A stretch of DNA of 64,000 nucleotides, from contig CAVZSQ010000022.1 in assembly GCA_963777955.1 (NCBI GenBank), positions 544,001-608,000 of the forward strand, written 5' to 3'. This DNA comes from Calditrichia bacterium. Lineage in GTDB: Bacteria > Calditrichota > Calditrichia > JAJRVZ01. The translations under genes were made by a program, and so were the position numbers. The notes beneath the pieces are model-generated. The model had not been told where the DNA came from and made no database searches. It was given only the letters and a program-made list of their open reading frames with translations. Positions 1 through 64,000 of the stretch are shown here, piece by piece (position 1 is the first letter of the stretch; each line of letters starts with the position of its first letter).

Positions 1-377
1 GCGTATTTGTCGGATAAAAGTTTACTGACGGCCAGGATCGTAGCGATTTTAGTAAATTCGGATGGTTGTACACGCAGAAAACCAAAACTGAGCCAGCGTT
101 CTGCCCCCTGTCCGGCTTTGCCGATAAATATTACCAGTACCAGACCCACCAGGGATAATCCGTATAATATATAGGCCAGGCGGTGCAGAGACCGCATCGG
201 AACAAAACTCATTGTGATCAGAACAATAAGACCCAGTCCCACCCACAGTATCTGTTTGTAAAACAAACCGCTGGTTTCACCGGCTATTGTCTGGGTGGCA
301 CTGAAGATAACCACGATCCCGATCAGGACCAGCAGCAGCACCAGACCAAATGTTATATAATCATATTTCAATTTCAT
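1..377 (-). CDS. rodA: Rod shape-determining protein RodA (SEDS family), 5' part; frameshift near 270-300; runs off window
   Basis: Manual translation: ATG at 377 overlapping mrdA stop gives MKLKYDYITFGLVLLLVLIGIVVIFSAT; shifted frame continues FYKQILWVGLG...GAERWLSFGFLRVQPSEFTKIA (FtsW/RodA QPSE motif); lies downstream of mrdA. Confidence 0.9.
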   Translation of the reverse strand, partial: MKLKYDYITFGLVLLLVLIGIVVIFSATQTIAGETSGLFYKQILWVGLGLIVLITMSFVPMRSLHRLAYILYGLSLVGLVLVIFIGKAGQGAERWLSFGFLRVQPSEFTKIATILAVSKLLSDKY

Positions 378-2239
378 TGCAAGGAATCCTGTAGGGCGGT
401 TTCAGTATCCGTAGCATCCCGCTTAATGGGTGTATCTGCTTTTAATGAATCGCTTTTAACCGTATCTCTGGCGGCATGCACTCTGGGTAAAATCTGGTTA
501 TAAAAGAACTTCTCCAGGCATAAGCCTGCAATGGGTGCGGCAATTGCCCCGCCGCTCCCGCCATTTTCGATCAGCACAGCCATGGCGATTGCGGGATTGT
601 TGAGCGGAGCAAAGGTTATAAACCAGGCATGGTCATCACCATGCGGATTCTGTGCTGTACCTGTCTTTCCGGCAACCTGGATTCCCCGCACCGCAGCCTG
701 ACCACCGGTACCCCCGTTGACTACGTTAAACATGGCTGTCCTGATGAATTCAAATGTTTTCTCGGATATACCTTCAACGTGAGTGGTTTTAGTCGGGAAA
801 TAAATACGGGTGCTATTGACTTTATCATAAAGATAGTCGGTGATGTGGGGAGTATATGCGGTACCTTTATTCGCCAGGATCATGGCAAACTGGGCCATCT
901 GTAACGGGGTTGTCAATAATTCACCCTGGCCGATGGCCAGATTGGCCAGATTGCCCTTAGTCCAGCCGATGCGACCATAGCGTTTATTAAAATATTCAAC
1001 AGTTGGTACCAGACCTTTAGTCTCATTGGGCAGATCGATTCCGGTGGTCCGGCCAAAAAAGAATTTTTGCGAATATTCGGCCCAGACATCCAGACCAATC
1101 TTAAGTCCTAACTGATAGAAAAATACGTTACAGGAACCGCGAATTGCCTGGGGTAAACTTATGCGTCCGTGACCTTTGGCATTCCAGCATTTGATTACCT
1201 TGTTGCCCAGCCGGAAATATCCGGGACAGTACGCACTCCATTCGGGAGTTACGATATTTTCCTGCAGGGCAGCAATCGCCGCAACCAGTTTATAAGTTGA
1301 ACCGGGAGGATAGGTACTCTGGGTGACCCGGTTAAACAGCGGATGTGCGGGATCGCTCTGCAACTGATTCCAGACCTGCGGCGATATTTTCCCGGCCATA
1401 TCCCGCGGATCAAAATCAGGCTTTGAAACAAAAGCCAGTATCTTGCCGTTGCGGGGATCAATCGCGATAATGGCGCCACGCTTATCCACCATCAGTGACT
1501 CGGCAAATTGCTGGAATGAATAATCCAGAGTAAGAAAAATATCCATCCCGGGAATTGATTCGATATTGCGCTCAGAGTTAATCATACCCAGGTCGCGTCC
1601 CTCCGCATCGACCCCAACAAAATTCACACCTTTGACACCCCGTAAATTCTTATCATAAACAAGTTCCAGACCGGATTTACCGATCATTTCACCCGGCTCG
1701 AAATCACTCCTGCTTTGTGCTTCCCGGGGAGACACTTCACCTACGTAGCCAAAGATATGGGGCGAGTAGACACCGGCCGGATAAAAACGCTTGCTTTCAA
1801 CTTCCACCAGCACGCCCGGCAGGTCAAAACGGTCTTCTTCCAGTTTTATCAAGGTCTGGTAATTGACATCGTGTTCAATAATTACCGGGCGGAAACTGTT
1901 CCGTATTTTTATTTTTTCATTGATACCCGGCAGCGGCATGTCTAATAATTCGGATAACGACACCCGCGTCACATTGGAAAACTGACGCGGAATCGCTGAA
2001 ACCATGAAAGAGGGCCGGTTATCCACCAGTATCCGGCCGGTGCGGTCCCGTATGGTGCCGCGTACCGGATACTGCGTCAATTCCCGGACGCTGTTCTCCA
2101 TGGCAATGCGGTTATATTTTTCCCTGCTGGCGATCTGGATATTAAAAAATCCGTACGATAGCAGAATAAAGGCTAAGAGTACAACGGCATTGAAAATCAG
2201 TTTTTTCTGCTGGATCTGTTGACGGGTGATCTCGGCCAT
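374..2239 (-). CDS. mrdA: Penicillin-binding protein 2
   Basis: RGTIRDR dimerisation motif, SxxK (PGSTYK), SCN, KTGTAQ motifs; in mre operon. Confidence 0.95.
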   Translation of the reverse strand: MAEITRQQIQQKKLIFNAVVLLAFILLSYGFFNIQIASREKYNRIAMENSVRELTQYPVRGTIRDRTGRILVDNRPSFMVSAIPRQFSNVTRVSLSELLDMPLPGINEKIKIRNSFRPVIIEHDVNYQTLIKLEEDRFDLPGVLVEVESKRFYPAGVYSPHIFGYVGEVSPREAQSRSDFEPGEMIGKSGLELVYDKNLRGVKGVNFVGVDAEGRDLGMINSERNIESIPGMDIFLTLDYSFQQFAESLMVDKRGAIIAIDPRNGKILAFVSKPDFDPRDMAGKISPQVWNQLQSDPAHPLFNRVTQSTYPPGSTYKLVAAIAALQENIVTPEWSAYCPGYFRLGNKVIKCWNAKGHGRISLPQAIRGSCNVFFYQLGLKIGLDVWAEYSQKFFFGRTTGIDLPNETKGLVPTVEYFNKRYGRIGWTKGNLANLAIGQGELLTTPLQMAQFAMILANKGTAYTPHITDYLYDKVNSTRIYFPTKTTHVEGISEKTFEFIRTAMFNVVNGGTGGQAAVRGIQVAGKTGTAQNPHGDDHAWFITFAPLNNPAIAMAVLIENGGSGGAIAAPIAGLCLEKFFYNQILPRVHAARDTVKSDSLKADTPIKRDATDTETALQDSLQ

Positions 2240-2242
2240 ATT

Positions 2243-2728
2243 TCATTTCTCTTCCAAACTTGTTCTGAAAAAAATAGACAGAATCAGACCCAGGAGGAAA
2301 GTATAAACCGTATTGGGGAAAACACGGCTGTAAATAAGATGTCCATAGGTCACTTCGGATTTATACTGATAAACCAGATAAAAGATCAATCCATGACCCA
2401 GGATCAACAGCAAAGTGGCTACTATTCTGGCATTGAAGGCCAGTTTAAATTGTTTGACCTGTCCGGCACCAAATCCAATTATACAATTGGCCAGCGAACT
2501 TATACCAATCATTGGACTCACGGAATCCTGAAATATACCTATGATAAAACCAGTAAGTGTACCGGGGATGGCGCCATAGTACAGGCCAACGTAGATGACC
2601 AGCAATAAAATTAAATCCGGTCTCCAGACGCTGATCTCTATGATCGGTATAAAATATAATTGCAGAATAAAGGCGACCAGGCTAAGTAGCAGGATACGCC
2701 AATTGCTGTATCTTTTATCAAGGTGCAT
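2243..2728 (-). CDS. mreD: Rod shape-determining protein MreD
   Basis: Hydrophobic ~160 aa with 'RPDLILLLVIY' and 'GIFQD' motifs, between mreC and mrdA; ATG 2728 chosen. Confidence 0.9.
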   Translation of the reverse strand: MHLDKRYSNWRILLLSLVAFILQLYFIPIIEISVWRPDLILLLVIYVGLYYGAIPGTLTGFIIGIFQDSVSPMIGISSLANCIIGFGAGQVKQFKLAFNARIVATLLLILGHGLIFYLVYQYKSEVTYGHLIYSRVFPNTVYTFLLGLILSIFFRTSLEEK

Positions 2729-3518
2729 TGCCCGGAACCTCCTTGACAATGAACACCTCTTCCAGGCGATTAAAGTTTACAGCAGGTTGCACGGTGATAT
2801 CCAGGAACAGACCTTCCGTTGCTTTGGAAACATTAATTACCACACCGATTTTGATGTTTCCGGGGAAAATTTTGCTGTAACCGGAGGTAAGCACCACGTC
2901 TCCGGTCAAAACATCTATGGTTTTTGCTACGTACAGTAATTTCAGGTTTACTCCTCCGTCCCAGGCAATCACACCTAGTTCCCGGTTGCGCTGGATCTGG
3001 GCGCTGATCCTGCTGTTGCCGTCAAGTAATATCTGACAGATTGAGTTATACTCATCCACCTGGACAATCTGGCCCACCAGCCCTTCGGCGGTCAGGACCG
3101 CATCCCGTTTTTTGATATTACGATGCAGGCCTTCATTCAGGATAAGCCCGTTAAATATCTGATGAGGATTGAATCCGGTAACTTCGGCAGCAATCAACTG
3201 AAAAGTCGAACGTTCTTTAAACTCCAGCAATTTACGTAAGCGGATATTTTCGAGGAAAGCATCCTGCAATTGCATGTTCTTACCGGCCAGATCCATATTC
3301 TGGCGATGCAAGCGGGTTAGTTCGTCTTTCAGGTCAAAATAAGAATCGATTTTAAAAAAGTAACCGCTGACCAGGCCAACACTGTTGTAAACCAGATACC
3401 GAAAAGGATTGCCCGGATCATGATCGGAATAAATGATTAAGCAAAAGGAGAGAAACAGACAGATAGCCAGTATGAGTGCATCACGAAATCCCCCGATGAA
3501 ATTCAGAAATTTGATCAA
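2718..3518 (-). CDS. mreC: Rod shape-determining protein MreC
   Basis: N-terminal TM, coiled coil 'ENIRLRKLL', 'GLVGQI', 'GDVVLTSG..IFP'. Confidence 0.93.
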   Translation of the reverse strand: MIKFLNFIGGFRDALILAICLFLSFCLIIYSDHDPGNPFRYLVYNSVGLVSGYFFKIDSYFDLKDELTRLHRQNMDLAGKNMQLQDAFLENIRLRKLLEFKERSTFQLIAAEVTGFNPHQIFNGLILNEGLHRNIKKRDAVLTAEGLVGQIVQVDEYNSICQILLDGNSRISAQIQRNRELGVIAWDGGVNLKLLYVAKTIDVLTGDVVLTSGYSKIFPGNIKIGVVINVSKATEGLFLDITVQPAVNFNRLEEVFIVKEVPGNAP

Positions 3519-3546
3519 GCTGCTCTACTCACGGGTTATGAATTAC

Positions 3547-4578
3547 TCAGGTGCGCCGTTGTTTCAGTAATACTTTTTCGTATATCTCAAAGTTTTCCAG
3601 AATTTTGCCGCAGCCACGTACCACGCAGGTCAGGGGATCTTCAGCGATATGTATGGGCAGCGAAGTATCTTCACGCATCCGCGCATCAAGATTTTTTAAC
3701 AAGGCCCCGCCGCCGGTTAAAACAATACCACGATCCAGAATATCCGAGGCGAGTTCGGGGGGTGTACGTTCCAGTGATAGTTTTACTGCTTCAATGATGG
3801 TTTGGATGCATTCATCCAGAGCTTCGCGGATCTCCACCGAGGTTATTTCGATTGTCTTGGGAATACCATCCACCAGGTCCCGTCCTTTTACTTCTGTTTT
3901 TATTTCTTCGGCCAAAGGCATGGCAGAACCGATAGTGCATTTAATCAGTTCGGCAGTCTTCTCACCGATCAACAGGTTATAATTCTTTTTAAAGAACTGC
4001 ATGATCGCCTGGTTCATCTCATCACCAGCGACACGAATCGAGGCATGTTCCACAATGCCGTTCAGTGAAATCACGGCGATCTCGGAAGTACCGCCGCCGA
4101 TATCGACAATCATGTTTCCAATCGGGGCGCTGATATCGAGACCCACACCGATTGCCGAGGCCATGGCTTCGGCGACCAGATGAACTTCACGTGCTCCGGC
4201 GCGTTCCGCCGAATCCCGCACGGCCCGCTTTTCGACTTCGGTAATGCCGGAAGGAACATCGATGACGATTCGGCCGATGAACATCCGGTTTATATTAGCT
4301 TTCTTGATCAATTCACGGATCATGATTTCGGTGGCTTCAAAATCAGCAATAACCCCATCCTTCAGAGGACGAATAGTAACGATGTTTTTATGAGTCCGTC
4401 CCAGCATCTCCCGTGCTTCATTTCCGATAGCCACCACTTTGTCGGTTTCCCCTTCCAGGGCAATAATCGAAGGTTCGTTGACCACGATTCCTTTACCGGT
4501 AACATAAATCAGGGAATTAGCGGTTCCCAGATCGATACCGAGATCAGTCGATAACAGGTTGAGAAATTTAAAAGACAT
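3547..4578 (-). CDS. mreB: Actin-like protein MreB
   Basis: DLGTAN, DIGGGT, LTGGGALL actin-fold motifs. Confidence 0.97.
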   Translation of the reverse strand: MSFKFLNLLSTDLGIDLGTANSLIYVTGKGIVVNEPSIIALEGETDKVVAIGNEAREMLGRTHKNIVTIRPLKDGVIADFEATEIMIRELIKKANINRMFIGRIVIDVPSGITEVEKRAVRDSAERAGAREVHLVAEAMASAIGVGLDISAPIGNMIVDIGGGTSEIAVISLNGIVEHASIRVAGDEMNQAIMQFFKKNYNLLIGEKTAELIKCTIGSAMPLAEEIKTEVKGRDLVDGIPKTIEITSVEIREALDECIQTIIEAVKLSLERTPPELASDILDRGIVLTGGGALLKNLDARMREDTSLPIHIAEDPLTCVVRGCGKILENFEIYEKVLLKQRRT

Positions 4579-4604
4579 AATTTTATTCTCCGCGATATAA
4601 TATT

Positions 4605-6156
4605 TTAATGTTTAAAATGCCGGACACCGGTAAAGACCATGGCCAGCTGGTGCTCATCAGCAGCCTGAATAACTTCCGGATCCCGCACTGAGCCCCCGGG
4701 CTGGGCAATGGCGGTGACGCCTGCTGCTGCCAGTGTATCCAGGCCGTCACGGAATGGAAAATATGCATCGGATCCAGCTACCGTTCCCCGCGTATCATGA
4801 TTTTCTTTTTTTGCTTTAGTGATAGCTAATTCGGCAGAGTCAACTCTGGACATCTGCCCGGCACCGACCCCGATCATCTGTTGTCCCTTGACCAGAACAA
4901 TGGCATTGGAATGGACATGCTTGGTCATGGTCCAGGCAAATTGCAGTGATTTCCATTCCTCTTTATTCGGTGCTCTTTTAGTCACGACTTTAGCCTGGTT
5001 TATATCAAAATTAACATTATCAAAAGATTGGAGCAGGAATCCCTCACGTACCGTACGCAGTTGCAATTTTGATTCGGCCGATAATCCCGGAGTATAGCGG
5101 ATCAGGCGCAGATTTTTCTTTTTGGTCAATAGAACCAGTGCTTCCTGATCGAATTCCGGTGCCAGAATACATTCCAGGAATGGTCCGGCTAATTCTTTGG
5201 CCAGCAGGGCATCAACCGGACGATTGAATCCAACGATTCCTCCGAAAGCAGAAACGGGATCGGAAGCAAATGCTTTTTTATAACTGTTCAGCAGTGAATC
5301 CGCCATGGCGGCACCGCAGGGATTATTATGCTTGATAATTACGGTTGCCGGTTCCTGCAATTCTTCGATCATATTCAGGACCGCATCCAGATCAAGAATA
5401 TTATTGTAAGATAATTCTTTACCGTGTAATTGCTCAAAATTATTCAAGGCTTTATTTCTGGCGGAACCATAGAAAGCAGCCTGTTGATGCGGATTTTCAC
5501 CGTAGCGTAAATCCTGCAACTTGATACCCTGAATGGTGATTTCCCGGGGAAAGGACTCAGCGTTTTTCTGCTGCTGGCGAAGATATCCGGCAATCAGGGA
5601 ATCATAACGAGAGACATGCTGAAAAACCCGCAGGGCGCACCGGGCCCGGAACTCGGCAGAGGTGTCCAGGTCATGCAGTATCCATTTCTTTGATCAAGTC
5701 AGCATACTGATCGGGATCAACCACAACCGTCGTATCGGCATGATTTTTCGCAGCAGCCCGTAATAAGGATGGACCGCCGATATCGATTTTTTCGATCGCC
5801 TGGGCCAGGGTGCAGCCCGGCTGACTGACCGTATCTTCGAAAGGATATAAATTTACCACGACCAGATCGATTGGGATTATTTGTTGTTTCTGCAGTTGGG
5901 CCAGATGTTCCGGAATCCGTTTGGCCAGGATTCCGGCGAAGATGACAGGATGCAGTGTTTTAACCCGGCCATCCAGAATCTCCGGGAATCCGGTCAGGTC
6001 GGAGATAGGCCTGGATTCTATCTGATTATCCTCCAGAATTTTCTGGGTGCCGCCGGATGAAATCAGTTCGACACCCCGCTGGCGCAAGGCCTGAGCGAGT
6101 TCGATGAGACCTTCTTTATTATATACGCTCAGTAATGCACGTTTAATTTTGGCCAC
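4605..6156 (-). CDS. purH: Bifunctional AICAR transformylase/IMP cyclohydrolase, split by a frameshift near 5675
   Basis: N-part [21 protein letters not shown]-part [36 protein letters not shown]; the gap reads [26 protein letters not shown] in the downstream frame. Confidence 0.95.
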
Positions 6157-6790
6157 TTGTTTCTTCTCCTATGATGTGGATGCGCAGTCCCTGAATGCTC
6201 AGCCTGTCTTCGACCAGCAGTTTTACCGCTTGTGCATAAATTTTATGTTCAATTTCAAGTACCCTGGCTGCAATTTCATCCGCGGAATTAAGGTCATCAA
6301 TGGCCACGCACTGTTGCAAAACGATCGGTCCGGCATCGTATTCACTGTTGACCAGATGCACGGTAACTCCGCTGACCCTCGCTCCGCTCTCGAGCACTGC
6401 CTGATGAACGTGATGTCCATACATACCTTTCCCGCCGAAAGCGGGCAGCAAAGCCGGATGAATATTGATAATCCGGTTGGGATAGGCAGCAATGATCTGC
6501 CTGCCGATCAATTTCAGGTATCCGGCCAGAACAATATAATCCACTTTGGCAGATAACAATTCCTTTAAAATAGCATCATTAAAGCCCGTGCTATCAGGGA
6601 AGTTTTTCGGTACAATGATACAGACAGGGATATGATTCGATTTGGCAATATCTATCACCCCGGCAGCAGGATTATTGGTAAGGCATAACACGACATCTGC
6701 TGGTATGAAACCACTTTGAATATGATCCAGAATCGCCCGAAAATTACTCCCGCGTCCAGAAGCAAAAACCGCTAATCGTTTCTTCTCCAT
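6143..6790 (-). CDS. purN: Phosphoribosylglycinamide formyltransferase
   Basis: FASGRGSNF, NIHPALLP, GVTVHLV..EYDAGPI. Confidence 0.96.
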   Translation of the reverse strand: MEKKRLAVFASGRGSNFRAILDHIQSGFIPADVVLCLTNNPAAGVIDIAKSNHIPVCIIVPKNFPDSTGFNDAILKELLSAKVDYIVLAGYLKLIGRQIIAAYPNRIINIHPALLPAFGGKGMYGHHVHQAVLESGARVSGVTVHLVNSEYDAGPIVLQQCVAIDDLNSADEIAARVLEIEHKIYAQAVKLLVEDRLSIQGLRIHIIGEETSGQN

Positions 6791-6907
6791 CTACACTCAT
6801 TAAATAAGTTCTTAATTTAATTTACTTTATGAATTCATACAATAGAAAATTGGTCCAGTCGATTTAAAAATAATTAAAGTCCTGATTCGCCGGCAGGCGG
6901 GTTTGAA

Positions 6908-7843
6908 TCATGTCACTGAAACTGAAAACTCAAACGGATTAGCCAGCGATAATTTTGTCGCGGATGTATCCAGTGCAGCTGCCACGCCCAGCGGCATGGT
7001 AAATATGTCATCTCCGTGCCCGTAAGGAAAATCAAGGAGTACCGGAAAGCCGGCTTTGGCAAAATAGTGTTCAAATATTTCCAGCAGTGAGAAAGAGACC
7101 TCGTCCTGAGCAGGTTTGCAATCGAGGAATTCTCCCAGGATTAAACCGCTTATTTGCTCGAAAACGCCTGCCTGCTGCAGATGAGCCAGATAACGGTCGA
7201 TGCGGTATGGTTTTTCTCCGGTATCTTCGAGGAACAGAATCGCTCCATGATAATCGGGACTGTACGGCGTGCCCAGCAGTGTGGTTACCAGAGCAAGACA
7301 TCCGCCCAATAACCTGCCTGTGGCCTGGCCTGGTTTAAAGACAACAGTTTTAGAAGTGGAGAAATCAAAATCATATTCCGGTCCGGTATTCAGCAATTGA
7401 GCCCAAAAATGTTGTTCAGTGAATGGGGAGATACCTTTGCCCATCTCGACAGCCAGCATCGGTCCGGAGAATGATGGTACAGCTGCCCTGGCCCAAATAG
7501 CCAGTTGTAAGGTAGTGATATCACTGTACCCGATCAGCGGTTTTGCATTTTCGCGGATCAGATTGTAGTTCAATCGGTCGACCAGGCGTAGTCCACCCCA
7601 GCCGCCGCGGGTACACAGGATCAGATCCACGTCGCGGTCACGGTACATCGCGTGCAGATCCGTCAGCCGTTCTTCGTCTGTACCGGCAAAATAACCGTGC
7701 GGCTTGCACAGATATTGTCCTGGTTTTATTCTGAAATCCCGTTGCTGCAAATATTCGATGCCACTTTGTAAACGCTCGGCCCTGGGGGAATAGGCGGGTG
7801 AGACGATGCCAAAGGTAGCCTGACTGGATAATCTGCGAAACAT
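6908..7843 (-). CDS. ldcA: LD-carboxypeptidase (peptidase S66)
   Basis: RGGWG, GYSDIT (catalytic Ser), LFLED, GHG motifs. Confidence 0.88.
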   Translation of the reverse strand: MFRRLSSQATFGIVSPAYSPRAERLQSGIEYLQQRDFRIKPGQYLCKPHGYFAGTDEERLTDLHAMYRDRDVDLILCTRGGWGGLRLVDRLNYNLIRENAKPLIGYSDITTLQLAIWARAAVPSFSGPMLAVEMGKGISPFTEQHFWAQLLNTGPEYDFDFSTSKTVVFKPGQATGRLLGGCLALVTTLLGTPYSPDYHGAILFLEDTGEKPYRIDRYLAHLQQAGVFEQISGLILGEFLDCKPAQDEVSFSLLEIFEHYFAKAGFPVLLDFPYGHGDDIFTMPLGVAAALDTSATKLSLANPFEFSVSVT

Positions 7844-8097
7844 ACAGTATTGCTCCCGGAATCAGTAAGACCAGACCGGCAAGAGAACCGGCGTCATTTA
7901 AATAATTTATTTTTAAATTCTAGGTAACTGTCGATAAATATAATACTAATTATTTCAGGATCAAAAATAGAAATCGGTCGTATATTTCGCGGAATACCGG
8001 AGTATAAAACAGTGTTTACATAATTGGGTCGAATGGCGGATGGCGGATATAATGTAACATACCTCAGGCTGACCCTTATAAAGGCAGGGATTGATCA

Positions 8098-8748
8098 ATG
8101 AAAATCGGAATTATCGGTGCCGGAAATATCGGGGGAACGTTAGGTACTCTGTGGCTAAGCAGGGGACATAATGTGCTTTTCGGAGTTCGTGATAAAAATA
8201 ATCCAAAAGTGCAGGCAATTCTGAATTCACCGGACCGTCAGGTGCGCGAAGCGCACGAAGCGCGCCTGGGCTCGGTCAGCGAGGCTTGTGATTTCGGAAC
8301 AGTAATTCTTTTAGCCGTACCCTGGCCGGCGGTAGCAGAAGTCCTCCGGGCGGCACCTGATCTGCAGAATAAGATTCTGATTGATTGCACCAATCCGCTT
8401 GGCCCGGGATTGAGCGGCCTGGCTATCGGTTTCAGCACTTCAGCAGCTGAGGAAATTGCCCGGATGGCCAGAGGGGCCAGGGTAGTGAAGGCCTTCAATA
8501 CCCTGGGATCAGGAAATTTAAATGATTTATCTTTTGGTTCCCTGCAGGCTGATACCTTCATCTGCGGCGACGATAGCGAGGCAAAAAATATTGTAAAAAA
8601 ATTGGCCGAAGATATCGGATTCAATGTGGTGGATAGCGGCCCGCTGACCCAGGCCCGTTTGCTGGAACCGCTGGCCATGCTCTGGATCTCCCTGGCCTAT
8701 CGCTATGGGTATGGACCTGATATCGCGATCAAGTTGTTGAAACGATAA
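8098..8748 (+). CDS. NADP-dependent oxidoreductase, F420-dependent NADP reductase-like family
   Basis: GAGNIG Rossmann motif, IDCTNP, VVKAFNT, CGDD. Confidence 0.85.
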   Translation: MKIGIIGAGNIGGTLGTLWLSRGHNVLFGVRDKNNPKVQAILNSPDRQVREAHEARLGSVSEACDFGTVILLAVPWPAVAEVLRAAPDLQNKILIDCTNPLGPGLSGLAIGFSTSAAEEIARMARGARVVKAFNTLGSGNLNDLSFGSLQADTFICGDDSEAKNIVKKLAEDIGFNVVDSGPLTQARLLEPLAMLWISLAYRYGYGPDIAIKLLKR

Positions 8749-8800
8749 GCGCAGTAAAATAACAGCTGGCGCAACAGAACATGCAACACACGGCGGAATA

Positions 8801-10019
8801 ATGATCTATAGAATGATAGCATTTTTTATAATATTTACACTGGTCATTGCGCTGATCTATTTTTATATCTATCGCAGGTTGATTAAACCGCTGCAAATTC
8901 CCCGGAACTATAAACGGCTATTATGGATCTATATGTTGTTGACGCCCCTGTTGACCCCTCTTCCTTTTATATTACGATCGGGTGTGCTGGACAGAGACTG
9001 GGCGGGGGGTATGGCCTGGTTCGTCTATATCAACCTGGGATTTTTCTCTCTGGTTCTGGTACTGCTGGTCATGCGTGATCTGGGCCTCGGCCTTCATTCC
9101 CTCTATAAATACCTGACCGCGTGGTGGTCCGCAAAGCGAAAAAATAATTCTGTCGCCAGGCCAACCCCGGCATACAGTCCTGCGCGCCGCCAGTTCCTGA
9201 TGAACTCGGTAAATCTGGGAATTTTCGGGACGGCCGCGATCCTGAGCGGTTATGGATTGTATGAAGCCCGGCGCCGGCCTGTTTTGGAGGAGATCGAAGT
9301 ACCCATTGTCAATCTGCCCGCGGAATTCCTTAATTTCAGAATTGCTCAGTTCAGCGATGTTCATGTTGGTCCAACGATTAAACGCCGTTTTGTCGAATCG
9401 GTAGTGAATCAAATAAATCAACTGCAGCCCGATCTGATCGTCTGCACCGGCGATATGGTGGATGGCACGGTGGCGGAGTTAAGAAATGATGTTGAAGCCG
9501 CTCAAAGACCTGGACGCGCCCAGGGGAGTATTTTTTATTACCGGTAATCATGAATATTATTCCGGCGTCGAACCATGGCTCGACGAAATGCAACGGTTAG
9601 GCCTGACTGTTTTGCTCAATGACCACCGCTTGCTGGAGCAGCAAAACAGTAAAATCGTTATTGCCGGTGTTACTGATTATTCAGCGGGTCAATTTATACC
9701 CGCTCATGCTTCTGATCCGCACAAGGCAATACAGGGAGCCGAAGCGGTACCGGTGAAAATTCTACTGGCCCATCAGCCGCGGAATATCTTTGCCGCTGCC
9801 TCGGCGGGATATGATCTGCAAATCTCCGGACATACGCACGGGGGGCAATACCTGCCCTGGAAATATCTGGTGACGCTCAACCAGCCTTATATTGCCGGAC
9901 TGCATCGCCATGAGCATACCTGGATTTATGTCAATCGCGGTACCGGTTACTGGGGTCCGCCGTTACGTCTGGGTGTGCCTTCAGAAATAACTCTTTTCAA
10001 ACTTGTATCTGCTACATGA
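8801..10019 (+). CDS. Membrane-anchored metallophosphoesterase (YkuE/YaeI-like), frameshift near 9495
   Basis: N-terminal TM helices; SDVH, TGDMVD, GNHE, AHQP, SGHTHGGQ calcineurin-like motifs across two ORFs. Confidence 0.88.
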
Positions 10020-10093
10020 TATTTTTATATACTCGACGATAATATTTTCGTAATTTCATTCGCAGTTAGTTCAAACTCATCCTGAAATGTTCC

Positions 10094-10849
10094 ATGAACA
10101 AGAACATTCTAATAATAATAGCACTGGTGGTGCTGGTAACTGCCGCAGGATTGCTGTATCAGCAGCCCTGCGGTTGGTTTAATATTTTCAGGGCAACTGC
10201 TCCCGACTATGGTCCGTCGACAATTTTGATTGAAAAAGCAGATCGTTTTATCCGGCAGGACCGGCTGGATTCGGCCGGCCATTATCTGGATCAGATCATT
10301 GCCCCGGGCAATGATTCTATAATCAGTTCCCGCTTGCTGGATACGGCTCAGGCCTTGCGCTGGCAAATCAGACAAATCGGTATGCTCGATACCGGGAACC
10401 TATATATCGGAGTTTTATTAAATATGGCCGACCAGGAATATGAGGATTTTTTAAATCGAAAATTTCAAAAAAAATATCTCGGTCATCCCGAATTAAATAA
10501 ACTGTTTTTAAAAAAATTGTACTCAAAAAATCAAAACTGGGATCAGGCCGGCAGCGGATCAGAAACTCCGGCGGCAGGTTCAACTCCGGACGAAACAGCG
10601 CAAGCCATAAACCTGCGCAAAGAATTTGCCGGGACAATAAAGAATTCATTTTCAACTTTAGGGTTTGACATTGCCGTCGAGATAACCGGAATAAACAATA
10701 CCAAATTGATCTTATCCGCAGCCGAGTTCGATGACAGTTGGTTTGAAAAATTTGAAAGCGACTCGGCCATGGCGGATTGGCATAATCTGGGATTCCAGCA
10801 GATCGAAATCAGGGGTGATTCGGGTTATTTTAAAGTCAAGACCTGGTGA
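10094..10849 (+). CDS. Hypothetical membrane-anchored protein
   Basis: 251 aa ORF with N-terminal hydrophobic anchor; no recognised motif. Confidence 0.6.
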   Translation: MNKNILIIIALVVLVTAAGLLYQQPCGWFNIFRATAPDYGPSTILIEKADRFIRQDRLDSAGHYLDQIIAPGNDSIISSRLLDTAQALRWQIRQIGMLDTGNLYIGVLLNMADQEYEDFLNRKFQKKYLGHPELNKLFLKKLYSKNQNWDQAGSGSETPAAGSTPDETAQAINLRKEFAGTIKNSFSTLGFDIAVEITGINNTKLILSAAEFDDSWFEKFESDSAMADWHNLGFQQIEIRGDSGYFKVKTW

Positions 10850-10971
10850 ACCGTTTTTTACCAACATATATGACTATCGGGAGATTGAGATCATTTTTCG
10901 CCATAGCCCCGGTCAGAGTTATAGATTTTAAAATCGTTTCGGTACTACTAATATAGAGGCATGATACAGCA

Positions 10972-11349
10972 ATGGAAAACTATCATGAAAAAAGAAAATT
11001 TAAACGTGCATTATTCACTTCGGATGATAAGGTCATTGGTCTTTTCACCCTGGCCCGCCGGCCTGAAAAAATCATTACCGGGACAGTGCTCAATCTGAGC
11101 CTGGGGGGAATCTATTTCACCATTGATGCCAACCGGGCTATCATTCCTGTGACCGGCGATCAAATTGTACTGATGCAAATTAAAGCTCCGCAGTCACTCA
11201 GTTTTTTAGTAAATATTGACGCGGAAATAAAATGGGTATTCGGTCCTGAAATGTTAAAATTTATCGGTGTGGGATGTGAATTTATTAATATACCGGAATT
11301 AAGCAGGAAACAATTAAACAACTTTGTAGACGATTGGCATGAAAAATAA
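10972..11349 (+). CDS. Single-domain PilZ protein (putative c-di-GMP receptor)
   Basis: EKRKFKR (RxxxR) and NLSLGG (D/NxSxxG) motifs, 'GCEF'. Confidence 0.85.
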   Translation: MENYHEKRKFKRALFTSDDKVIGLFTLARRPEKIITGTVLNLSLGGIYFTIDANRAIIPVTGDQIVLMQIKAPQSLSFLVNIDAEIKWVFGPEMLKFIGVGCEFINIPELSRKQLNNFVDDWHEK

Positions 11350-11521
11350 ATTGAATGATAGGATGATAATTTATATATTCGAAAAATTCTGCATGATCGT
11401 TATCTCGGCAGATGGTTACTACCCATTGGGATCATAGGTCAGGTGACCGATTTTACTGAATCGGCAGGGTAAAGTTTGTGTAATCTTGCTTTTTTTATAG
11501 TTGAATAATCAGGAGGCTTGA

Positions 11522-12919
11522 ATGGATTGGCTTACTATTTTAATCATTGGCGGAATTGTCCTGGTGGTACTGGGTTTATTAGTTGTACTGCTGCGCCTGC
11601 AATACATGCGGGTTGGACCAAATGAGATTTTGATTGTTTCCGGTGGCAGGAAGAACATAATCACTTTGCCGGATGGCTCCACAAAAGAAATAGGATTCCG
11701 GTATAAAATCGGCGGCGGCGCCTTTGTAAATCCGCTGACCAAGCGCGCGGAAAAAATGCTTATTGAAGTTATCCCGGTTCAATTCAAGAGTCCTGTGTGG
11801 AGAACCCAAAATGGTATTCCGATCATAGCTGAATATGCAGCCCAGGTGAGTGTCAATATCTCTGATTATGCTCTCTATCTGGCGATTACCCATTTTCTCA
11901 GTAGCGGCCGGGAAGGCATACAGGCTGTGGCCAGCACTATTTTAGAAGGAAGAGTGCGTGAGGTAATCGGTACCATGACAGTAGAACAAATTCTATCGGA
12001 ACGTAAAGAATTCACCGAGAAGGTCTTCCAGGGTGTGCAGATGGATTTGAATAACCTGGGTTTGATCATGCAGTCTTTTGCCCTGGAAGATGTGAATGAT
12101 ACGCAGGGGTATATTGAGGCCTTGAGTAAGCCGCAGGTCGCGGCCGCCAAGTATGAAGCCGTCATGGATCAATCGGAAAAAGATAAGGAAATTGCCATAC
12201 GCCTCGCCCAGGTCAAGAAAGAAAGCGAAATTGCCCGTCTGCAGGCTGATGCAGAAGTTGCCGCGAAATCCTGGGAAAATGAAATCAAAAAAGCTGAATT
12301 ACAGGTGAACGTAAATCAGAAACGCGCTCATGCCGACATGGCTTATGAATTGGCACGCTTTAAAATTCAGCAGGATTTGACCAAAGAACAATACGCGGTC
12401 AAAAAAGTCGAGATGCAGGAAACGACCAAACTGGAAGAGATGAATATCGAGAAGAAACAAAAAGAACTGGATGCCAATGTGATCAAGCCATCGGAAGCCC
12501 GGAAAAAACAGGTTATGGCTGAAGCGGATGCCGAAAGTTACAGAATCCTCACTGAATCCAAAGGAAAAATGGAAGCGAAAAAAGCCGAAGATGCAGCCGA
12601 AGCAGAAAGAATAAGACTGATCGGGCAGGCAGAGGCAGAATCGTTAGCCAGCCGGGCCAAAGCTTATGAAAAGTATAACCAGGCGGCGCTTTATGAAAGA
12701 ACTCTGGATAAATTACCGGAATTGGCTAAAAATATAGCCGAGCCGCTTTCAAAATTGGATAAGATCGTGATGATTGCAAGTGATGGGAAATTGGGCACCA
12801 GTAAGATCACCGGACAGGTAACAGAAATCCTGGCTCAGTTGCCCGAAGTAGTCCAGGCCCTGACCGGTGTCGATCTGAAAAAATTCATGAAGGATAAATT
12901 GAACAAAGATGAGAAGTAA
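11522..12919 (+). CDS. Flotillin / SPFH-domain membrane scaffold protein
   Basis: N-terminal TM, 'GPNEILIVSG', SPFH domain, AEA-rich coiled coil, 'IAEPLSKLDKIVMI'. Confidence 0.9.
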   Translation: MDWLTILIIGGIVLVVLGLLVVLLRLQYMRVGPNEILIVSGGRKNIITLPDGSTKEIGFRYKIGGGAFVNPLTKRAEKMLIEVIPVQFKSPVWRTQNGIPIIAEYAAQVSVNISDYALYLAITHFLSSGREGIQAVASTILEGRVREVIGTMTVEQILSERKEFTEKVFQGVQMDLNNLGLIMQSFALEDVNDTQGYIEALSKPQVAAAKYEAVMDQSEKDKEIAIRLAQVKKESEIARLQADAEVAAKSWENEIKKAELQVNVNQKRAHADMAYELARFKIQQDLTKEQYAVKKVEMQETTKLEEMNIEKKQKELDANVIKPSEARKKQVMAEADAESYRILTESKGKMEAKKAEDAAEAERIRLIGQAEAESLASRAKAYEKYNQAALYERTLDKLPELAKNIAEPLSKLDKIVMIASDGKLGTSKITGQVTEILAQLPEVVQALTGVDLKKFMKDKLNKDEK

Positions 12920-12967
12920 TAATAATAGCTGAATCAGCCAGGCAAACATTAATTCACGGAGTGTATC

Positions 12968-15299
12968 TTGAGTTCGGATCGAATTAAACATATCAGTACG
13001 TCGCCCACCCTCAAAATTGCCGCCAAAGCGATTATGATGAAACGGGAGAAAATTGACGTAGTAGATTTCAGTGTCGGCGAACCGGATTTTCCCACACCGC
13101 AAAATATAAAAGATGCCGCCAAGCGTGCTATCGACAGCAACTTTACCAAATATACCGCCAATGACGGAATAATTGAACTGCGCCAGGCTATTGCCAGGAA
13201 GTTTAAAGAAGATAATCAGCTGGATTATGCACTGAATCAGATCATCGTTTCCACCGGTGCCAAGCAATCCCTGCTGAATGTGGTGCTCAGTCTGGTTAAT
13301 CCGGGGGATGAGGTCATTATCCCGGCTCCTTACTGGGTTTCCTATCCGGAAATGGTAATTCTGGCGGAAGGAAAACCGGTGTTTGTCCCGACCAGTGAAG
13401 AAAATGCTTTTAAATTGACCCCGGAGCAACTGCAGCAAAATATTTCAGCCAGTACCCGCGCCCTCATTCTTTGCTCGCCTTCAAATCCGACCGGTGCGGC
13501 TTACAGCCGCTCAGAGTTGGAAGCGCTGGCGGAGGTGATCGTCAGCGAGGACATCTGGATTATTGCCGATGAGGTTTATGAGAAACTGGTTTATGATGAT
13601 TTCAAATTCACCAGTATCGCAGTCTATCAGTTCGAAACTGAAAGAGAAAACCATCGTGGTTAACGGTGTCTCCAAGGCATACAGCATGACCGGCTGGCGG
13701 ATAGGGTATGCAGCCGGGGACCGGGAAATTATTGAGGGTGCCAGCAAGATTCAAAGCCATAGCACGTCCAACCCTTCATCAGTATCCCAGTATGCCAGCC
13801 TGGAAGCCCTGAGCGGACCTCAATATGAGATTTCCAGAATGCGTACTGAGTTTGAAAAAAGAAGAAATTATGTCTTGTATAAACTGGGTACCATACCGGG
13901 AGTTACCTGTGTCAAACCGGAAGGGGCCTTTTATGTCTTCCCGAACATATCATCTTATTTTGGCAAAGAACATGCGGGTACGCTGATCCGCAATTCGTAT
14001 GGACTGGCCTATTATCTGTTAAAAGAGGCAAAAGTAACTCTGGTTCCCGGTGCTGCTTTCGGTTCGGACGAGCATATCCGGATATCGTATGCGACTTCCA
14101 TGGCCAACCTGGAAAAGGGCATGGAACGGATAGCAACTGCTCTGGGCAAATTGAAAACACCCATGAAGGTAAAGGGGATTCAACTGGCTAATACACGGAC
14201 CCGGGTACAGAAAAAAGTCACGATTGAATCTGCTTTGAATGCCGAGAAGCGCGAAGCCCTGGTTGCCGAAGCCGAAGCACAGTTGAAGTATGAAAATTAT
14301 TATGAATGGAATGCCAATATAAATGGTTTAATAATTCAGTTGCGCACCAATAACCGGCACCTTTATGATTTCTGGATCGAGAACTGGTATCCTTCGCAAC
14401 TGGAGGCCGACCTGGAACCTCACGGTATCATCTATGCCGTTGATGGAGCGGTGGGCCGGGAATCCTACGGCTTTTACAGCGCCGAAACAAGCACCGGCAT
14501 CCTGTTCAATACGGATCTGTACAGTTCCGTGCGTTCGCTGGCCCTGGCCATGGTCACCGATATCGGAGAACGGCTGTTTGATTTGCATGCGATCCGGGGG
14601 ATGACCGGTGATTATCAGGGCAGCGGTTTTGCCTTGATGGGCCCCAAGGGGACAAAAAAGAATGAGTTGTTTTTCGAATTACTGCGTTCCGACCAGGTGG
14701 CCTGGCATTCCACCGACCTGGCTTTTGCACGCTATGGCGGAGGAATTGCGGCCGCTGATCTGCCTGAACGTAAATTATACCTGATGACTTACGCAGCAAC
14801 CTTGTATGAAAAATTGATCCCGTTATTTGAACGCAGCAGATGTGAAAATGTCATTATCAATAAAGAAGACTGCAAACACAGCAACTGTCCCGATGCTGAG
14901 GAATGCCTGCTGGATAAAGGATTTCCGTACTGTTTCCAGGCATCGAGGGATTCCTATGCGCTGGTCGATCCCTACTGGTTGGGAGGCATGCAAAAGCATG
15001 TTAAACGGATCGATCTGCGGACAGTTTTTATTCTGAGAAATGAACCGGTCGGAGAAATAATCAAAAAACTGGATGCCCAGGAAGCGGTGCAGATCCTGGA
15101 GAGCGGTCTGTCCAGGGATAGCGGCAACCAGCCGTTTTATAATCCCCATTTAATCCTGAAAACACCGGAACGACTGGCGGTGCAGCGCAGATTATTCGAA
15201 CGCCTGTTCCAATCGGCCAAATGTTTTCTGGTCAATACCGGTAAAGCCCCGGTGGATGAGATAAGTCAGCAAATCATACACGCTATACAGAAGGGTTAA
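12968..15299 (+). CDS. Class I PLP aminotransferase (AspC/AspB-like) fused to a C-terminal HPr-kinase/PEPCK-like P-loop domain; frameshift near 13625
   Basis: GEPDF, GAKQ, SPSNPTG, DEVY, SKAYSMTGWRIG (PLP Lys), RISYA; reading frame continues ~375 aa past the normal aminotransferase end. Confidence 0.85.
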
Positions 15300-15309
15300 A
15301 ATTCAAATT

Positions 15310-17148
15310 ATGGCTACAGCAAATTATAATATCGAACAATATAAAAAATTCTATCAGGAGTTAATCCCGCTGTTAAAGGGTCCCAATATCAAAACCGTTG
15401 ATTTGGACTGGTTAGAATCTCATTCCCGTGCCTTCGGCAATAAAACCAAATATGGTTCTTATATCTGGTCGTCCAAGGTCTCCAGCCGCCTGGCTGAGAA
15501 GACGGTATATCTTGGCAGCGAACCGGTGCGCCTGGCCAATCCGAGCGATGTGCAGGTCAACCTGGTAAATCAGGCGCCGGCACAACTGGAAAAGGTATTG
15601 CACTGGATTAAAACTCTGCCGTTCGTACATATCCGGCGGCAAATGGGCTGGAATAGTTATTTTAATCCCATCTGTGATTTCTATGTGAGTACGGTTGATC
15701 CCAAAAATGTCCGGCTGGCCTATATGTGGGCCAGTTTACTCTTTGAACCGTCCAACCGGCCCGGACCAAATTTTATCATGCTGCACATTCCCGAAGAACA
15801 TACCATGCGTATGCAGATTTTATCCCTGCCGGAGCAAAACCTGAATATCGCCATGGGTACCGATTATCTGGGGGAGGATAAAAAAGGATTTTTGCGCCAG
15901 GGAATGTGGAGTGCCGATGGCGAAGGAATGCTCGGGTTGCATTCCGGGACCAAAATTGTAACCGTGCGGGATGCTGTGGATAATAAATTGAAGCACTATG
16001 GCGTATTCATGTTCGGCATGACGGCTACGGGCAAATCGACCTGGTCCTGCCATCAAATAGGTCTGGATCCCCGCCATGGTGAAAAAACCGAAGTATATCA
16101 GGATGATATTGTTTTTTTGCGTTCGGACGGTTCGGCCCTGGGGAGTGAAAATAATTTTTATGTCAAGACCGATGTGATCCCCGATCAGCAGGAAGCCATG
16201 TATTATGCACTGACTGATAAAAGTGCCTTACTGGAAAATGTCATGTTTTCGGCCAATGGGGAAATAGATTTCCTGGATGAAAGCCTGTGCGGTAACGGCC
16301 GGTCTGTGGTGTTCCGGGATAAATTGCGGGTGAAGCGGGATGGGAAGCTGATCGGGATAAGTACAAACTCCATAAATTTACCGACCCTGGATGATATGGA
16401 TGGTTTGATCTTTGCATTTATCACCCGCAGAAACACGATCATGCCCTTTGCCCAGGAACTTACTCCACAGCAGGGGATATTAGCCTATTTGTGGGGAGAA
16501 ACCACCCATAGTTTTGCTTCTTCTCCGGAGAAAGCAGGGGAATCTGTGCGGGTGGTAGGAACAGACGACTTCATCATCGGGCCGCGCGGGCATAAAGTCA
16601 ACAAATTTTACGACATTGTAAATTCCCTCATCGAAAAATATCCCCAGAAGATAAAATTCATGATGTACAATACCGGTGGTATCGGCGAGATAATTGAAAT
16701 CAAGCAGGAAAACGGGACCAAGAAAAAGAATCTGATTCGTAAGACCAGTCGTGTACCGATCACGCTGATGGCGGCGATACAGCGCGGCGACCTGAGAAGA
16801 AGTAACAGTTATGAAAAAGGGTTGCTGGGGACCCGGTCATTAGTGAAGGTGGAGGGGAAGGATCTGGCCGATTACGATTTGAGTAAATTTTATAGCCAGG
16901 AGCAAATCGATTATTATTTGAAAGACCTGGTGGAAGGCCGGAAAAAACATACGGAATTAATCGCAGCCGAAGGATTACGGTCCGAAATCATTCGCGATGC
17001 AGAACGGTCATATCAAATCGACCGGACGCGAAGCAAGACCTTCCAGGCTGCTTACAGCGGAAAGCCGGAAAAACAACCGGTGGTACTGGTTAAATCCGAC
17101 GAACCGGTGAGTCGCCCCCGTCGTCCGGGTGTCTGGCACTGGCGGTAG
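15310..17148 (+). CDS. pckA: Phosphoenolpyruvate carboxykinase (ATP)-like protein, divergent
   Basis: GTDYLGEDKKG, LGLHSG, P-loop GMTATGKST, QDD, E.NFYVKT, LLENV, NGR, YNTG motifs of ATP-PEPCK. Confidence 0.78.
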   Translation: MATANYNIEQYKKFYQELIPLLKGPNIKTVDLDWLESHSRAFGNKTKYGSYIWSSKVSSRLAEKTVYLGSEPVRLANPSDVQVNLVNQAPAQLEKVLHWIKTLPFVHIRRQMGWNSYFNPICDFYVSTVDPKNVRLAYMWASLLFEPSNRPGPNFIMLHIPEEHTMRMQILSLPEQNLNIAMGTDYLGEDKKGFLRQGMWSADGEGMLGLHSGTKIVTVRDAVDNKLKHYGVFMFGMTATGKSTWSCHQIGLDPRHGEKTEVYQDDIVFLRSDGSALGSENNFYVKTDVIPDQQEAMYYALTDKSALLENVMFSANGEIDFLDESLCGNGRSVVFRDKLRVKRDGKLIGISTNSINLPTLDDMDGLIFAFITRRNTIMPFAQELTPQQGILAYLWGETTHSFASSPEKAGESVRVVGTDDFIIGPRGHKVNKFYDIVNSLIEKYPQKIKFMMYNTGGIGEIIEIKQENGTKKKNLIRKTSRVPITLMAAIQRGDLRRSNSYEKGLLGTRSLVKVEGKDLADYDLSKFYSQEQIDYYLKDLVEGRKKHTELIAAEGLRSEIIRDAERSYQIDRTRSKTFQAAYSGKPEKQPVVLVKSDEPVSRPRRPGVWHWR

Positions 17149-17174
17149 CAGCGGGTTACTAAGGGGAAAAGGAG

Positions 17175-17588
17175 ATGGAACAGACTCTGGCGATCATCAA
17201 ACCGGATGCGGTTTCAGACCGATTAATGGGTGAAATTATCCGGCGCCTGGAAAACGAGCATATCCGGATTGTGGCGATGCGCCTGGAAAAATTGGATCAG
17301 CGGCGGGCCGAAGGATTTTATTATATTCATCGCAGCAAACCGTTTTTTGCCTCGCTGATAAAATATATGACTTCCGGGCCGGTGCTGATCATGGTTTTAC
17401 AGGGGGCGGAGATTATCAAGCGCTGGCGGGATCTAATGGGCACTACCAATCCGGCGCAGGCAGGCCGGGGCACAATCCGGGGTGATTTTGGCAATGATAT
17501 TGAACGCAATGTGGTACACGGGTCAGACTCTAAAGATTCCGCAGTCTATGAAATCAATTATTTTTTTAAAGGCAGTGAGATATATTAA
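17175..17588 (+). CDS. ndk: Nucleoside diphosphate kinase
   Basis: TLAIIKPDA, GTIRGDF, NVVHGSDS. Confidence 0.97.
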   Translation: MEQTLAIIKPDAVSDRLMGEIIRRLENEHIRIVAMRLEKLDQRRAEGFYYIHRSKPFFASLIKYMTSGPVLIMVLQGAEIIKRWRDLMGTTNPAQAGRGTIRGDFGNDIERNVVHGSDSKDSAVYEINYFFKGSEIY

Positions 17589-17623
17589 GTATTATCCCGA
17601 GCATATAAAATAATATTTTTAAC

Positions 17624-18052
17624 TCAGAAACTCCGGCGTATTTTTTTCCACAATCCCGAACCGATCATATTATTTGCGGTCAGCAGTATATTCTTGATTA
17701 CGGTCAGAATATCCTGACTGCCGGCCCAATGTTCGCGTACAATGCCGGCGTCAATCTCATTGATATACTTATTGAGAATATAGGCGCTCAGGGCGATATC
17801 ATCCAGATAACCGATTGCGCCTAAAAACATTTCAGGCAAAAAATCAAGAGGAGTGACGAAATAGGCGATCACCGCCAGAAATTTTAACTTGGTCGTGCCG
17901 GATACCCGTTTATCGACACTCAGTTTAACCAGCAGATGAAACAGATCAGGCGCCAGCAAGAGAATATCGCCGTATTTTACATGATGCGTTTCCAGATAAG
18001 TATTAATTTTATTGCGCAACTTAATATAAAAATCTTGTTGTTGGGCATCCAT
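17624..18052 (-). CDS. DUF1232/YkvA family membrane protein
   Basis: 'AYFVTPLDFLPE...IGYLDD' signature. Confidence 0.85.
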   Translation of the reverse strand: MDAQQQDFYIKLRNKINTYLETHHVKYGDILLLAPDLFHLLVKLSVDKRVSGTTKLKFLAVIAYFVTPLDFLPEMFLGAIGYLDDIALSAYILNKYINEIDAGIVREHWAGSQDILTVIKNILLTANNMIGSGLWKKIRRSF

Positions 18053-18328
18053 AATTTTACCTACCAGACCTGGTTAATTATTATAGTTTCCTGTCTATGC
18101 TAATGTATATTGAGCTTAACCCCATGATATTTATTAAATTAGAGGATTACACTGATCTTACTCGCTGTATGGGAACTTCTCGGATTCATTTGAATTTACT
18201 TATTTTTTCTTTCTTTAACTTAGAATAAAAAAAGATTATTGTTTTTGCAAGTGATTTAAAAGTACTTGCTTGTTTTTGTTCAAGATATTAAATTCAATGC
18301 TCGATTTTTATAAATCTGGAGGTCGGTT

Positions 18329-18769
18329 TTGAAAACATATATTGCCAAAGAAGACGAAATCAAGGCGGCACAGAAATGGTACGTGGTCGATGCCACCGAT
18401 CTGATTCTGGGGCGGATGGCCAGTCGTGTGGCGGCGGTACTTAAAGGCAAGCACAAGCCCATTTATTCTCCGCACCAGGATACGGGGGATTTCGTGGTGG
18501 TTATCAATGCAGAAAAAGTAAAGTTTACCGGAAATAAACTGAAAACCAAGATCTATTTAAGATATACCGGATATCCAGGTGGTCAGCGGGCAACGGCACT
18601 GGGTGATATGATGCAAAAAGATCCCCGTAAAGTAGTAGAACTGGCGGTAAAACGGATGCTGCCCAAGAATGCTCTGGGTCGTCAGATGTTCAGAAAACTT
18701 AAAGTGTACTCGGGTTCCGCTCATCCACATGTTGCCCAGAAACCTGAAGCACTGACCTTAAATCTGTAA
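18329..18769 (+). CDS. rplM: 50S ribosomal protein L13 (TTG start)
   Basis: WYVVDA, LGRMAS, GKHKPIYSPH, RMLPKN; GGAGG RBS upstream. Confidence 0.97.
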   Translation: MKTYIAKEDEIKAAQKWYVVDATDLILGRMASRVAAVLKGKHKPIYSPHQDTGDFVVVINAEKVKFTGNKLKTKIYLRYTGYPGGQRATALGDMMQKDPRKVVELAVKRMLPKNALGRQMFRKLKVYSGSAHPHVAQKPEALTLNL

Positions 18770-18779
18770 GGAGATGGTG

Positions 18780-19166
18780 ATGGAGAGATACGTTGCGACC
18801 GGTCGCAGAAAAAATGCAGTGGCTCGCGTCTACATGCTGCCGGGTGATGGAAAAATCAGTATAAACGGAAAAAATCTGATTGATTATTTTCGCCGTGAAA
18901 CTCTGAAGATGGATATTGAACAACCATTGGTGCTTACCGATTCCTTCGGAAAATTTGATTTCAAGATTACGGTTAGCGGCGGCGGATTAAGCGGGCAGGC
19001 TGGTGCGGTTCGTCTGGGTATCGCCCGGGCCTTATTGTTGTACAGTGAAGATTTCCGCAGTATCCTGCGTAAAGGAGGATTGCTGACCCGTGACCCGCGC
19101 GAAAAAGAACGCCGCAAATATGGTTTGGCCAAAGCCCGCAAGCGTTACCAGTTCAGTAAGCGATAA
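18780..19166 (+). CDS. rpsI: 30S ribosomal protein S9
   Basis: TGRRKNAVARV, GGGLSGQAGA, C-terminal QFSKR. Confidence 0.97.
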   Translation: MERYVATGRRKNAVARVYMLPGDGKISINGKNLIDYFRRETLKMDIEQPLVLTDSFGKFDFKITVSGGGLSGQAGAVRLGIARALLLYSEDFRSILRKGGLLTRDPREKERRKYGLAKARKRYQFSKR

Positions 19167-19185
19167 TTATTATTCGTCGTCGCAG

Positions 19186-19213
19186 ACCTCCGCTCAGATC
19201 GGGAGGTTTTATT
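19186..19213 (+). terminator. Probable intrinsic terminator after rpsI
   Basis: ACCTCC-gctcagatcg-GGAGGT followed by T-run. Confidence 0.5.
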
Positions 19214-19251
19214 AAATACATTAGTTCCCGGCCGCAGCTGGCCGGGGATAT

Positions 19252-19347
19252 CACACACACCGGTTAAGCTCGTTCAGGGGTCTTATCACTGTATAAGCCT
19301 GACGGGAATTGAAACCGGTGGAGGAATAACCAATCAAAGGAGTTTTT
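19252..19347 (+). ncRNA. rpsB (ribosomal protein S2) autoregulatory leader RNA
   Basis: CACACACACCGGTT...GGGGT...AACCGGTGGAGGAATAACC directly upstream of rpsB; resembles the conserved ACACAC / GGGGU / GUGGAGG-AUAACC elements of the known S2 leader; CACCGGTT pairs with AACCGGTG. Confidence 0.7.
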
Positions 19348-20121
19348 ATGTCTCGAGTATCTTTAGAAACCCTGCTCGCTGCCGGATCCCATTTTGGACA
19401 TCTTACTCGCCGCTGGAATCCTAAAATGAAGGAATTCATTTTTATGGAGAAGAACGGCATTCATATCCTTGATCTTAAAAAAACCCAGGACAAAATTGAT
19501 AAGGCCTGCGATGCTGTGAGGAAAATTGTGGAAGAGGGGGAAGATGTACTGTTCGTAGGTACAAAGAAACAATCCAAGGAAATTATCCGGACCGAAGCCC
19601 AGCGCTGCGGGATGTTTTATATTACCGATCGCTGGTTAGGGGGTACTTTAACCAATTTCGGCACCATCCGTAAATCGGTAAAGCATATGAAAAATTTGGA
19701 AAAAATGGGCAATGACGGGACTTACGAGAAAATTACCAAGAAAGAAGTATTGCACATTGAGCGTGAAAAAGGAAAGATGAAGAAAGTACTGGATGGTGTG
19801 GAGGAGATGAAAAAACTGCCCGGAGTGGTTTTTATCGTTGATACTAAAAAAGAACAGATTGCAGTGAATGAAGCACGCAAACTGAACATCCCGATCATCG
19901 CTATCGTTGATACCAATTCTGATCCTACCATAATCGATTTTCCGATACCGGCTAATGATGATGCGGCCAGAAGCATCAGCATTATCAGTCGCACCTTAGC
20001 CGACGCGATCATCGAAGGTCGCCAGCAGGTAGTGGATAAACAACCGGATAAAGACGAGAAAGTGGTCGTCGAGGAAAAACCAGAAATCGTCGACCAGAAT
20101 ATTGAAGACGAGGAAAAATAA
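19348..20121 (+). CDS. rpsB: 30S ribosomal protein S2
   Basis: HFGHLTRRWNPKM, RWLGGTLTN, DTNSDP, PANDD. Confidence 0.98.
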   Translation: MSRVSLETLLAAGSHFGHLTRRWNPKMKEFIFMEKNGIHILDLKKTQDKIDKACDAVRKIVEEGEDVLFVGTKKQSKEIIRTEAQRCGMFYITDRWLGGTLTNFGTIRKSVKHMKNLEKMGNDGTYEKITKKEVLHIEREKGKMKKVLDGVEEMKKLPGVVFIVDTKKEQIAVNEARKLNIPIIAIVDTNSDPTIIDFPIPANDDAARSISIISRTLADAIIEGRQQVVDKQPDKDEKVVVEEKPEIVDQNIEDEEK

Positions 20122-20148
20122 TACATTTCGTTATTAAGGAGTAATACC

Positions 20149-20745
20149 ATGGCTGAGGTGAGTGCAGCGGCAGTAAAGGATCTTCGTGAAAAGACCGGTG
20201 CCGGTATGATGGACTGCAAAAAAGCCCTGCAGGAAGCAGGCGGCGACTATGAGAAAGCAGTGGAAATTCTCAGGAAAAAAGGGATTGCCAGTGCGGCAAA
20301 GCGCTCTGGCCGGGCAGTGAAAGAAGGACGGATTGAAGCCTATATTCATCCCGGGAGCAAATTAGGTGTGCTGTTGGAAGTAAATTGCGAAACCGATTTT
20401 GTGGCCAATACCGCTGATTTTAAGAATTTTACCAGGGATGTGGCAATGCAGATTGCTGCTTCAGCGCCGTTGTTTATCCGGCGCGAAGAAGTTACCCAGG
20501 AACTGATCGATAAAGAGATGGATATTTACCGGGAACAGGCCCGCCAGCAGGGAAAGCCGGAGAAGATACTTGAAAAAATAGCCGGTGGGAAACTGGATAA
20601 ATTTTATGCCGAGACTTGCCTGCTGGAACAGCCTTTTGTCAAAGATCCGGATAAAACCGTTCAGTCATTGCTGCAGGAAACAATCGCTAAACTGGGCGAG
20701 AATATTGATATCCGTCGTTTTTCCCGTTTTAAAGTCGGGGAATAA
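20149..20745 (+). CDS. tsf: Elongation factor Ts (short 198-aa form)
   Basis: LREKTGAGMMDCKKAL, EVNCETDFVA. Confidence 0.97.
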   Translation: MAEVSAAAVKDLREKTGAGMMDCKKALQEAGGDYEKAVEILRKKGIASAAKRSGRAVKEGRIEAYIHPGSKLGVLLEVNCETDFVANTADFKNFTRDVAMQIAASAPLFIRREEVTQELIDKEMDIYREQARQQGKPEKILEKIAGGKLDKFYAETCLLEQPFVKDPDKTVQSLLQETIAKLGENIDIRRFSRFKVGE

Positions 20746-20751
20746 TCTGCT

Positions 20752-21471
20752 ATGTCCGGAACTCCAGTATATAAACGTATTCTGCTGAAACTGAGCGGCG
20801 AATCGCTTACCGGTGAACGTGAGTTTGGAATCGACCCGGTCGTTTTGAAAAGTTTTGCCGATGAAGTAGAAACCGTTTATCGCGCCGGAGTACAGGTAGC
20901 TATTGTACTGGGCGGCGGCAATATTTTCCGGGGATTATCCGACGAAGCGAAAGAGATGGACCGGGTTCAGGCTGATAATATGGGTATGCTGGCTACGGTC
21001 ATAAACAGTCTGGCGCTGCAGGACGCCCTGGAAAAAAGAAAAATATTTACGCGGGTTATGACGGCCATCGAAATGCATAAAATCGCCGAGCCTTTCATCC
21101 GCCGCCGGGCTATCCGCCACCTGGAAAAAGGACGTATCGTTATTTTCGCCGGTGGAACCGGCAATCCGTATTTCACTACCGATACTGCTGCAGTATTACG
21201 AGCCATTGAAGTTGAAGCAGATGTGATTCTTAAAGGTACACGCGTGGATGGCGTGTATGACAGCGACCCTGAAAAAGTAAAGAATGCCCTTAAATTTGAT
21301 AAACTTTCTTATATGGAAGTGGTTCAGCGTGGTTTAAAGGTAATGGATACCACGGCCGTCACATTGTCCATGGATAATAAACTGCCGATTGTGGTTTTTA
21401 ATTTTAATAAGAAAGATAATCTGAAACGCCTGATATATGGTGAAGCAATAGGAACAAAAGTTCAGGAGTAA
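20752..21471 (+). CDS. pyrH: UMP kinase
   Basis: [26 protein letters not shown]. Confidence 0.98.
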
Positions 21472-21474
21472 TCT

Positions 21475-22038
21475 ATGTTGGGGATCAAAGAATTTAAAAA
21501 AGATGCTGAACACCGCATGCAAAAAGCAGTCGATACAATTCATCAGGAGTTCATTAAGATCCGTACCGGTCGCGCCTCCACAGCACTGCTGGACACGGTT
21601 AAAGTAAATTATTATGGTAATATGGTACCAGTCTCCCAGACTGCGACCATTACTATCCCCGAGCCGCGTCTTATCGCCATCCAACCCTGGGACCGCAGCA
21701 TGATCGCGGAAATTGAAAAAGCTATATTAAAATCGGATTTGGGACTGACCCCTTCTAACGACGGAACATTCGTACGCATACCCATACCTAAATTAAGCGA
21801 GGAACGGCGCCGGGACCTGGTTAAACTGGTCAAAAAATTCGCTGAAGATGGCCGGGTGGCAGTGCGTAATGTAAGACGCGACGTAAATGAGCATCTTAAA
21901 AAACTGGAAAAAACTCATGATATATCGGAAGATGATCTGAATCTGGTTTTAACCGAAACACAGAAGATGACCGATAAACACATCAAAGACATTGATGAAC
22001 TGCTGGACAAAAAGGAAAAAGAAATACTCGAAGTATAA
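21475..22038 (+). CDS. frr: Ribosome recycling factor
   Basis: IRTGRA, LGLTPSNDG, EERRRDLVK, RNVRRD. Confidence 0.98.
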   Translation: MLGIKEFKKDAEHRMQKAVDTIHQEFIKIRTGRASTALLDTVKVNYYGNMVPVSQTATITIPEPRLIAIQPWDRSMIAEIEKAILKSDLGLTPSNDGTFVRIPIPKLSEERRRDLVKLVKKFAEDGRVAVRNVRRDVNEHLKKLEKTHDISEDDLNLVLTETQKMTDKHIKDIDELLDKKEKEILEV

Positions 22039-22080
22039 TTTTAAAAAATTACAGAAAATATATAATAAGCAATATACTCT

Positions 22081-22106
22081 AATCCCGATTTATCGGGATT
22101 TTTTAT
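22081..22106. terminator. Terminator hairpin between convergent frr and GT2
   Basis: AATCCCGAT-TT-ATCGGGATT perfect stem followed by T-run. Confidence 0.65.
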
Positions 22107-23212
22107 TTATATTGCCTGTCCTTCCATACCACTCCGGCCGGCAGGAAAAATACCGCGGCAAAAAACAGGGTATAGAGTAAATAGAAAATTTCAAAAAGCA
22201 GAAAGTAACGAATCAGTTTGCTCAACCGAAATCGTTTTAATAGTCGCAGTAAAAAGATAAAATCGACGAACAGAGCCAGTGCTATGGCGATGGCGACGGA
22301 TAAATTCAGGAGTTTAAAAATTACGGCAACCACCATAACCAAATGGGCGAGCAGTGAGGTCGACATCAGCATATACCCCCACCAGGATGCAGTACCGCTG
22401 CTTTTGACCCAGCGTAAGCGCTGCCGGTAAAACTCTTTAACCGTTGCTAAAGGTTCACTGCTTACTGCCGTTGCCGCTTGCAGCGGATAGACTACTTTCC
22501 ACCCCTGCCGGTGGATAGCCTGCAACAGTTGCATGTCTTCGGCCAGCGAAAAACCCAGAGCGGCAAAACCTCCTGTATCCAGATAGGCCTGACGACGGAA
22601 ACCAAAATTGTTGCCCAGTACCGTCACAGGCAGAGACAGGGCAGCAGTACCGGCTGCTACTCCCTGTAAAAAAATCCAGTCCAGGTTTTGTACCCGCATA
22701 AAACAGGTATCTTTGTGGATCAGCGGCGACAGTAATGTCATGCTGCCGGCTAAACCCACATCGGCAGTGAAGTATTTAACAAATTCCGAAACCCAGCCCG
22801 GCGGTACCCTGCAATCTGCATCGGTGATCAGGATAATTTCACCGCGGGCCTGCTCAAGACCCTGAGCCAGTGCATTCATCTTGCCTTGCACCTGCAGGCC
22901 GGGTATAAGAGTATCGATGTTGATTACCCTGAGCTGCCCGTATTGTTTGGCATAGGATCGGGCAATCTGCAGTGTCGAGTCAACAGAGTGATCATTGAGA
23001 ATCAGTACTTCCAGCAACTGCGCGGGGTATTCCAGGCGGATAATATTTTCCAGGCACTGAGCAAGATGCTCTTCTTCATTGCGGGCAGAAATCAGGATTG
23101 ATACAGCAGGCTGCTGCCGGAGGGTTTTTGTTTTCCGGCTCAATCCATACTGCAACAGCAGGTTGATGAAAATATAAAGGATTAAGATTCCTGTGATAAC
23201 AAGTCCTGTCAT
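22103..23212 (-). CDS. Membrane-bound family 2 glycosyltransferase
   Basis: ARNEE, NDHSVD, GKMNAL, TDADC, AED, QRLRW; C-terminal TMs. Confidence 0.9.
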   Translation of the reverse strand: MTGLVITGILILYIFINLLLQYGLSRKTKTLRQQPAVSILISARNEEEHLAQCLENIIRLEYPAQLLEVLILNDHSVDSTLQIARSYAKQYGQLRVINIDTLIPGLQVQGKMNALAQGLEQARGEIILITDADCRVPPGWVSEFVKYFTADVGLAGSMTLLSPLIHKDTCFMRVQNLDWIFLQGVAAGTAALSLPVTVLGNNFGFRRQAYLDTGGFAALGFSLAEDMQLLQAIHRQGWKVVYPLQAATAVSSEPLATVKEFYRQRLRWVKSSGTASWWGYMLMSTSLLAHLVMVVAVIFKLLNLSVAIAIALALFVDFIFLLRLLKRFRLSKLIRYFLLFEIFYLLYTLFFAAVFFLPAGVVWKDRQYK

Positions 23213-23256
23213 TTCAGTGCCTGGTTAATTGTCCCGGGTCAATCGTCCCTTCTACT

Positions 23257-24390
23257 TTATCTTCCGCCCCAACTGAATTTTTGCAGCTGAGCCATCAAAC
23301 CAAAATATACAACATAGGGTACATGCAACAGTGAAGCCAGCGGAAGCAGTTTCAGGTGCCGCGTATCGCTGAGATAAACTGCAGCCCGCCGCAGGAAGAG
23401 ATACTCGGCAATCATTTTCACGATTATAATTCCCGCGAGTGCCGGAAGAATCCCGGGGAACCAGATCAGAGTAAATGGTGCGAGTAACAAAAATAAATTC
23501 ATGATGAAGAAACAGATGAGAGCTGCAGTGACGCGTGCCGGATAAAGAAATCCCTTGGAAGCATAACGCAATCGCTGCTGGTAGAATTGAGCAAATGTAC
23601 GCGGCGGTGCATTGAAGACATGAGCTTCAGGATTGCCGGCATATTTTATTTTCCAGTCTGTTTCTTCGCGTACGCGTTGTAAAAACAGGTCGTCATCGCC
23701 GGAAAGATAGGATTGATACCTGCCGAATCCCCCCAGTTTTTCAAAAACGCATTTGCGGTAAGCCAGATTGGTTCCCACACAGGTGAGGGGATAACCAAAG
23801 GCTGTGCTAACCGCAGCCACGGCAGCATGAGAGAGATATTCCAGAGCCAGTAAACGAAACAACAGAGTATTTAACAGCCTAGCCGTACTGTAGGGGGCAT
23901 ACCCGATCACCATCCCCACATTTTCCCGGAATAAGCCGGTCATACTTTTTACCCAGAAACGTCCCGGTCTGCCGTCCACGTCGGTTAAAAGAATGATTTC
24001 TCCGCGGGCCTGCATTACAGCAGTTGTAATAGCGAATTTTTTTGGAGCAAAATTTTCTTTTAATTGTTTTATGACGATCAGTTTTAGTTGTGGATTCAGC
24101 GGGAGATAGGTGTCAATTATCCTTGCGGTTCCATCACTGCAACGATCGGCGACCAGAATGATCTCCAGCAGCCCGGGCGGATATTCCTGAGCCAGCAGAC
24201 AATCTAGGCACTGGCGGATATCCTGTTCTGCATTGTGCGTGGCTACAATAATAGAAACCGGCGGATTTTGAACAGAAGCAGGGGCCTCGTCGAAGCGATG
24301 CAAAGTCCGGGCCGCATATAATAAAAAAATCATATAAACAGCTAAAAGGAAAGCGAGTGTTAGCGGAATAATGAGTAAAGATCCAGACAT
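23257..24390 (-). CDS. Membrane-bound family 2 glycosyltransferase
   Basis: DRCSD, KKFA, TDVD, SGDDDL, QRLRY; N- and C-terminal TMs. Confidence 0.9.
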   Translation of the reverse strand: MSGSLLIIPLTLAFLLAVYMIFLLYAARTLHRFDEAPASVQNPPVSIIVATHNAEQDIRQCLDCLLAQEYPPGLLEIILVADRCSDGTARIIDTYLPLNPQLKLIVIKQLKENFAPKKFAITTAVMQARGEIILLTDVDGRPGRFWVKSMTGLFRENVGMVIGYAPYSTARLLNTLLFRLLALEYLSHAAVAAVSTAFGYPLTCVGTNLAYRKCVFEKLGGFGRYQSYLSGDDDLFLQRVREETDWKIKYAGNPEAHVFNAPPRTFAQFYQQRLRYASKGFLYPARVTAALICFFIMNLFLLLAPFTLIWFPGILPALAGIIIVKMIAEYLFLRRAAVYLSDTRHLKLLPLASLLHVPYVVYFGLMAQLQKFSWGGR

Positions 24391-24408
24391 TTCTGACTAT
24401 TCAATCTA

Positions 24409-25449
24409 TTATTTTTTTTGCCAGTACTTTTTCGGCAGGAAGTTACCTAAACCCTGGTTGCAATTACTGCAAATATCGATACTTTTGCGTTGCCTTATCA
24501 GTTTTTGGCGAAACAGGTTAAAGGGATCGTCTAACCATATCTGTTCAAATGATTTCTGCGGACTGAGGGCGCCCATGTTATATTTCCCGTTTTTATCGAA
24601 ACAGCAGGGTACTACCGATCCATCCCAGTTAATCAATGTGGAAAGCCAGGGCCTGTCGCAATACTTTTTGTCGGAATTCTTTACGATCAGGTTTTCACCA
24701 TCGAAATAATAGCGACGATATTTTTCTTCTGCCGGCAACCATTCCCGGGCCTGGGCAACCGAATGTACTTCGATATTCTTGATTAAAATGCGATCCGCCT
24801 GCAACTCTCCGGCTAACTTGCGCAAGGCGGGTATTTCCGCTTCATTGTGTTTCATTACCAGGAACTGTAACGCCACATTGGGCGTACGGCTTTTCCTTTT
24901 TTTCTTTTCAGCAATTAAAAGCCTGATCCCGGCAATGACCTGCTCGAGATTACCGCCGCGACGATAGCGGGCAAAGGAATCCTGAGTGGTCCCATCCAGC
25001 GAGATTATCATGCTGTCTAAACCACATTCAACGGTCTGGCGGACGTTTTCAGCGGAGAGGTAATGTCCGTTGGTGCTGGTGGTGACATAAATATTTCTTT
25101 GTTTGGCCAGCCGGACAAATTCAAAAAAATTCTGATTAAGGTACGGTTCACCCTGATGATAGATCAGCAGGAAGAAAATATGTTTCCCCAGATTATCCAT
25201 GATCGTGGTAAATGTTTCTAAACTCATCCGGCCGTTGGCTCGGGACATTTCGCCGGCGCCGGTGGTGCACAAAGGACAGCGCAGATTGCAGATATTAGTC
25301 GGCTCAATGGTCAGAATAGAAGGCCAGCCCCAGACTAGCGGTCTTTTAAATACGGCGGACAGAAAAAATGAAGATGAGGTTTTTGCCAGATTAATAATTC
25401 GACGGGCATTTAACGACCGGATAAGCCGGCCGAGTAACAGTTCGTTCAA
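24409..25449 (-). CDS. Radical SAM enzyme with SPASM/Twitch domain
   Basis: CNLRCPLC (CxxxCxxC), GEP, STNG, ISLDG; C-terminal C..PW...PCC...CSNC. Confidence 0.9.
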   Translation of the reverse strand: MNELLLGRLIRSLNARRIINLAKTSSSFFLSAVFKRPLVWGWPSILTIEPTNICNLRCPLCTTGAGEMSRANGRMSLETFTTIMDNLGKHIFFLLIYHQGEPYLNQNFFEFVRLAKQRNIYVTTSTNGHYLSAENVRQTVECGLDSMIISLDGTTQDSFARYRRGGNLEQVIAGIRLLIAEKKKRKSRTPNVALQFLVMKHNEAEIPALRKLAGELQADRILIKNIEVHSVAQAREWLPAEEKYRRYYFDGENLIVKNSDKKYCDRPWLSTLINWDGSVVPCCFDKNGKYNMGALSPQKSFEQIWLDDPFNLFRQKLIRQRKSIDICSNCNQGLGNFLPKKYWQKK

Positions 25450-25585
25450 GAGAGCTCCGGTTTATTTGCTGCAAACTAAAGTAAAAATAAGTGTTTCGTA
25501 TTTTTAATGCAAGACAGGAACTCTATCTAATGCTTGTAAGTATTTTTATTCGCGGTTATATTTGCTGATTCGTCGAGCTGAAATT

Positions 25586-27277
25586 ATGAAATACTTTATT
25601 ATTGTTATTATCTGCCTGCTTTTATTCTGCGGATACACCCTGGCCGGAAATCCAACCAGTGTGCCGCTCACGGATCCGATTTATGCTTTTCTGGACAGGA
25701 TGGAGACTGCCGGTGTCATCGCTAACATGCTGGACGGGGTAAAGCCGCTGGACCGCGAGCGAATCAGTAAATACCTGCGGCAGATAGATCTGCACCGAGA
25801 TCTGCTGACCGGGATTGACCGGAACCTGCTGGATAATTATCTGCTTGATTACCGCTATGAGCTCGACCGGCATAAAAAATATACAGCCATGAGACCGGAA
25901 AGAAACTGGTATACACCGCTTTCCTCCTGGCAGCAGTTTCGGCAGGATTTTAAAAGGTTTTTTAAAGGTCATTGGCCGGAAGAGCAGAATCATGTGGTCC
26001 TGTGGGAAGATTCAACCAACAGTTTTTCTTTTGATTTAAGCGAGGAAATGGGGTATGAATCAATAATGGATAGTGTCTCCCGGTTCCGGCAGGCGGAAAC
26101 CTATCAATTCCGGGGGACTATACTGGAAAATTTTGGATACTATGTTAATGTATACATGGCCAGAATTGGCGGAGATAATGCGTATATCAATGCAGATCCG
26201 GTTCTTAAGAATACCTTTCGAACTGATCGCGGCAATAAAGTATATTTTGATCGCAGCAGCGGAGAAATAGCCTATCGATCTCCTTTTATTGATTTTCGTC
26301 TGGCCCATCAGCCTATTGCCTGGGGATTAGGTGCTTCCGGACAATTGATTCTTTCAGATTTTGCTGAACAATATGCTTATCTCAGCCTGGCTAAGTATTG
26401 GAACTGGGGCGGATTTACTTTCATGCATGGTAAACTGGAAGCAGAAGATACCTTAAGCAGCATTCAAGGACAGGCTATTTATCCGGATAAATGGATCACA
26501 GCCAACCGTTTTGAATTTTCGCCGGTCAGCTGTATGGCTATCGGTCTGACCGATATTATAATTTACGGTAATCGTACCAGCGAATGGGTATACCTGATAC
26601 CTGTTCATTATTTCCGGGCGGTAGAACATGATTTGTATGATCTGGATAATGCTATGCTGGCCTTCGATTCCGAAATCAGAATATATCCGGGAGTAAAATT
26701 ATACGGAACATTTTTAATTGATGAATTTAAGAAAGATGAATTATTCAGCAATTGGTACGGTAATAAGCATGGTTTTCAGTTTGGGGTGCAGGTGAGTGAT
26801 CCATTTAGGGTGAATAATCTCGATATTAAATTCGAATATGTAGCCATTATGCCCTGGGTATATACACATATATATAACATTAATCGCTTCAGCTCACAGG
26901 GCCGCTCCCTTGGTCATTGGGCCGGTCCCAATTCAGAAGTAATTTATTTAAATCTAAACAAATGGTGGCATCAGCGCCTGGTCACAGGCGTGACCGGACA
27001 AGTATTAAAGCATGGTGCAAATTATGCGGATAAAAATATCGGTGGCAATCTCATGCTGGGACACAATACTCTGCTGGGATCGCAGAGCGAACCGGTTTTG
27101 ACCCGCGAATTTCTGGAAGGAATTCTGGAAACTGAAAAGAACATACAATTCTATGCTCAATATGAAGTATTGAATGATTTATATCTTAATGCGGCCCTGG
27201 GTTACAACTCTTATAATAGTTCTCATTCGACCTTCCGGTCAACCGAACTTCACTTTGGATTAAAATTTGACTATTAA
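25586..27277 (+). CDS. Outer-membrane beta-barrel, capsule assembly Wzi-like
   Basis: Signal peptide, 'YAFLDRME' N-terminal motif, 'WG.G.SG.LILSD', 'DNAML..D', 'LGHWAGPNS', C-terminal aromatic residue. Confidence 0.65.
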   Translation: MKYFIIVIICLLLFCGYTLAGNPTSVPLTDPIYAFLDRMETAGVIANMLDGVKPLDRERISKYLRQIDLHRDLLTGIDRNLLDNYLLDYRYELDRHKKYTAMRPERNWYTPLSSWQQFRQDFKRFFKGHWPEEQNHVVLWEDSTNSFSFDLSEEMGYESIMDSVSRFRQAETYQFRGTILENFGYYVNVYMARIGGDNAYINADPVLKNTFRTDRGNKVYFDRSSGEIAYRSPFIDFRLAHQPIAWGLGASGQLILSDFAEQYAYLSLAKYWNWGGFTFMHGKLEAEDTLSSIQGQAIYPDKWITANRFEFSPVSCMAIGLTDIIIYGNRTSEWVYLIPVHYFRAVEHDLYDLDNAMLAFDSEIRIYPGVKLYGTFLIDEFKKDELFSNWYGNKHGFQFGVQVSDPFRVNNLDIKFEYVAIMPWVYTHIYNINRFSSQGRSLGHWAGPNSEVIYLNLNKWWHQRLVTGVTGQVLKHGANYADKNIGGNLMLGHNTLLGSQSEPVLTREFLEGILETEKNIQFYAQYEVLNDLYLNAALGYNSYNSSHSTFRSTELHFGLKFDY

Positions 27278-28367
27278 TTTAATTATCTTTCTCACCCTCA
27301 GTTGTTTATACTATGTTCTGCTAATAGCGGTGTATTATGCCCTGGGCAGGTTGCAGCAATCAGGACGATCGGACCGTTTGCCTGCGCTGACAGTGATTAT
27401 CGCTGCCCGGAACGAACGGGAGCGCATTTTACCCTGTCTGCAACATCTGGAAAATATCGATTACCCGGCAGAGAAGTATGAGATCATCCTGATCGATGAT
27501 AATTCCCAGGATAGTACTGCGGACCTGATCAGCGGATACTGTGCAAAGCATTCCAACTGGAAACTGATCCGCTTGACCGAGAAAAAACCGCAGCTGACCG
27601 GTAAAAAGGATGCTCTGCTGCATGGCCTGGCCGTCGCCGGCGGTGAAATCATTTTTGTTACGGATGCCGATTGCCGGGTACCCCCTTTATGGCCGCAGCG
27701 AATGGTGCGCTTTTTTCTGCCGGAGGTTTCGATGGTGCTGGGCTATTCGCCGCTGCTGCCGGAAGCGGGCTTCTGGAATAAATTTCTGCGATTTGATAAT
27801 CTGTTTTCGGCTATCGTCATGGCGGCTCCGGCCAAACTGGGCTATCCGTTCAGCGGAGTAGGCCGCAATCTGGCTTATAGCCGGCGTGCCTATAATCAGG
27901 TGGGAGGATATCAGGCTTTAAAGAAATTCCGCAGCGGGGATGATATGCATCTCACCGAGCGATTTCGCTCACAGCACAGCGGGCAGATAGATTTTTGTGC
28001 CGACCCGGATACGTTTGTTTTCACCCAGGCTCCTTCCGCTTGGCGGGAAATATTTAATCAGCAGATCCGTAAAAACAGCAAAGTTCTGAAGGCGACCCCG
28101 GGAACGATTATATTTTTTATACTGCTTTTCTGTTATTATATCAGCATCCCCCTGCTGCCGGTCAGTGATCCGGGATCCCTCGTTGTATGGGGTGTACTAT
28201 TATTTTTCAAATTCCTGCTGGAATGGTTTTGCCTGATGCGGGCGGCAAAAATATTTAAACAGGAATCGTTGCAGTACTATTTTCCTCTGCTGCAATTACT
28301 ATATCCGTTTTTTATTATTTTTTTCAGTTGGCTGGGAATTTTTCAGAAATATAACTGGAAAAATTAG
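27267..28367 (+). CDS. Membrane-bound family 2 glycosyltransferase
   Basis: ARNE, DDNSQD, GKKDAL, TDADC, SGDD; TMs. Confidence 0.9.
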   Translation: MTINLIIFLTLSCLYYVLLIAVYYALGRLQQSGRSDRLPALTVIIAARNERERILPCLQHLENIDYPAEKYEIILIDDNSQDSTADLISGYCAKHSNWKLIRLTEKKPQLTGKKDALLHGLAVAGGEIIFVTDADCRVPPLWPQRMVRFFLPEVSMVLGYSPLLPEAGFWNKFLRFDNLFSAIVMAAPAKLGYPFSGVGRNLAYSRRAYNQVGGYQALKKFRSGDDMHLTERFRSQHSGQIDFCADPDTFVFTQAPSAWREIFNQQIRKNSKVLKATPGTIIFFILLFCYYISIPLLPVSDPGSLVVWGVLLFFKFLLEWFCLMRAAKIFKQESLQYYFPLLQLLYPFFIIFFSWLGIFQKYNWKN

Positions 28368-28375
28368 ATTCCTAT

Positions 28376-29299
28376 ATGAAACAGAAAATAATTTATCTGA
28401 TCAAACTCATGGTTGGACTGCTGCTGGTGGTCTGGATTCTTGGCCAGATAGATCAAAAGCAGTTTATTGAATATTTCCGGCATATAGGTCTCAAAGAATT
28501 TGCCTATGTATCTATCTTAGGTCTGGCCAGCCTGGTCCTGCAGTATGAACGCTGGAAATATCTGGTAAAAAGTAATTCGACCACATATGAGCATCAGGAT
28601 CTTTTTCCTTCTTTCCTGGCCGGATTTACTCTGCGCCTGATGATCCCGGGGGGGCATGCGGAATGGAGTAAGGCATTCCTGATGTCCGGACGCAAACGCG
28701 GTAAAATAATTGCTGTGGGGATGGAGAAAATCCTGCCGGCTGTTTTTAAAATCATTCTGCTAGGCCTGGTCATACCGTTCTCGTTTCCCCGGTATAAAAT
28801 TGCAGGCATGGCCGTGGCGCTGATAACAATTCTGGCATATTTCCTGCTTCTCCGTTTGAAGTTGATGCAGAATCTACTGGAGAAGCAAATCAGTATCCAT
28901 CGGTTATTTCTTATAACTTCCTTACACTCCAGCGGTATATTCCTGCTCAGTGCTGCCCAGTATTTCGTTCTGTTGAACCAGGACTATAGTTTAAGTTTCC
29001 TGGACAGTATGCATGCTACCGTTTATCTCTGGGCAGCAGGTGTTTTTCCGTTCAGCCTTTCCGGGTTGGGTATCCGCGAAGGCCTGGCGGTGTATTTTTT
29101 TCGCCTGGCCGGGGTCTCATCCGCTGATGCGGTAGCTACCTCATTATTTTTGTTTACACTGAATAGCGTTATTCCGGCTTTTTTTGGTATCTATTATCTA
29201 TATCGAAACCGTCAAAATTTAAAAACCTTGCGTCAAACCTTTCAATCATCTAAAGATTTACTGATCAGCCTGCTTAAAAGTAACAAAGATCCCTCCTAG
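28376..29299 (+). CDS. Lysylphosphatidylglycerol-synthase TM / flippase-like (UPF0104) membrane protein
   Basis: Multi-TM with 'RW..L', 'PGG', 'P.S.SGLGIREG' motifs. Confidence 0.75.
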   Translation: MKQKIIYLIKLMVGLLLVVWILGQIDQKQFIEYFRHIGLKEFAYVSILGLASLVLQYERWKYLVKSNSTTYEHQDLFPSFLAGFTLRLMIPGGHAEWSKAFLMSGRKRGKIIAVGMEKILPAVFKIILLGLVIPFSFPRYKIAGMAVALITILAYFLLLRLKLMQNLLEKQISIHRLFLITSLHSSGIFLLSAAQYFVLLNQDYSLSFLDSMHATVYLWAAGVFPFSLSGLGIREGLAVYFFRLAGVSSADAVATSLFLFTLNSVIPAFFGIYYLYRNRQNLKTLRQTFQSSKDLLISLLKSNKDPS

Positions 29300-29800
29300 A
29301 ACCAATAACCTGAAGATGTAAGCAGAAAATCAAGACGGAAAATACCTGGAAACAGCGGCAGATGGAGCAAAAACCAGGCAAAAAATAACTAACAAGTTAT
29401 TAACAGGAATAACTAAGTGGTAAAAAGAGTCTCGAAAGCCTATTTGACGCCCTTTGCGGGTGATCTAAGACCGGCAAGCCAAGTAAATCAAGGCTTCGCC
29501 AATTTGAACTAAAACGGGAATTGTTCAATATCGGATTGATATAGATTTTCACAATCAGTATAACATATTGATATTATGGAAGTTAATGAAATATATTGAT
29601 GAAATTGCCGTAGTGGATTATTGTTGAAATATGTCTATTTTTTAGGAGTACAGGTGTGGTTTTTTCAGTCGCGAGTCTCATGTTAATAACTCAAACCATC
29701 AAACCTCGTCCACTCTGTATTTATTCAAGCAGGTAAAACTTATTAACAACTTACTCACAGCAGTAATTCGCCTCCGAGGTGCTAGGCACCTCGGAGGCGG
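29300..29800. other. Non-coding AT-rich region, candidate replication origin
   Basis: TTATTAACA at 29397 and 29740, its reverse complement at 29681, TTACTCACA at 29751; IHF consensus TATCAATATGTTA on the minus strand at 29561-29573. Confidence 0.45.
29769..29799. terminator. Strong hairpin downstream of sodN
   Basis: CGCCTCCGAGGTGC-TAG-GCACCTCGGAGGCG perfect 14-bp stem, 4 bp past the sodN stop. Confidence 0.65.
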
Positions 29801-29803
29801 TTA

Positions 29804-30298
29804 TTAATTTTTATGCTCTTGCAGGTGCTTTTTATCTTCGGGGCTGAAATAGATATCTTCGAACTGGGTGACCAGCGCTTTCAATTTTTCCACATTTGCT
29901 AAGTCCGATGTTTGCTTGCATTTCATCGCATATACTGTCAATTGATGCAACAGCGTTAATTTCTTTTGATATGAATTATATTCTTCTTTGTTACTTTCAT
30001 CGCTGATTTTTATCCTTTGAGCCAGAAAGTAGTAGGTGATGATTTGAGTAAATTCATCGGCATGTTCATCTTTATTATTTACCCAGCGGACCAGCTGGTT
30101 AATATTGGCTGCTGGTTCTTTGGACAACTCATTAATCTGGTTCATTGACTTTTCAATAGTGCTAATCTGTTCCCGTAGCAGGGTAAAGCGGGTTTGATCA
30201 TCATATATCCCGCAGGGAATCTGACAATGAGCATAAAGCATTGCAGTCAATCCCAAACTTAAAATCACTATCAAAATAAAAATGCGCAGTGAATGCAT
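29804..30298 (-). CDS. sodN: Nickel superoxide dismutase precursor
   Basis: Nickel-hook HCQIPCGIYD, 'NQLVRWV..K..HA', 'YFLAQR'; AGGAG RBS upstream of ATG 30298. Confidence 0.92.
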   Translation of the reverse strand: MHSLRIFILIVILSLGLTAMLYAHCQIPCGIYDDQTRFTLLREQISTIEKSMNQINELSKEPAANINQLVRWVNNKDEHADEFTQIITYYFLAQRIKISDESNKEEYNSYQKKLTLLHQLTVYAMKCKQTSDLANVEKLKALVTQFEDIYFSPEDKKHLQEHKN

Positions 30299-30365
30299 AT
30301 TTTTTCTCCTTCTGTAAAATGGTTTATGGTTATACAACGATTTTTAGGGGAAAATTATTCTGACT

Positions 30366-30422
30366 AACCCATCCCCTTTTCCCCTTCCCTTATGTATAAG
30401 GGAAGGGGATAGGGGATAGGTT
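30366..30422. repeat. Imperfect pyrimidine/purine inverted repeat (terminator or REP-like)
   Basis: AACCCATCCCCTTTTCCCCTTCCCTTA-tgta-TAAGGGAAGGGGATAGGGGATAGGTT. Confidence 0.6.
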
Positions 30423-31434
30423 ATTTCTCATGATTCTTACGGATTATGCTGGATTGTTTATCCTTAAGTTTTTCAATCTGGTTTAAAATAGCAAAATAAC
30501 CGCGGCCAAATTCTTCCTGTAAGTGGGCCAGTACCGATTTTTTTATTTTCAATTGCTGATATAATTCATAGTAACGGGAATATAAGCGGATCAATTCTTC
30601 AGCAGACCAGGCTCTGCGCTGCGGGGCTGTAATTTCCAGGTTCTCTTTAATGCGGGCCAACAGATATCCCGGATGCATTAAGCGCAATTCTTTAAGATGA
30701 TGCTTGAACGCCTCACGATTGATTTCAAAACCTACGATGCGCCGTTTCAAACCGAGGGCAACTTTTGCCGTGGAAAAGCCCCCCAGAAAGAAATCAGCGA
30801 TCAGGTCCCCTTCTTTGCTGCTGTATTGCATCAGCTTTAACAACAACTCGGTGGGCAACTCATTTCTATTCTTAATCTCGCCCGGTTTATATTCACGGTT
30901 GATCAGCCAGACATCTTCGCGATCGGCATAATTGAGGGAGTGTCCATGGTTATCCCGTTCTTTACTGCCAAAACGACTGTAGGTATTAAAAGTCACCTTG
31001 CCGCCTGGTTTAATATAATAGAGAATATGATAATGGGCAGAGACATATTTTCGTGTAGTATAGACTCCGAAGTTATATTTCCAGATTATATGATTGACCG
31101 GTTTCAATTGTGTGGTACTCAGGGCATTCAATATATCGCCGAGATTCGTATAACCGGATAATATATACAAACTTCCCCCCGGCCGTAATACGCGTTCCGC
31201 CTGTCTGATCCAGTTCATACTGAACCGGGCATAATCCTTCCGGGCAATTTCCACATACCCGTCCAGTACATACTTTTCACGGCGATGGTAGTGACGATAC
31301 AATTGATCACCTTCTATGCCGAAAGGGGGATCAGTAATAAACAGATCCACACTGTCGTCGCTTATATGTTTTTTTGCTCCGCTGATACATTCCAGCGGAT
31401 AAAGTTGAAACCATTTCTGCTGCGGTTTAGGCAT
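30421..31434 (-). CDS. Site-specific DNA methyltransferase (N4-C/N6-A, beta-class motif order), no cognate nuclease seen
   Basis: Catalytic DPPF near the N-terminus, RVLRPGG, IIWKY, SAM-binding DFFLGGFSTA near the C-terminus; extra ~80-aa C-terminal helical tail. Confidence 0.85.
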   Translation of the reverse strand: MPKPQQKWFQLYPLECISGAKKHISDDSVDLFITDPPFGIEGDQLYRHYHRREKYVLDGYVEIARKDYARFSMNWIRQAERVLRPGGSLYILSGYTNLGDILNALSTTQLKPVNHIIWKYNFGVYTTRKYVSAHYHILYYIKPGGKVTFNTYSRFGSKERDNHGHSLNYADREDVWLINREYKPGEIKNRNELPTELLLKLMQYSSKEGDLIADFFLGGFSTAKVALGLKRRIVGFEINREAFKHHLKELRLMHPGYLLARIKENLEITAPQRRAWSAEELIRLYSRYYELYQQLKIKKSVLAHLQEEFGRGYFAILNQIEKLKDKQSSIIRKNHEK

Positions 31435-31464
31435 AAGATTCGTCTTTTATCTGTGGTACAGGTT

Positions 31465-32254
31465 TTATTCGTTCAATAACATTATGATCAGACGCAGGCA
31501 GATGAGCAGTAATAATAAACCCAGGGCGGTTTTACGCCAGTATAAGGAGATCTGCAGATTTATCTTTACACCATATTTGGCAAACAGGGCACTGCCGCAA
31601 AAAAGTACCAGGGCGGTGTCCAGGTGAATTAAACCCAGAGTCAGGCCTGCGGCAGCGCCGGTATGGGTCAGGGCAAAAGAGATACTGCCAAAAAGGGTGG
31701 TAAAGATCATAATGGCATTTGAGGTCGGGGTGGCCTGAATATTCTTCACCAGACCGGCGATCAGCATCATTGGAGTAGTGATAGCGCCTCCGCCCACGCC
31801 TGTCATTCCGGAAACTGTACCGATCAGCGCACCAATCGATAGCGGAACGATTTTGCCTGCTGGCGGGACGCAGATGTTATCTCTTTTTTTGAGTTGATCA
31901 GGAAAGTCTGAATCGCTACCCAGAGCAGGACACAGATAAAAACAACGATCAGGATTTTCTCGGGCAGCAGGATGGCGACCCGTGCGGCCAGAAAGGAAAA
32001 CAGTGAATGGAAGTAATCACTATCCAGGGCACAATTTTCCAGACAATCAATCCTGCCTTTTGAAAATGAAAGGTATTCAGGCTGGTTACCAGGAATATCG
32101 TGGCCAGGCTGGTGGCTACTGCTTCAATATGCGAGTAAGGTAAAATCAGAGTTAACACCGGAACCATGACGATACCCCCGCCCACGCCGAATACGGTTGA
32201 GAGTATTCCCACGAGAACCCCGGTGAACAAAACGACTATATAAGTTGAGAGCAT
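31465..32254 (-). CDS. Sulfite exporter TauE/SafE (TSUP) family permease, several frameshifts
   Basis: 'FGVGGGIVMVP', 'AVATSL' and second repeat 'TGVGGGAITTP' in separate ORF pieces. Confidence 0.8.
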
Positions 32255-32475
32255 TACTCTTGGTTTTCAACGACCTGTAAATTTTTTGCTTCCAGGCCTT
32301 TTCGTCCCTGAATTACTTCAAACTCCACTTTCTGCCCGTCCTTGAGTTCACGATAGCCCTGGCCCTGAATCGCGCTATAATGGACAAAAATTTCACCGCC
32401 ATCAGGGGCGGTAATAAATCCGTATCCTTTCTTTGCATCAAACCACTTGACGCTTCCGCTCAGACGTTCTGCCAT
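32254..32475 (-). CDS. Cold-shock domain protein
   Basis: GSVKWFDAKKGYGFI, IFVHYSAI. Confidence 0.95.
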   Translation of the reverse strand: MAERLSGSVKWFDAKKGYGFITAPDGGEIFVHYSAIQGQGYRELKDGQKVEFEVIQGRKGLEAKNLQVVENQE

Positions 32476-32612
32476 GTAGAAAACCTCCAGAAAATTTAAT
32501 CTGTTTAAATGTTAGAATAATTAAAGAGAACAAACTGCCATACTCAAAATGATATCTAAAGATTTTGATCTAGTAATTCCGTCAAAAGTAAAATCTTAAT
32601 AAAAATATTTTT

Positions 32613-33401
32613 CTAATGCAATGATTTATTCGGATTAAGAAATGATTGCAGCGCCGCTATAACCGCTGCCGGATTCTCGGCCGGCAGCCAGTGGGTTGTA
32701 TTCTCAACCGTCATGATCTCAGCCTGAGAAAATAACTTTTTTATAGAAGGCTCGTCAGCAGTCCTGACATAATCCGATAAAGCACCGCGGATAAAAAGGC
32801 ACGGCCGGCCGAAGGACTGCTGCTCAGACTGAATTCCTGCTCCCAGTCCGGCCAGATTCAGGGCGATAACCGGCAGATTCAGCCGCCAGGAATATTTTCC
32901 AGCGGTGGTTCGATAAAGATTTTTCAATAAAAATTGACGAAGCGCGGGGTGCTGAATAGACAGGGATAACTGATCATCCGCCTGCTCCCGGTTCTTAAGT
33001 TGATTGAGATTAATGGCTAATAGACTGGTGATGATCTCCTGGTGGTGAATCGGATACGGTCGCGGAGCGATATCGATGACCACCAGTCGGTCAACCCGGT
33101 GGGGATAATTCAGTGCAAATTTCATGGCAGTCACGCCGCCCATGGAATGCCCGACCAATGATACCTGACGAAGGTTAAGGTCAGCCAGAAATTCATAGAT
33201 ATCTTCGACCATCACTTCATAGTTAAAAATTTTACTATGCGGTGAACGGCCATGATTACGCATATCCAGTAAATAAAGCTGGCCTGCATCCTTCAGATCC
33301 TTGGCGATGGTCAGCCAGTTATCGGCGGAACCGAAAAGACCGTGCAGGAACAATACGGGATTTCCGTTACCGGTTTTACGATAGAATAATTTCATATACA
33401 A
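32613..33401 (-). CDS. Alpha/beta hydrolase (YbfF/ABHD11-like esterase)
   Basis: LHGLFGS, DMRNHGRS, GHSMGG nucleophile elbow, HW. Confidence 0.9.
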   Translation of the reverse strand: MYMKLFYRKTGNGNPVLFLHGLFGSADNWLTIAKDLKDAGQLYLLDMRNHGRSPHSKIFNYEVMVEDIYEFLADLNLRQVSLVGHSMGGVTAMKFALNYPHRVDRLVVIDIAPRPYPIHHQEIITSLLAINLNQLKNREQADDQLSLSIQHPALRQFLLKNLYRTTAGKYSWRLNLPVIALNLAGLGAGIQSEQQSFGRPCLFIRGALSDYVRTADEPSIKKLFSQAEIMTVENTTHWLPAENPAAVIAALQSFLNPNKSLH

Positions 33402-33481
33402 AGCAAATCTGTGTCTGTAATCTAATCATAAAACTGATCGTGACCCAAATTTTTCCCGGATTTTCCGGTAAAACGCTCCTA

Positions 33482-33928
33482 TTATTCCTTAACAATTTCA
33501 AATAAGTATTCGGAATCTATGACAAATTCATAGTCACCCTGCAGTAACCAGCCGAAAGTTTCAGGATCATCCAGATAGAGACCGGTGAAGTAGGCCAGAA
33601 AACGTAAACTTTGGTTTGAACCGTGCTTGGCTAAAAACCGTAATTGATCGATTATTTGACGGTAATCCAGATCAGGATAACGATATTTCATCCTGATCAG
33701 ATTGATCATGGCCGATTCCACCAGGCCATCATTCTGCTGGTGCAGGGCCTGCAAATAGTTTGCTGTCCCTTTTTCCAACTGCTGTATATTCCGCAGGGCC
33801 GAGATCGAATCTCCGGCCGCCATAACTGCGGAACTGAAATACTTGCTGGCAGTGCTATCCTGGGCTTGGCCTAAATTAGAACCCAGCCAGCAATAAATAA
33901 TTAAACTGAGTAATTTAAATTTTTTCAT
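33482..33928 (-). CDS. Hypothetical secreted helical protein
   Basis: Signal peptide ending AQA; GGAGG RBS; divergent from the sensor kinase. Confidence 0.65.
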   Translation of the reverse strand: MKKFKLLSLIIYCWLGSNLGQAQDSTASKYFSSAVMAAGDSISALRNIQQLEKGTANYLQALHQQNDGLVESAMINLIRMKYRYPDLDYRQIIDQLRFLAKHGSNQSLRFLAYFTGLYLDDPETFGWLLQGDYEFVIDSEYLFEIVKE

Positions 33929-33957
33929 ACTTGCCTCCTGGCTTTTTAATTCTGAAT

Positions 33958-34020
33958 ATAGTTACGAAATCCTTGCGGGCAGGATGTCACCGGCCGGTCA
34001 ATTCTTGTAAAAAATCGTCA
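33958..34020 (-). promoter_or_regulatory. Promoter with four T(G/T)AC direct-repeat boxes (putative OmpR-family binding site)
   Basis: Minus-strand TGACG, TTACA, TGACC, TGACA starting at 34020, 34010, 34000, 33989; TAACTAT 20 nt after the last box. Confidence 0.5.
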
Positions 34021-34131
34021 TCACTGCGGAGGGCATTAGAATTTATTGAAAAACTTGATTATCTTAATACTGAAAAGATTGGCGCCGCAGCAAAGCCGTT
34101 GAAACTTTGGCAGCACAGGAAGCAGATGGTC

Positions 34132-35716
34132 ATGAAAAGTTCAATTTATAAACTCAGCTTGATCCTGGTGGGGATTATTTTCTTTCCTGCAATTTTTTAT
34201 TCTGTTTATGAGATAGCTACAATTAATAAAAATGAAAAGATGATCAAGCAAATTTATGAGCAGCAACTGGATGTCATTCTGTTTTCAGTGAATCAATATT
34301 TGTGGGATAATCTTACCTCCTGGCAATCAAGAATTAACAGAATCCGTACTCAGAGCGAGGCATATGCAGAAGCGGTCAAGGAAACCGAGTACAGTAAGTT
34401 AATAGAAGAGTTACCGGTGCTGCAAATGCTGGCATTTTCGGACACCGCACTGGGTCGCTGGCGGTTCTTTTTCAGGTCTGATTATAATGGTAATGCCGAT
34501 CTCCTGCGCCGGACGATAACAGACAGGCTTGAAAAAAAATCCGCATTTGCTGAGCAGACTGGGAAAATTCAGCAAAGCCAACTACAGCAAAATTGAAAGT
34601 ATCATGTTTGTTGATCCTGTGGATAGTGGACAGGAAAAATTGATTCTGTATTACATTAGCGCTAATGATAGCGGAAAAAGCCGACTCATTTATTTTGGAA
34701 TTAATCTTAACCAGTTTGTCCAGGCTATTCTTGCCCCCAAACTTGAAGAGATTGCCGGCGATCAGTTTATTGTCGGTGTATTTTCAAAAACTCGTCGACG
34801 TTTAATATATCAGAATATCCCGGTACAAATAGAAGAACTGAAACAAACCAGGGCGTTATGGTTGTTACCGGACTATGAACTGGGTATACGTTTAAAAGGC
34901 GAAAGTATTGAAGATCTTGCCCGTAGCCGTTTTTATATTAACCTGATGATGATATTAGGTATTGATCTGATCCTGCTGCTGGGAGCCTGGCTCGTTTTTA
35001 AAATGATTCGCCAGCAGACAAAACTGGCGCAGATGAAATCGGATTTTGTTTCGAATGTATCTCACGAACTGCGTACGCCGCTGGCCTTGATCAGAATGTA
35101 TGCTGAAACTCTGGAGTTGGGCCGCATCAAAGATAAACAAAAACAGAATGATTATTTTCGCATTATCGGGCAAGAATCCGAACGATTGACACATCTGATC
35201 AACAACATTCTGAACTTTTCCAGAATTGAATCGGGCAAGAAGGAGTATCATTATCAGCAGGTTGATCTGAATAAGACGATCCAGAAGTTGCTGGAGATGT
35301 ACAGTTACCATATTCAAAATGAGGGATTTAAACTAGCCACGGTGCTGGATCCGGTTCTGCCCATGGTTGAGGCAGATGAGGAATCAGTAACGGAAGCCCT
35401 GCTTAATTTACTGGACAATGCGATTAAGTATAGTGAACAGGATAAATTTATTGCGGTGCGTACCCTGCAACAGGATCGCCAGGTGTGTATTCAGGTCGAA
35501 GATCATGGGATCGGTATCGCTGCCACACAGGCCGGACTCATCTTTGAAAAATTTTACCGTGTATCCGGAGGACTGGTCCAGCGTACCAAAGGCAGCGGTT
35601 TGGGTCTGACCCTGGTGAAGCATATCATGGAGGCTCATCAGGGCAGGGTAGAGGTTAAAAGCACGCCCGGGGAAGGGAGTTGCTTCACTTTAATATTTCC
35701 TGTCAGAATTTCATAG
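34132..35716 (+). CDS. Membrane sensor histidine kinase, frameshift at the A-tract 34532-34539
   Basis: Two TMs flanking a periplasmic domain; H-box SHELRTPL, N-box NLLDNAIKY, DHGIG, FYR, GSGLGL. Confidence 0.92.
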
Positions 35717-35741
35717 AGTAACTAATAGCAGTGGAGGAAAA

Positions 35742-36422
35742 ATGGCACGTATCCTGATCGTTGAAGATGAAATCCGGATGCGCAAAGGATTGCAGGATAA
35801 CCTGGAATATGAAGGATACGATGTGGATTTCGCCAGGGACGGTGAAGAAGGGCAAAAGAAGATTTTAGAAAATGTATACGATTTGATCTTGCTCGATGTG
35901 ATGCTGCCCGGGAAATCCGGTTTCGATATCTGTAAAGATGTCCGCTCCAGAGGGGTGACTTGTCCAATCCTGATGTTGACTGCTAAAGGGGAAGAAATTG
36001 ACCGGGTGCTGGGCCTGGAATTGGGGGCTGATGATTATATCACCAAACCGTTCAGTTTAAGGGAATTGCTGGCCCGTATCAAGGCTGCCCTGCGCCGCAG
36101 CAGTGGTACTATTAAGGATGGAGCACTGGTTACGATGGGCAAGTTACAGATCAATTTTAACAGCTATGAGGCTTATACCGGAGACCAGAATATAAATATG
36201 ACCCATAAGGAATATGATATACTAAAATATTTTTGGCAGCACAGGAATGAAACGGTCAGTCGTGATCAATTATTGAATGAGGTCTGGGGGTATGACCAAA
36301 GCACTACTACCCGTACGGTCGATAATTTTATTCTAAAGTTGAGACAGAAAATTGAAATTGATCCGGTTAATCCCAGGCATATCCTGACCGTGTACGGTCT
36401 AGGTTATAAATATATAGATTAA
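35742..36422 (+). CDS. OmpR/PhoB-family response regulator
   Basis: VEDE, LDVMLP, GADDYITKPF, RTVDNFI, TVYGLGYK winged helix. Confidence 0.95.
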   Translation: MARILIVEDEIRMRKGLQDNLEYEGYDVDFARDGEEGQKKILENVYDLILLDVMLPGKSGFDICKDVRSRGVTCPILMLTAKGEEIDRVLGLELGADDYITKPFSLRELLARIKAALRRSSGTIKDGALVTMGKLQINFNSYEAYTGDQNINMTHKEYDILKYFWQHRNETVSRDQLLNEVWGYDQSTTTRTVDNFILKLRQKIEIDPVNPRHILTVYGLGYKYID

Positions 36423-36459
36423 CTATCGTTCCCAGCCGAATATGAGCCTTCCGGTTATA

Positions 36460-36523
36460 TTTACATTTGTTTACAAACTTTTACTTCGTTTTGACACCTG
36501 ATAACGGGGGATTCAGTAGTTTT
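36460..36523 (+). promoter_or_regulatory. Promoter with four T(T/G)AC direct-repeat boxes (putative OmpR-family binding site)
   Basis: TTACA 36461, TTACA 36471, TTACT 36481, TGACA 36492; TAGTTTT 20 nt after the last box. Confidence 0.55.
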
Positions 36524-36528
36524 ACAAT

Positions 36529-37620
36529 ATGAAAAAACAGATTCTAAAAAGGAATATAAATATGGTTTTAATGGCCGGTTTATTCCTGGCCAGTCTGCAA
36601 TTATTACCGGCCCAGGACTGGCAACGGGTCGCGGATCTGCGCGGAATCTGGAAATTTTCCATTGGCGACAATGCGGAGTGGGTCCGCTATGATTATAATG
36701 ATAGCGACTGGGATAGCATCTTTGTCCCGGCATCCTGGGAAGATGAAGGTTTTCCCGGCTACGATGGATATGCCTGGTATCGAAAGCACTTTCGATTAGC
36801 ATCCATTGACCGTGATAAGAATTTATACGTTAATTTGGGCTTTATTGATGATGTGGATGAAGTATATTTTAACGGCCATTTCATCGGCTTCTTCGGATTA
36901 TTTCCTCCCCTGTATTTTACTGCTTATAATTTCGAGCGGATTTATCGTATACCTGGTGAATTTCTGAATCTCCGCAGTGACAATGTGCTCAGCGTGCGGG
37001 TTTATGATGAACAGCAAGCGGGCGGCATCATCCGCGGCCAGGTCGGTATCTACGCGAAAAGGAATGATTTGAAGTTGTTATTATCTTTGGAAGGACCATG
37101 GAAATTCGCCCTGGGCAACGATATGAATCGTAAGCGGGTTGATTATGACGATTCCCAGTGGAAAAATGTTATGGTTCCCGCTTACTGGGAAACACAGGGC
37201 TACCGTAATTATGATGGTCTGGCCTGGTACCGCAAAGAATTCTTTATCCCTGAAAAATTGCGTAATGAACGACTGGTACTGCTGCTGGGTAAAATTGATG
37301 ATCTGGACGAAACTTATCTGAATGGCAAACTGATCGGCAGAACCGGAAATATGAAGAATCTTTCCTGGCAAACTCCGTCGAATGAGTGGTTGGAATTACG
37401 AGTCTACGAACTCTCGCTGAATGATATTCAATTTGGACAGATGAATATTTTGGCCGTGCGTGTCTTCGATGGCCTGGTACAGGGGGGTATCTATGAGGGT
37501 CCGGTAGGAATAGCCCTTTATCAGGATTATAAAGTGTGGTTAAAAGAATTGCAGAAACCAAAAAAAGGCATAATAGACAGACTTTTCGGAAAAGACGATG
37601 CAGAATCCATTCATTTTTAG
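36529..37620 (+). CDS. Secreted protein with tandem galactose-binding/beta-galactosidase jelly-roll domains
   Basis: Signal peptide; two ~150-aa repeats L.G.WKF..G...DDS.W...VP..WE..G...YDG.AWYRK.F...LG.IDD.DE.Y.NG..IG...N.L.VRV.D...GGI..G. Confidence 0.8.
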   Translation: MKKQILKRNINMVLMAGLFLASLQLLPAQDWQRVADLRGIWKFSIGDNAEWVRYDYNDSDWDSIFVPASWEDEGFPGYDGYAWYRKHFRLASIDRDKNLYVNLGFIDDVDEVYFNGHFIGFFGLFPPLYFTAYNFERIYRIPGEFLNLRSDNVLSVRVYDEQQAGGIIRGQVGIYAKRNDLKLLLSLEGPWKFALGNDMNRKRVDYDDSQWKNVMVPAYWETQGYRNYDGLAWYRKEFFIPEKLRNERLVLLLGKIDDLDETYLNGKLIGRTGNMKNLSWQTPSNEWLELRVYELSLNDIQFGQMNILAVRVFDGLVQGGIYEGPVGIALYQDYKVWLKELQKPKKGIIDRLFGKDDAESIHF

Positions 37621-37698
37621 TTGTACTTGTATTTCAGAATAAATTAATTTATTTTATCCTAAACGCGTTAATCATTCACGTAACAATAAGGAGGATTT

Positions 37699-38287
37699 AT
37701 GCGCTTAGTGAAGATTAGTATGCTGGTCCTTTTTATGATCTTATTTGCCGGTATGGCCCAGGCCCAGTTGATGTTCGGTGTTCAGGGCGGAATCGGAGGT
37801 TCAGTATTTGAAGATCAGAAAGAAGGGGCCAGCAGTGTTCCGATCGGCATATTCGCAGGTACCAATGCTCTGCCGTTGTTTGATCTCGGGGTGGAGTACA
37901 ATATGCTGGTTGTACCGTTTAAATTCGAAGGAGAAGTTCTGACCCAAAAAGTCGAAACGGAATACACCCAATCTTATTACGGTGCGTTTATCAGATGGTA
38001 TGTATTACCGCTGCCGGTGATTGAACCGTATGTTCGGGCAGGCGCTGCCTATTACACTGGCAAAGCTGACGGTAAAAGTAGCCGGAGAGAGTGAAGATTT
38101 TAAGTTTAAGAATACCCTCGGTTTCAATATTGGCGCCGGTGTAAAAACCATGACCGGGCTGTACGGTGAGTTTATATTCCATTTACTATCACGTGAGCTC
38201 GATACTGAATCTGTCGATCCTGCAACAGCCAAAGATGCTGCCTATAATAACTGGATGTTAATGGTTGGTTTTCAGTTTGAGTTATAA
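37699..38287 (+). CDS. Small outer-membrane beta-barrel protein, frameshift near 38070
   Basis: Signal peptide AQA, amphipathic strands, 'PYVRAG', 'GFNIGAG', C-terminal 'MVGFQFEL'. Confidence 0.75.
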
Positions 38288-38304
38288 GAGTTATAAACAT
38301 ATTT

Positions 38305-38343
38305 AATAAAAAAGCCACTTCAGCGGAAGTGGCTTTTTTATTT
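38305..38343. terminator. Bidirectional intrinsic terminator
   Basis: AAAAAAGCCACTTC-agcg-GAAGTGGCTTTTTT between convergent genes. Confidence 0.85.
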
Positions 38344-38375
38344 ATGAATGATCGATTTATAGCAGAAAAATTTTA

Positions 38376-39410
38376 TTAAAAGTTTGCATTGAGAATCGGC
38401 AGAATTTTCAAAAGCGGCGGATTATCCCGCACGTAGTTGATCAAACCAATCTGCACCCCTTTTAATTGCCAGCTGTAATTGACGATACCGATCGAAACTC
38501 CGATCTGTTCACCTTTGATGTAGTTAAAAGCACTGGCAGCCAACCCCGTGTGCGAGCCATTTTCCTGAATCCTGATATTAGCCAGCGCGATGGTCACACC
38601 GGTAATATCTTCCCCTCCGGCGCCCAGACCGGCGAGCGTGATTCCTTCAATACGGGGTGCTCCGGCCCCCAGTCCGGCAATAGTAATTCCGGTTATTTTT
38701 TCTCCAGATCCGGCGCCCAGACCGGCGATGGTCAGCCCGCTCATGCTCTTTGAGCAGCCAACCCCTAATCCGGCTAAGGTCAGCCATTTGAGGTTTCCAC
38801 CGGCTCCGACTCCCCCTAATGCGAAGTTGATACCCGACACGTTTCCACCAGCGCCCAGACCAAGACCGCCAATGCTGATTCCGGTCAGATTTTCGCCGGC
38901 CCCGGCCCCCAATCCACCGATCAGGATCCCGGTTATGTTTCCACCGCTGCCTGCCCCCAGGCCGCCGATAAAAACGCCCTGCATGGATCCGCCGGCGCCC
39001 ACACCCAGTCCGCCGATGGCAATACCGCTGATTGAGCCGCCGCAACCGGCACCCAATAATCCCAGCGAGATACCTTTAATCTTATGTTTAGCCCCGACAC
39101 CGGCAATTCCTAACTGTACTCCCGATAAATATCCGGCTTCGGGGAGAGTCCCGAATGAAAAGCCCTGCACGCTGGCCTGCTCATTATCGTAGGCACTCCA
39201 CAGGGTTAGATTGATGCCGTTTATCTTCTCAACATCATGATCGCGGTAATTAAAACGGATTCCGGTAAATTTTTTTGAATTTCCAAAACTGATACCGGCC
39301 TGGTGAGCAGGAAGGTCAAGACTCTGTGCCCGGGCAGATGACCAGGGCAGGTATATGAGTACAAAAAGCAAAAAGGATGAGATGTAAAATTTCTGGCCGT
39401 TGCGAAACAT
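38376..39410 (-). CDS. Secreted Gly-rich 15-residue repeat protein (LA_2272-like surface repeat family)
   Basis: Signal peptide; ~12 repeats of GxxIGGLGAGxGxxx; C-terminus GVQIGLINY...LPILNANF. Confidence 0.65.
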   Translation of the reverse strand: MFRNGQKFYISSFLLFVLIYLPWSSARAQSLDLPAHQAGISFGNSKKFTGIRFNYRDHDVEKINGINLTLWSAYDNEQASVQGFSFGTLPEAGYLSGVQLGIAGVGAKHKIKGISLGLLGAGCGGSISGIAIGGLGVGAGGSMQGVFIGGLGAGSGGNITGILIGGLGAGAGENLTGISIGGLGLGAGGNVSGINFALGGVGAGGNLKWLTLAGLGVGCSKSMSGLTIAGLGAGSGEKITGITIAGLGAGAPRIEGITLAGLGAGGEDITGVTIALANIRIQENGSHTGLAASAFNYIKGEQIGVSIGIVNYSWQLKGVQIGLINYVRDNPPLLKILPILNANF

Positions 39411-39540
39411 ATTTCATCTCCTGTGAAGTTAAATGGAAAAGCAGTTTTGCTTTTAGTACGTAGTGCGGTTTAGAATAGTTACACTTATGACAAAAGAAAC
39501 AGGCAGCAGTTTTGAGTACTTTAATAATCCACCCCTTTTA

Positions 39541-39910
39541 TCTACAAATCTATGATGCCTGCGGCATCAGGGCACCAGATTAATAAATTAAATGCCGCAA
39601 CTCAAGAGTTGCGGCTACCACCCTTTCACTCGATTCAATCCCCGCAATCTGAAGATTGCGGTTACCAGCTATCTTCTGTTCTATTAATGCTTTTTCCTAT
39701 CAATTCAAAGATTCCCGCCAACATACGATCAAATGTGCTGTGCGCTCAGCGGGAATGACCCTATATTGTTTTTTTCTCTCAGGTACTCAGGGACTCAATG
39801 GGCAGGTCGCGACCTGCCCCTACTATGTGCCTCAGTGCCTTATCTTTACCCTTTTCCTCTGCCTTACGGCAGATCTACGGCCTGGCTTACGCCATGCCTC
39901 CGACTTTATC
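39541..39910. repeat. Cluster of REP-like palindromes (GTAG family, minus orientation)
   Basis: CCGCAACTCAAGAGTTGCGGCTAC 39595-39618, CCGCAATCTGAAGATTGCGGTTAC 39642-39665, GGGCAGGTCGCGACCTGCCCCTAC 39800-39823, CTACAAAT..TGATGCC.GCGGCATCA 39542-39569. Confidence 0.75.
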
Positions 39911-39912
39911 CT

Positions 39913-40842
39913 TTACTCTTCTAGATATCTCTCCGCATCAATGGCTGCCATACAGCCGCTGCCGGCGGCAGTGATGGCCTGCCGGTAAATCCGGTCCTGG
40001 ACATCACCGCAGGCGAATACCCCTGCAATACTGGTGCGGGTTGAGCCGGCCTGTGTTTGAATATAGCCATCCGGATCAAGCGTTAGCAGGTCCTGGAAGA
40101 TACCTGTGTTGGGAGTATGACCGATAGCCATAAAAACACCGTCTATTTTCTGTTCAGTCAAAGCGCCGGTTTTAGTGTCCTGCAACACGACTGCCTGAAC
40201 CACTTTATCACCTCTGATCTCAGTGATGGTCTTATTCAGCAGGAATTCGATTTTTTTGTTTGTTTTAGCTTTTTCGAGCATGATTTTTGAGGCGCGGAAT
40301 CCTTCGCGGCGGTGCACAATATAAACCTTGCTGGCAAATTTAGTCAGGAAGACGGCCTCTTCCATAGCTGAATCACCGCCCCCCACGATCATCACCTCTT
40401 TCTCCTTAAAAAAGAAACCATCACAGGTGGCACATGCTGAAATGCCGTAACCCATATATTTTTGTTCCGAGGGAATACCCAGCCAGCGGGCTGAGGCACC
40501 GGTGGCAATGATCACCGCATCGCTGGTGTATATCTGATCTTCGCTGGTGACAGTAAACGGCCTGTGCCGGGTAAAATCGACCGCAGTTACCAGCTCAAAC
40601 TTGCAGGTGGCGCCGAAGCGGACAGCCTGTTTACGCATATCGTCCATTAACTGCGGTCCCATGATACCGCCGGGAAATCCGGGATAATTCTCCACCTCGG
40701 TGGTGATCATAAGTTGTCCGCCCGGCTGATTTCCTTCCAGAACCAAAGGTGCCAGATTAGCCCGGGCGCTGTAGATGGCGGCAGTTAAGCCGGCTGGCCC
40801 ACTGCCGATGATTATCAGTTTAAAATGTTCACTTTTTTTCAT
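39913..40842 (-). CDS. trxB: Thioredoxin-disulfide reductase
   Basis: GSGPAG, GGQLMITTEVENYPG, CATCDG, GGGDSA, GDV..RQAITAAG. Confidence 0.97.
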   Translation of the reverse strand: MKKSEHFKLIIIGSGPAGLTAAIYSARANLAPLVLEGNQPGGQLMITTEVENYPGFPGGIMGPQLMDDMRKQAVRFGATCKFELVTAVDFTRHRPFTVTSEDQIYTSDAVIIATGASARWLGIPSEQKYMGYGISACATCDGFFFKEKEVMIVGGGDSAMEEAVFLTKFASKVYIVHRREGFRASKIMLEKAKTNKKIEFLLNKTITEIRGDKVVQAVVLQDTKTGALTEQKIDGVFMAIGHTPNTGIFQDLLTLDPDGYIQTQAGSTRTSIAGVFACGDVQDRIYRQAITAAGSGCMAAIDAERYLEE

Positions 40843-40946
40843 TTCCTGCTCCACTCGACATGATTAGTTATTTCCGCTATAATTTTAATTTAATAATTAT
40901 TCTCACTACAGACTAATTAGATTATTTAAATGGGATAAAGTTACAT

Positions 40947-41040
40947 GTTAAAGGTTAAAGGCCAAAGGCAAAAGGATAAAGAACACGTCTATACTATGTT
41001 TTTCTCCCTTTATCCTTTTACCTTTAACCTTTGTCCCCTG
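40947..41040. repeat. Heptamer tandem repeats in inverted arrangement
   Basis: AAAGGTT AAAGGCC AAAGGCA AAAGGAT ... TTTATCC TTTTACC TTTAACC TTTGTCC. Confidence 0.65.
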
Positions 41041-41180
41041 GTCTCATTGTACTACTGAGATATTTTCAAAATCTCACCCCTATCGCTGTGCTTGTCTATG
41101 GATTTTTAGTATATTTGAGAATATAAAATACAAAGCAATCCTGCGGAATTTAATATCCTTTTATGCCGGAGAGCACATCG

Positions 41181-41663
41181 ATGGAATTAAAAATAATTAA
41201 AATTGAAAAACCGGATGAAATGAATTTTATACTGGGCCAGTCCCATTTCATTAAAACAGTGGAAGACATTCATGAGGCGATAGTGAATGTCAATCCCGGT
41301 ATTAAATTCGGCCTGGCTTTTTGTGAATCTTCGGGAAAAGCACTGGTGCGCTCCAGTGGCACTGACCGGGACTTAATCAAACTGGCAGAGCAGAATGCGC
41401 TCAAACTGAGTTGCGGACACATTTTCATCCTGTTCCTGGGTAACGCCTTTCCGCTAAATATTTTAAATACGATTAAAATGGTGCCGGAGATTGTTTCCAT
41501 TTATTGCGCCACGGCAAATGAGACTGAAGTGGTTATTGCGGAAACCGAAAGCGGCCGGGGAATACTGGGGGTAATCGATGGAATCAAAAGCCAGGGGGTG
41601 GAGCAGGAAGAGGATGTCAGGGAAAGGAAAAATCTTTTACGTAAAATCGGTTATAAATTCTGA
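41181..41663 (+). CDS. Adenosine-specific kinase family protein (DUF355/PAE2307-like)
   Basis: GQSHFIKTVEDI, FGLAFCESSG, YCATAN, GRGILGVIDG, GYK C-terminus. Confidence 0.85.
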   Translation: MELKIIKIEKPDEMNFILGQSHFIKTVEDIHEAIVNVNPGIKFGLAFCESSGKALVRSSGTDRDLIKLAEQNALKLSCGHIFILFLGNAFPLNILNTIKMVPEIVSIYCATANETEVVIAETESGRGILGVIDGIKSQGVEQEEDVRERKNLLRKIGYKF

Positions 41664-41688
41664 GAAGAGTGATAGCGGGTAATACTAC

Positions 41689-42336
41689 ATGAGAAATCTG
41701 CAAGAATTATTTGATGCATACTTACGAACGGAACCGACCGCTGAAAAAATAAAATCGGCAACCTCAATGTTGATCCACATCGGCAAAGCCCTAAATGTAC
41801 CGACCCAGGAAGAGATCGATCGGGAATACTATGCCGATATCACCCGCTCCCTTGATGACTATTTTTCCAAGACACCTGCCAAGGCACGGCTGGACAAGGC
41901 TATCCTGGCGGAAATGATCAGCCGGGTGGGATTAAAACCTTCACTAAAACCGATTCTCGCAGAACTGCTCAGCGACCAGGATGAAAATGTTCGCCAGTTT
42001 ACGTTGCAGAGCCTCGAATATCATGGATGCAAAAATCCCAGGGCCATTTTACCCGTGATCGATAAATACCGTAAATCGGATGATGATGTGATGGTATCGT
42101 CTACTGCTTATCTGACTGCAAAACTGGTCTGCTCAGATTTTTCCCAACTGATGCTGGACCGGCTGGCTCGCTGGTATAAACAGGGATCACAAGTTTTTGT
42201 CACTGATGTCCTGAAACGGACAATTTATCTGCTCAACAAGGGCAATTGCGGAAACGGCAGTCTGGATCTGACTAAATTAAAAGACTGGACCCGGAAAAAT
42301 TGTCCGGAGGCAGTTAAAGTTTTTTCGCATCATTAA
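41689..42336 (+). CDS. Hypothetical protein with HEAT-like repeat
   Basis: 'LLSDQDENVRQ' HEAT-type segment. Confidence 0.55.
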   Translation: MRNLQELFDAYLRTEPTAEKIKSATSMLIHIGKALNVPTQEEIDREYYADITRSLDDYFSKTPAKARLDKAILAEMISRVGLKPSLKPILAELLSDQDENVRQFTLQSLEYHGCKNPRAILPVIDKYRKSDDDVMVSSTAYLTAKLVCSDFSQLMLDRLARWYKQGSQVFVTDVLKRTIYLLNKGNCGNGSLDLTKLKDWTRKNCPEAVKVFSHH

Positions 42337-42436
42337 TCTGGCGGCAGTGATCCGGTTTATCAGGGTTAATTAATCCTGAGTAAAAAAGGTTGTTATTATT
42401 TCTATTAACCGTTCACATTTAACTCAAGATGGCCTC

Positions 42437-43441
42437 ATGTTAAAATTTAAAATCTTCAGAATATTTTTGCTGGCCAGTCTGGGTTTACTGCTGAGCTGTG
42501 CTCCATATTCTTTGCCTGAACCAAAAGTATACTCGAACAAGGATGCCGCCCTGACTGTTTACATGCAAAGCCAGGATCTTTATCAGGCCAATGAATATGC
42601 GCAGGCATTACAACTGATCGATTCGGCACTGGCCATCAATCAGAATGTTGCTCAATTTTATCAGTTGAAAGGCGATATTCTGAGAAAATTAGCACGGTAT
42701 GATTCCGCTTTAGTGTCCTATCTGGCCGCTATCAGTCAACGATCCAACTATACGGAAGTATATATCAATATAGCGGAAATTTATCATCAGCAAAATCACT
42801 TTCATGAATCCGTCCGTTATTATCGTAAGGCACTGGCAGTCGATACAACTCTAACTCCGCTTTACCTGGAAATTGTCAATAACTATATTTCGCTGCAGGA
42901 ATGGGAAGTCGGATTAAATATGCTGGATGATTATGGCAGACTTGTACAGACACGAGGCCAGCCGTTCAATCAGGACTATTATTATTTAAAAGGTAAAATT
43001 CTGTTCAATCAAAAAAATTATCCCCAGGCTATCCGGGAACTATTGCAGTACAGGCCGGAAACGGCATCCAGCCAGGCGGTGCTGGCTCTGTTGGGCCGGA
43101 GTTATTATAATCTGGCAAATTATGAGAGCGGCATTCCCTATTTTAATAAACTGGTACGGATGAATGCGAAAAAAGGAGAATGGTACTATTACCGGGGGAT
43201 CTATTTTTTCCAGAAAAATAATCTGGCGGATGCGGAAAATCAATTTGAGGTTGCTTTAAGTTCCGACAGTACCCTGTACAATTGTCATTATTATCTGGGC
43301 AAAATATATGAATTACAGGGTGAGGTCCGCAGGGCTTTGGAAGAATTTCGTTTATACCGGGAGAGTATGCACTCGATGCAGAGCCTGGGTAGCCAGGGGG
43401 ATGAACTCCGGGAGCTTAAAAGTTATACCGAGGATCAATAA
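42437..43441 (+). CDS. TPR-repeat lipoprotein
   Basis: Lipobox LLSC; multiple TPR motifs (YYYRG.., HYYLGKIY). Confidence 0.8.
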   Translation: MLKFKIFRIFLLASLGLLLSCAPYSLPEPKVYSNKDAALTVYMQSQDLYQANEYAQALQLIDSALAINQNVAQFYQLKGDILRKLARYDSALVSYLAAISQRSNYTEVYINIAEIYHQQNHFHESVRYYRKALAVDTTLTPLYLEIVNNYISLQEWEVGLNMLDDYGRLVQTRGQPFNQDYYYLKGKILFNQKNYPQAIRELLQYRPETASSQAVLALLGRSYYNLANYESGIPYFNKLVRMNAKKGEWYYYRGIYFFQKNNLADAENQFEVALSSDSTLYNCHYYLGKIYELQGEVRRALEEFRLYRESMHSMQSLGSQGDELRELKSYTEDQ

Positions 43442-43465
43442 GGATTCCGGGTAAGGCTGGAATAT

Positions 43466-43846
43466 ATGTTCCATGAAATCGATCCGGAGTTAATAAAACA
43501 ATCGAGTCCTCATTCAATAAAACGATGGTTTCGGGATGCGGAAGCGGAATGCGATTTATTTCTGTGGCAGGATGGAAAAAATAAGTTACAGCGTTTCCAA
43601 TTCAGGTATCAGGATGCCTTGATCGAATGGGATCAGCTGAAAGGAATACGCACCGGTCATATTGATGCCCTCAGCGGCTCCTTTATTCATTATCAAAGTA
43701 AATTATTCCGTTTGCATCAAAACCTGGATCTGGAAATTATTCAGGGTGTCAGACAATTGCTGGATAATAAAGAAGATGATTTACAGGACGGGATGCGTCA
43801 AATACATAAAATCCTTTATGAAATTGCTGCCCGATCCCATAAATGA
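43466..43846 (+). CDS. Hypothetical protein
   Basis: 126-aa ORF in the operon; 'RWF...DLFLW...FQ..Y' pattern, function unknown. Confidence 0.6.
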   Translation: MFHEIDPELIKQSSPHSIKRWFRDAEAECDLFLWQDGKNKLQRFQFRYQDALIEWDQLKGIRTGHIDALSGSFIHYQSKLFRLHQNLDLEIIQGVRQLLDNKEDDLQDGMRQIHKILYEIAARSHK

Positions 43847-43868
43847 TCGCTACTTTTAGAGATAGGTT

Positions 43869-44681
43869 ATGCCGGAACTGCCTGAAGTTGAAGTGATCGT
43901 ACGCGAATTGCGTCAAAAAGTACTGAACGAAGAAATCGTGAATATCAAAGTCCACTGGCCAAAAAGTCTGGTAACGGATGGCCGGGCGCGGCGATCAGCC
44001 TGCGGTACAATCAAGGCGGTCAGGCGCTACGGAAAGTTTATTATATTTCAACTGGATCATCTCTATCTGCTGGTGCATCTGCGCATGACCGGCCGGTTGA
44101 TTGTCAGTAGTGCAGAGAGATTTGATAAAGCGCAATTGCGGGTTCATTTTAAATTCAGATCCGGCAAATCACTCTTGTTTTATGACACCCGTAAATTCGG
44201 CCGGGTATATCTGACGGCAGATGCAAATAAGTTTTTAGGGTCCCTGGGTGTTGATGCCCTCGATGCAAAGTTCGCGTTAAAGAATTTCAAAGTATTACTG
44301 AGCAATAAAACAGGTATAATAAAACCGTTCCTGCTGGATCAGCGTCAATTGGCCGGGTTGGGTAATATCTATGCTGACGAAAGTTTATTCCGGTCCGGTA
44401 TTCATCCGCAGCGGCGGATCAGCAGTCTGTCCGAAAAAGAACTGGGAAGATTATACCGGGCCATCCGCAGAATTCTGCCGGAAGCCATAAAGCATATGGG
44501 CACGACCCTGGCAGACTATAGAACAACTGACGGTGAGTCCGGCCGGAATCAAAAATATTTAAAGGTATACGGACGGGAACAGAATCCCTGTATCCGCTGT
44601 AAAAATCCTGTCGAGAAAAAATGGATCGGCGGCAGGGGTACACATTATTGTCCGGTCTGTCAGCCACTGAAAACAGCATGA
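43869..44681 (+). CDS. mutM: Formamidopyrimidine-DNA glycosylase
   Basis: N-terminal PELPEVE, HLRMTG, GLGNIYADE, C-terminal zinc finger CIRC...CPVCQ. Confidence 0.97.
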   Translation: MPELPEVEVIVRELRQKVLNEEIVNIKVHWPKSLVTDGRARRSACGTIKAVRRYGKFIIFQLDHLYLLVHLRMTGRLIVSSAERFDKAQLRVHFKFRSGKSLLFYDTRKFGRVYLTADANKFLGSLGVDALDAKFALKNFKVLLSNKTGIIKPFLLDQRQLAGLGNIYADESLFRSGIHPQRRISSLSEKELGRLYRAIRRILPEAIKHMGTTLADYRTTDGESGRNQKYLKVYGREQNPCIRCKNPVEKKWIGGRGTHYCPVCQPLKTA

Positions 44682-45493
44682 GCATGAATCTGATAACATT
44701 TCTCAGCGATTTTGGACAGCAGGACGGCTATGCCGGCTGTGTAAAAGGGATTATGTTATCAATTAATCCTAAAGCACAGGTTGTGGACATATCCCATGCT
44801 GTTCAACCTTTCCAGATTGAACAGGGGGCGTATATCCTGGCCAGTTATTATAATGAATTTCCCCGCAAGACTGTGCACCTGGCGGTGGTGGATCCGGGTG
44901 TAGGGGGTAGCCGCATTCCCCTGATCCTGAAAACATCGCGATATTTTTTTGTAGGACCTGACAACGGCATTTTTACTTATATCATGCACAAAGAAGCATA
45001 TCAGGCTTACCGGATCGATCCGCTGCGACTAAGACAACAGCGGTTAGGTTTGCAGAGTAGTTCGACTTTTCAGGCCCGGGATATTTTTGGGCCGGCAGCT
45101 GCTTTATTATCCAAGGGGCAAAATGATTTGCTGTCCCGGCTCACCGATCCGCTTGAGCATGTCCCGCAATTGCTGGCTGATCCGCTCCGCCGCGATCAAC
45201 AGACTTTCCGCGCCAGGGTGATACTTATTGATCATTTCGGAAATATTATCATTGCCTGTACCCAGAATCAATTAGCTGCCAACAAGACCGGAAAGATTCA
45301 TTCGATTAAAATAAAAGACAGGATTTTATCTTCTGTTCACCACACCTACGGCGATGTCACATCAGGATCTCTGCTGGCCCTGTGGAACAGCGCCGGTTTT
45401 CTGGAAATTGCGGTAAATCAGGGTAATGCGGCGGAAGTGTTAGGCGGCGGCGCCGGCGCCGGATTGGATTATGTCGATATTGTACTGGAATAA
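44678..45493 (+). CDS. SAM hydroxide adenosyltransferase / chlorinase-fluorinase family (DUF62)
   Basis: SDFG..D, VDISH, VVDPGVG, GPDNG, TF..RDIF, DHFGN, LEIAVN. Confidence 0.9.
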   Translation: MSMNLITFLSDFGQQDGYAGCVKGIMLSINPKAQVVDISHAVQPFQIEQGAYILASYYNEFPRKTVHLAVVDPGVGGSRIPLILKTSRYFFVGPDNGIFTYIMHKEAYQAYRIDPLRLRQQRLGLQSSSTFQARDIFGPAAALLSKGQNDLLSRLTDPLEHVPQLLADPLRRDQQTFRARVILIDHFGNIIIACTQNQLAANKTGKIHSIKIKDRILSSVHHTYGDVTSGSLLALWNSAGFLEIAVNQGNAAEVLGGGAGAGLDYVDIVLE

Positions 45494-45510
45494 AACACGC
45501 AGGTCAGCTT

Positions 45511-46440
45511 ATGTTTAAATCAATCCGTAATAATTTTAAATCGATCCTTCTGGCAATCGTACTGGCCTCTGCGATCTGGCTGCTGGTCAAGACCGAGGAT
45601 CTTTATCTTTATACATTTAAGGTACCTGTCCGGGTCACCCGGCTGGCCAAAGGTAAGACACTGGCCAGTCCTATTCCCCAAAAAGCGACGATTGAAGTGG
45701 AGGCCAAGGGCAGAGCCTTGCTGGCATTCTATTTTTATGATGCCGGTTTTAACCTGGAATTTCCGGAAGTGAAATCCGAACGCAGGATTGAACTTGATAA
45801 ATACCTGCAGTTTTTGGATGTCCCCAAAACATTTCACATCGAAGTCAGGGAAATTATTGAACCGAAATTTTTTGATCTGAAGGTGGAAGATCTGGTGCAT
45901 ACTGCCAAGAAGATCCATTTTGCCGGATCGATAACACCTGCTGATGGCTATGTGCTGATTGCACATCATTTCCAGCCGGATTCGGTCATCCTGGATGGAC
46001 CTAAATCCCTGATCAGGGCACTGGAATATATTCAAACCGAATCCCTGTATGTAGCCGGGCAGAAGAATAATTTCCAGCATACACTCCGGCTTAAAGAACC
46101 GGCACTCGGCCTGATCACCATGGTGCCCAAACAAGTCGAAGCAGCTTTTGATATTCAACGGCTGGTGGAACGCATTGTTTATGATATACCGGTAAAAGTC
46201 ATCGACGTTCCGGCGAATCTGGCGGTAGAAACCATCCCGCCTTTCCTGGCCTTGCGGATTAAAGGCGGTGAAAAGATTGTTGCGAATGTGCAGGCAGCGG
46301 ACATTCGGGTAGAGATTAATTTTGCCCGCAGTTTCCGGCCTGATAAAGATGAATACAGCGCGTTAATCACTACACCGGCGTCGATCAGCTGGACCGAATC
46401 GATCCCCGGAACATTCAAACTGAAAATCAAGAGGAAGTAA
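45511..46440 (+). CDS. YbbR/CdaR-like membrane-anchored protein
   Basis: '[12 protein letters not shown]' anchor followed by repeated P..V.I.G beta domains. Confidence 0.7.
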
Positions 46441-46442
46441 TA

Positions 46443-47457
46443 TTGCATTTCCAGATCCTGGGCATCGAGACTTCCTGTGATGAAACTTCAGCCGCTGTGA
46501 TCTCCGCCGATGCCGTTTTGGCCAATATCGTTTCTTCCCAGGCAGTGCACGCACAATTCGGCGGGGTAGTGCCGGAACTCGCTTCACGGGCTCATATCCG
46601 CTTGATCGTGCCGATCGTAGAACAGGCCTTACGGGAAGCTGAACATATCAAAAACCGAATTAAGCGGAATTGCCGTGACCGCAGGCCCGGGCCTGGTGGG
46701 TGCCTTGCTGGTGGGATTAAATTTTGCCAAAGGGATGGCCCAGGCGCTTAAGATTCCAATGGTTGGAATCAATCATATCGAAGGACATATTTATGGAAAT
46801 TTCCTGGCCAATCCGGAAATACCCTTTCCACATTTAAGCCTGGTAGTTTCGGGCGGTCACACGCAACTGGTGCTGATGAGGAATCATCTGCACTACCAGG
46901 TTATCGGCCGGACCCGCGATGACGCTGCCGGTGAAGCTTTCGATAAAGGTGCTAAACTGTTAGGGCTGGGTTACCCGGGAGGTCCGCTGATCGATCAGAA
47001 AGCCGCTGAAGGTAATGCGGAATTTTTCCGCTTTCCCCGAGCTTACCTGAGGGGCATAAATTTTGATTTTAGTTACAGCGGTTTGAAAACGGCCCTGCTG
47101 ATCTATTTACGGTCAAAAGATAAGCAATATATTGCGGAGCAAATGAATCATATCTGTGCCAGTTACCAGCAGGCCGCTGTGGAAGTGCTGGTGCGCAAGA
47201 CGCTTATGGCGGCAAAAAAACATAAAGTAAAATCGGTTGGCGTGGTGGGCGGAGTAGCTGCCAATTCCCTGTTACGAAAGTGGCTGCAATCAGAAATCAT
47301 AAACAGCGGTGCTCAGTTTTATCTGCCGCCGCTGAATTTCTGCACCGATAATGCCGCCATGATAGCCCGGGCCGGTCTGGAAAGAATCAGGCGCGGATTA
47401 GATTCGGCACTGGATATCAATGCCTACCCCTCCTGGCAACTGGATGATAAAAAATAG
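46443..47457 (+). CDS. tsaD: tRNA N6-threonylcarbamoyladenosine synthase, frameshift near 46650
   Basis: [52 protein letters not shown]. Confidence 0.96.
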
Positions 47458-47469
47458 ACGTGTCCGGAT

Positions 47470-49632
47470 ATGTTTGATACAATTCCATCCTTTTTACGCA
47501 CCAATATTTCTCCGTTCATTATCTTAGGCGTATTTCTGGTCGCTGCTATTTTCTCTTATTTACTTTACCGCCGCACCATACCGCCGCTGGCGAACAGTTG
47601 GCGGATAACCCTGTCCATTATTCGCGGCCTGGCTGTGGCCCTGATCCTGTTGCTGCTTTTTACGCCGCAGTTGACCCTGGTCTGGCAGCAGCGGGTCACC
47701 GATAAAATTGCCCTGGTCATCGATCGCTCCGCATCAATGGGTCTGCTGGAAAAGGGGGCCAGCCGGTTAAGCCGGGAGGGAAAAATTGGCGCAGATTTAC
47801 TGGCGGCGGTTCACGGGCCTGTTGAAGTTTCACTTTATGCTTTTAATACCGATACAGTGAGTCTGAAGAGTCCGCAGATCGATTCGGCACAGTTTGCCAC
47901 GGACATCGATGCCGCTCTAACGCATATAATTGCTAAAGAAAAAGATCTGACTGCGCTGATTCTGCTCAGTGATGGTAATTTCACCAGCGGTCGTAATCCG
48001 CTTTATTCCGATGCTTTATTGCGCTGCAGGATACATACCGTGGGTCTAGGCGATACGGTTGATATTCCCGATCTGCTGATAGCCGATGTGCAGGCAAATA
48101 AAATTGTATATCAAAATAAAATTACCCCGGTACAGGTAAATCTGATCGCACGCGGATTCACTGGTAAAGAAACGTTACTGCAGATCAAAGCAGAGGGTAA
48201 AGTTTTAGCAGCTCAGCAGGTGAAGATCAGCACTGCAGGGGGCATTATTCCGGTTTCTCTGAACATTAAACCGGAACAGGCAGGTCTGCGTCACTTTGAA
48301 ATCAGTGTCGATAAGCTGCCCGGTGAAGTTTTACTGGCTAATAACAGGCACCTGCTGGTCGTAGAGGTACTGAAATCAAAAATCAAAGCAACAATGCTGG
48401 CGTCACAACCGGATTTTGACGTCAAGTTTTTGCATCTGTTACTGGCAGCCAATCCTGATCTGGATGTAGAACTGGCAGTCCTGGATCAGGGAATCAAAAG
48501 TCCGGCCGAAGGGTTGCTGAATCGTGTTTTGGATAGTCTGGATGTACTGATTTTGCATGATTTTCCGGCATTGAGTACCAGCCGGGAAAATCTGGGTATT
48601 ATGGAAGAGTTATTAACCAGGCAGAAAGTGCCCTCGTTATTGCTATTCGGGGTTAATTCGTCGACAGTTGACTGGGATTTTATTAACCGGTTTTATTCAC
48701 TGCCGGCGCCAAAGTTTCTCAATCCGGTCTTAAAGACGCAGGTGCTGCTCACGGATTTCGGCAAAACTCTGCCGCTGTTAAATATTTTCAGCTCCGACCA
48801 GGAGAACCTGGATTTCTGGCAGAAATGTCCGCCCATTGAATATCCTTTTGAAAAAGTGGAGGCAGGTAATTCGCAGCGGATTGCTCTGGAGACAGCGGCC
48901 CAGGCCGGTAAAGAAAATATCCGGGTACCGGTACTGATAATTGAACAGAATGCCGGACGCAGGAATGCTTATTTACTTGGTTCCGGTTTCTGGCGCTGGC
49001 ATTTCATGCTGGCCGAAGACCGGGTGTTCCGGGACGGGTGGCAGAGTATTATTAAAAATATGATACGCTGGCTGAGCAGCAGCGGGGGCAGCAACAATGT
49101 ATTACTGAGCACCAATAAAAGAAGTTATCAGGTCGGTGAAACGGTACGGATCAGTACGGAGGTATATGACGGTGATTATAAGCCTGTCGATGACGGGATG
49201 GTTCAACTTAAGGTTTCGGGTCCCGCCGGTGTTTTTGAACTGGATGGAGGATTAATTACAGCGGGAACTTATGCATCCGATTTTCAACTATTGAGCGAAG
49301 GGGATTATACCATAGAGGCGCAGGCGTTCCGGCAGGGCAATGATGTGCCTCTTGGACAGACTTCGACCCGAATTGTGTGTACACCGGTCAATATCGAGTT
49401 TCTGTATACCCGTCAGGATGAACAGTTACTGCGCAAACTGGCTGACAAGAGCGGCGGCCGGTATGTCAGCGAAGATAATTACCGTGATTTATTCAGCGAA
49501 CTGAATTTTCCGGTACGCTACCAGGAAGTGACCAGGACTTTTGAGATCTGGCAGAAAGCGGCTTTGTTATTATTGATTATTTTTTTGTTGAGTATGGAGT
49601 GGTTTGTACGGAAGCGGTTGGGGTTGGCTTGA
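47470..49632 (+). CDS. Membrane protein with vWA domain and glutamine-amidotransferase-like/Ig domains
   Basis: DRSASM MIDAS motif, LSDG, 'WRW', C-terminal TM 'EWFVRKRLGL'. Confidence 0.75.
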   Translation: MFDTIPSFLRTNISPFIILGVFLVAAIFSYLLYRRTIPPLANSWRITLSIIRGLAVALILLLLFTPQLTLVWQQRVTDKIALVIDRSASMGLLEKGASRLSREGKIGADLLAAVHGPVEVSLYAFNTDTVSLKSPQIDSAQFATDIDAALTHIIAKEKDLTALILLSDGNFTSGRNPLYSDALLRCRIHTVGLGDTVDIPDLLIADVQANKIVYQNKITPVQVNLIARGFTGKETLLQIKAEGKVLAAQQVKISTAGGIIPVSLNIKPEQAGLRHFEISVDKLPGEVLLANNRHLLVVEVLKSKIKATMLASQPDFDVKFLHLLLAANPDLDVELAVLDQGIKSPAEGLLNRVLDSLDVLILHDFPALSTSRENLGIMEELLTRQKVPSLLLFGVNSSTVDWDFINRFYSLPAPKFLNPVLKTQVLLTDFGKTLPLLNIFSSDQENLDFWQKCPPIEYPFEKVEAGNSQRIALETAAQAGKENIRVPVLIIEQNAGRRNAYLLGSGFWRWHFMLAEDRVFRDGWQSIIKNMIRWLSSSGGSNNVLLSTNKRSYQVGETVRISTEVYDGDYKPVDDGMVQLKVSGPAGVFELDGGLITAGTYASDFQLLSEGDYTIEAQAFRQGNDVPLGQTSTRIVCTPVNIEFLYTRQDEQLLRKLADKSGGRYVSEDNYRDLFSELNFPVRYQEVTRTFEIWQKAALLLLIIFLLSMEWFVRKRLGLA

Positions 49633-49920
49633 ACAAGGCACAAAGGCACACAGGCACAGAGTAGGGGCGCATTGAATATGCGCCCTTATACAAAATAAGA
49701 TTGTCATCCCAGGAATGTCGGAGACCTGGTGCAGACAGGTCGAAGATCTGCCGACAGGCAGGGTGGTAAGGGGGCTGTTTTAAAGGCCAAAGGGAAAAGG
49801 ATAAAGGGAAAAGGTTTGTAGGCAGCGCTTCGCAGCGCCGAAAAGATGGTAGTCGCGACCTTCAGGTTGCGCTTGATATTTAATATTTGAATGCTGGTAG
49901 CCGCAACTCTTGAGTTGCGG
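49633..49920. repeat. Cluster of GTAG REP-like palindromes and short tandem repeats
   Basis: AGGCACA repeats; GTAGGGGCGCATTGAATATGCGCCC 49661; GTAGGCAGCGCT..AGCGC 49818; GTAGTCGCGACCTTCAGGTTGCG 49849; GTAGCCGCAACTCTTGAGTTGCGG 49897-49920. Confidence 0.75.
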
Positions 49921-50125
49921 AATGATTCCCATAAAGGTTTTAATTGAATTTGCCTTCCATTTTATTATATTTATATAGTTAGAAATAGTTAGGCTATCAT
50001 AGATATTGTGGATTCTAAGAATTCTCTTACAGATTCTTATATTTATTAAATATTGTAATTAAATTGCGGTTAATGGAATACATGTTAATACTGATATTCT
50101 TATCAATAATGAAGGAAGGTGCTGT

Positions 50126-51244
50126 ATGAAAAGGAATATTGTCCTCTTACTTTCCTGTATTTTATTGTTTATCTCAAATTGTAAAGAAAATCCACAAGCG
50201 ACAGATGAAACCTATTCCGTAAGCGGTTCCGTTGAATATGCCGGTTTTTACAAAGAAAATGTCAGTGTGGTGATCGATAACAAGATTAATTGGACCACTA
50301 CTACCGACAATAGCGGATACTTTAATATTCAAAATGTATCAGCCGGAAATCATACGCTCGTCATTTCAAAGGAAAACGAAGATGGAAGTTTCGGTGAAAG
50401 ATCAAATGCAATTGCAGTATACGATGACATTGTAGTAGATAACCTGAAATTACCTAATCCGGTATTCATGTATGATCCGGCGGAAGTTACGGCTAATTCT
50501 GTGTCATTAAAATGGTCACCTTCTATAGCCGCAGATTTTCGCGAGTATAAAATATATCGCCATAACACGTCGGGCCTGGATGAAACTACCGGTACGCTCG
50601 CCCATGTGTCTACCGATATCGATGATACATTATTTGTCGATACAAATTTAAATCCCCTGCAGACCTATTTTTACCGTGTATATGTTATGAACGAGTACGG
50701 CCGGCTGGGCGGCAGTAATATTATGCAGGCCACCACCGGGAATTTTAATGCCATTGCTAACGGCAGTTTTGAAATTCCGGATACTTATACTCAATTCCCG
50801 GCAGAATGGGCCATCGGTTCTGTATTAGCGAGTACCTGCATTGAATATGACTCGACAGTATCTTTCGAAGGCAAATATTCATTGCATTTTTATGCCCTGG
50901 CGGAAGAATATGCCTTTTCCATGGTAGAACAAATAATCGATACGGATAAATTGATTGCCGGCGCGCGCTATGAAGTATCATACTGGGCAAAACATGATTC
51001 GTTATACTCGTATCACGGAAGTTTCACAGAACTTTACCCGGTAGCATATCATATGTGCGAATTTACCGGACCGAGGGACAGTTCCGATTGGGTGCGACAT
51101 TCAGAAACGCTGACCATCCCCGCTGATGCCAATCCCACACATTATTCTTTTCAGCTCTCTGCATTCCAGATTTACAACGTTACCGTGCCGGTTTATCCTT
51201 TAAATTTCTGGGTTGACAATGTTGAATTAAGTAGAATTGAGTAA
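50126..51244 (+). CDS. Lipoprotein with carboxypeptidase-regulatory-like, FN3 and CBM4/9-like domains
   Basis: Lipobox-like ISNC; 'TTTDNSGYF'; 'SVSLKWS...YKIYR...YFYRVY'; 'NGSFE...VDNVEL'. Confidence 0.65.
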   Translation: MKRNIVLLLSCILLFISNCKENPQATDETYSVSGSVEYAGFYKENVSVVIDNKINWTTTTDNSGYFNIQNVSAGNHTLVISKENEDGSFGERSNAIAVYDDIVVDNLKLPNPVFMYDPAEVTANSVSLKWSPSIAADFREYKIYRHNTSGLDETTGTLAHVSTDIDDTLFVDTNLNPLQTYFYRVYVMNEYGRLGGSNIMQATTGNFNAIANGSFEIPDTYTQFPAEWAIGSVLASTCIEYDSTVSFEGKYSLHFYALAEEYAFSMVEQIIDTDKLIAGARYEVSYWAKHDSLYSYHGSFTELYPVAYHMCEFTGPRDSSDWVRHSETLTIPADANPTHYSFQLSAFQIYNVTVPVYPLNFWVDNVELSRIE

Positions 51245-51378
51245 CTCGTAGGTGTTTTAATTAAATCAATATATAGACTATGAATATTAATTATCAAGCA
51301 CTCCTTGGTGCCCGTAAAGAGATATTTATACAAGTATTACCGGATGCAGTCTGGAAATAGTATAAGGTAAGATACTGT

Positions 51379-52542
51379 ATGAAAAAGATTATTTTTCTAT
51401 TAGTACTATGTAATCTTATATATGCCGGGGATCTTGATCGGGTCGGGACTTCAACATTGTGGGTAACCCAGGGTTATGTTTTTGAATCGATCAGCGGAAC
51501 GGGATTCACCAGAAGTATTTATAACCATGTGGCCAATCTGAACGGCACCAATCCGGCAGCGATGTATACCGGAAATAATATTTATATGGGTATCTCCTAT
51601 CAATTGGAGTCGGTGATCAAGCCGGCCTGGGTTGCCAACATCAGTCATGAAAGAGGGCACCTTTATCTGCCACAGTCACTTGGAATTGTATATCCATTAC
51701 GATCATTCCGGATCGGGATTGGTTTCAGTCAGCGCTATAATTCATTTCTTGATCTGGGTAAATTCGAAATAACCACTGTAGAAAATCCTGACGGAACAGG
51801 AGAATTTTGGACCGCTGATAAGAACAATTTAGTGATTTGTTATTCCGGCTTACTCTCTTATTCCATGGCTAATTTGCTACGCACTAATGATGAGTTATGT
51901 CTGGGCATACGATTAAATTACAATACCCTGGATTATACAGAACGTATGTACCTTCTTGAGGCTAAGGGACAGGGGGGAGCCATCGGCTGGGCAGCGGGAG
52001 TGCGGTATGACTTAGCGGATAAATTTCAGATCGGTTTATTTTATGAACGGAATCCCTATTTTAATGAAAAAATTAAAATTACCAACGGTATAATAGAAAT
52101 TGATCCTGATACTTCAGGCATAGGTCGTGATACGCTTATAAATGTCCATATGCCGAAGAATAAATTTCCGGATAGACTGAATTTTGGGGTATTTTACAGG
52201 ATTAATAAATCAATGGAGATGACGCTGGAAATCAGTAATATTTATTGGCAGCAGCTGGATGACAATTCAATCAATTCAATCGATATCTCAGGCACTTTGC
52301 TCGGCCACCTTACGGAACAGCTGTCTTTATGTGCCAGTTTGCTGTCAACCGGTCGTAAATATAGTCAGGAGTTCAATTACGATTATGGTGCTAGCGATAA
52401 TCTAGACGCTCTTTTTTTACTGCTGGGAATGAATTTACGTTATGGTTCTTTTGATTTTGATATTGCTCTGACCACAGCCGCTGTATATGGCGACTGGCGT
52501 GAGCAAATGATAGGTAAATTTGCTTTAGGTTATCATTTATAA
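51379..52542 (+). CDS. Outer-membrane beta-barrel protein (FadL/PorV-like)
   Basis: Signal peptide, NPAA motif, 'ENPDGTGE', C-terminal 'ALGYHL'. Confidence 0.55.
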   Translation: MKKIIFLLVLCNLIYAGDLDRVGTSTLWVTQGYVFESISGTGFTRSIYNHVANLNGTNPAAMYTGNNIYMGISYQLESVIKPAWVANISHERGHLYLPQSLGIVYPLRSFRIGIGFSQRYNSFLDLGKFEITTVENPDGTGEFWTADKNNLVICYSGLLSYSMANLLRTNDELCLGIRLNYNTLDYTERMYLLEAKGQGGAIGWAAGVRYDLADKFQIGLFYERNPYFNEKIKITNGIIEIDPDTSGIGRDTLINVHMPKNKFPDRLNFGVFYRINKSMEMTLEISNIYWQQLDDNSINSIDISGTLLGHLTEQLSLCASLLSTGRKYSQEFNYDYGASDNLDALFLLLGMNLRYGSFDFDIALTTAAVYGDWREQMIGKFALGYHL

Positions 52543-52665
52543 TGACCTTGGACCCGATATAATTCGGGCCAAAGCAGACCATTGATCTGTAATTATGATT
52601 CAATCTGATACTGCCAACCTCGATATAAAAAAATATCTAGCATAAACATAATATTTACACTTGTG

Positions 52666-52687
52666 TTTACACATAATTATGTGTAAA
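52666..52687. promoter_or_regulatory. Perfect palindrome, probable VapBC operator
   Basis: TTTACACATAATTATGTGTAAA, 22 bp upstream of the antitoxin start. Confidence 0.65.
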
Positions 52688-52709
52688 ATAAGAAAAAAAT
52701 GGAGCGAAA

Positions 52710-52911
52710 ATGCCGACTAATTTAGCTATCGATGACAAATTACTCGAAACGGCCAAGCGTATCGGTAAACATAAAACTAAAAAAGACTGTAGTGACCGAA
52801 GCTTTGATTGAATACATCCACAGAAGAGAACAATTGAAAATAATAAAGCTTTTTGGGTCAATCGACTACGAGGCTGATTACGATTACAAACGGCAAAGAA
52901 GTAAAAATTGA
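52710..52911 (+). CDS. vapB: VapB-type (DUF2191-like) antitoxin, frameshift at the A-tract near 52780
   Basis: Manual translation MPTNLAIDDKLLETAKRIGKHKTKK / VVTEALIEYIHRREQLKIIKLFGSIDYEADYDYKRQRSKN*; stop overlaps the vapC start. Confidence 0.85.
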
Positions 52912-53333
52912 AAGTGCTGGTCGATACCTGTATCTGGTCGTTAGCCTTGAGACGCCGCGGGCCTAAGACGGCGGTGTCCTCAACTGATCAGACAAATATT
53001 GCCGAACTCGGTAATCTGATAAAAGATGTGCGTGTGCAGTTGATCGGTCCGATCCGCCAGGAGATTCTTTCCGGTATTAAATCAAACAAGCAATTCGAAA
53101 TTCTGCGGGCCTATCTACGTTCTTTCCCGGATTATTATATACAACGTGAGGATTATGAACAGGCAGCGGATTTTTTTAATACTTGCAGAAATAGAGGCTT
53201 TTCGGGATCAAACACAGACTTTTTAATTTGTGCAATAGCCTTTAATAATAATTGGCCGATATTCACTGTGGATGAAGATTTCTCACACTTCAGTAAAGTA
53301 GTTCCGGTAAGAATCTATAAACAAAAAGAATAG
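52908..53333 (+). CDS. vapC: PIN-domain toxin VapC
   Basis: VLVDTCIW, QEILSG, TDFLICA, IFTVDEDF. Confidence 0.9.
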   Translation: MKVLVDTCIWSLALRRRGPKTAVSSTDQTNIAELGNLIKDVRVQLIGPIRQEILSGIKSNKQFEILRAYLRSFPDYYIQREDYEQAADFFNTCRNRGFSGSNTDFLICAIAFNNNWPIFTVDEDFSHFSKVVPVRIYKQKE

Positions 53334-53425
53334 TTATTCTATGTCTTTACTCACTGAAATTGGCTAGACTTATTTTGTGTTCATAAAAATAATTATTAAC
53401 CGGGAAAACAACCAAGGAACCAACC

Positions 53426-54478
53426 ATGCACAAATTCAAGCAGATCACGCTTATATATTTCACCCTTCTAAGTTTCACATACACCTTCGCCCAGGAAATT
53501 CTTGAATATCAGGTTAATAAAATAAATACTCCTTTGGTTATTGACGGTAATCTCGATGAACAGGAATGGATATCGGCAGAGCCGACCGCTGATTTTGTCA
53601 TATTAGGATCCTCTGCAATTCCACTGACCCAGACCTGGGCTAAATTATTATGGGATAATACTTATATCTATGTCGGATTTTATTGCCAGGATACGACGAT
53701 CTGGGCAACCTATAATCATCGTGATAACGAGTTATGGCAGGAGGATGCCGTGGAGATATATTTCGATCCGGACGGGGACGGGCTGAATTATATCGAACTG
53801 GAAGTCAATCCGCTGAACGCCATCTTCGATTTATGGATGAACAAACCATGGGGTCAACCGGGGGTGATTTCACACAAAGAATGGAATTTCAATGATATTT
53901 CGACCGCGGTAACGGTGCAGGGTACCGTGGCCTACAATTCCGATCGTGACACCGCCTGGGTTTGTGAAATGGCCTTGCCATTTGCCGAGATGCAATTCTG
54001 CGCACCAACCATGAATTTCCCTCCGGCAGTGAATGATGTCTGGCGTTCCAACCTGTACCGCTTCGATCGGAAATCAACCAACGATCCGAATGGCGAGCCA
54101 ACCGGTTGGAATCAAACCAGCGGGGGACAACATGAACCTGATAAGTTCGGTAGAATTGTCTTTGCCGACAGCACTGCCAGTGATATTATAGTGTCTTATA
54201 ACGAACATTCCCCTGGACAATTTATTCTGTATCAGAATTACCCGAATCCGTTTAATCCCGGCACTGCAATTAAATTTTACCTGCCAAAATCCGCGAATGT
54301 AAATCTGAAAATATACAATCTGCTTGGTCAGGAAATCACATCTGTCATGGCAGGCTATCAAACTGCGGGCGAACATGAAATTCACTGGACAGCTGAAAGC
54401 CTGCCGAGCGGTGTCTACCTGTACCGGTTAACCGCAGGTGAATTTTCGGCGGTTAAAAAATTGATATTGCAGAAGTAA
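53426..54478 (+). CDS. Secreted CBM9-like sugar-binding protein with Por/T9SS-type C-terminal sorting domain
   Basis: IDGNLDEQEW, LWD..YIYV, DAVEIYFDP, WRSNLYR; CTD QNYPNPFNP...SGVYLYRL...KKLILQK. Confidence 0.75.
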   Translation: MHKFKQITLIYFTLLSFTYTFAQEILEYQVNKINTPLVIDGNLDEQEWISAEPTADFVILGSSAIPLTQTWAKLLWDNTYIYVGFYCQDTTIWATYNHRDNELWQEDAVEIYFDPDGDGLNYIELEVNPLNAIFDLWMNKPWGQPGVISHKEWNFNDISTAVTVQGTVAYNSDRDTAWVCEMALPFAEMQFCAPTMNFPPAVNDVWRSNLYRFDRKSTNDPNGEPTGWNQTSGGQHEPDKFGRIVFADSTASDIIVSYNEHSPGQFILYQNYPNPFNPGTAIKFYLPKSANVNLKIYNLLGQEITSVMAGYQTAGEHEIHWTAESLPSGVYLYRLTAGEFSAVKKLILQK

Positions 54479-54769
54479 AATAGCGTCCTTTCTTCCCTGC
54501 CTGACAAATCTATGAATGTTAGCAATATCACAGATTTTACAATCTTTTATCCGTATCTTGGATATGATTTGAAAAAATGTATCTATCCGGGCAATAATTA
54601 TTCCAGGGATGTTATAACTGGATTGAGTCGCAGAAATTTTGTATCTTAAAAAGTTAAGTTGGTTTTATTATTCTGAAAATTTAACAGCAGGGGGAATCAA
54701 TAATCAAAAATCTAGGTCGATAATAAATTTGATGTTCAATTCAGATTATTAAATAAAGGAAGGTATTTT

Positions 54770-56688
54770 ATGAAGAAGATTTTTCGGAACTTATTGTTCC
54801 CGTTTATTGGTATCATGTCGCTTATCTGGTTTCTGGTCCGGGTTATTCCCAAGCCAAGCCGGGCCGCTTATCCCTGCATGCGGGTTGCCGCACCTATGGC
54901 ATCCACTTTTGTCATCTATTTAATAGGGCTTACTTCCTCGCTGTTTTTTCTGAAGAAAGCCAAAAAATACTTTCATGAAACAAGATACGTATTATTCCTG
55001 CTTATGCTGTTTTTCGGAATAAGTATATTCTTCTTCACCTCGGTGCATTCCGATAAGCAGGCCTATGCAATCAATCAGTCGACTCTGGAAGGTCCGAACG
55101 AGCCAATGGGTACAGGCAAAGGAATATATCCCGGCCGGGTAGTCTGGATCCATGATACCGATGCCACGGATGCAACCTGCGCTAATACCACCAATGATTA
55201 CTGGTATCAGGATAGCAATACCGATCAAACGGTGGTTAATACCATGCTGTCCGAAGGTTTGCAGAGAATGACCGACCAGACCTCCGATGCCGCCGCCTGG
55301 GATGCGATTTTTCATTATTATAATCAATCCCACGGTAAAGGGGATGTCGGGTATACAGCCGGTGAGAAAATCGTCATTAAAATTAATCTAAACGGTACAC
55401 CCGGTTCCGGCTGGCCGGCTGATAAAAATGTCAACACCTCTCCGCAGGTTTGTTATGCCATATTAGATCAACTGGTAAACGCGGCCGGGGTGGCCCAGGC
55501 CGACATCACTATCGGTGATCCGAATAAAAATCCAAACGATGCGACGTATAATAAAATTCACAATACATTCGCCAGTGTAAAAGTATGGGGCCGGGGAACA
55601 AGTCCTGTGCAGCCGGCCAGCAAAGTATTATACAGATCCGACGGGGGAGGTTCCGATTATGTACCCCAGGCGTACCTGGATGCGGCCTATATGATCAATA
55701 TCCCGGTGTTAAAGAAACACCATCGCGCCGGAATCTCGCTCACCGCTAAAAACCATTTTGGTTCCATAACACCATTCAGCGGCGATGCTTTTCATATGCA
55801 TTACAGTTTGCCCATGCCCGATCCGACCCTGGGCAGTGAAGGCTGGCAGCATCCCAATGGCGATTACGGTGTTTACCGCTGTTTTGTGGATATTACCGGG
55901 CATAAAGATCTGGGCGGCAAGACGATTCTCTATCTCATCGATGGATTGTGGGGATCCATCAACTGGGGACATCCGCCAATCAAATGGCGTATGACACCGT
56001 TTAATAATGACTGGCCCAATTCGCTGTTCCTCTCGCAGGACGCGGTGGCCATCGAATCAGTGGGCTATGATTTCCTGATCTATGAATTTGATGAAAGCCA
56101 TCCTACCGAAGGTACATTGGATCCAATGGATGATGCGCATGGACCTTTCCCGCAATTTTCGGCCACGGAAGACTATTTACATCAAATGGCTGACTCATTG
56201 AATTGGCCGACAGGTTTAACCTATGATCCGGAAAACGATGGTGTAAATCTGCAGCGCAGTCTGGGTACCCATGAGCACTGGAATAATGCCGAAGAGAAAA
56301 AATACACCAGAAATCTGGGCGGGGATACCGGTATCGAACTGGTGACCAACATTGTTGACGCCATTGCTGATGACGCCACAGCAGGTCAGGTGATCACGGA
56401 TTTCGCCCTTTATCAGAATTATCCGAATCCTTTCAATGCCACTACCAATATATATTACACACTGGCAAAACCTGCCCAGGTTAATCTGAGTCTGCTATAA
56501 CGCCAGCGGACAGACTGGTCAGAATACTGGTCGATGGATACCAATCTGCCGGATCTCATCTGCAGAAATGGAACGGTTTAACCTCCAGCGGCGTATCGGC
56601 TGCCAGCGGAATCTATTTTTATAAAATTACGGTGCGCAACGATAACGGTTCGACCGAACAGGTCAAGAAGATGATCCTGAGTAAATAA
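54770..56688 (+). CDS. DUF362-domain protein with C-terminal sorting domain; frameshifts near 56490-56515
   Basis: PKPSRAAYPC, PGRVVW, IKIN, INIPVLKKH, KNHFG, DAVAIES; CTD QNYPNPFN continuing LVRILVDG...SGIYFYKI...KKMILSK* at 56688. Confidence 0.75.
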
Positions 56689-56790
56689 GATTTGAATTAA
56701 GTGCATTATAAATGAGGTAATGAGAACGTCAGAATAGCGAGACGTTCTCATTCTTCTTTTTCAGCAATATAGAATCCGCCGGGAGAACAG

Positions 56791-57507
56791 ATGGCAAAAA
56801 TAAAACAAGTGATTTCCATATACCCTGTAACCTTATACCTTATACCATTACTATTGCTATTCCTATTTACATCATGCGACAAGTCGACAGATCCGAAAGA
56901 AACCAAAGGCAGTATTACGGGTAAGGTCAGGTATGGCCAGACAGCCATACACCCTGCTTTCATTTTTTGCGGAGATAGTCTTTGGGCTACCACGGATGAA
57001 TCGGGATCATATTCGATCACCTCTGTCGATGAAGGCAGTATAAGTTTACTCTGCTCGGCGATAAATTACCGGGATACAACCAGCCAGGTACAGGTAAGCG
57101 GCGGCCAGACAGTCACACATGACTTTTATATGACCCCCGATACTTCTACCGGCTATGTTCGCGGAGAATTTCAGGATATAATTCTTTTTAATGACAGTCT
57201 GTTGCATCACCCCTCTATGGCCAACTGGGATGCCCAGCAGATCTGGCAGTCTTCCACCGGGGCTACCCTGATCAGCAAGTTTTTACAGTACGACGTGCCC
57301 AGAGCAAAGATATACCTGGACGGTACTCAGATATCCATAACCGACGATTGGGCTCAGTTTGCGTTTAAACTGCAAAGTGGTACATACCGGATTACCGGTA
57401 CCTGTGATGGATATTACGATGCATCTGAAACGGTTACGGTTTTGCCAGGGAAACTCGCTGATGCCGTTTATGTCACTTTTTTCATGATGCGTATATCGGA
57501 CACCTAA
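56791..57507 (+). CDS. Lipoprotein with carboxypeptidase-regulatory-like domains
   Basis: Lipobox FTSC, 'GSITGKV', 'TTDESGSY', 'GTYRIT'. Confidence 0.65.
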   Translation: MAKIKQVISIYPVTLYLIPLLLLFLFTSCDKSTDPKETKGSITGKVRYGQTAIHPAFIFCGDSLWATTDESGSYSITSVDEGSISLLCSAINYRDTTSQVQVSGGQTVTHDFYMTPDTSTGYVRGEFQDIILFNDSLLHHPSMANWDAQQIWQSSTGATLISKFLQYDVPRAKIYLDGTQISITDDWAQFAFKLQSGTYRITGTCDGYYDASETVTVLPGKLADAVYVTFFMMRISDT

Positions 57508-57549
57508 ATTAGTAATGAAATAATAGAAGTATTTTGGTTATATTTTATT

Positions 57550-57649
57550 AACGCAAAGGACGCAAAGGTAAACGCAAAGAGCGCAAAGTATATAAAATAA
57601 TGATTTTCTTTGCGCCCTCTGCGTTTATTACCTTAGCGTCCTTTGCGTT
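57550..57649. repeat. Inverted array of CGCAAAG short repeats
   Basis: 4x CGCAAAG followed by 4x CTTTGCG-like complementary copies, forming a long hairpin. Confidence 0.7.
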
Positions 57650-57806
57650 TTGTTTTTTTATCTATCCATTCGCTCCATATCCCTCTGTTCTTCAAGCCTT
57701 CAATTTCCACTCCTATCCAGTGTTCAAACCGTATTGGCATTATAATTGAACAGTACCAGTATTGGTTTTATAAATAATGCCGGTTAACAGGCAGGAGAGA
57801 GACAAA

Positions 57807-59525
57807 ATGAAGCCGTTGTATATGATAATCATTTATATTTTCACACATTCCCTCGCTTTTGCCCAGATTACTTTTTCTGAAATCATGTTCGATGTAGCCA
57901 CCGATGAAAACCATGATGAATTCGTGGAGATATATAATCTTTCCGATCTTGATTCAATTGATATCTCCGGCTGGCAGTTCAGCGACAGCAGCGACAGCGA
58001 TCTGATCCTTCCTTGCAGTAATGGCACAAAAATTCCCCCGCATTCATTTGCAGTTATCCTGGATGGAAGTTATTTCAATAATTCCAGCAGCTATGATGAC
58101 ATTATTCCTGACAGCGTCATGCTGCTGACCATCGATAATAGTACTTTTGGCAGCAGTGGCTTGTCCAATTCGAAGGGGGAATTACTTTCACTGACCGATG
58201 CCGCGGGCAATGTGCTGACCAGCTGTCGCTACAGCCCCGGTAATAAACCGGGTTATTCAGATGAAAAGGTATTGCTGGAGGGGGAAAATAGTACAGATAA
58301 CTGGCAGGATAGCCAGGTACCCGGCGGTACGCCGGGTTTCCATAATTCGGTATCACCCTGGTCGATAGATCTGGGTTTGCAGGAAGGTTCGCTAAAGATT
58401 CCGGACCTGTTGTTCGAAGAGGATTCAGTCACGATGGAAATTGAGATCTTTAACCTGGGACTGAAACCGGTGGAGGATACGATTAGTCGTATATCTTTTT
58501 ATCGATCAAAATGAAAATAATCTGCGTGATGCAGCTGATCGGCAGATTACTGAAAAAGTATTTTTTTATTCATCGATTAATAGTTCTACTGTACAGGTTA
58601 ACCTGGTACAATTTACCGGCCGGACAGCAGCACCTGGGAGTCGAAATCGCTTATGCAGCAGATGAAAATAAGAGTAATAATCTGCTGTTCCGTGATCTTG
58701 TAGTTTTAATGCAGCAGAATGTGCTGCACTTAAATGAAATCAAATTTCTGACCTTCGACGGGGAAGCAGAGTGGATTGAAATAATTAATACCGGACTAAA
58801 TCCAGTCTCGGTTGAATGGGTGGTGCCTGGCTGATCAACAGGATACCATCGAAATTGATTCTCTGGTCAATTTATATCCGCAGCAAATGAAAGTGCTGTG
58901 TTCCGGATTTATTTCAGACAGGTATGATCTGGCTGATAGCCTGGTAATTGTTTTACCGAAATTTCTGAATTTGAATAATGATGAGGATGATCTGACTCTA
59001 CTGGAACCGGGCGGGAGGTGGCTGGAACGGTTGCATTACGAGGCAGAGTGGCTGCAGGATGAAGATCTGCGGCGGCAGGTGAGTTTAGAGCGAATCAATC
59101 CTTTATTATCTGAAAATAAACAGGAGAACTGGGGGCCCTCGGTTGCGGTCGAGGGTGCAACTCCGGCGGCAATCAATAGTATTTATTCGCCGGTAAAACG
59201 CGGCCGGCAGCAGATTACAGTATCTCCCAATCCATTTTCTCCGGACGAGGATGGTTATCAGGATGTGGCCATAATCAGCGGGGAACTACCCGAAACCAGC
59301 GCCCGGATCCGGGTACAGATTTTTGATCTGAAAGGCCGACTGATCCGGACCCTGCAGGAAAATCGTTTCAGCGGACGCTATTTCAACCTGGCCTGGGATG
59401 GCAAAGACGGTTCAGGCCGCCTGGCCCGGATCGGCATCTATATAATTTTCATGCAGATGTTTAATGAAGGAGCCGGCGTGCTGCGGGAAATGAAGACAAC
59501 TGTAGTGTTAGCGCATAAGTTATAG
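57807..59525 (+). CDS. Secreted lamin-tail-domain protein with FlgD-Ig-like C-terminal domain, multiple frameshifts
   Basis: ITFSEIMFD..DEFVEIYN..DISGW, GTPG..NS, second LNEI..EWIEIIN unit, SLERI, PNPFSPD..WDGKD..GIYII. Confidence 0.75.
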
Positions 59526-60030
59526 GGACAAAGGTCGGAGGTCAGAGACCGGAGACCTGCCGTAAGGCAGGGACAAAGGGACAAAGGGACAAAGGGACAA
59601 AGGGACAAAGAGGTGACAAAGGGACAAAGGGACAAAGGGACAAATAAAAGATTATATCAAAAGTAATTAATAATCAAGAACGATTTTGTAGGGGCGCATG
59701 GCCATGCGCCCATGATGCCGGAGGCATCAAATATTTGTAGTAATGGAGAAATCTCCAATAATATGGAGACCCCGGAGGGGTCGAACAAGTTTGAGAATGG
59801 CTTACAAGATTTATCCCGGTATTAAAAATCAGTAACCCCAATCTTTAGATTGCGTGAATCGCATAACAATCGAAGCCGGTAGCCGCATTCTTCAGATTGC
59901 GTGGTTTTTAATGTCAGCAGAATATCGGTAGCCGCAACTCTTGAGTTGCGGGTTATTTTTACATTACTGGCAGATGTATATCCGCCTTTTAGTTTCTTGC
60001 TCACTAGCCACTATCTTCAGATAGTGGAGT
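59525..60030. repeat. GGGACAAA tandem repeat plus GTAG REP-like palindrome cluster
   Basis: ~9 copies of GGGACAAA 59570-59644; GTAGGGGCGCATGGCCATGCGCCC 59688; GTAGCCGCATTCTTCAGATTGCG 59879; GTAGCCGCAACTCTTGAGTTGCGG 59928-59951. Confidence 0.8.
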
Positions 60031-60141
60031 ATGGAATCACCTAATATCCTATGGCTTTAGCCATCAACATTGCTTTTGAACAAAGCACATGCTAAATTTT
60101 TGACAGTCGATTTGACATTTGTATCATCAGGAGACCAGATC

Positions 60142-61773
60142 ATGAGTAATGCCTACTTTAAAGTGCCCGTTCCTTACAATGAACCGATTAAATCTTATCT
60201 CCCGGGATCTCCGGAGCGAACCGAATTAAAAAAGAAATTGACGAAAATGCAGGCCGAGACTGTTGAAATTCCGCTGATCATCGGCGGGCAGGAGGTCAGG
60301 AGCGGTAATACCGCCGAAATCCGCGCACCGCACAATCATAAAATAAAACTGGGTATCTATCATAAGGCCGCTGACAAAGAAGTTAAAATGGCTGTCGCTG
60401 CAGCGTTAAGTGCCCGCAAGGCCTGGTCAGAAATGCCCTGGGAACAGCGTGTGGCTATTTTCCTGAAAGCAGCCGATCTGCTGGCGGGAGTCCTGGCGCA
60501 GTACTCTGAATGCCGCGACCATGCTGGGTCAGTCGAAAACCGTGTACCAGGCGGAAATTGATTCGGCCGCGGAATTGATCGATTTCTGGCGTTATAATTC
60601 ATACTATCTGACCCAACTGATCAGCGACCAACCTTACTCGCCGCCGGGGACCTGGAATCGCCTGGAATACAGGGCCCTGGAAGGATTTATTTTCGCCGTT
60701 ACTCCATTCAATTTCACTTCCATTGCCGGCAATCTGCCAACGGCACCAGCCATGGCAGGAAATGTCGTATTGTGGAAGCCGGCCTCCAGTGCAGTTTATT
60801 CGGCGTACTTCTTAATGAAATTATGGGCTGAAGCAGGTTTGCCTGCCGGGGTGATCAATTTCATACCCGGCGCAGGGGGACAGGTTGGCAACCCGGTGCT
60901 GAGCAGCCCCGATCTGGCCGGGATTCATTTTACCGGTTCCACAGAGGTTTTTCAGAATATGTGGAAAACTGTCGGAAATAATATATCCAAAATGAAATAC
61001 TATCCCCGTATTGTCGGTGAAACCGGTGGCAAGGATTTCATTTTCGCCCATCCCTCGGCTGACCTGCCGGCACTGGTGGTGGCCGTATTGCGCGGAGCCT
61101 TCGAGTATCAGGGACAAAAATGCTCAGCAGCTTCCCGCGCATACATTCCCCAGTCCCTATGGCCGCAGTTTAAAAAAATGTATGTAGCCGAAGTAAAGAA
61201 AATTAAAATGGGGGATATCAGCGATTTTAAAAATTTCATGGGCGCGGTCATCGACCGGGAGCTTATGACAGTATAAAAGCCTATATAGATTTTGCCAGGA
61301 ACTCCCGGGAAGCAGAAATTATTACCGGCGGTAAATGCGCTGCCAGCAAAGGATTTTTCATCGAACCGACCACGATTGTCACCACCAATCCGAAATTCAA
61401 AACCATGCAGGAGGAGATCTTCGGGCCGGTTATGACCATCTATGTGTATGAAGATGATAAACTGCCGGAAACGATTAAACTGTGTGATGAAACCTCCCCG
61501 TATGCTTTAACCGGAGCGATATTTGCCCAGGATCGTGCGGCGATTAATATGTTATCGAATGCGCTGCGCGATGCTGCCGGTAATTTTTATATCAATGATA
61601 AACCGACCGGTGCGGTGGTCGGGCAGCAACCCTTCGGCGGTGCCCGCGCTTCCGGCACTAATGACAAAGCCGGTAGCGCCATGAACATCCTGCGCTGGAT
61701 GTCGGCCCGGGCCATCAAGGAAAATATGGTCCCGCCCCACGATTGGACGTATCCGTTTATGAAATCACAATAA
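60142..61773 (+). CDS. pruA: L-glutamate gamma-semialdehyde (P5C) dehydrogenase, frameshifts near 60490 and 61260
   Basis: NEPIKSY.PGSPER, EIDSAAELIDF, PFNFT, FTGS, GETGGK, FEYQGQKCSA, EEIFGP, NDKPTGAVVGQQPFGG. Confidence 0.93.
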
Positions 61774-61786
61774 TATCCGGGTTGTG

Positions 61787-61830
61787 GTAGGGGCGCGGTA
61801 ACCGCACCCCTACCACATCGCGTCTCTACG
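61787..61830. repeat. GTAG REP-like palindrome downstream of pruA
   Basis: GTAGGGGCGCGGTAACCGCACCCCTAC plus ATCGCGTCTCTAC. Confidence 0.65.
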
Positions 61831-62110
61831 ACATCACCAAAAATCCCCACGATTAAAATAATAATTAAATCGTATAACAATAAAATTTTCAATATGTTAT
61901 ACCAGGGTATAATTATAAATTAATCTGTATATTTAAGAACGACTGTAATTCTCATAAATACAATTAGTTAAGACCTAAAATATTTCCATCTTTCAAGTTG
62001 CTTTTACATTTGGCCAAACCTAAATTCTAATTTGGTCTTAACAAGGGTATGTGACTGTTTTTACAATGAATATGGATCTTAAAAATTATAGATAAATCAA
62101 GGAGGAATAG

Positions 62111-63424
62111 ATGGAACCGGTAAAAATAATAATTATGGGTGCAGCCGGGCGTGATTTTCATAATTTTAATGTACATTTTCGGAAAAATAAATTGTACCGG
62201 GTCGTAGCTTTCACGGCCACCCAGATTCCGAATATCAATGACCGCAAGTACCCGGCCGAGCTGGCGGGTGAATTATATCCCAATGGTATTCCTATTTTTG
62301 ATGAGCGTGAATTAGTCAATCTGATTAAACAACATGATATAGATGAAGTGGTTTTCTGTTACAGTGATGTACCGTATGAGTATGTGATGAGCCGTTCGGC
62401 GATGGTCAACGCGGCCGGAGCCGATTTTAAATTTATGGGTCCAAAGCAGACCATGCTGAAAAGCCGCAAACCGGTGATAGCTATTTGCGCCGTACGCACC
62501 GGCAGCGGTAAAAGTCAGACTACCCGCCGGATCAGCGGTCTGTTGCGGAAAGCAGGCAAGAGGGTGGCTGCGGTACGGCACCCTATGCCTTACGGCGACC
62601 TGGTAGAACAAAAGGTACAGAAATTTTCCCGCCTGGAAGATCTGGATTTTTATAAATGCACCATCGAAGAACGGGAAGAATATGAACCGCACATCGTCAG
62701 CGGTACGACGGTCTTTGCCGGTGTGGATTATGAAGCCATTCTGCGTGAAGCCGAAAAGGAATCAGACTTTATTTTATGGGATGGCGGGAATAATGATCTG
62801 CCTTTTTATAAGCCGGATTTGCATGTGGTAGTGGTAGATCCGCACCGCCCCGGGGATGAATTATCTTATTATCCTGGTGAAACTAATCTGCGCATGGCCG
62901 ATGTGGTGATCATCAATAAAATAGATACGGCTGATCTGCAAAATATCCAGCAGGTGCGCGACAATATCCGCCTGGTTAATCCGGGAGCGATGATCATTGA
63001 CGCTGCTTCCCCTATCTTTGTAGAAAATTATGAAACCATTCGCGGCAAACGGGTACTGGTGGTCGAGGATGGACCGACACTGACCCATGGGGAAATGACC
63101 TATGGAGCCGGCGTGGTAGCAGCATGGAAATTCGGCGCCAGTGAATTAATTGATCCCCGTCCGTTTATCGTCGGTACAATTAAAGATACTTTCAAGCAGT
63201 ATCCCGATATCGGGACACTGTTACCGGCAATGGGTTACGGCAATAAACAGGTTCGTGATCTGGAAAAGACAATTAATAACTCCGATGCCGAGGTGGTGAT
63301 TATCGGTACCCCGATCGATTTGCGTAAGATCCTGAACATCAATAAACCGGCGGTACGGGTCTATTATGAATTAGAGGAAATTGGCAGACCAGACCTGAAT
63401 GATGCCTTGAAAAAATTAATATAA
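62111..63424 (+). CDS. P-loop ATPase of the cyclic-2,3-diphosphoglycerate-synthetase/'GTPase' family, probable arginine synthetase (ArcE-like)
   Basis: MGAAGRDFHNFN, VRTGSGKSQT P-loop, RHPMPYG, IEEREEYE, WDGGNND, EDGPTLTHG, LPAMGY; immediately upstream of carbamate kinase. Confidence 0.75.
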   Translation: MEPVKIIIMGAAGRDFHNFNVHFRKNKLYRVVAFTATQIPNINDRKYPAELAGELYPNGIPIFDERELVNLIKQHDIDEVVFCYSDVPYEYVMSRSAMVNAAGADFKFMGPKQTMLKSRKPVIAICAVRTGSGKSQTTRRISGLLRKAGKRVAAVRHPMPYGDLVEQKVQKFSRLEDLDFYKCTIEEREEYEPHIVSGTTVFAGVDYEAILREAEKESDFILWDGGNNDLPFYKPDLHVVVVDPHRPGDELSYYPGETNLRMADVVIINKIDTADLQNIQQVRDNIRLVNPGAMIIDAASPIFVENYETIRGKRVLVVEDGPTLTHGEMTYGAGVVAAWKFGASELIDPRPFIVGTIKDTFKQYPDIGTLLPAMGYGNKQVRDLEKTINNSDAEVVIIGTPIDLRKILNINKPAVRVYYELEEIGRPDLNDALKKLI

Positions 63425-63464
63425 ATACATAAATTCAAATTTCAGGTATCCATGACGGAGTGAA

Positions 63465-64000
63465 ATGTCCAGTAAAACGGTGGTGGTGGCGCTTGGCGGT
63501 AATGCAATTAGCCGTGAATTTGAAGAAGGTAGTATTACCCAGCAATTTGCCAATACCCGCCGTAGCCTGACCAGTGTTGTTGAATTGATTGCCCGCGGTG
63601 ATCACGTCGTGATCAGCCATGGCAATGGACCGCAAGTTGGTAATGCTCTGCTGCGTGTTGAAGAAACCCGCCATCTGGTTCCGCCTCTGCCGCTGGGGGT
63701 TATCGTAGCCGATCTCGAAGGCGGGATGGGCTATATGATCGAACAGTGCCTGCAGAATAAATTAAACGAACGCCAGTTGTACAAACCGATCGTTACTATT
63801 GTCACCCAGGTATTGGTGGATAAAGACGATCCTTCAATTGCGAATCCCACTAAGTTTGTCGGTCCATTCTTTAAACAGGAACAAATCAAAGAACTGGAAA
63901 CCAAACGCGGCTGGACGGTCAAAGAAGACCCGGGTCGCGGCTACCGGCGGGTCGTACCTTCACCGATGCCCAGATCAATCATCTCCAAAGAAATTATTAA
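63465..64000 (+). CDS. arcC: Carbamate kinase, 5' part (runs off window)
   Basis: Manual translation MSSKTVVVALGGNA...SHGNGPQVG...GYMIEQ...NPTKFVGPFF...EDPGRGYRRVVPSP. Confidence 0.93.
   Translation, partial: MSSKTVVVALGGNAISREFEEGSITQQFANTRRSLTSVVELIARGDHVVISHGNGPQVGNALLRVEETRHLVPPLPLGVIVADLEGGMGYMIEQCLQNKLNERQLYKPIVTIVTQVLVDKDDPSIANPTKFVGPFFKQEQIKELETKRGWTVKEDPGRGYRRVVPSPMPRSIISKEII

Follow-up and report, generated by a model that had tools for sequence, protein, structure and literature searches.

The window, meaning the whole 64,000-nt stretch of Calditrichia bacterium DNA analysed here, encodes a predicted aspartate-type PLP aminotransferase that continues in frame into an extra domain with a predicted PEPCK fold and an altered active site, just upstream of a divergent ATP-type PEPCK. 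We estimate a probability of about 50% that this domain is non-catalytic and acts as a partner or regulatory module of the adjacent PEPCK, within a unit made up of flotillin, the fusion and the PEPCK. We think of the domain as such a partner, linking amino-acid and sugar metabolism via oxaloacetate, because it is gained and lost together with the PEPCK and flotillin.

The fusion gene and its aminotransferase part

The aminotransferase forms the N-terminal part of the fusion and is split over two frames in the present assembly, with the second frame stop-free through the aminotransferase end (about 14162) into the 378-aa domain. The domain end is 10 bp from the start of the PEPCK ORF, which in turn ends 26 bp before ndk (Table 1). 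The first-pass annotation had placed the aminotransferase, domain, PEPCK and ndk at coordinates that we all re-found, and every domain motif that it quoted is present in the translation. It had also asked for a frameshift near 13625 to be corrected with reads. The intact protein P0002 (776 aa, 98% identical) aligns as residues 1–218 and 219–776 once one base is skipped between them, and in two further sequencing runs (X1 and X4) three contigs have one base fewer at 13623–13626, with depth at the break base coming from X1 and X4 and none from X2 or X5. The frameshift is likely an assembly error, consisting of one extra base peculiar to the present assembly. Nearby, purH and a metallophosphoesterase are likewise split in the same assembly. 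A promoter scan returned 21 against 13.8 ± 4.9 expected, and a terminator scan 11 against 8.2 ± 2.8 expected.

Table 1. Features of the locus, in window positions
Feature	Position	Strand	Remarks
Flotillin (SPFH/Band_7 + Flot), 465 aa	11522..12919	+	PF01145 + PF15975
AspC-like ORF start (TTG)	12968	+	Reading frame breaks near 13622
Predicted class I (subgroup Ib-like) aspartate-type PLP aminotransferase, about 398 aa	12968..14162	+	PF00155 in both frames
Extra base giving the frameshift	13622..13626	+	P0002 and L001 intact; contigs of runs X1/X4 one base shorter
Predicted PEPCK-fold pseudo-kinase domain, 378 aa	14163..15299	+	In frame behind the aminotransferase
Putative rebuilt active site	14532..14717	+	Conservation in 121 sequences; hhalign register against PEPCK
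P-loop GPKGTKK(N)	14640-14663	+	Part of the rebuilt active site
HSTD	14706-14717	+	Part of the rebuilt active site
Cys-x4-Cys-x5-Cys-x8-Cys insert	14871..14933	+	CCCC in 102/121
Divergent ATP-type PEPCK (predicted), 612 aa	15310..17148	+	PF01293, E 1.5e-20
Basic-aromatic C-terminal tail RPRRPGVWHWR	17113-17145	+	In 25/25 PEPCK orthologues
Nucleoside diphosphate kinase (ndk)	17175..17588	+	PF00334

The aminotransferase::domain fusion is genuine. Full-length fusions of 740–794 aa make up 110 of the 120 best homologues; a cultured carrier, Caldithrix abyssi, has one of 782 aa. Of the 33 related bacterial loci, 31 have a stop-free inter-domain junction within a single in-frame ORF, the two exceptions being L003, which is frameshifted within the aminotransferase, and L007, which begins mid-gene. 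A true fusion had been proposed at first pass, with a stop or start between the two domains named as the sign of an indel artefact; there is none at the junction, and the sole indel lies inside the aminotransferase, away from it. The dN/dS of the domain (0.027 against L001) indicates strong purifying selection, and the two halves of the aminotransferase give 0.03–0.07. The several frameshifts close by in the present assembly would suit an artefact or a neutral relic, but intact homologues, the P0002 alignment, the contigs from other runs and the dN/dS rule this out, and we give it next to no credence. The database label of the fusion is ‘aminotransferase’ only, which leaves the extra domain invisible in annotation, and our literature search found no paper on an aminotransferase::PEPCK-fold fusion.

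The aminotransferase is predicted to be of the aspartate type and may be specific for aspartate. Its closest solved relatives are the subgroup Ib aspartate aminotransferases 6f35, 1j32, 6f77 and 1bkg, which, like the aspartate/prephenate aminotransferase 5wmh, match it over the full length (E 1e-113 to 1e-92) with PLP and substrate residues kept; unlike the fusion, none of the five has a C-terminal domain. Lys236, which binds PLP, and Asp201, Tyr204, Asn173, Arg244, Arg371, Lys99 and Thr14 are invariant in 68 fusions. The PLP Lys, the fold-type-I residues and the Lys109-type acidic-substrate residue expected of subgroup Ib are all present. In bifunctional aspartate/prephenate aminotransferases a Lys12-type residue is linked to prephenate activity; this position is Ser in the window's enzyme and Gly in the consensus. 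Against the NF004769 equivalog (cut-off 617) the two halves scored apart, with 258 + 176 bits.

Fold, active site and ancestry of the extra domain

The AF2 model of the domain (pLDDT 94) predicts a two-domain PEPCK fold, with both domains of that fold found in the model. Foldseek matched it to ATP-PEPCKs at E about 1e-16 (TMq 0.67–0.77), VIA superposed 341 of its 378 residues on the ATP-PEPCK 1ii2 (Z 28.8, rmsd 2.9), and hhalign aligned the domain with the neighbouring PEPCK profile at 97.3%, whereas the VIA match to HPr kinase (Z 12–13) covers residues 140–378 only. The P-loop fold of HPrK/PEPCK type that had been proposed is thereby borne out, with the qualification that the resemblance to PEPCK is nearly full-length and that to HPr kinase partial. 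No Pfam or NCBIfam profile matched the domain, and a single-sequence search against PDB sequences gave nothing under E 1.4. The motif order is that of ATP-PEPCKs (PckA, PF01293; 1ii2, 1aq2, 2pc9), but these enzymes are some 150 aa longer and 13–15% identical to the domain, which is devoid of equivalents of His232, Lys213, Asp268 and Arg333 (E. coli PEPCK numbering) and contains a Cys4 insert. With the C-terminal domain of HPr kinase/phosphorylase (PF07475; 1jb1, 1ko7) it has the P-loop core in common, differing in its altered motifs and in an extra 140-aa N-terminal PEPCK-like lobe. No HPr gene (ptsH) was seen among the conserved neighbours of fusion loci.

The catalytic positions, already described as altered at first pass, are so throughout the 121 fusion domains: the catalytic His has become Arg145 in all of them, the P-loop Gly before the Lys (position 165) is lost in 120 and kept in 1, and the first Asp of the DD pair (position 184) occurs in none. 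By hhalign register the Mn ligands Lys213, His232 and Asp269 correspond to Ser125, Arg145 and Asp/Glu185, the lost metal ligands being replaced by an invariant Arg, and Arg is absent from the five commonest states at position 265. The domain has neither the kinase-1a motif GxxGxGK(T/S) nor the kinase-2 DD, and in place of the catalytic His, GxxGxGKS and DD of HPr kinase it has IRG, GPKGTKKN and HSTD. The P-loop Lys166 and the second acidic residue, Asp/Glu185, are present in 121/121 and Arg124 in 120/121, and 71 of the 378 positions, including K166, E202-R203-K204 and E228-N229, are conserved in at least 119/121. Judged from these alignments, the domain is disarmed, not decayed, its lost motifs standing against an invariant P-loop Lys. 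The reported alteration of Walker A (GPKGTKKN) holds for the lost Gly but not for the final Asn, a local variant (5/121) at a position that is Thr/Ser in 116/121, and the term ‘dead’ fits the lost metal ligands but is too strong for a site that keeps the Lys, the second Asp/Glu, E-R-K and E-N. The Cys4 insert, in which C242H co-varies with C257S/G in 18 sequences, is probably a metal (Zn) site or a set of disulfide pairs. Some deeper-branching fusions (P0125, P0363 and P0366) retain parts of the kinase motifs.

The domain is derived from an unnamed family of stand-alone 320–400 aa proteins with intact kinase motifs, P0132 being one such member. These relatives keep HG, GxGK(S,T) and DD (H/GK(S,T)/DD intact in 24/29) and match PF07475 weakly, and stand-alone or other members of the family occur in 27/71 Bathyarchaeia genomes. 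Among 80 metagenome loci, 23 have an intact stand-alone relative near a class I aminotransferase, all 23 being among the 30 closest and probably of one lineage, while a separate PEPCK gene and a flotillin match were each found in 0/80, the weak PEPCK hits falling on the query gene. A link of the intact stand-alone relatives to PEPCK was rejected on this count, and in the 71 Bathyarchaeia genomes the two occur together only in G091, where they are fused.

The divergent PEPCK, its neighbours and the PEPCK-fused domains

From its residues, the neighbouring enzyme is predicted to be an ATP-type PEPCK with intact catalytic residues, and its activity and nucleotide choice are likewise predictions. 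Equivalents of R65, Y207, E210, K212, K213, H232, K254, D268, D269 and R333 are all present, in a register set by alignment with R65 and R333 placed by motif position, and R60, Y186, E189, K191, K192, H211, GK (K242), DD (D265, D266), E309 and R331 are invariant among 25 orthologues. Profile scores are 73.8 bits for PF01293 (cut-off 26.5), 273 for NF006821 (369) and 23 for TIGR00224 (590); NF006821 was discarded as a subfamily marker, since it also matches in E. coli and others. Replacement of pckA by the divergent PEPCK was likewise rejected, as canonical pckA is also present in 15/18 carrier genomes. It was not found in the carriers G000, G001 and G003 (92, 92 and 80% complete), and PEPCK_GTP was found in 0/18.

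The conserved link between fusion and divergent PEPCK that had been anticipated is seen in 29 of 33 loci, where the two adjoin, including 2 with the PEPCK moved upstream and inverted; in 2 more fusion carriers the PEPCK lies elsewhere in the genome. Flotillin, overlooked at first pass, is upstream of the fusion in 28/33 bacterial loci as the conserved first gene of the module, with SPFH and flotillin domains both above cut-off (PF01145 77.8 bits, PF15975 28.2 bits) and a score of 285 against the FloT equivalog cut-off of 700. NDK, which the first-pass annotation had counted in the module, adjoins the PEPCK in only 2/33 loci and is an ordinary neighbour; the window's contig carries another ndk at a different place. 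NfeD was rejected as a flotillin partner, its lone match being on a different contig.

The domain, the divergent PEPCK and the flotillin orthologue (55–92% identity) occur in the identical 18 of 61 Calditrichia genomes. In G004, G007 and G008 an unfused 399–403 aa aminotransferase lies beside DUF1232, without domain, divergent PEPCK or flotillin, and a quick aminotransferase tree places these enzymes as sisters of the window's enzyme within the fused clade (SH-aLRT 99 and 98). Going by this placement, close relatives have lost all three parts and kept the bare aminotransferase, and the flotillin/fusion/PEPCK unit is gained and lost by genomes as a block. Transfer of a single operon as a block between related genomes can produce such co-occurrence. 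In the fusion-bearing Ignavibacteria MAGs G063 and G066 (completeness not given) no divergent PEPCK and no flotillin were found, and three genomes without the fusion have separate aminotransferase–pckA gene pairs.

There are 88 proteins, those with named carriers being mostly archaeal, that combine a comparably disarmed domain with an intact PEPCK of this type (41% identical to that of the window) and have no aminotransferase attached. In these 88, R124 is present in 86 and R145 in 87, the Cys4 insert in none, and the residue at the P-loop Lys position varies (K 37, R 25, I 17, V 8). The AF2 model of one such natural fusion, P0275 (85 alignment rows, pLDDT 88, pTM 0.65), gives no sign of a confidently fixed inter-domain pose. 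Because 2/3 Bathyarchaeia genomes with this PEPCK type are without a detectable domain, the domain is not an obligatory PEPCK subunit. Aminotransferase-fused and PEPCK-fused domains form separate clades, which are sisters with support of only 81 in an ML tree that left out 22 of 52 rows (compositional outliers, long branches and redundant rows) and are unresolved in FastTree; the Rosetta-stone link may therefore be convergent.

Candidate roles of the domain

In the mechanism that we propose, the four missing PEPCK equivalents would preclude metal-dependent phosphoryl transfer, and the invariant Lys166, Arg124 and Arg145 would form a positively charged pocket able to hold a ligand that is anionic or phosphorylated, such as PEP, oxaloacetate or a nucleotide phosphate. 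The aminotransferase would convert aspartate to oxaloacetate and the neighbouring PEPCK would convert oxaloacetate to PEP, or work in the reverse, ATP-conserving direction, while the domain might tether both enzymes or tune the PEPCK by ligand, so that less of the labile oxaloacetate would be lost. In the weakest step, flotillin and the basic-aromatic PEPCK tail might put the unit at the membrane. The domain may physically bind the PEPCK, and docking, sensing and oxaloacetate channelling are candidate roles. A bolder version, which we offer tentatively and find doubtful, is a flotillin-anchored Asp–oxaloacetate–PEP metabolon in several bacterial phyla, in which the disarmed domain would sense PEP or oxaloacetate via arginines at the former metal site and dock the aminotransferase onto a second PEPCK dedicated to it; in the archaeal groups Asgard and Bathyarchaeia this module would be fused directly to PEPCK, and its ancestors would be undescribed small PEPCK-fold kinases structurally between HPr kinase and PEPCK. 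PEPCK stands at the PEP–oxaloacetate node, and a conserved but unannotated domain on the upstream enzyme in bacteria and on PEPCK itself in archaea makes a testable case of oxaloacetate channelling or allostery, which, if true, would tie a central-metabolic step to flotillin. The analysis also exposes the unnamed family of small PEPCK-fold proteins with intact motifs, whose kinase function is predicted.

The domain could instead be a metabolite sensor (PEP, oxaloacetate or nucleotide) for its own aminotransferase only, with the PEPCK merely co-transcribed. Its covalent attachment to the aminotransferase, the two Ignavibacteria MAGs with fusion and no PEPCK, and the stand-alone relatives near class I aminotransferases all fit, but we consider this unlikely, as loss of the domain coincides with loss of PEPCK and flotillin while the aminotransferase stays, and the 88 PEPCK-fused copies have no aminotransferase. 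We would give the same low odds to a rebuilt active enzyme with Arg in place of metal, performing a new reaction such as decarboxylating or tautomerising oxaloacetate without metal, or adding a phosphoryl group to PEPCK or flotillin, or removing one, in the manner of HPr kinase. Neither metal site is intact, another residue has taken the place of the P-loop Gly, and the drift of the P-loop Lys in the PEPCK-fused branch is more in keeping with a binding or structural role, even though the 71 near-invariant positions with D/E at 185 in every sequence, the seemingly selected Arg replacement and the ancestry among proteins with intact kinase motifs would all suit an enzyme.

Less probable again, and in our view quite improbable, is a purely structural scaffold for oligomerisation or flotillin tethering with no ligand role: such a scaffold would not need the former active-site positions, which are among the most conserved, and no flotillin match was found at any of the 80 loci where an intact relative stands alone, despite the exact co-occurrence of domain and flotillin. 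This reading has a precedent in NDUEG2, a PEPCK-like subunit of Euglena complex I (8j9h) that is judged unlikely to be functional (PMC10884005). Like the domain as we propose it, NDUEG2 has a PEPCK fold (VIA Z 21.9) and belongs to a larger assembly, but it is a eukaryotic respiratory subunit with 9% identity and a truncated C-terminal domain, and without an aminotransferase or active PEPCK partner.

For the partner or regulatory role that we prefer, our literature search found no pseudo-enzyme regulator or protein partner of PEPCK in prokaryotes. Pseudo-enzyme regulatory subunits are represented by HisZ and the AdoMetDC prozyme. The domain resembles both in that a probably inactive homologue is retained alongside an active one as its putative regulator or assembler, and differs from them in being joined to the enzyme that acts before PEPCK in the pathway.

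The fused gene and its neighbors

Flotillin, the aminotransferase, the PEPCK-like gene and ndk lie on one strand in the window, and past the end of its PF00155 match the second aminotransferase frame stays open for 378 residues with no stop. The first-pass annotation had described a fusion of an aminotransferase and an extra domain beside a divergent PEPCK, which we confirm, down to the intergenic gaps (10 and 26 bp) and the motifs, all present as quoted. The frameshift it suspected near 13625 is a single surplus base: residues 1–218 of P0002, a 776-aa fusion protein of 98% identity, align to 12968–13621 and residues 219–776 to 13623–15296, skipping one base, and contigs from two other runs covering the site have one base fewer at 13623–13626, while in two more runs the depth at this base is zero. 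The purH and metallophosphoesterase genes, less than 10 kb away, are likewise split, so the extra base is likely an assembly error. These two genes (4605–6156 and 8801–10019) consist of two ORFs each, and the assembly seems indel-prone.

That the fusion itself is an artefact is extremely improbable, as it is conserved across genomes as a single ORF in 31/33 bacterial loci on genome contigs; the exceptions are L003, with its own, different frameshift within the aminotransferase, and L007, truncated by the contig start. A search with the domain returned 686 proteins of 317–1012 aa, with at least 740 aa in 110 of the best 120, and five of six short homologues inspected start with an aminotransferase tail. 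The sources named for the fusion range over Calditrichota, Aminicenantes, Ignavibacteria, KSB1, Zixibacteria, Gemmatimonadota and Acidobacteriota, the nearest named loci being Calditrichota MAGs (L001, 94% identical). Relative to L001, dN/dS is 0.027 for the domain and 0.03–0.07 for the aminotransferase halves and flotillin.

The closest kin of the aminotransferase are subgroup Ib aspartate aminotransferases; its catalytic residues are invariant across 68 fusions, and its paralogues in the same genome reach at most 29% identity. The portion of PMC9309667 covered gives no prephenate determinants. No catalytic position of the divergent PEPCK is altered in 25 orthologues, and all 25 of these bacterial proteins end, after a variable linker, in a basic-aromatic tail (RPRRPGxWRWR-like). 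The most frequent C-termini of archaeal domain::PEPCK fusions do not include this tail, which may be a motif that binds a membrane or a partner.

Coordinates and members of the features discussed
Feature	Location or members	Remarks
Flotillin	11522-12919	co-directional with the other three genes
Aminotransferase, two frames	12968-13663 and 13563-15299	co-directional
PEPCK-like gene	15310-17148	co-directional
Basic-aromatic PEPCK tail	17113-17145	candidate motif
ndk	17175-17588	co-directional
domain::PEPCK fusions	P0139, P0272-P0358	mostly 880-910 aa, annotated PEPCK, N-terminal disarmed copy unannotated
405-aa class I aminotransferase with canonical pckA, no fusion	L133:2984-5847, L134:10366-13229, L135:1529-4386	three Calditrichia genomes
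Stand-alone family members	P0130, P0132, P0136, P0155 and others	
Stand-alone family loci	L034:5926-7176, L035:1710-2900, L036-L115	

Predicted fold and altered active site of the domain

Pfam and NCBIfam gave no match on the domain, and an AF2 model (pLDDT 94.4, pTM 0.92) placed ATP-PEPCKs at the top of a Foldseek search (E about 1e-16, TMq 0.67–0.77). In a wider structure search (VIA) over 48,161 chains, the best match was T. cruzi PEPCK (Z 28.8, 341 residues aligned), followed by GTP-PEPCK (22.1), subunit E2 of Euglena complex I (21.9) and PPi-PEPCK (14.8), then by four HPr kinases (Z 12–13) matching residues 140–378 only, with background from 5.1 down. The domain profile also aligned with that of the neighboring PEPCK over 296 columns (hhalign probability 97.3). 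Together, these results point to a predicted compact two-lobed PEPCK fold that exceeds the HPr kinase core; the HPr-kinase/PEPCK-like P-loop layout proposed earlier is supported, the HPr kinase likeness being limited to one part of the model.

Though built like PEPCK, the domain by its catalytic residues belongs to neither PEPCK nor HPr kinase. In the hhalign register to E. coli PEPCK, with residue roles taken from established knowledge and the titles of mutant structures, Arg124 corresponds to Lys212, Ser125 to Lys213, Arg145 to His232, Lys165 to Gly253, Lys166 to Lys254, Asn167 to Thr255, Thr184 to Asp268, Asp185 to Asp269 and Tyr265 to Arg333. Among 121 sequences (the window and 120 matches), Arg145 and Lys166 are kept in all and Arg124 in 120, and Asp or Glu at 185 is universal. 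The P-loop retains Gly165 in one sequence and has Thr or Ser at 167 in 116 (Asn in five), Asp184 is found in none, and 110 have one of His, Tyr, Ala, Phe and Met at position 265. With these changes, the new invariant arginines and 71 positions conserved in at least 119/121, the domain is, as judged from the alignment, consistently disarmed rather than decaying, and ‘disarmed’ fits better than the original ‘dead’. Exceptions are the deeper-branching fusions P0125, P0363 and P0366, which retain canonical motifs in part. A Cys4 insert occurs in 102/121, with C242H and C257S/G covarying in 18, and is also found in some intact stand-alone relatives.

Association of the domain with PEPCK

The divergent PEPCK is adjacent to the fusion in 29 of the 33 bacterial loci, many of which are kin so that counts are not independent: it lies directly 3′ in 27 and inverted upstream in two, and in the L013 and L014 genomes it is located elsewhere. 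Flotillin is upstream in 28/33, with four of the other five loci ending at a contig edge, and ndk is adjacent in just two. The proposed Asp-to-OAA-to-PEP module is therefore supported in part, with NDK removed and flotillin added. In Aminicenantes-type loci (L008, L022–L025, L027, L028, L030–L033), a SIS-domain (GmhA-like) gene converges on the PEPCK 3′ end, which is clade synteny rather than a part of the module.

Of 61 genomes in the window's class, 18 have the domain, and precisely these also have the divergent PEPCK and a close flotillin orthologue; the PEPCK search gave one weak match more, which is canonical pckA, and seven further genomes have distant flotillins only (26–32% identity). 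The module is patchy inside families (3/9 and 11/15), and aminotransferase matches occur in 49/61. In the family of the window, five genomes (G004, G006, G007, G008, G009) encode an unfused 397–403-aa enzyme abutting DUF1232, the gene after ndk in the window. In a quick ML tree the G004, G007 and G008 enzymes are sister to the window type (SH-aLRT 99) within the fused clade (98), a placement that we read as joint loss of domain, PEPCK and flotillin with the aminotransferase retained. Canonical pckA is present in 47/61 genomes, including 15 of the 18 carriers, and in most cases the module is thus a second, specialized PEPCK system. In three module-free genomes (G059, G049, G005) another class I aminotransferase adjoins canonical pckA, an independent sign of paired activities. 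One aminotransferase match, at G036:C1:2118163, falls within an open frame of 1245 aa, which may be a further fusion or include a long open stretch upstream.

Searching with the N-terminal part of P0139, a domain::PEPCK fusion, returned 104 proteins (494–1574 aa), comprising 88 domain::PEPCK fusions and 16 aminotransferase fusions. Named sources of the former are mostly Helarchaeota, Hodarchaeota, Lokiarchaeota, Freyarchaeota, Bathyarchaeia and Altiarchaeota, with a few bacteria. Their N-terminal domains keep Arg124 in 86/88 and Arg145 in 87/88 with a drifting P-loop, and their PEPCK halves are intact and share 41% identity with the PEPCK of the window. Aminotransferase-fused and PEPCK-fused domains form one clade each, sisters with support 81 in an ML tree of 30 rows, a relation not recovered by FastTree on 52 rows.

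We favor, at a probability of about 0.5, the reading that the domain is a non-catalytic PEPCK partner working by docking and/or allostery. It would have lost catalysis and retained an anion-binding pocket, and would act on the partner PEPCK and not just on the aminotransferase, as it tracks PEPCK in gain, loss and fusion. The same tracking argues against a sensor serving the aminotransferase only, which we consider unlikely, even with two Ignavibacteria genomes (L006, L007) that carry the fusion and in which neither divergent PEPCK nor flotillin was found. We also doubt that the domain is a rebuilt active enzyme, for all its conserved positions, and a pure scaffold seems quite improbable. For the PEPCK partner, flux could run from Asp to PEP (gluconeogenesis from peptides) or from PEP to Asp with ATP gain, and flotillin would place the module at the membrane. 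Only one precedent for a probably inactive PEPCK-fold subunit was found, the Euglena complex I protein NDUEG2 (PMC10884005). A full-text literature search, covering few subscription journals, returned no description of the fusion or module; the arrangement is of the pseudo-enzyme partner kind, and the literature covered offered no PEPCK example.

Intact stand-alone relatives

Searched without a profile, the representatives of 50% clusters yielded 177 relatives, among them 320–400-aa stand-alone proteins from archaea and scattered bacteria with intact SIHG, APTGTGKST and HSDDW motifs. They are labelled hypothetical proteins, and in Atlas clusters PF07475 falls on 12–18% of members. Among 29 aligned, His, Gly-Lys-Ser/Thr and Asp/Glu-Asp are kept in 24 and the Arg333 equivalent in 25, and the motif table shows mostly Ser at the Lys213 position, which makes this unnamed family of PEPCK-fold kinases, and not PEPCK proper, the ancestor of the fused domain. 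They are likely kinases, intermediate in size between HPr kinase and PEPCK. Of 71 Bathyarchaeia genomes, 27 have a family member, three the divergent PEPCK type and just one both, as a fusion, indicating that the intact stand-alone family works without PEPCK and that this PEPCK type can also occur independently of the domain.

Among the 30 loci nearest P0132 (L036–L065, e.g. L050:3662-4792, minus strand), 23 have a class I aminotransferase encoded on the opposite strand, about 0.1–2.8 kb upstream of the intact stand-alone gene and often with an M3-peptidase-like gene nearby; the remaining 50 of the L036–L115 loci have none. P0179, P0218, P0227 and P0236 form a separate, more degenerate stand-alone branch retaining the Cys4 insert; P0173, P0177, P0182, P0220, P0221 and P0233 are longer (450–570 aa), with insertions and mostly intact motifs; and P0216 (754 aa) contains an intein. 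The window's own genome has a further weak match to the domain-family profile (G000:C21:17418-18455, minus strand, E 1e-6).
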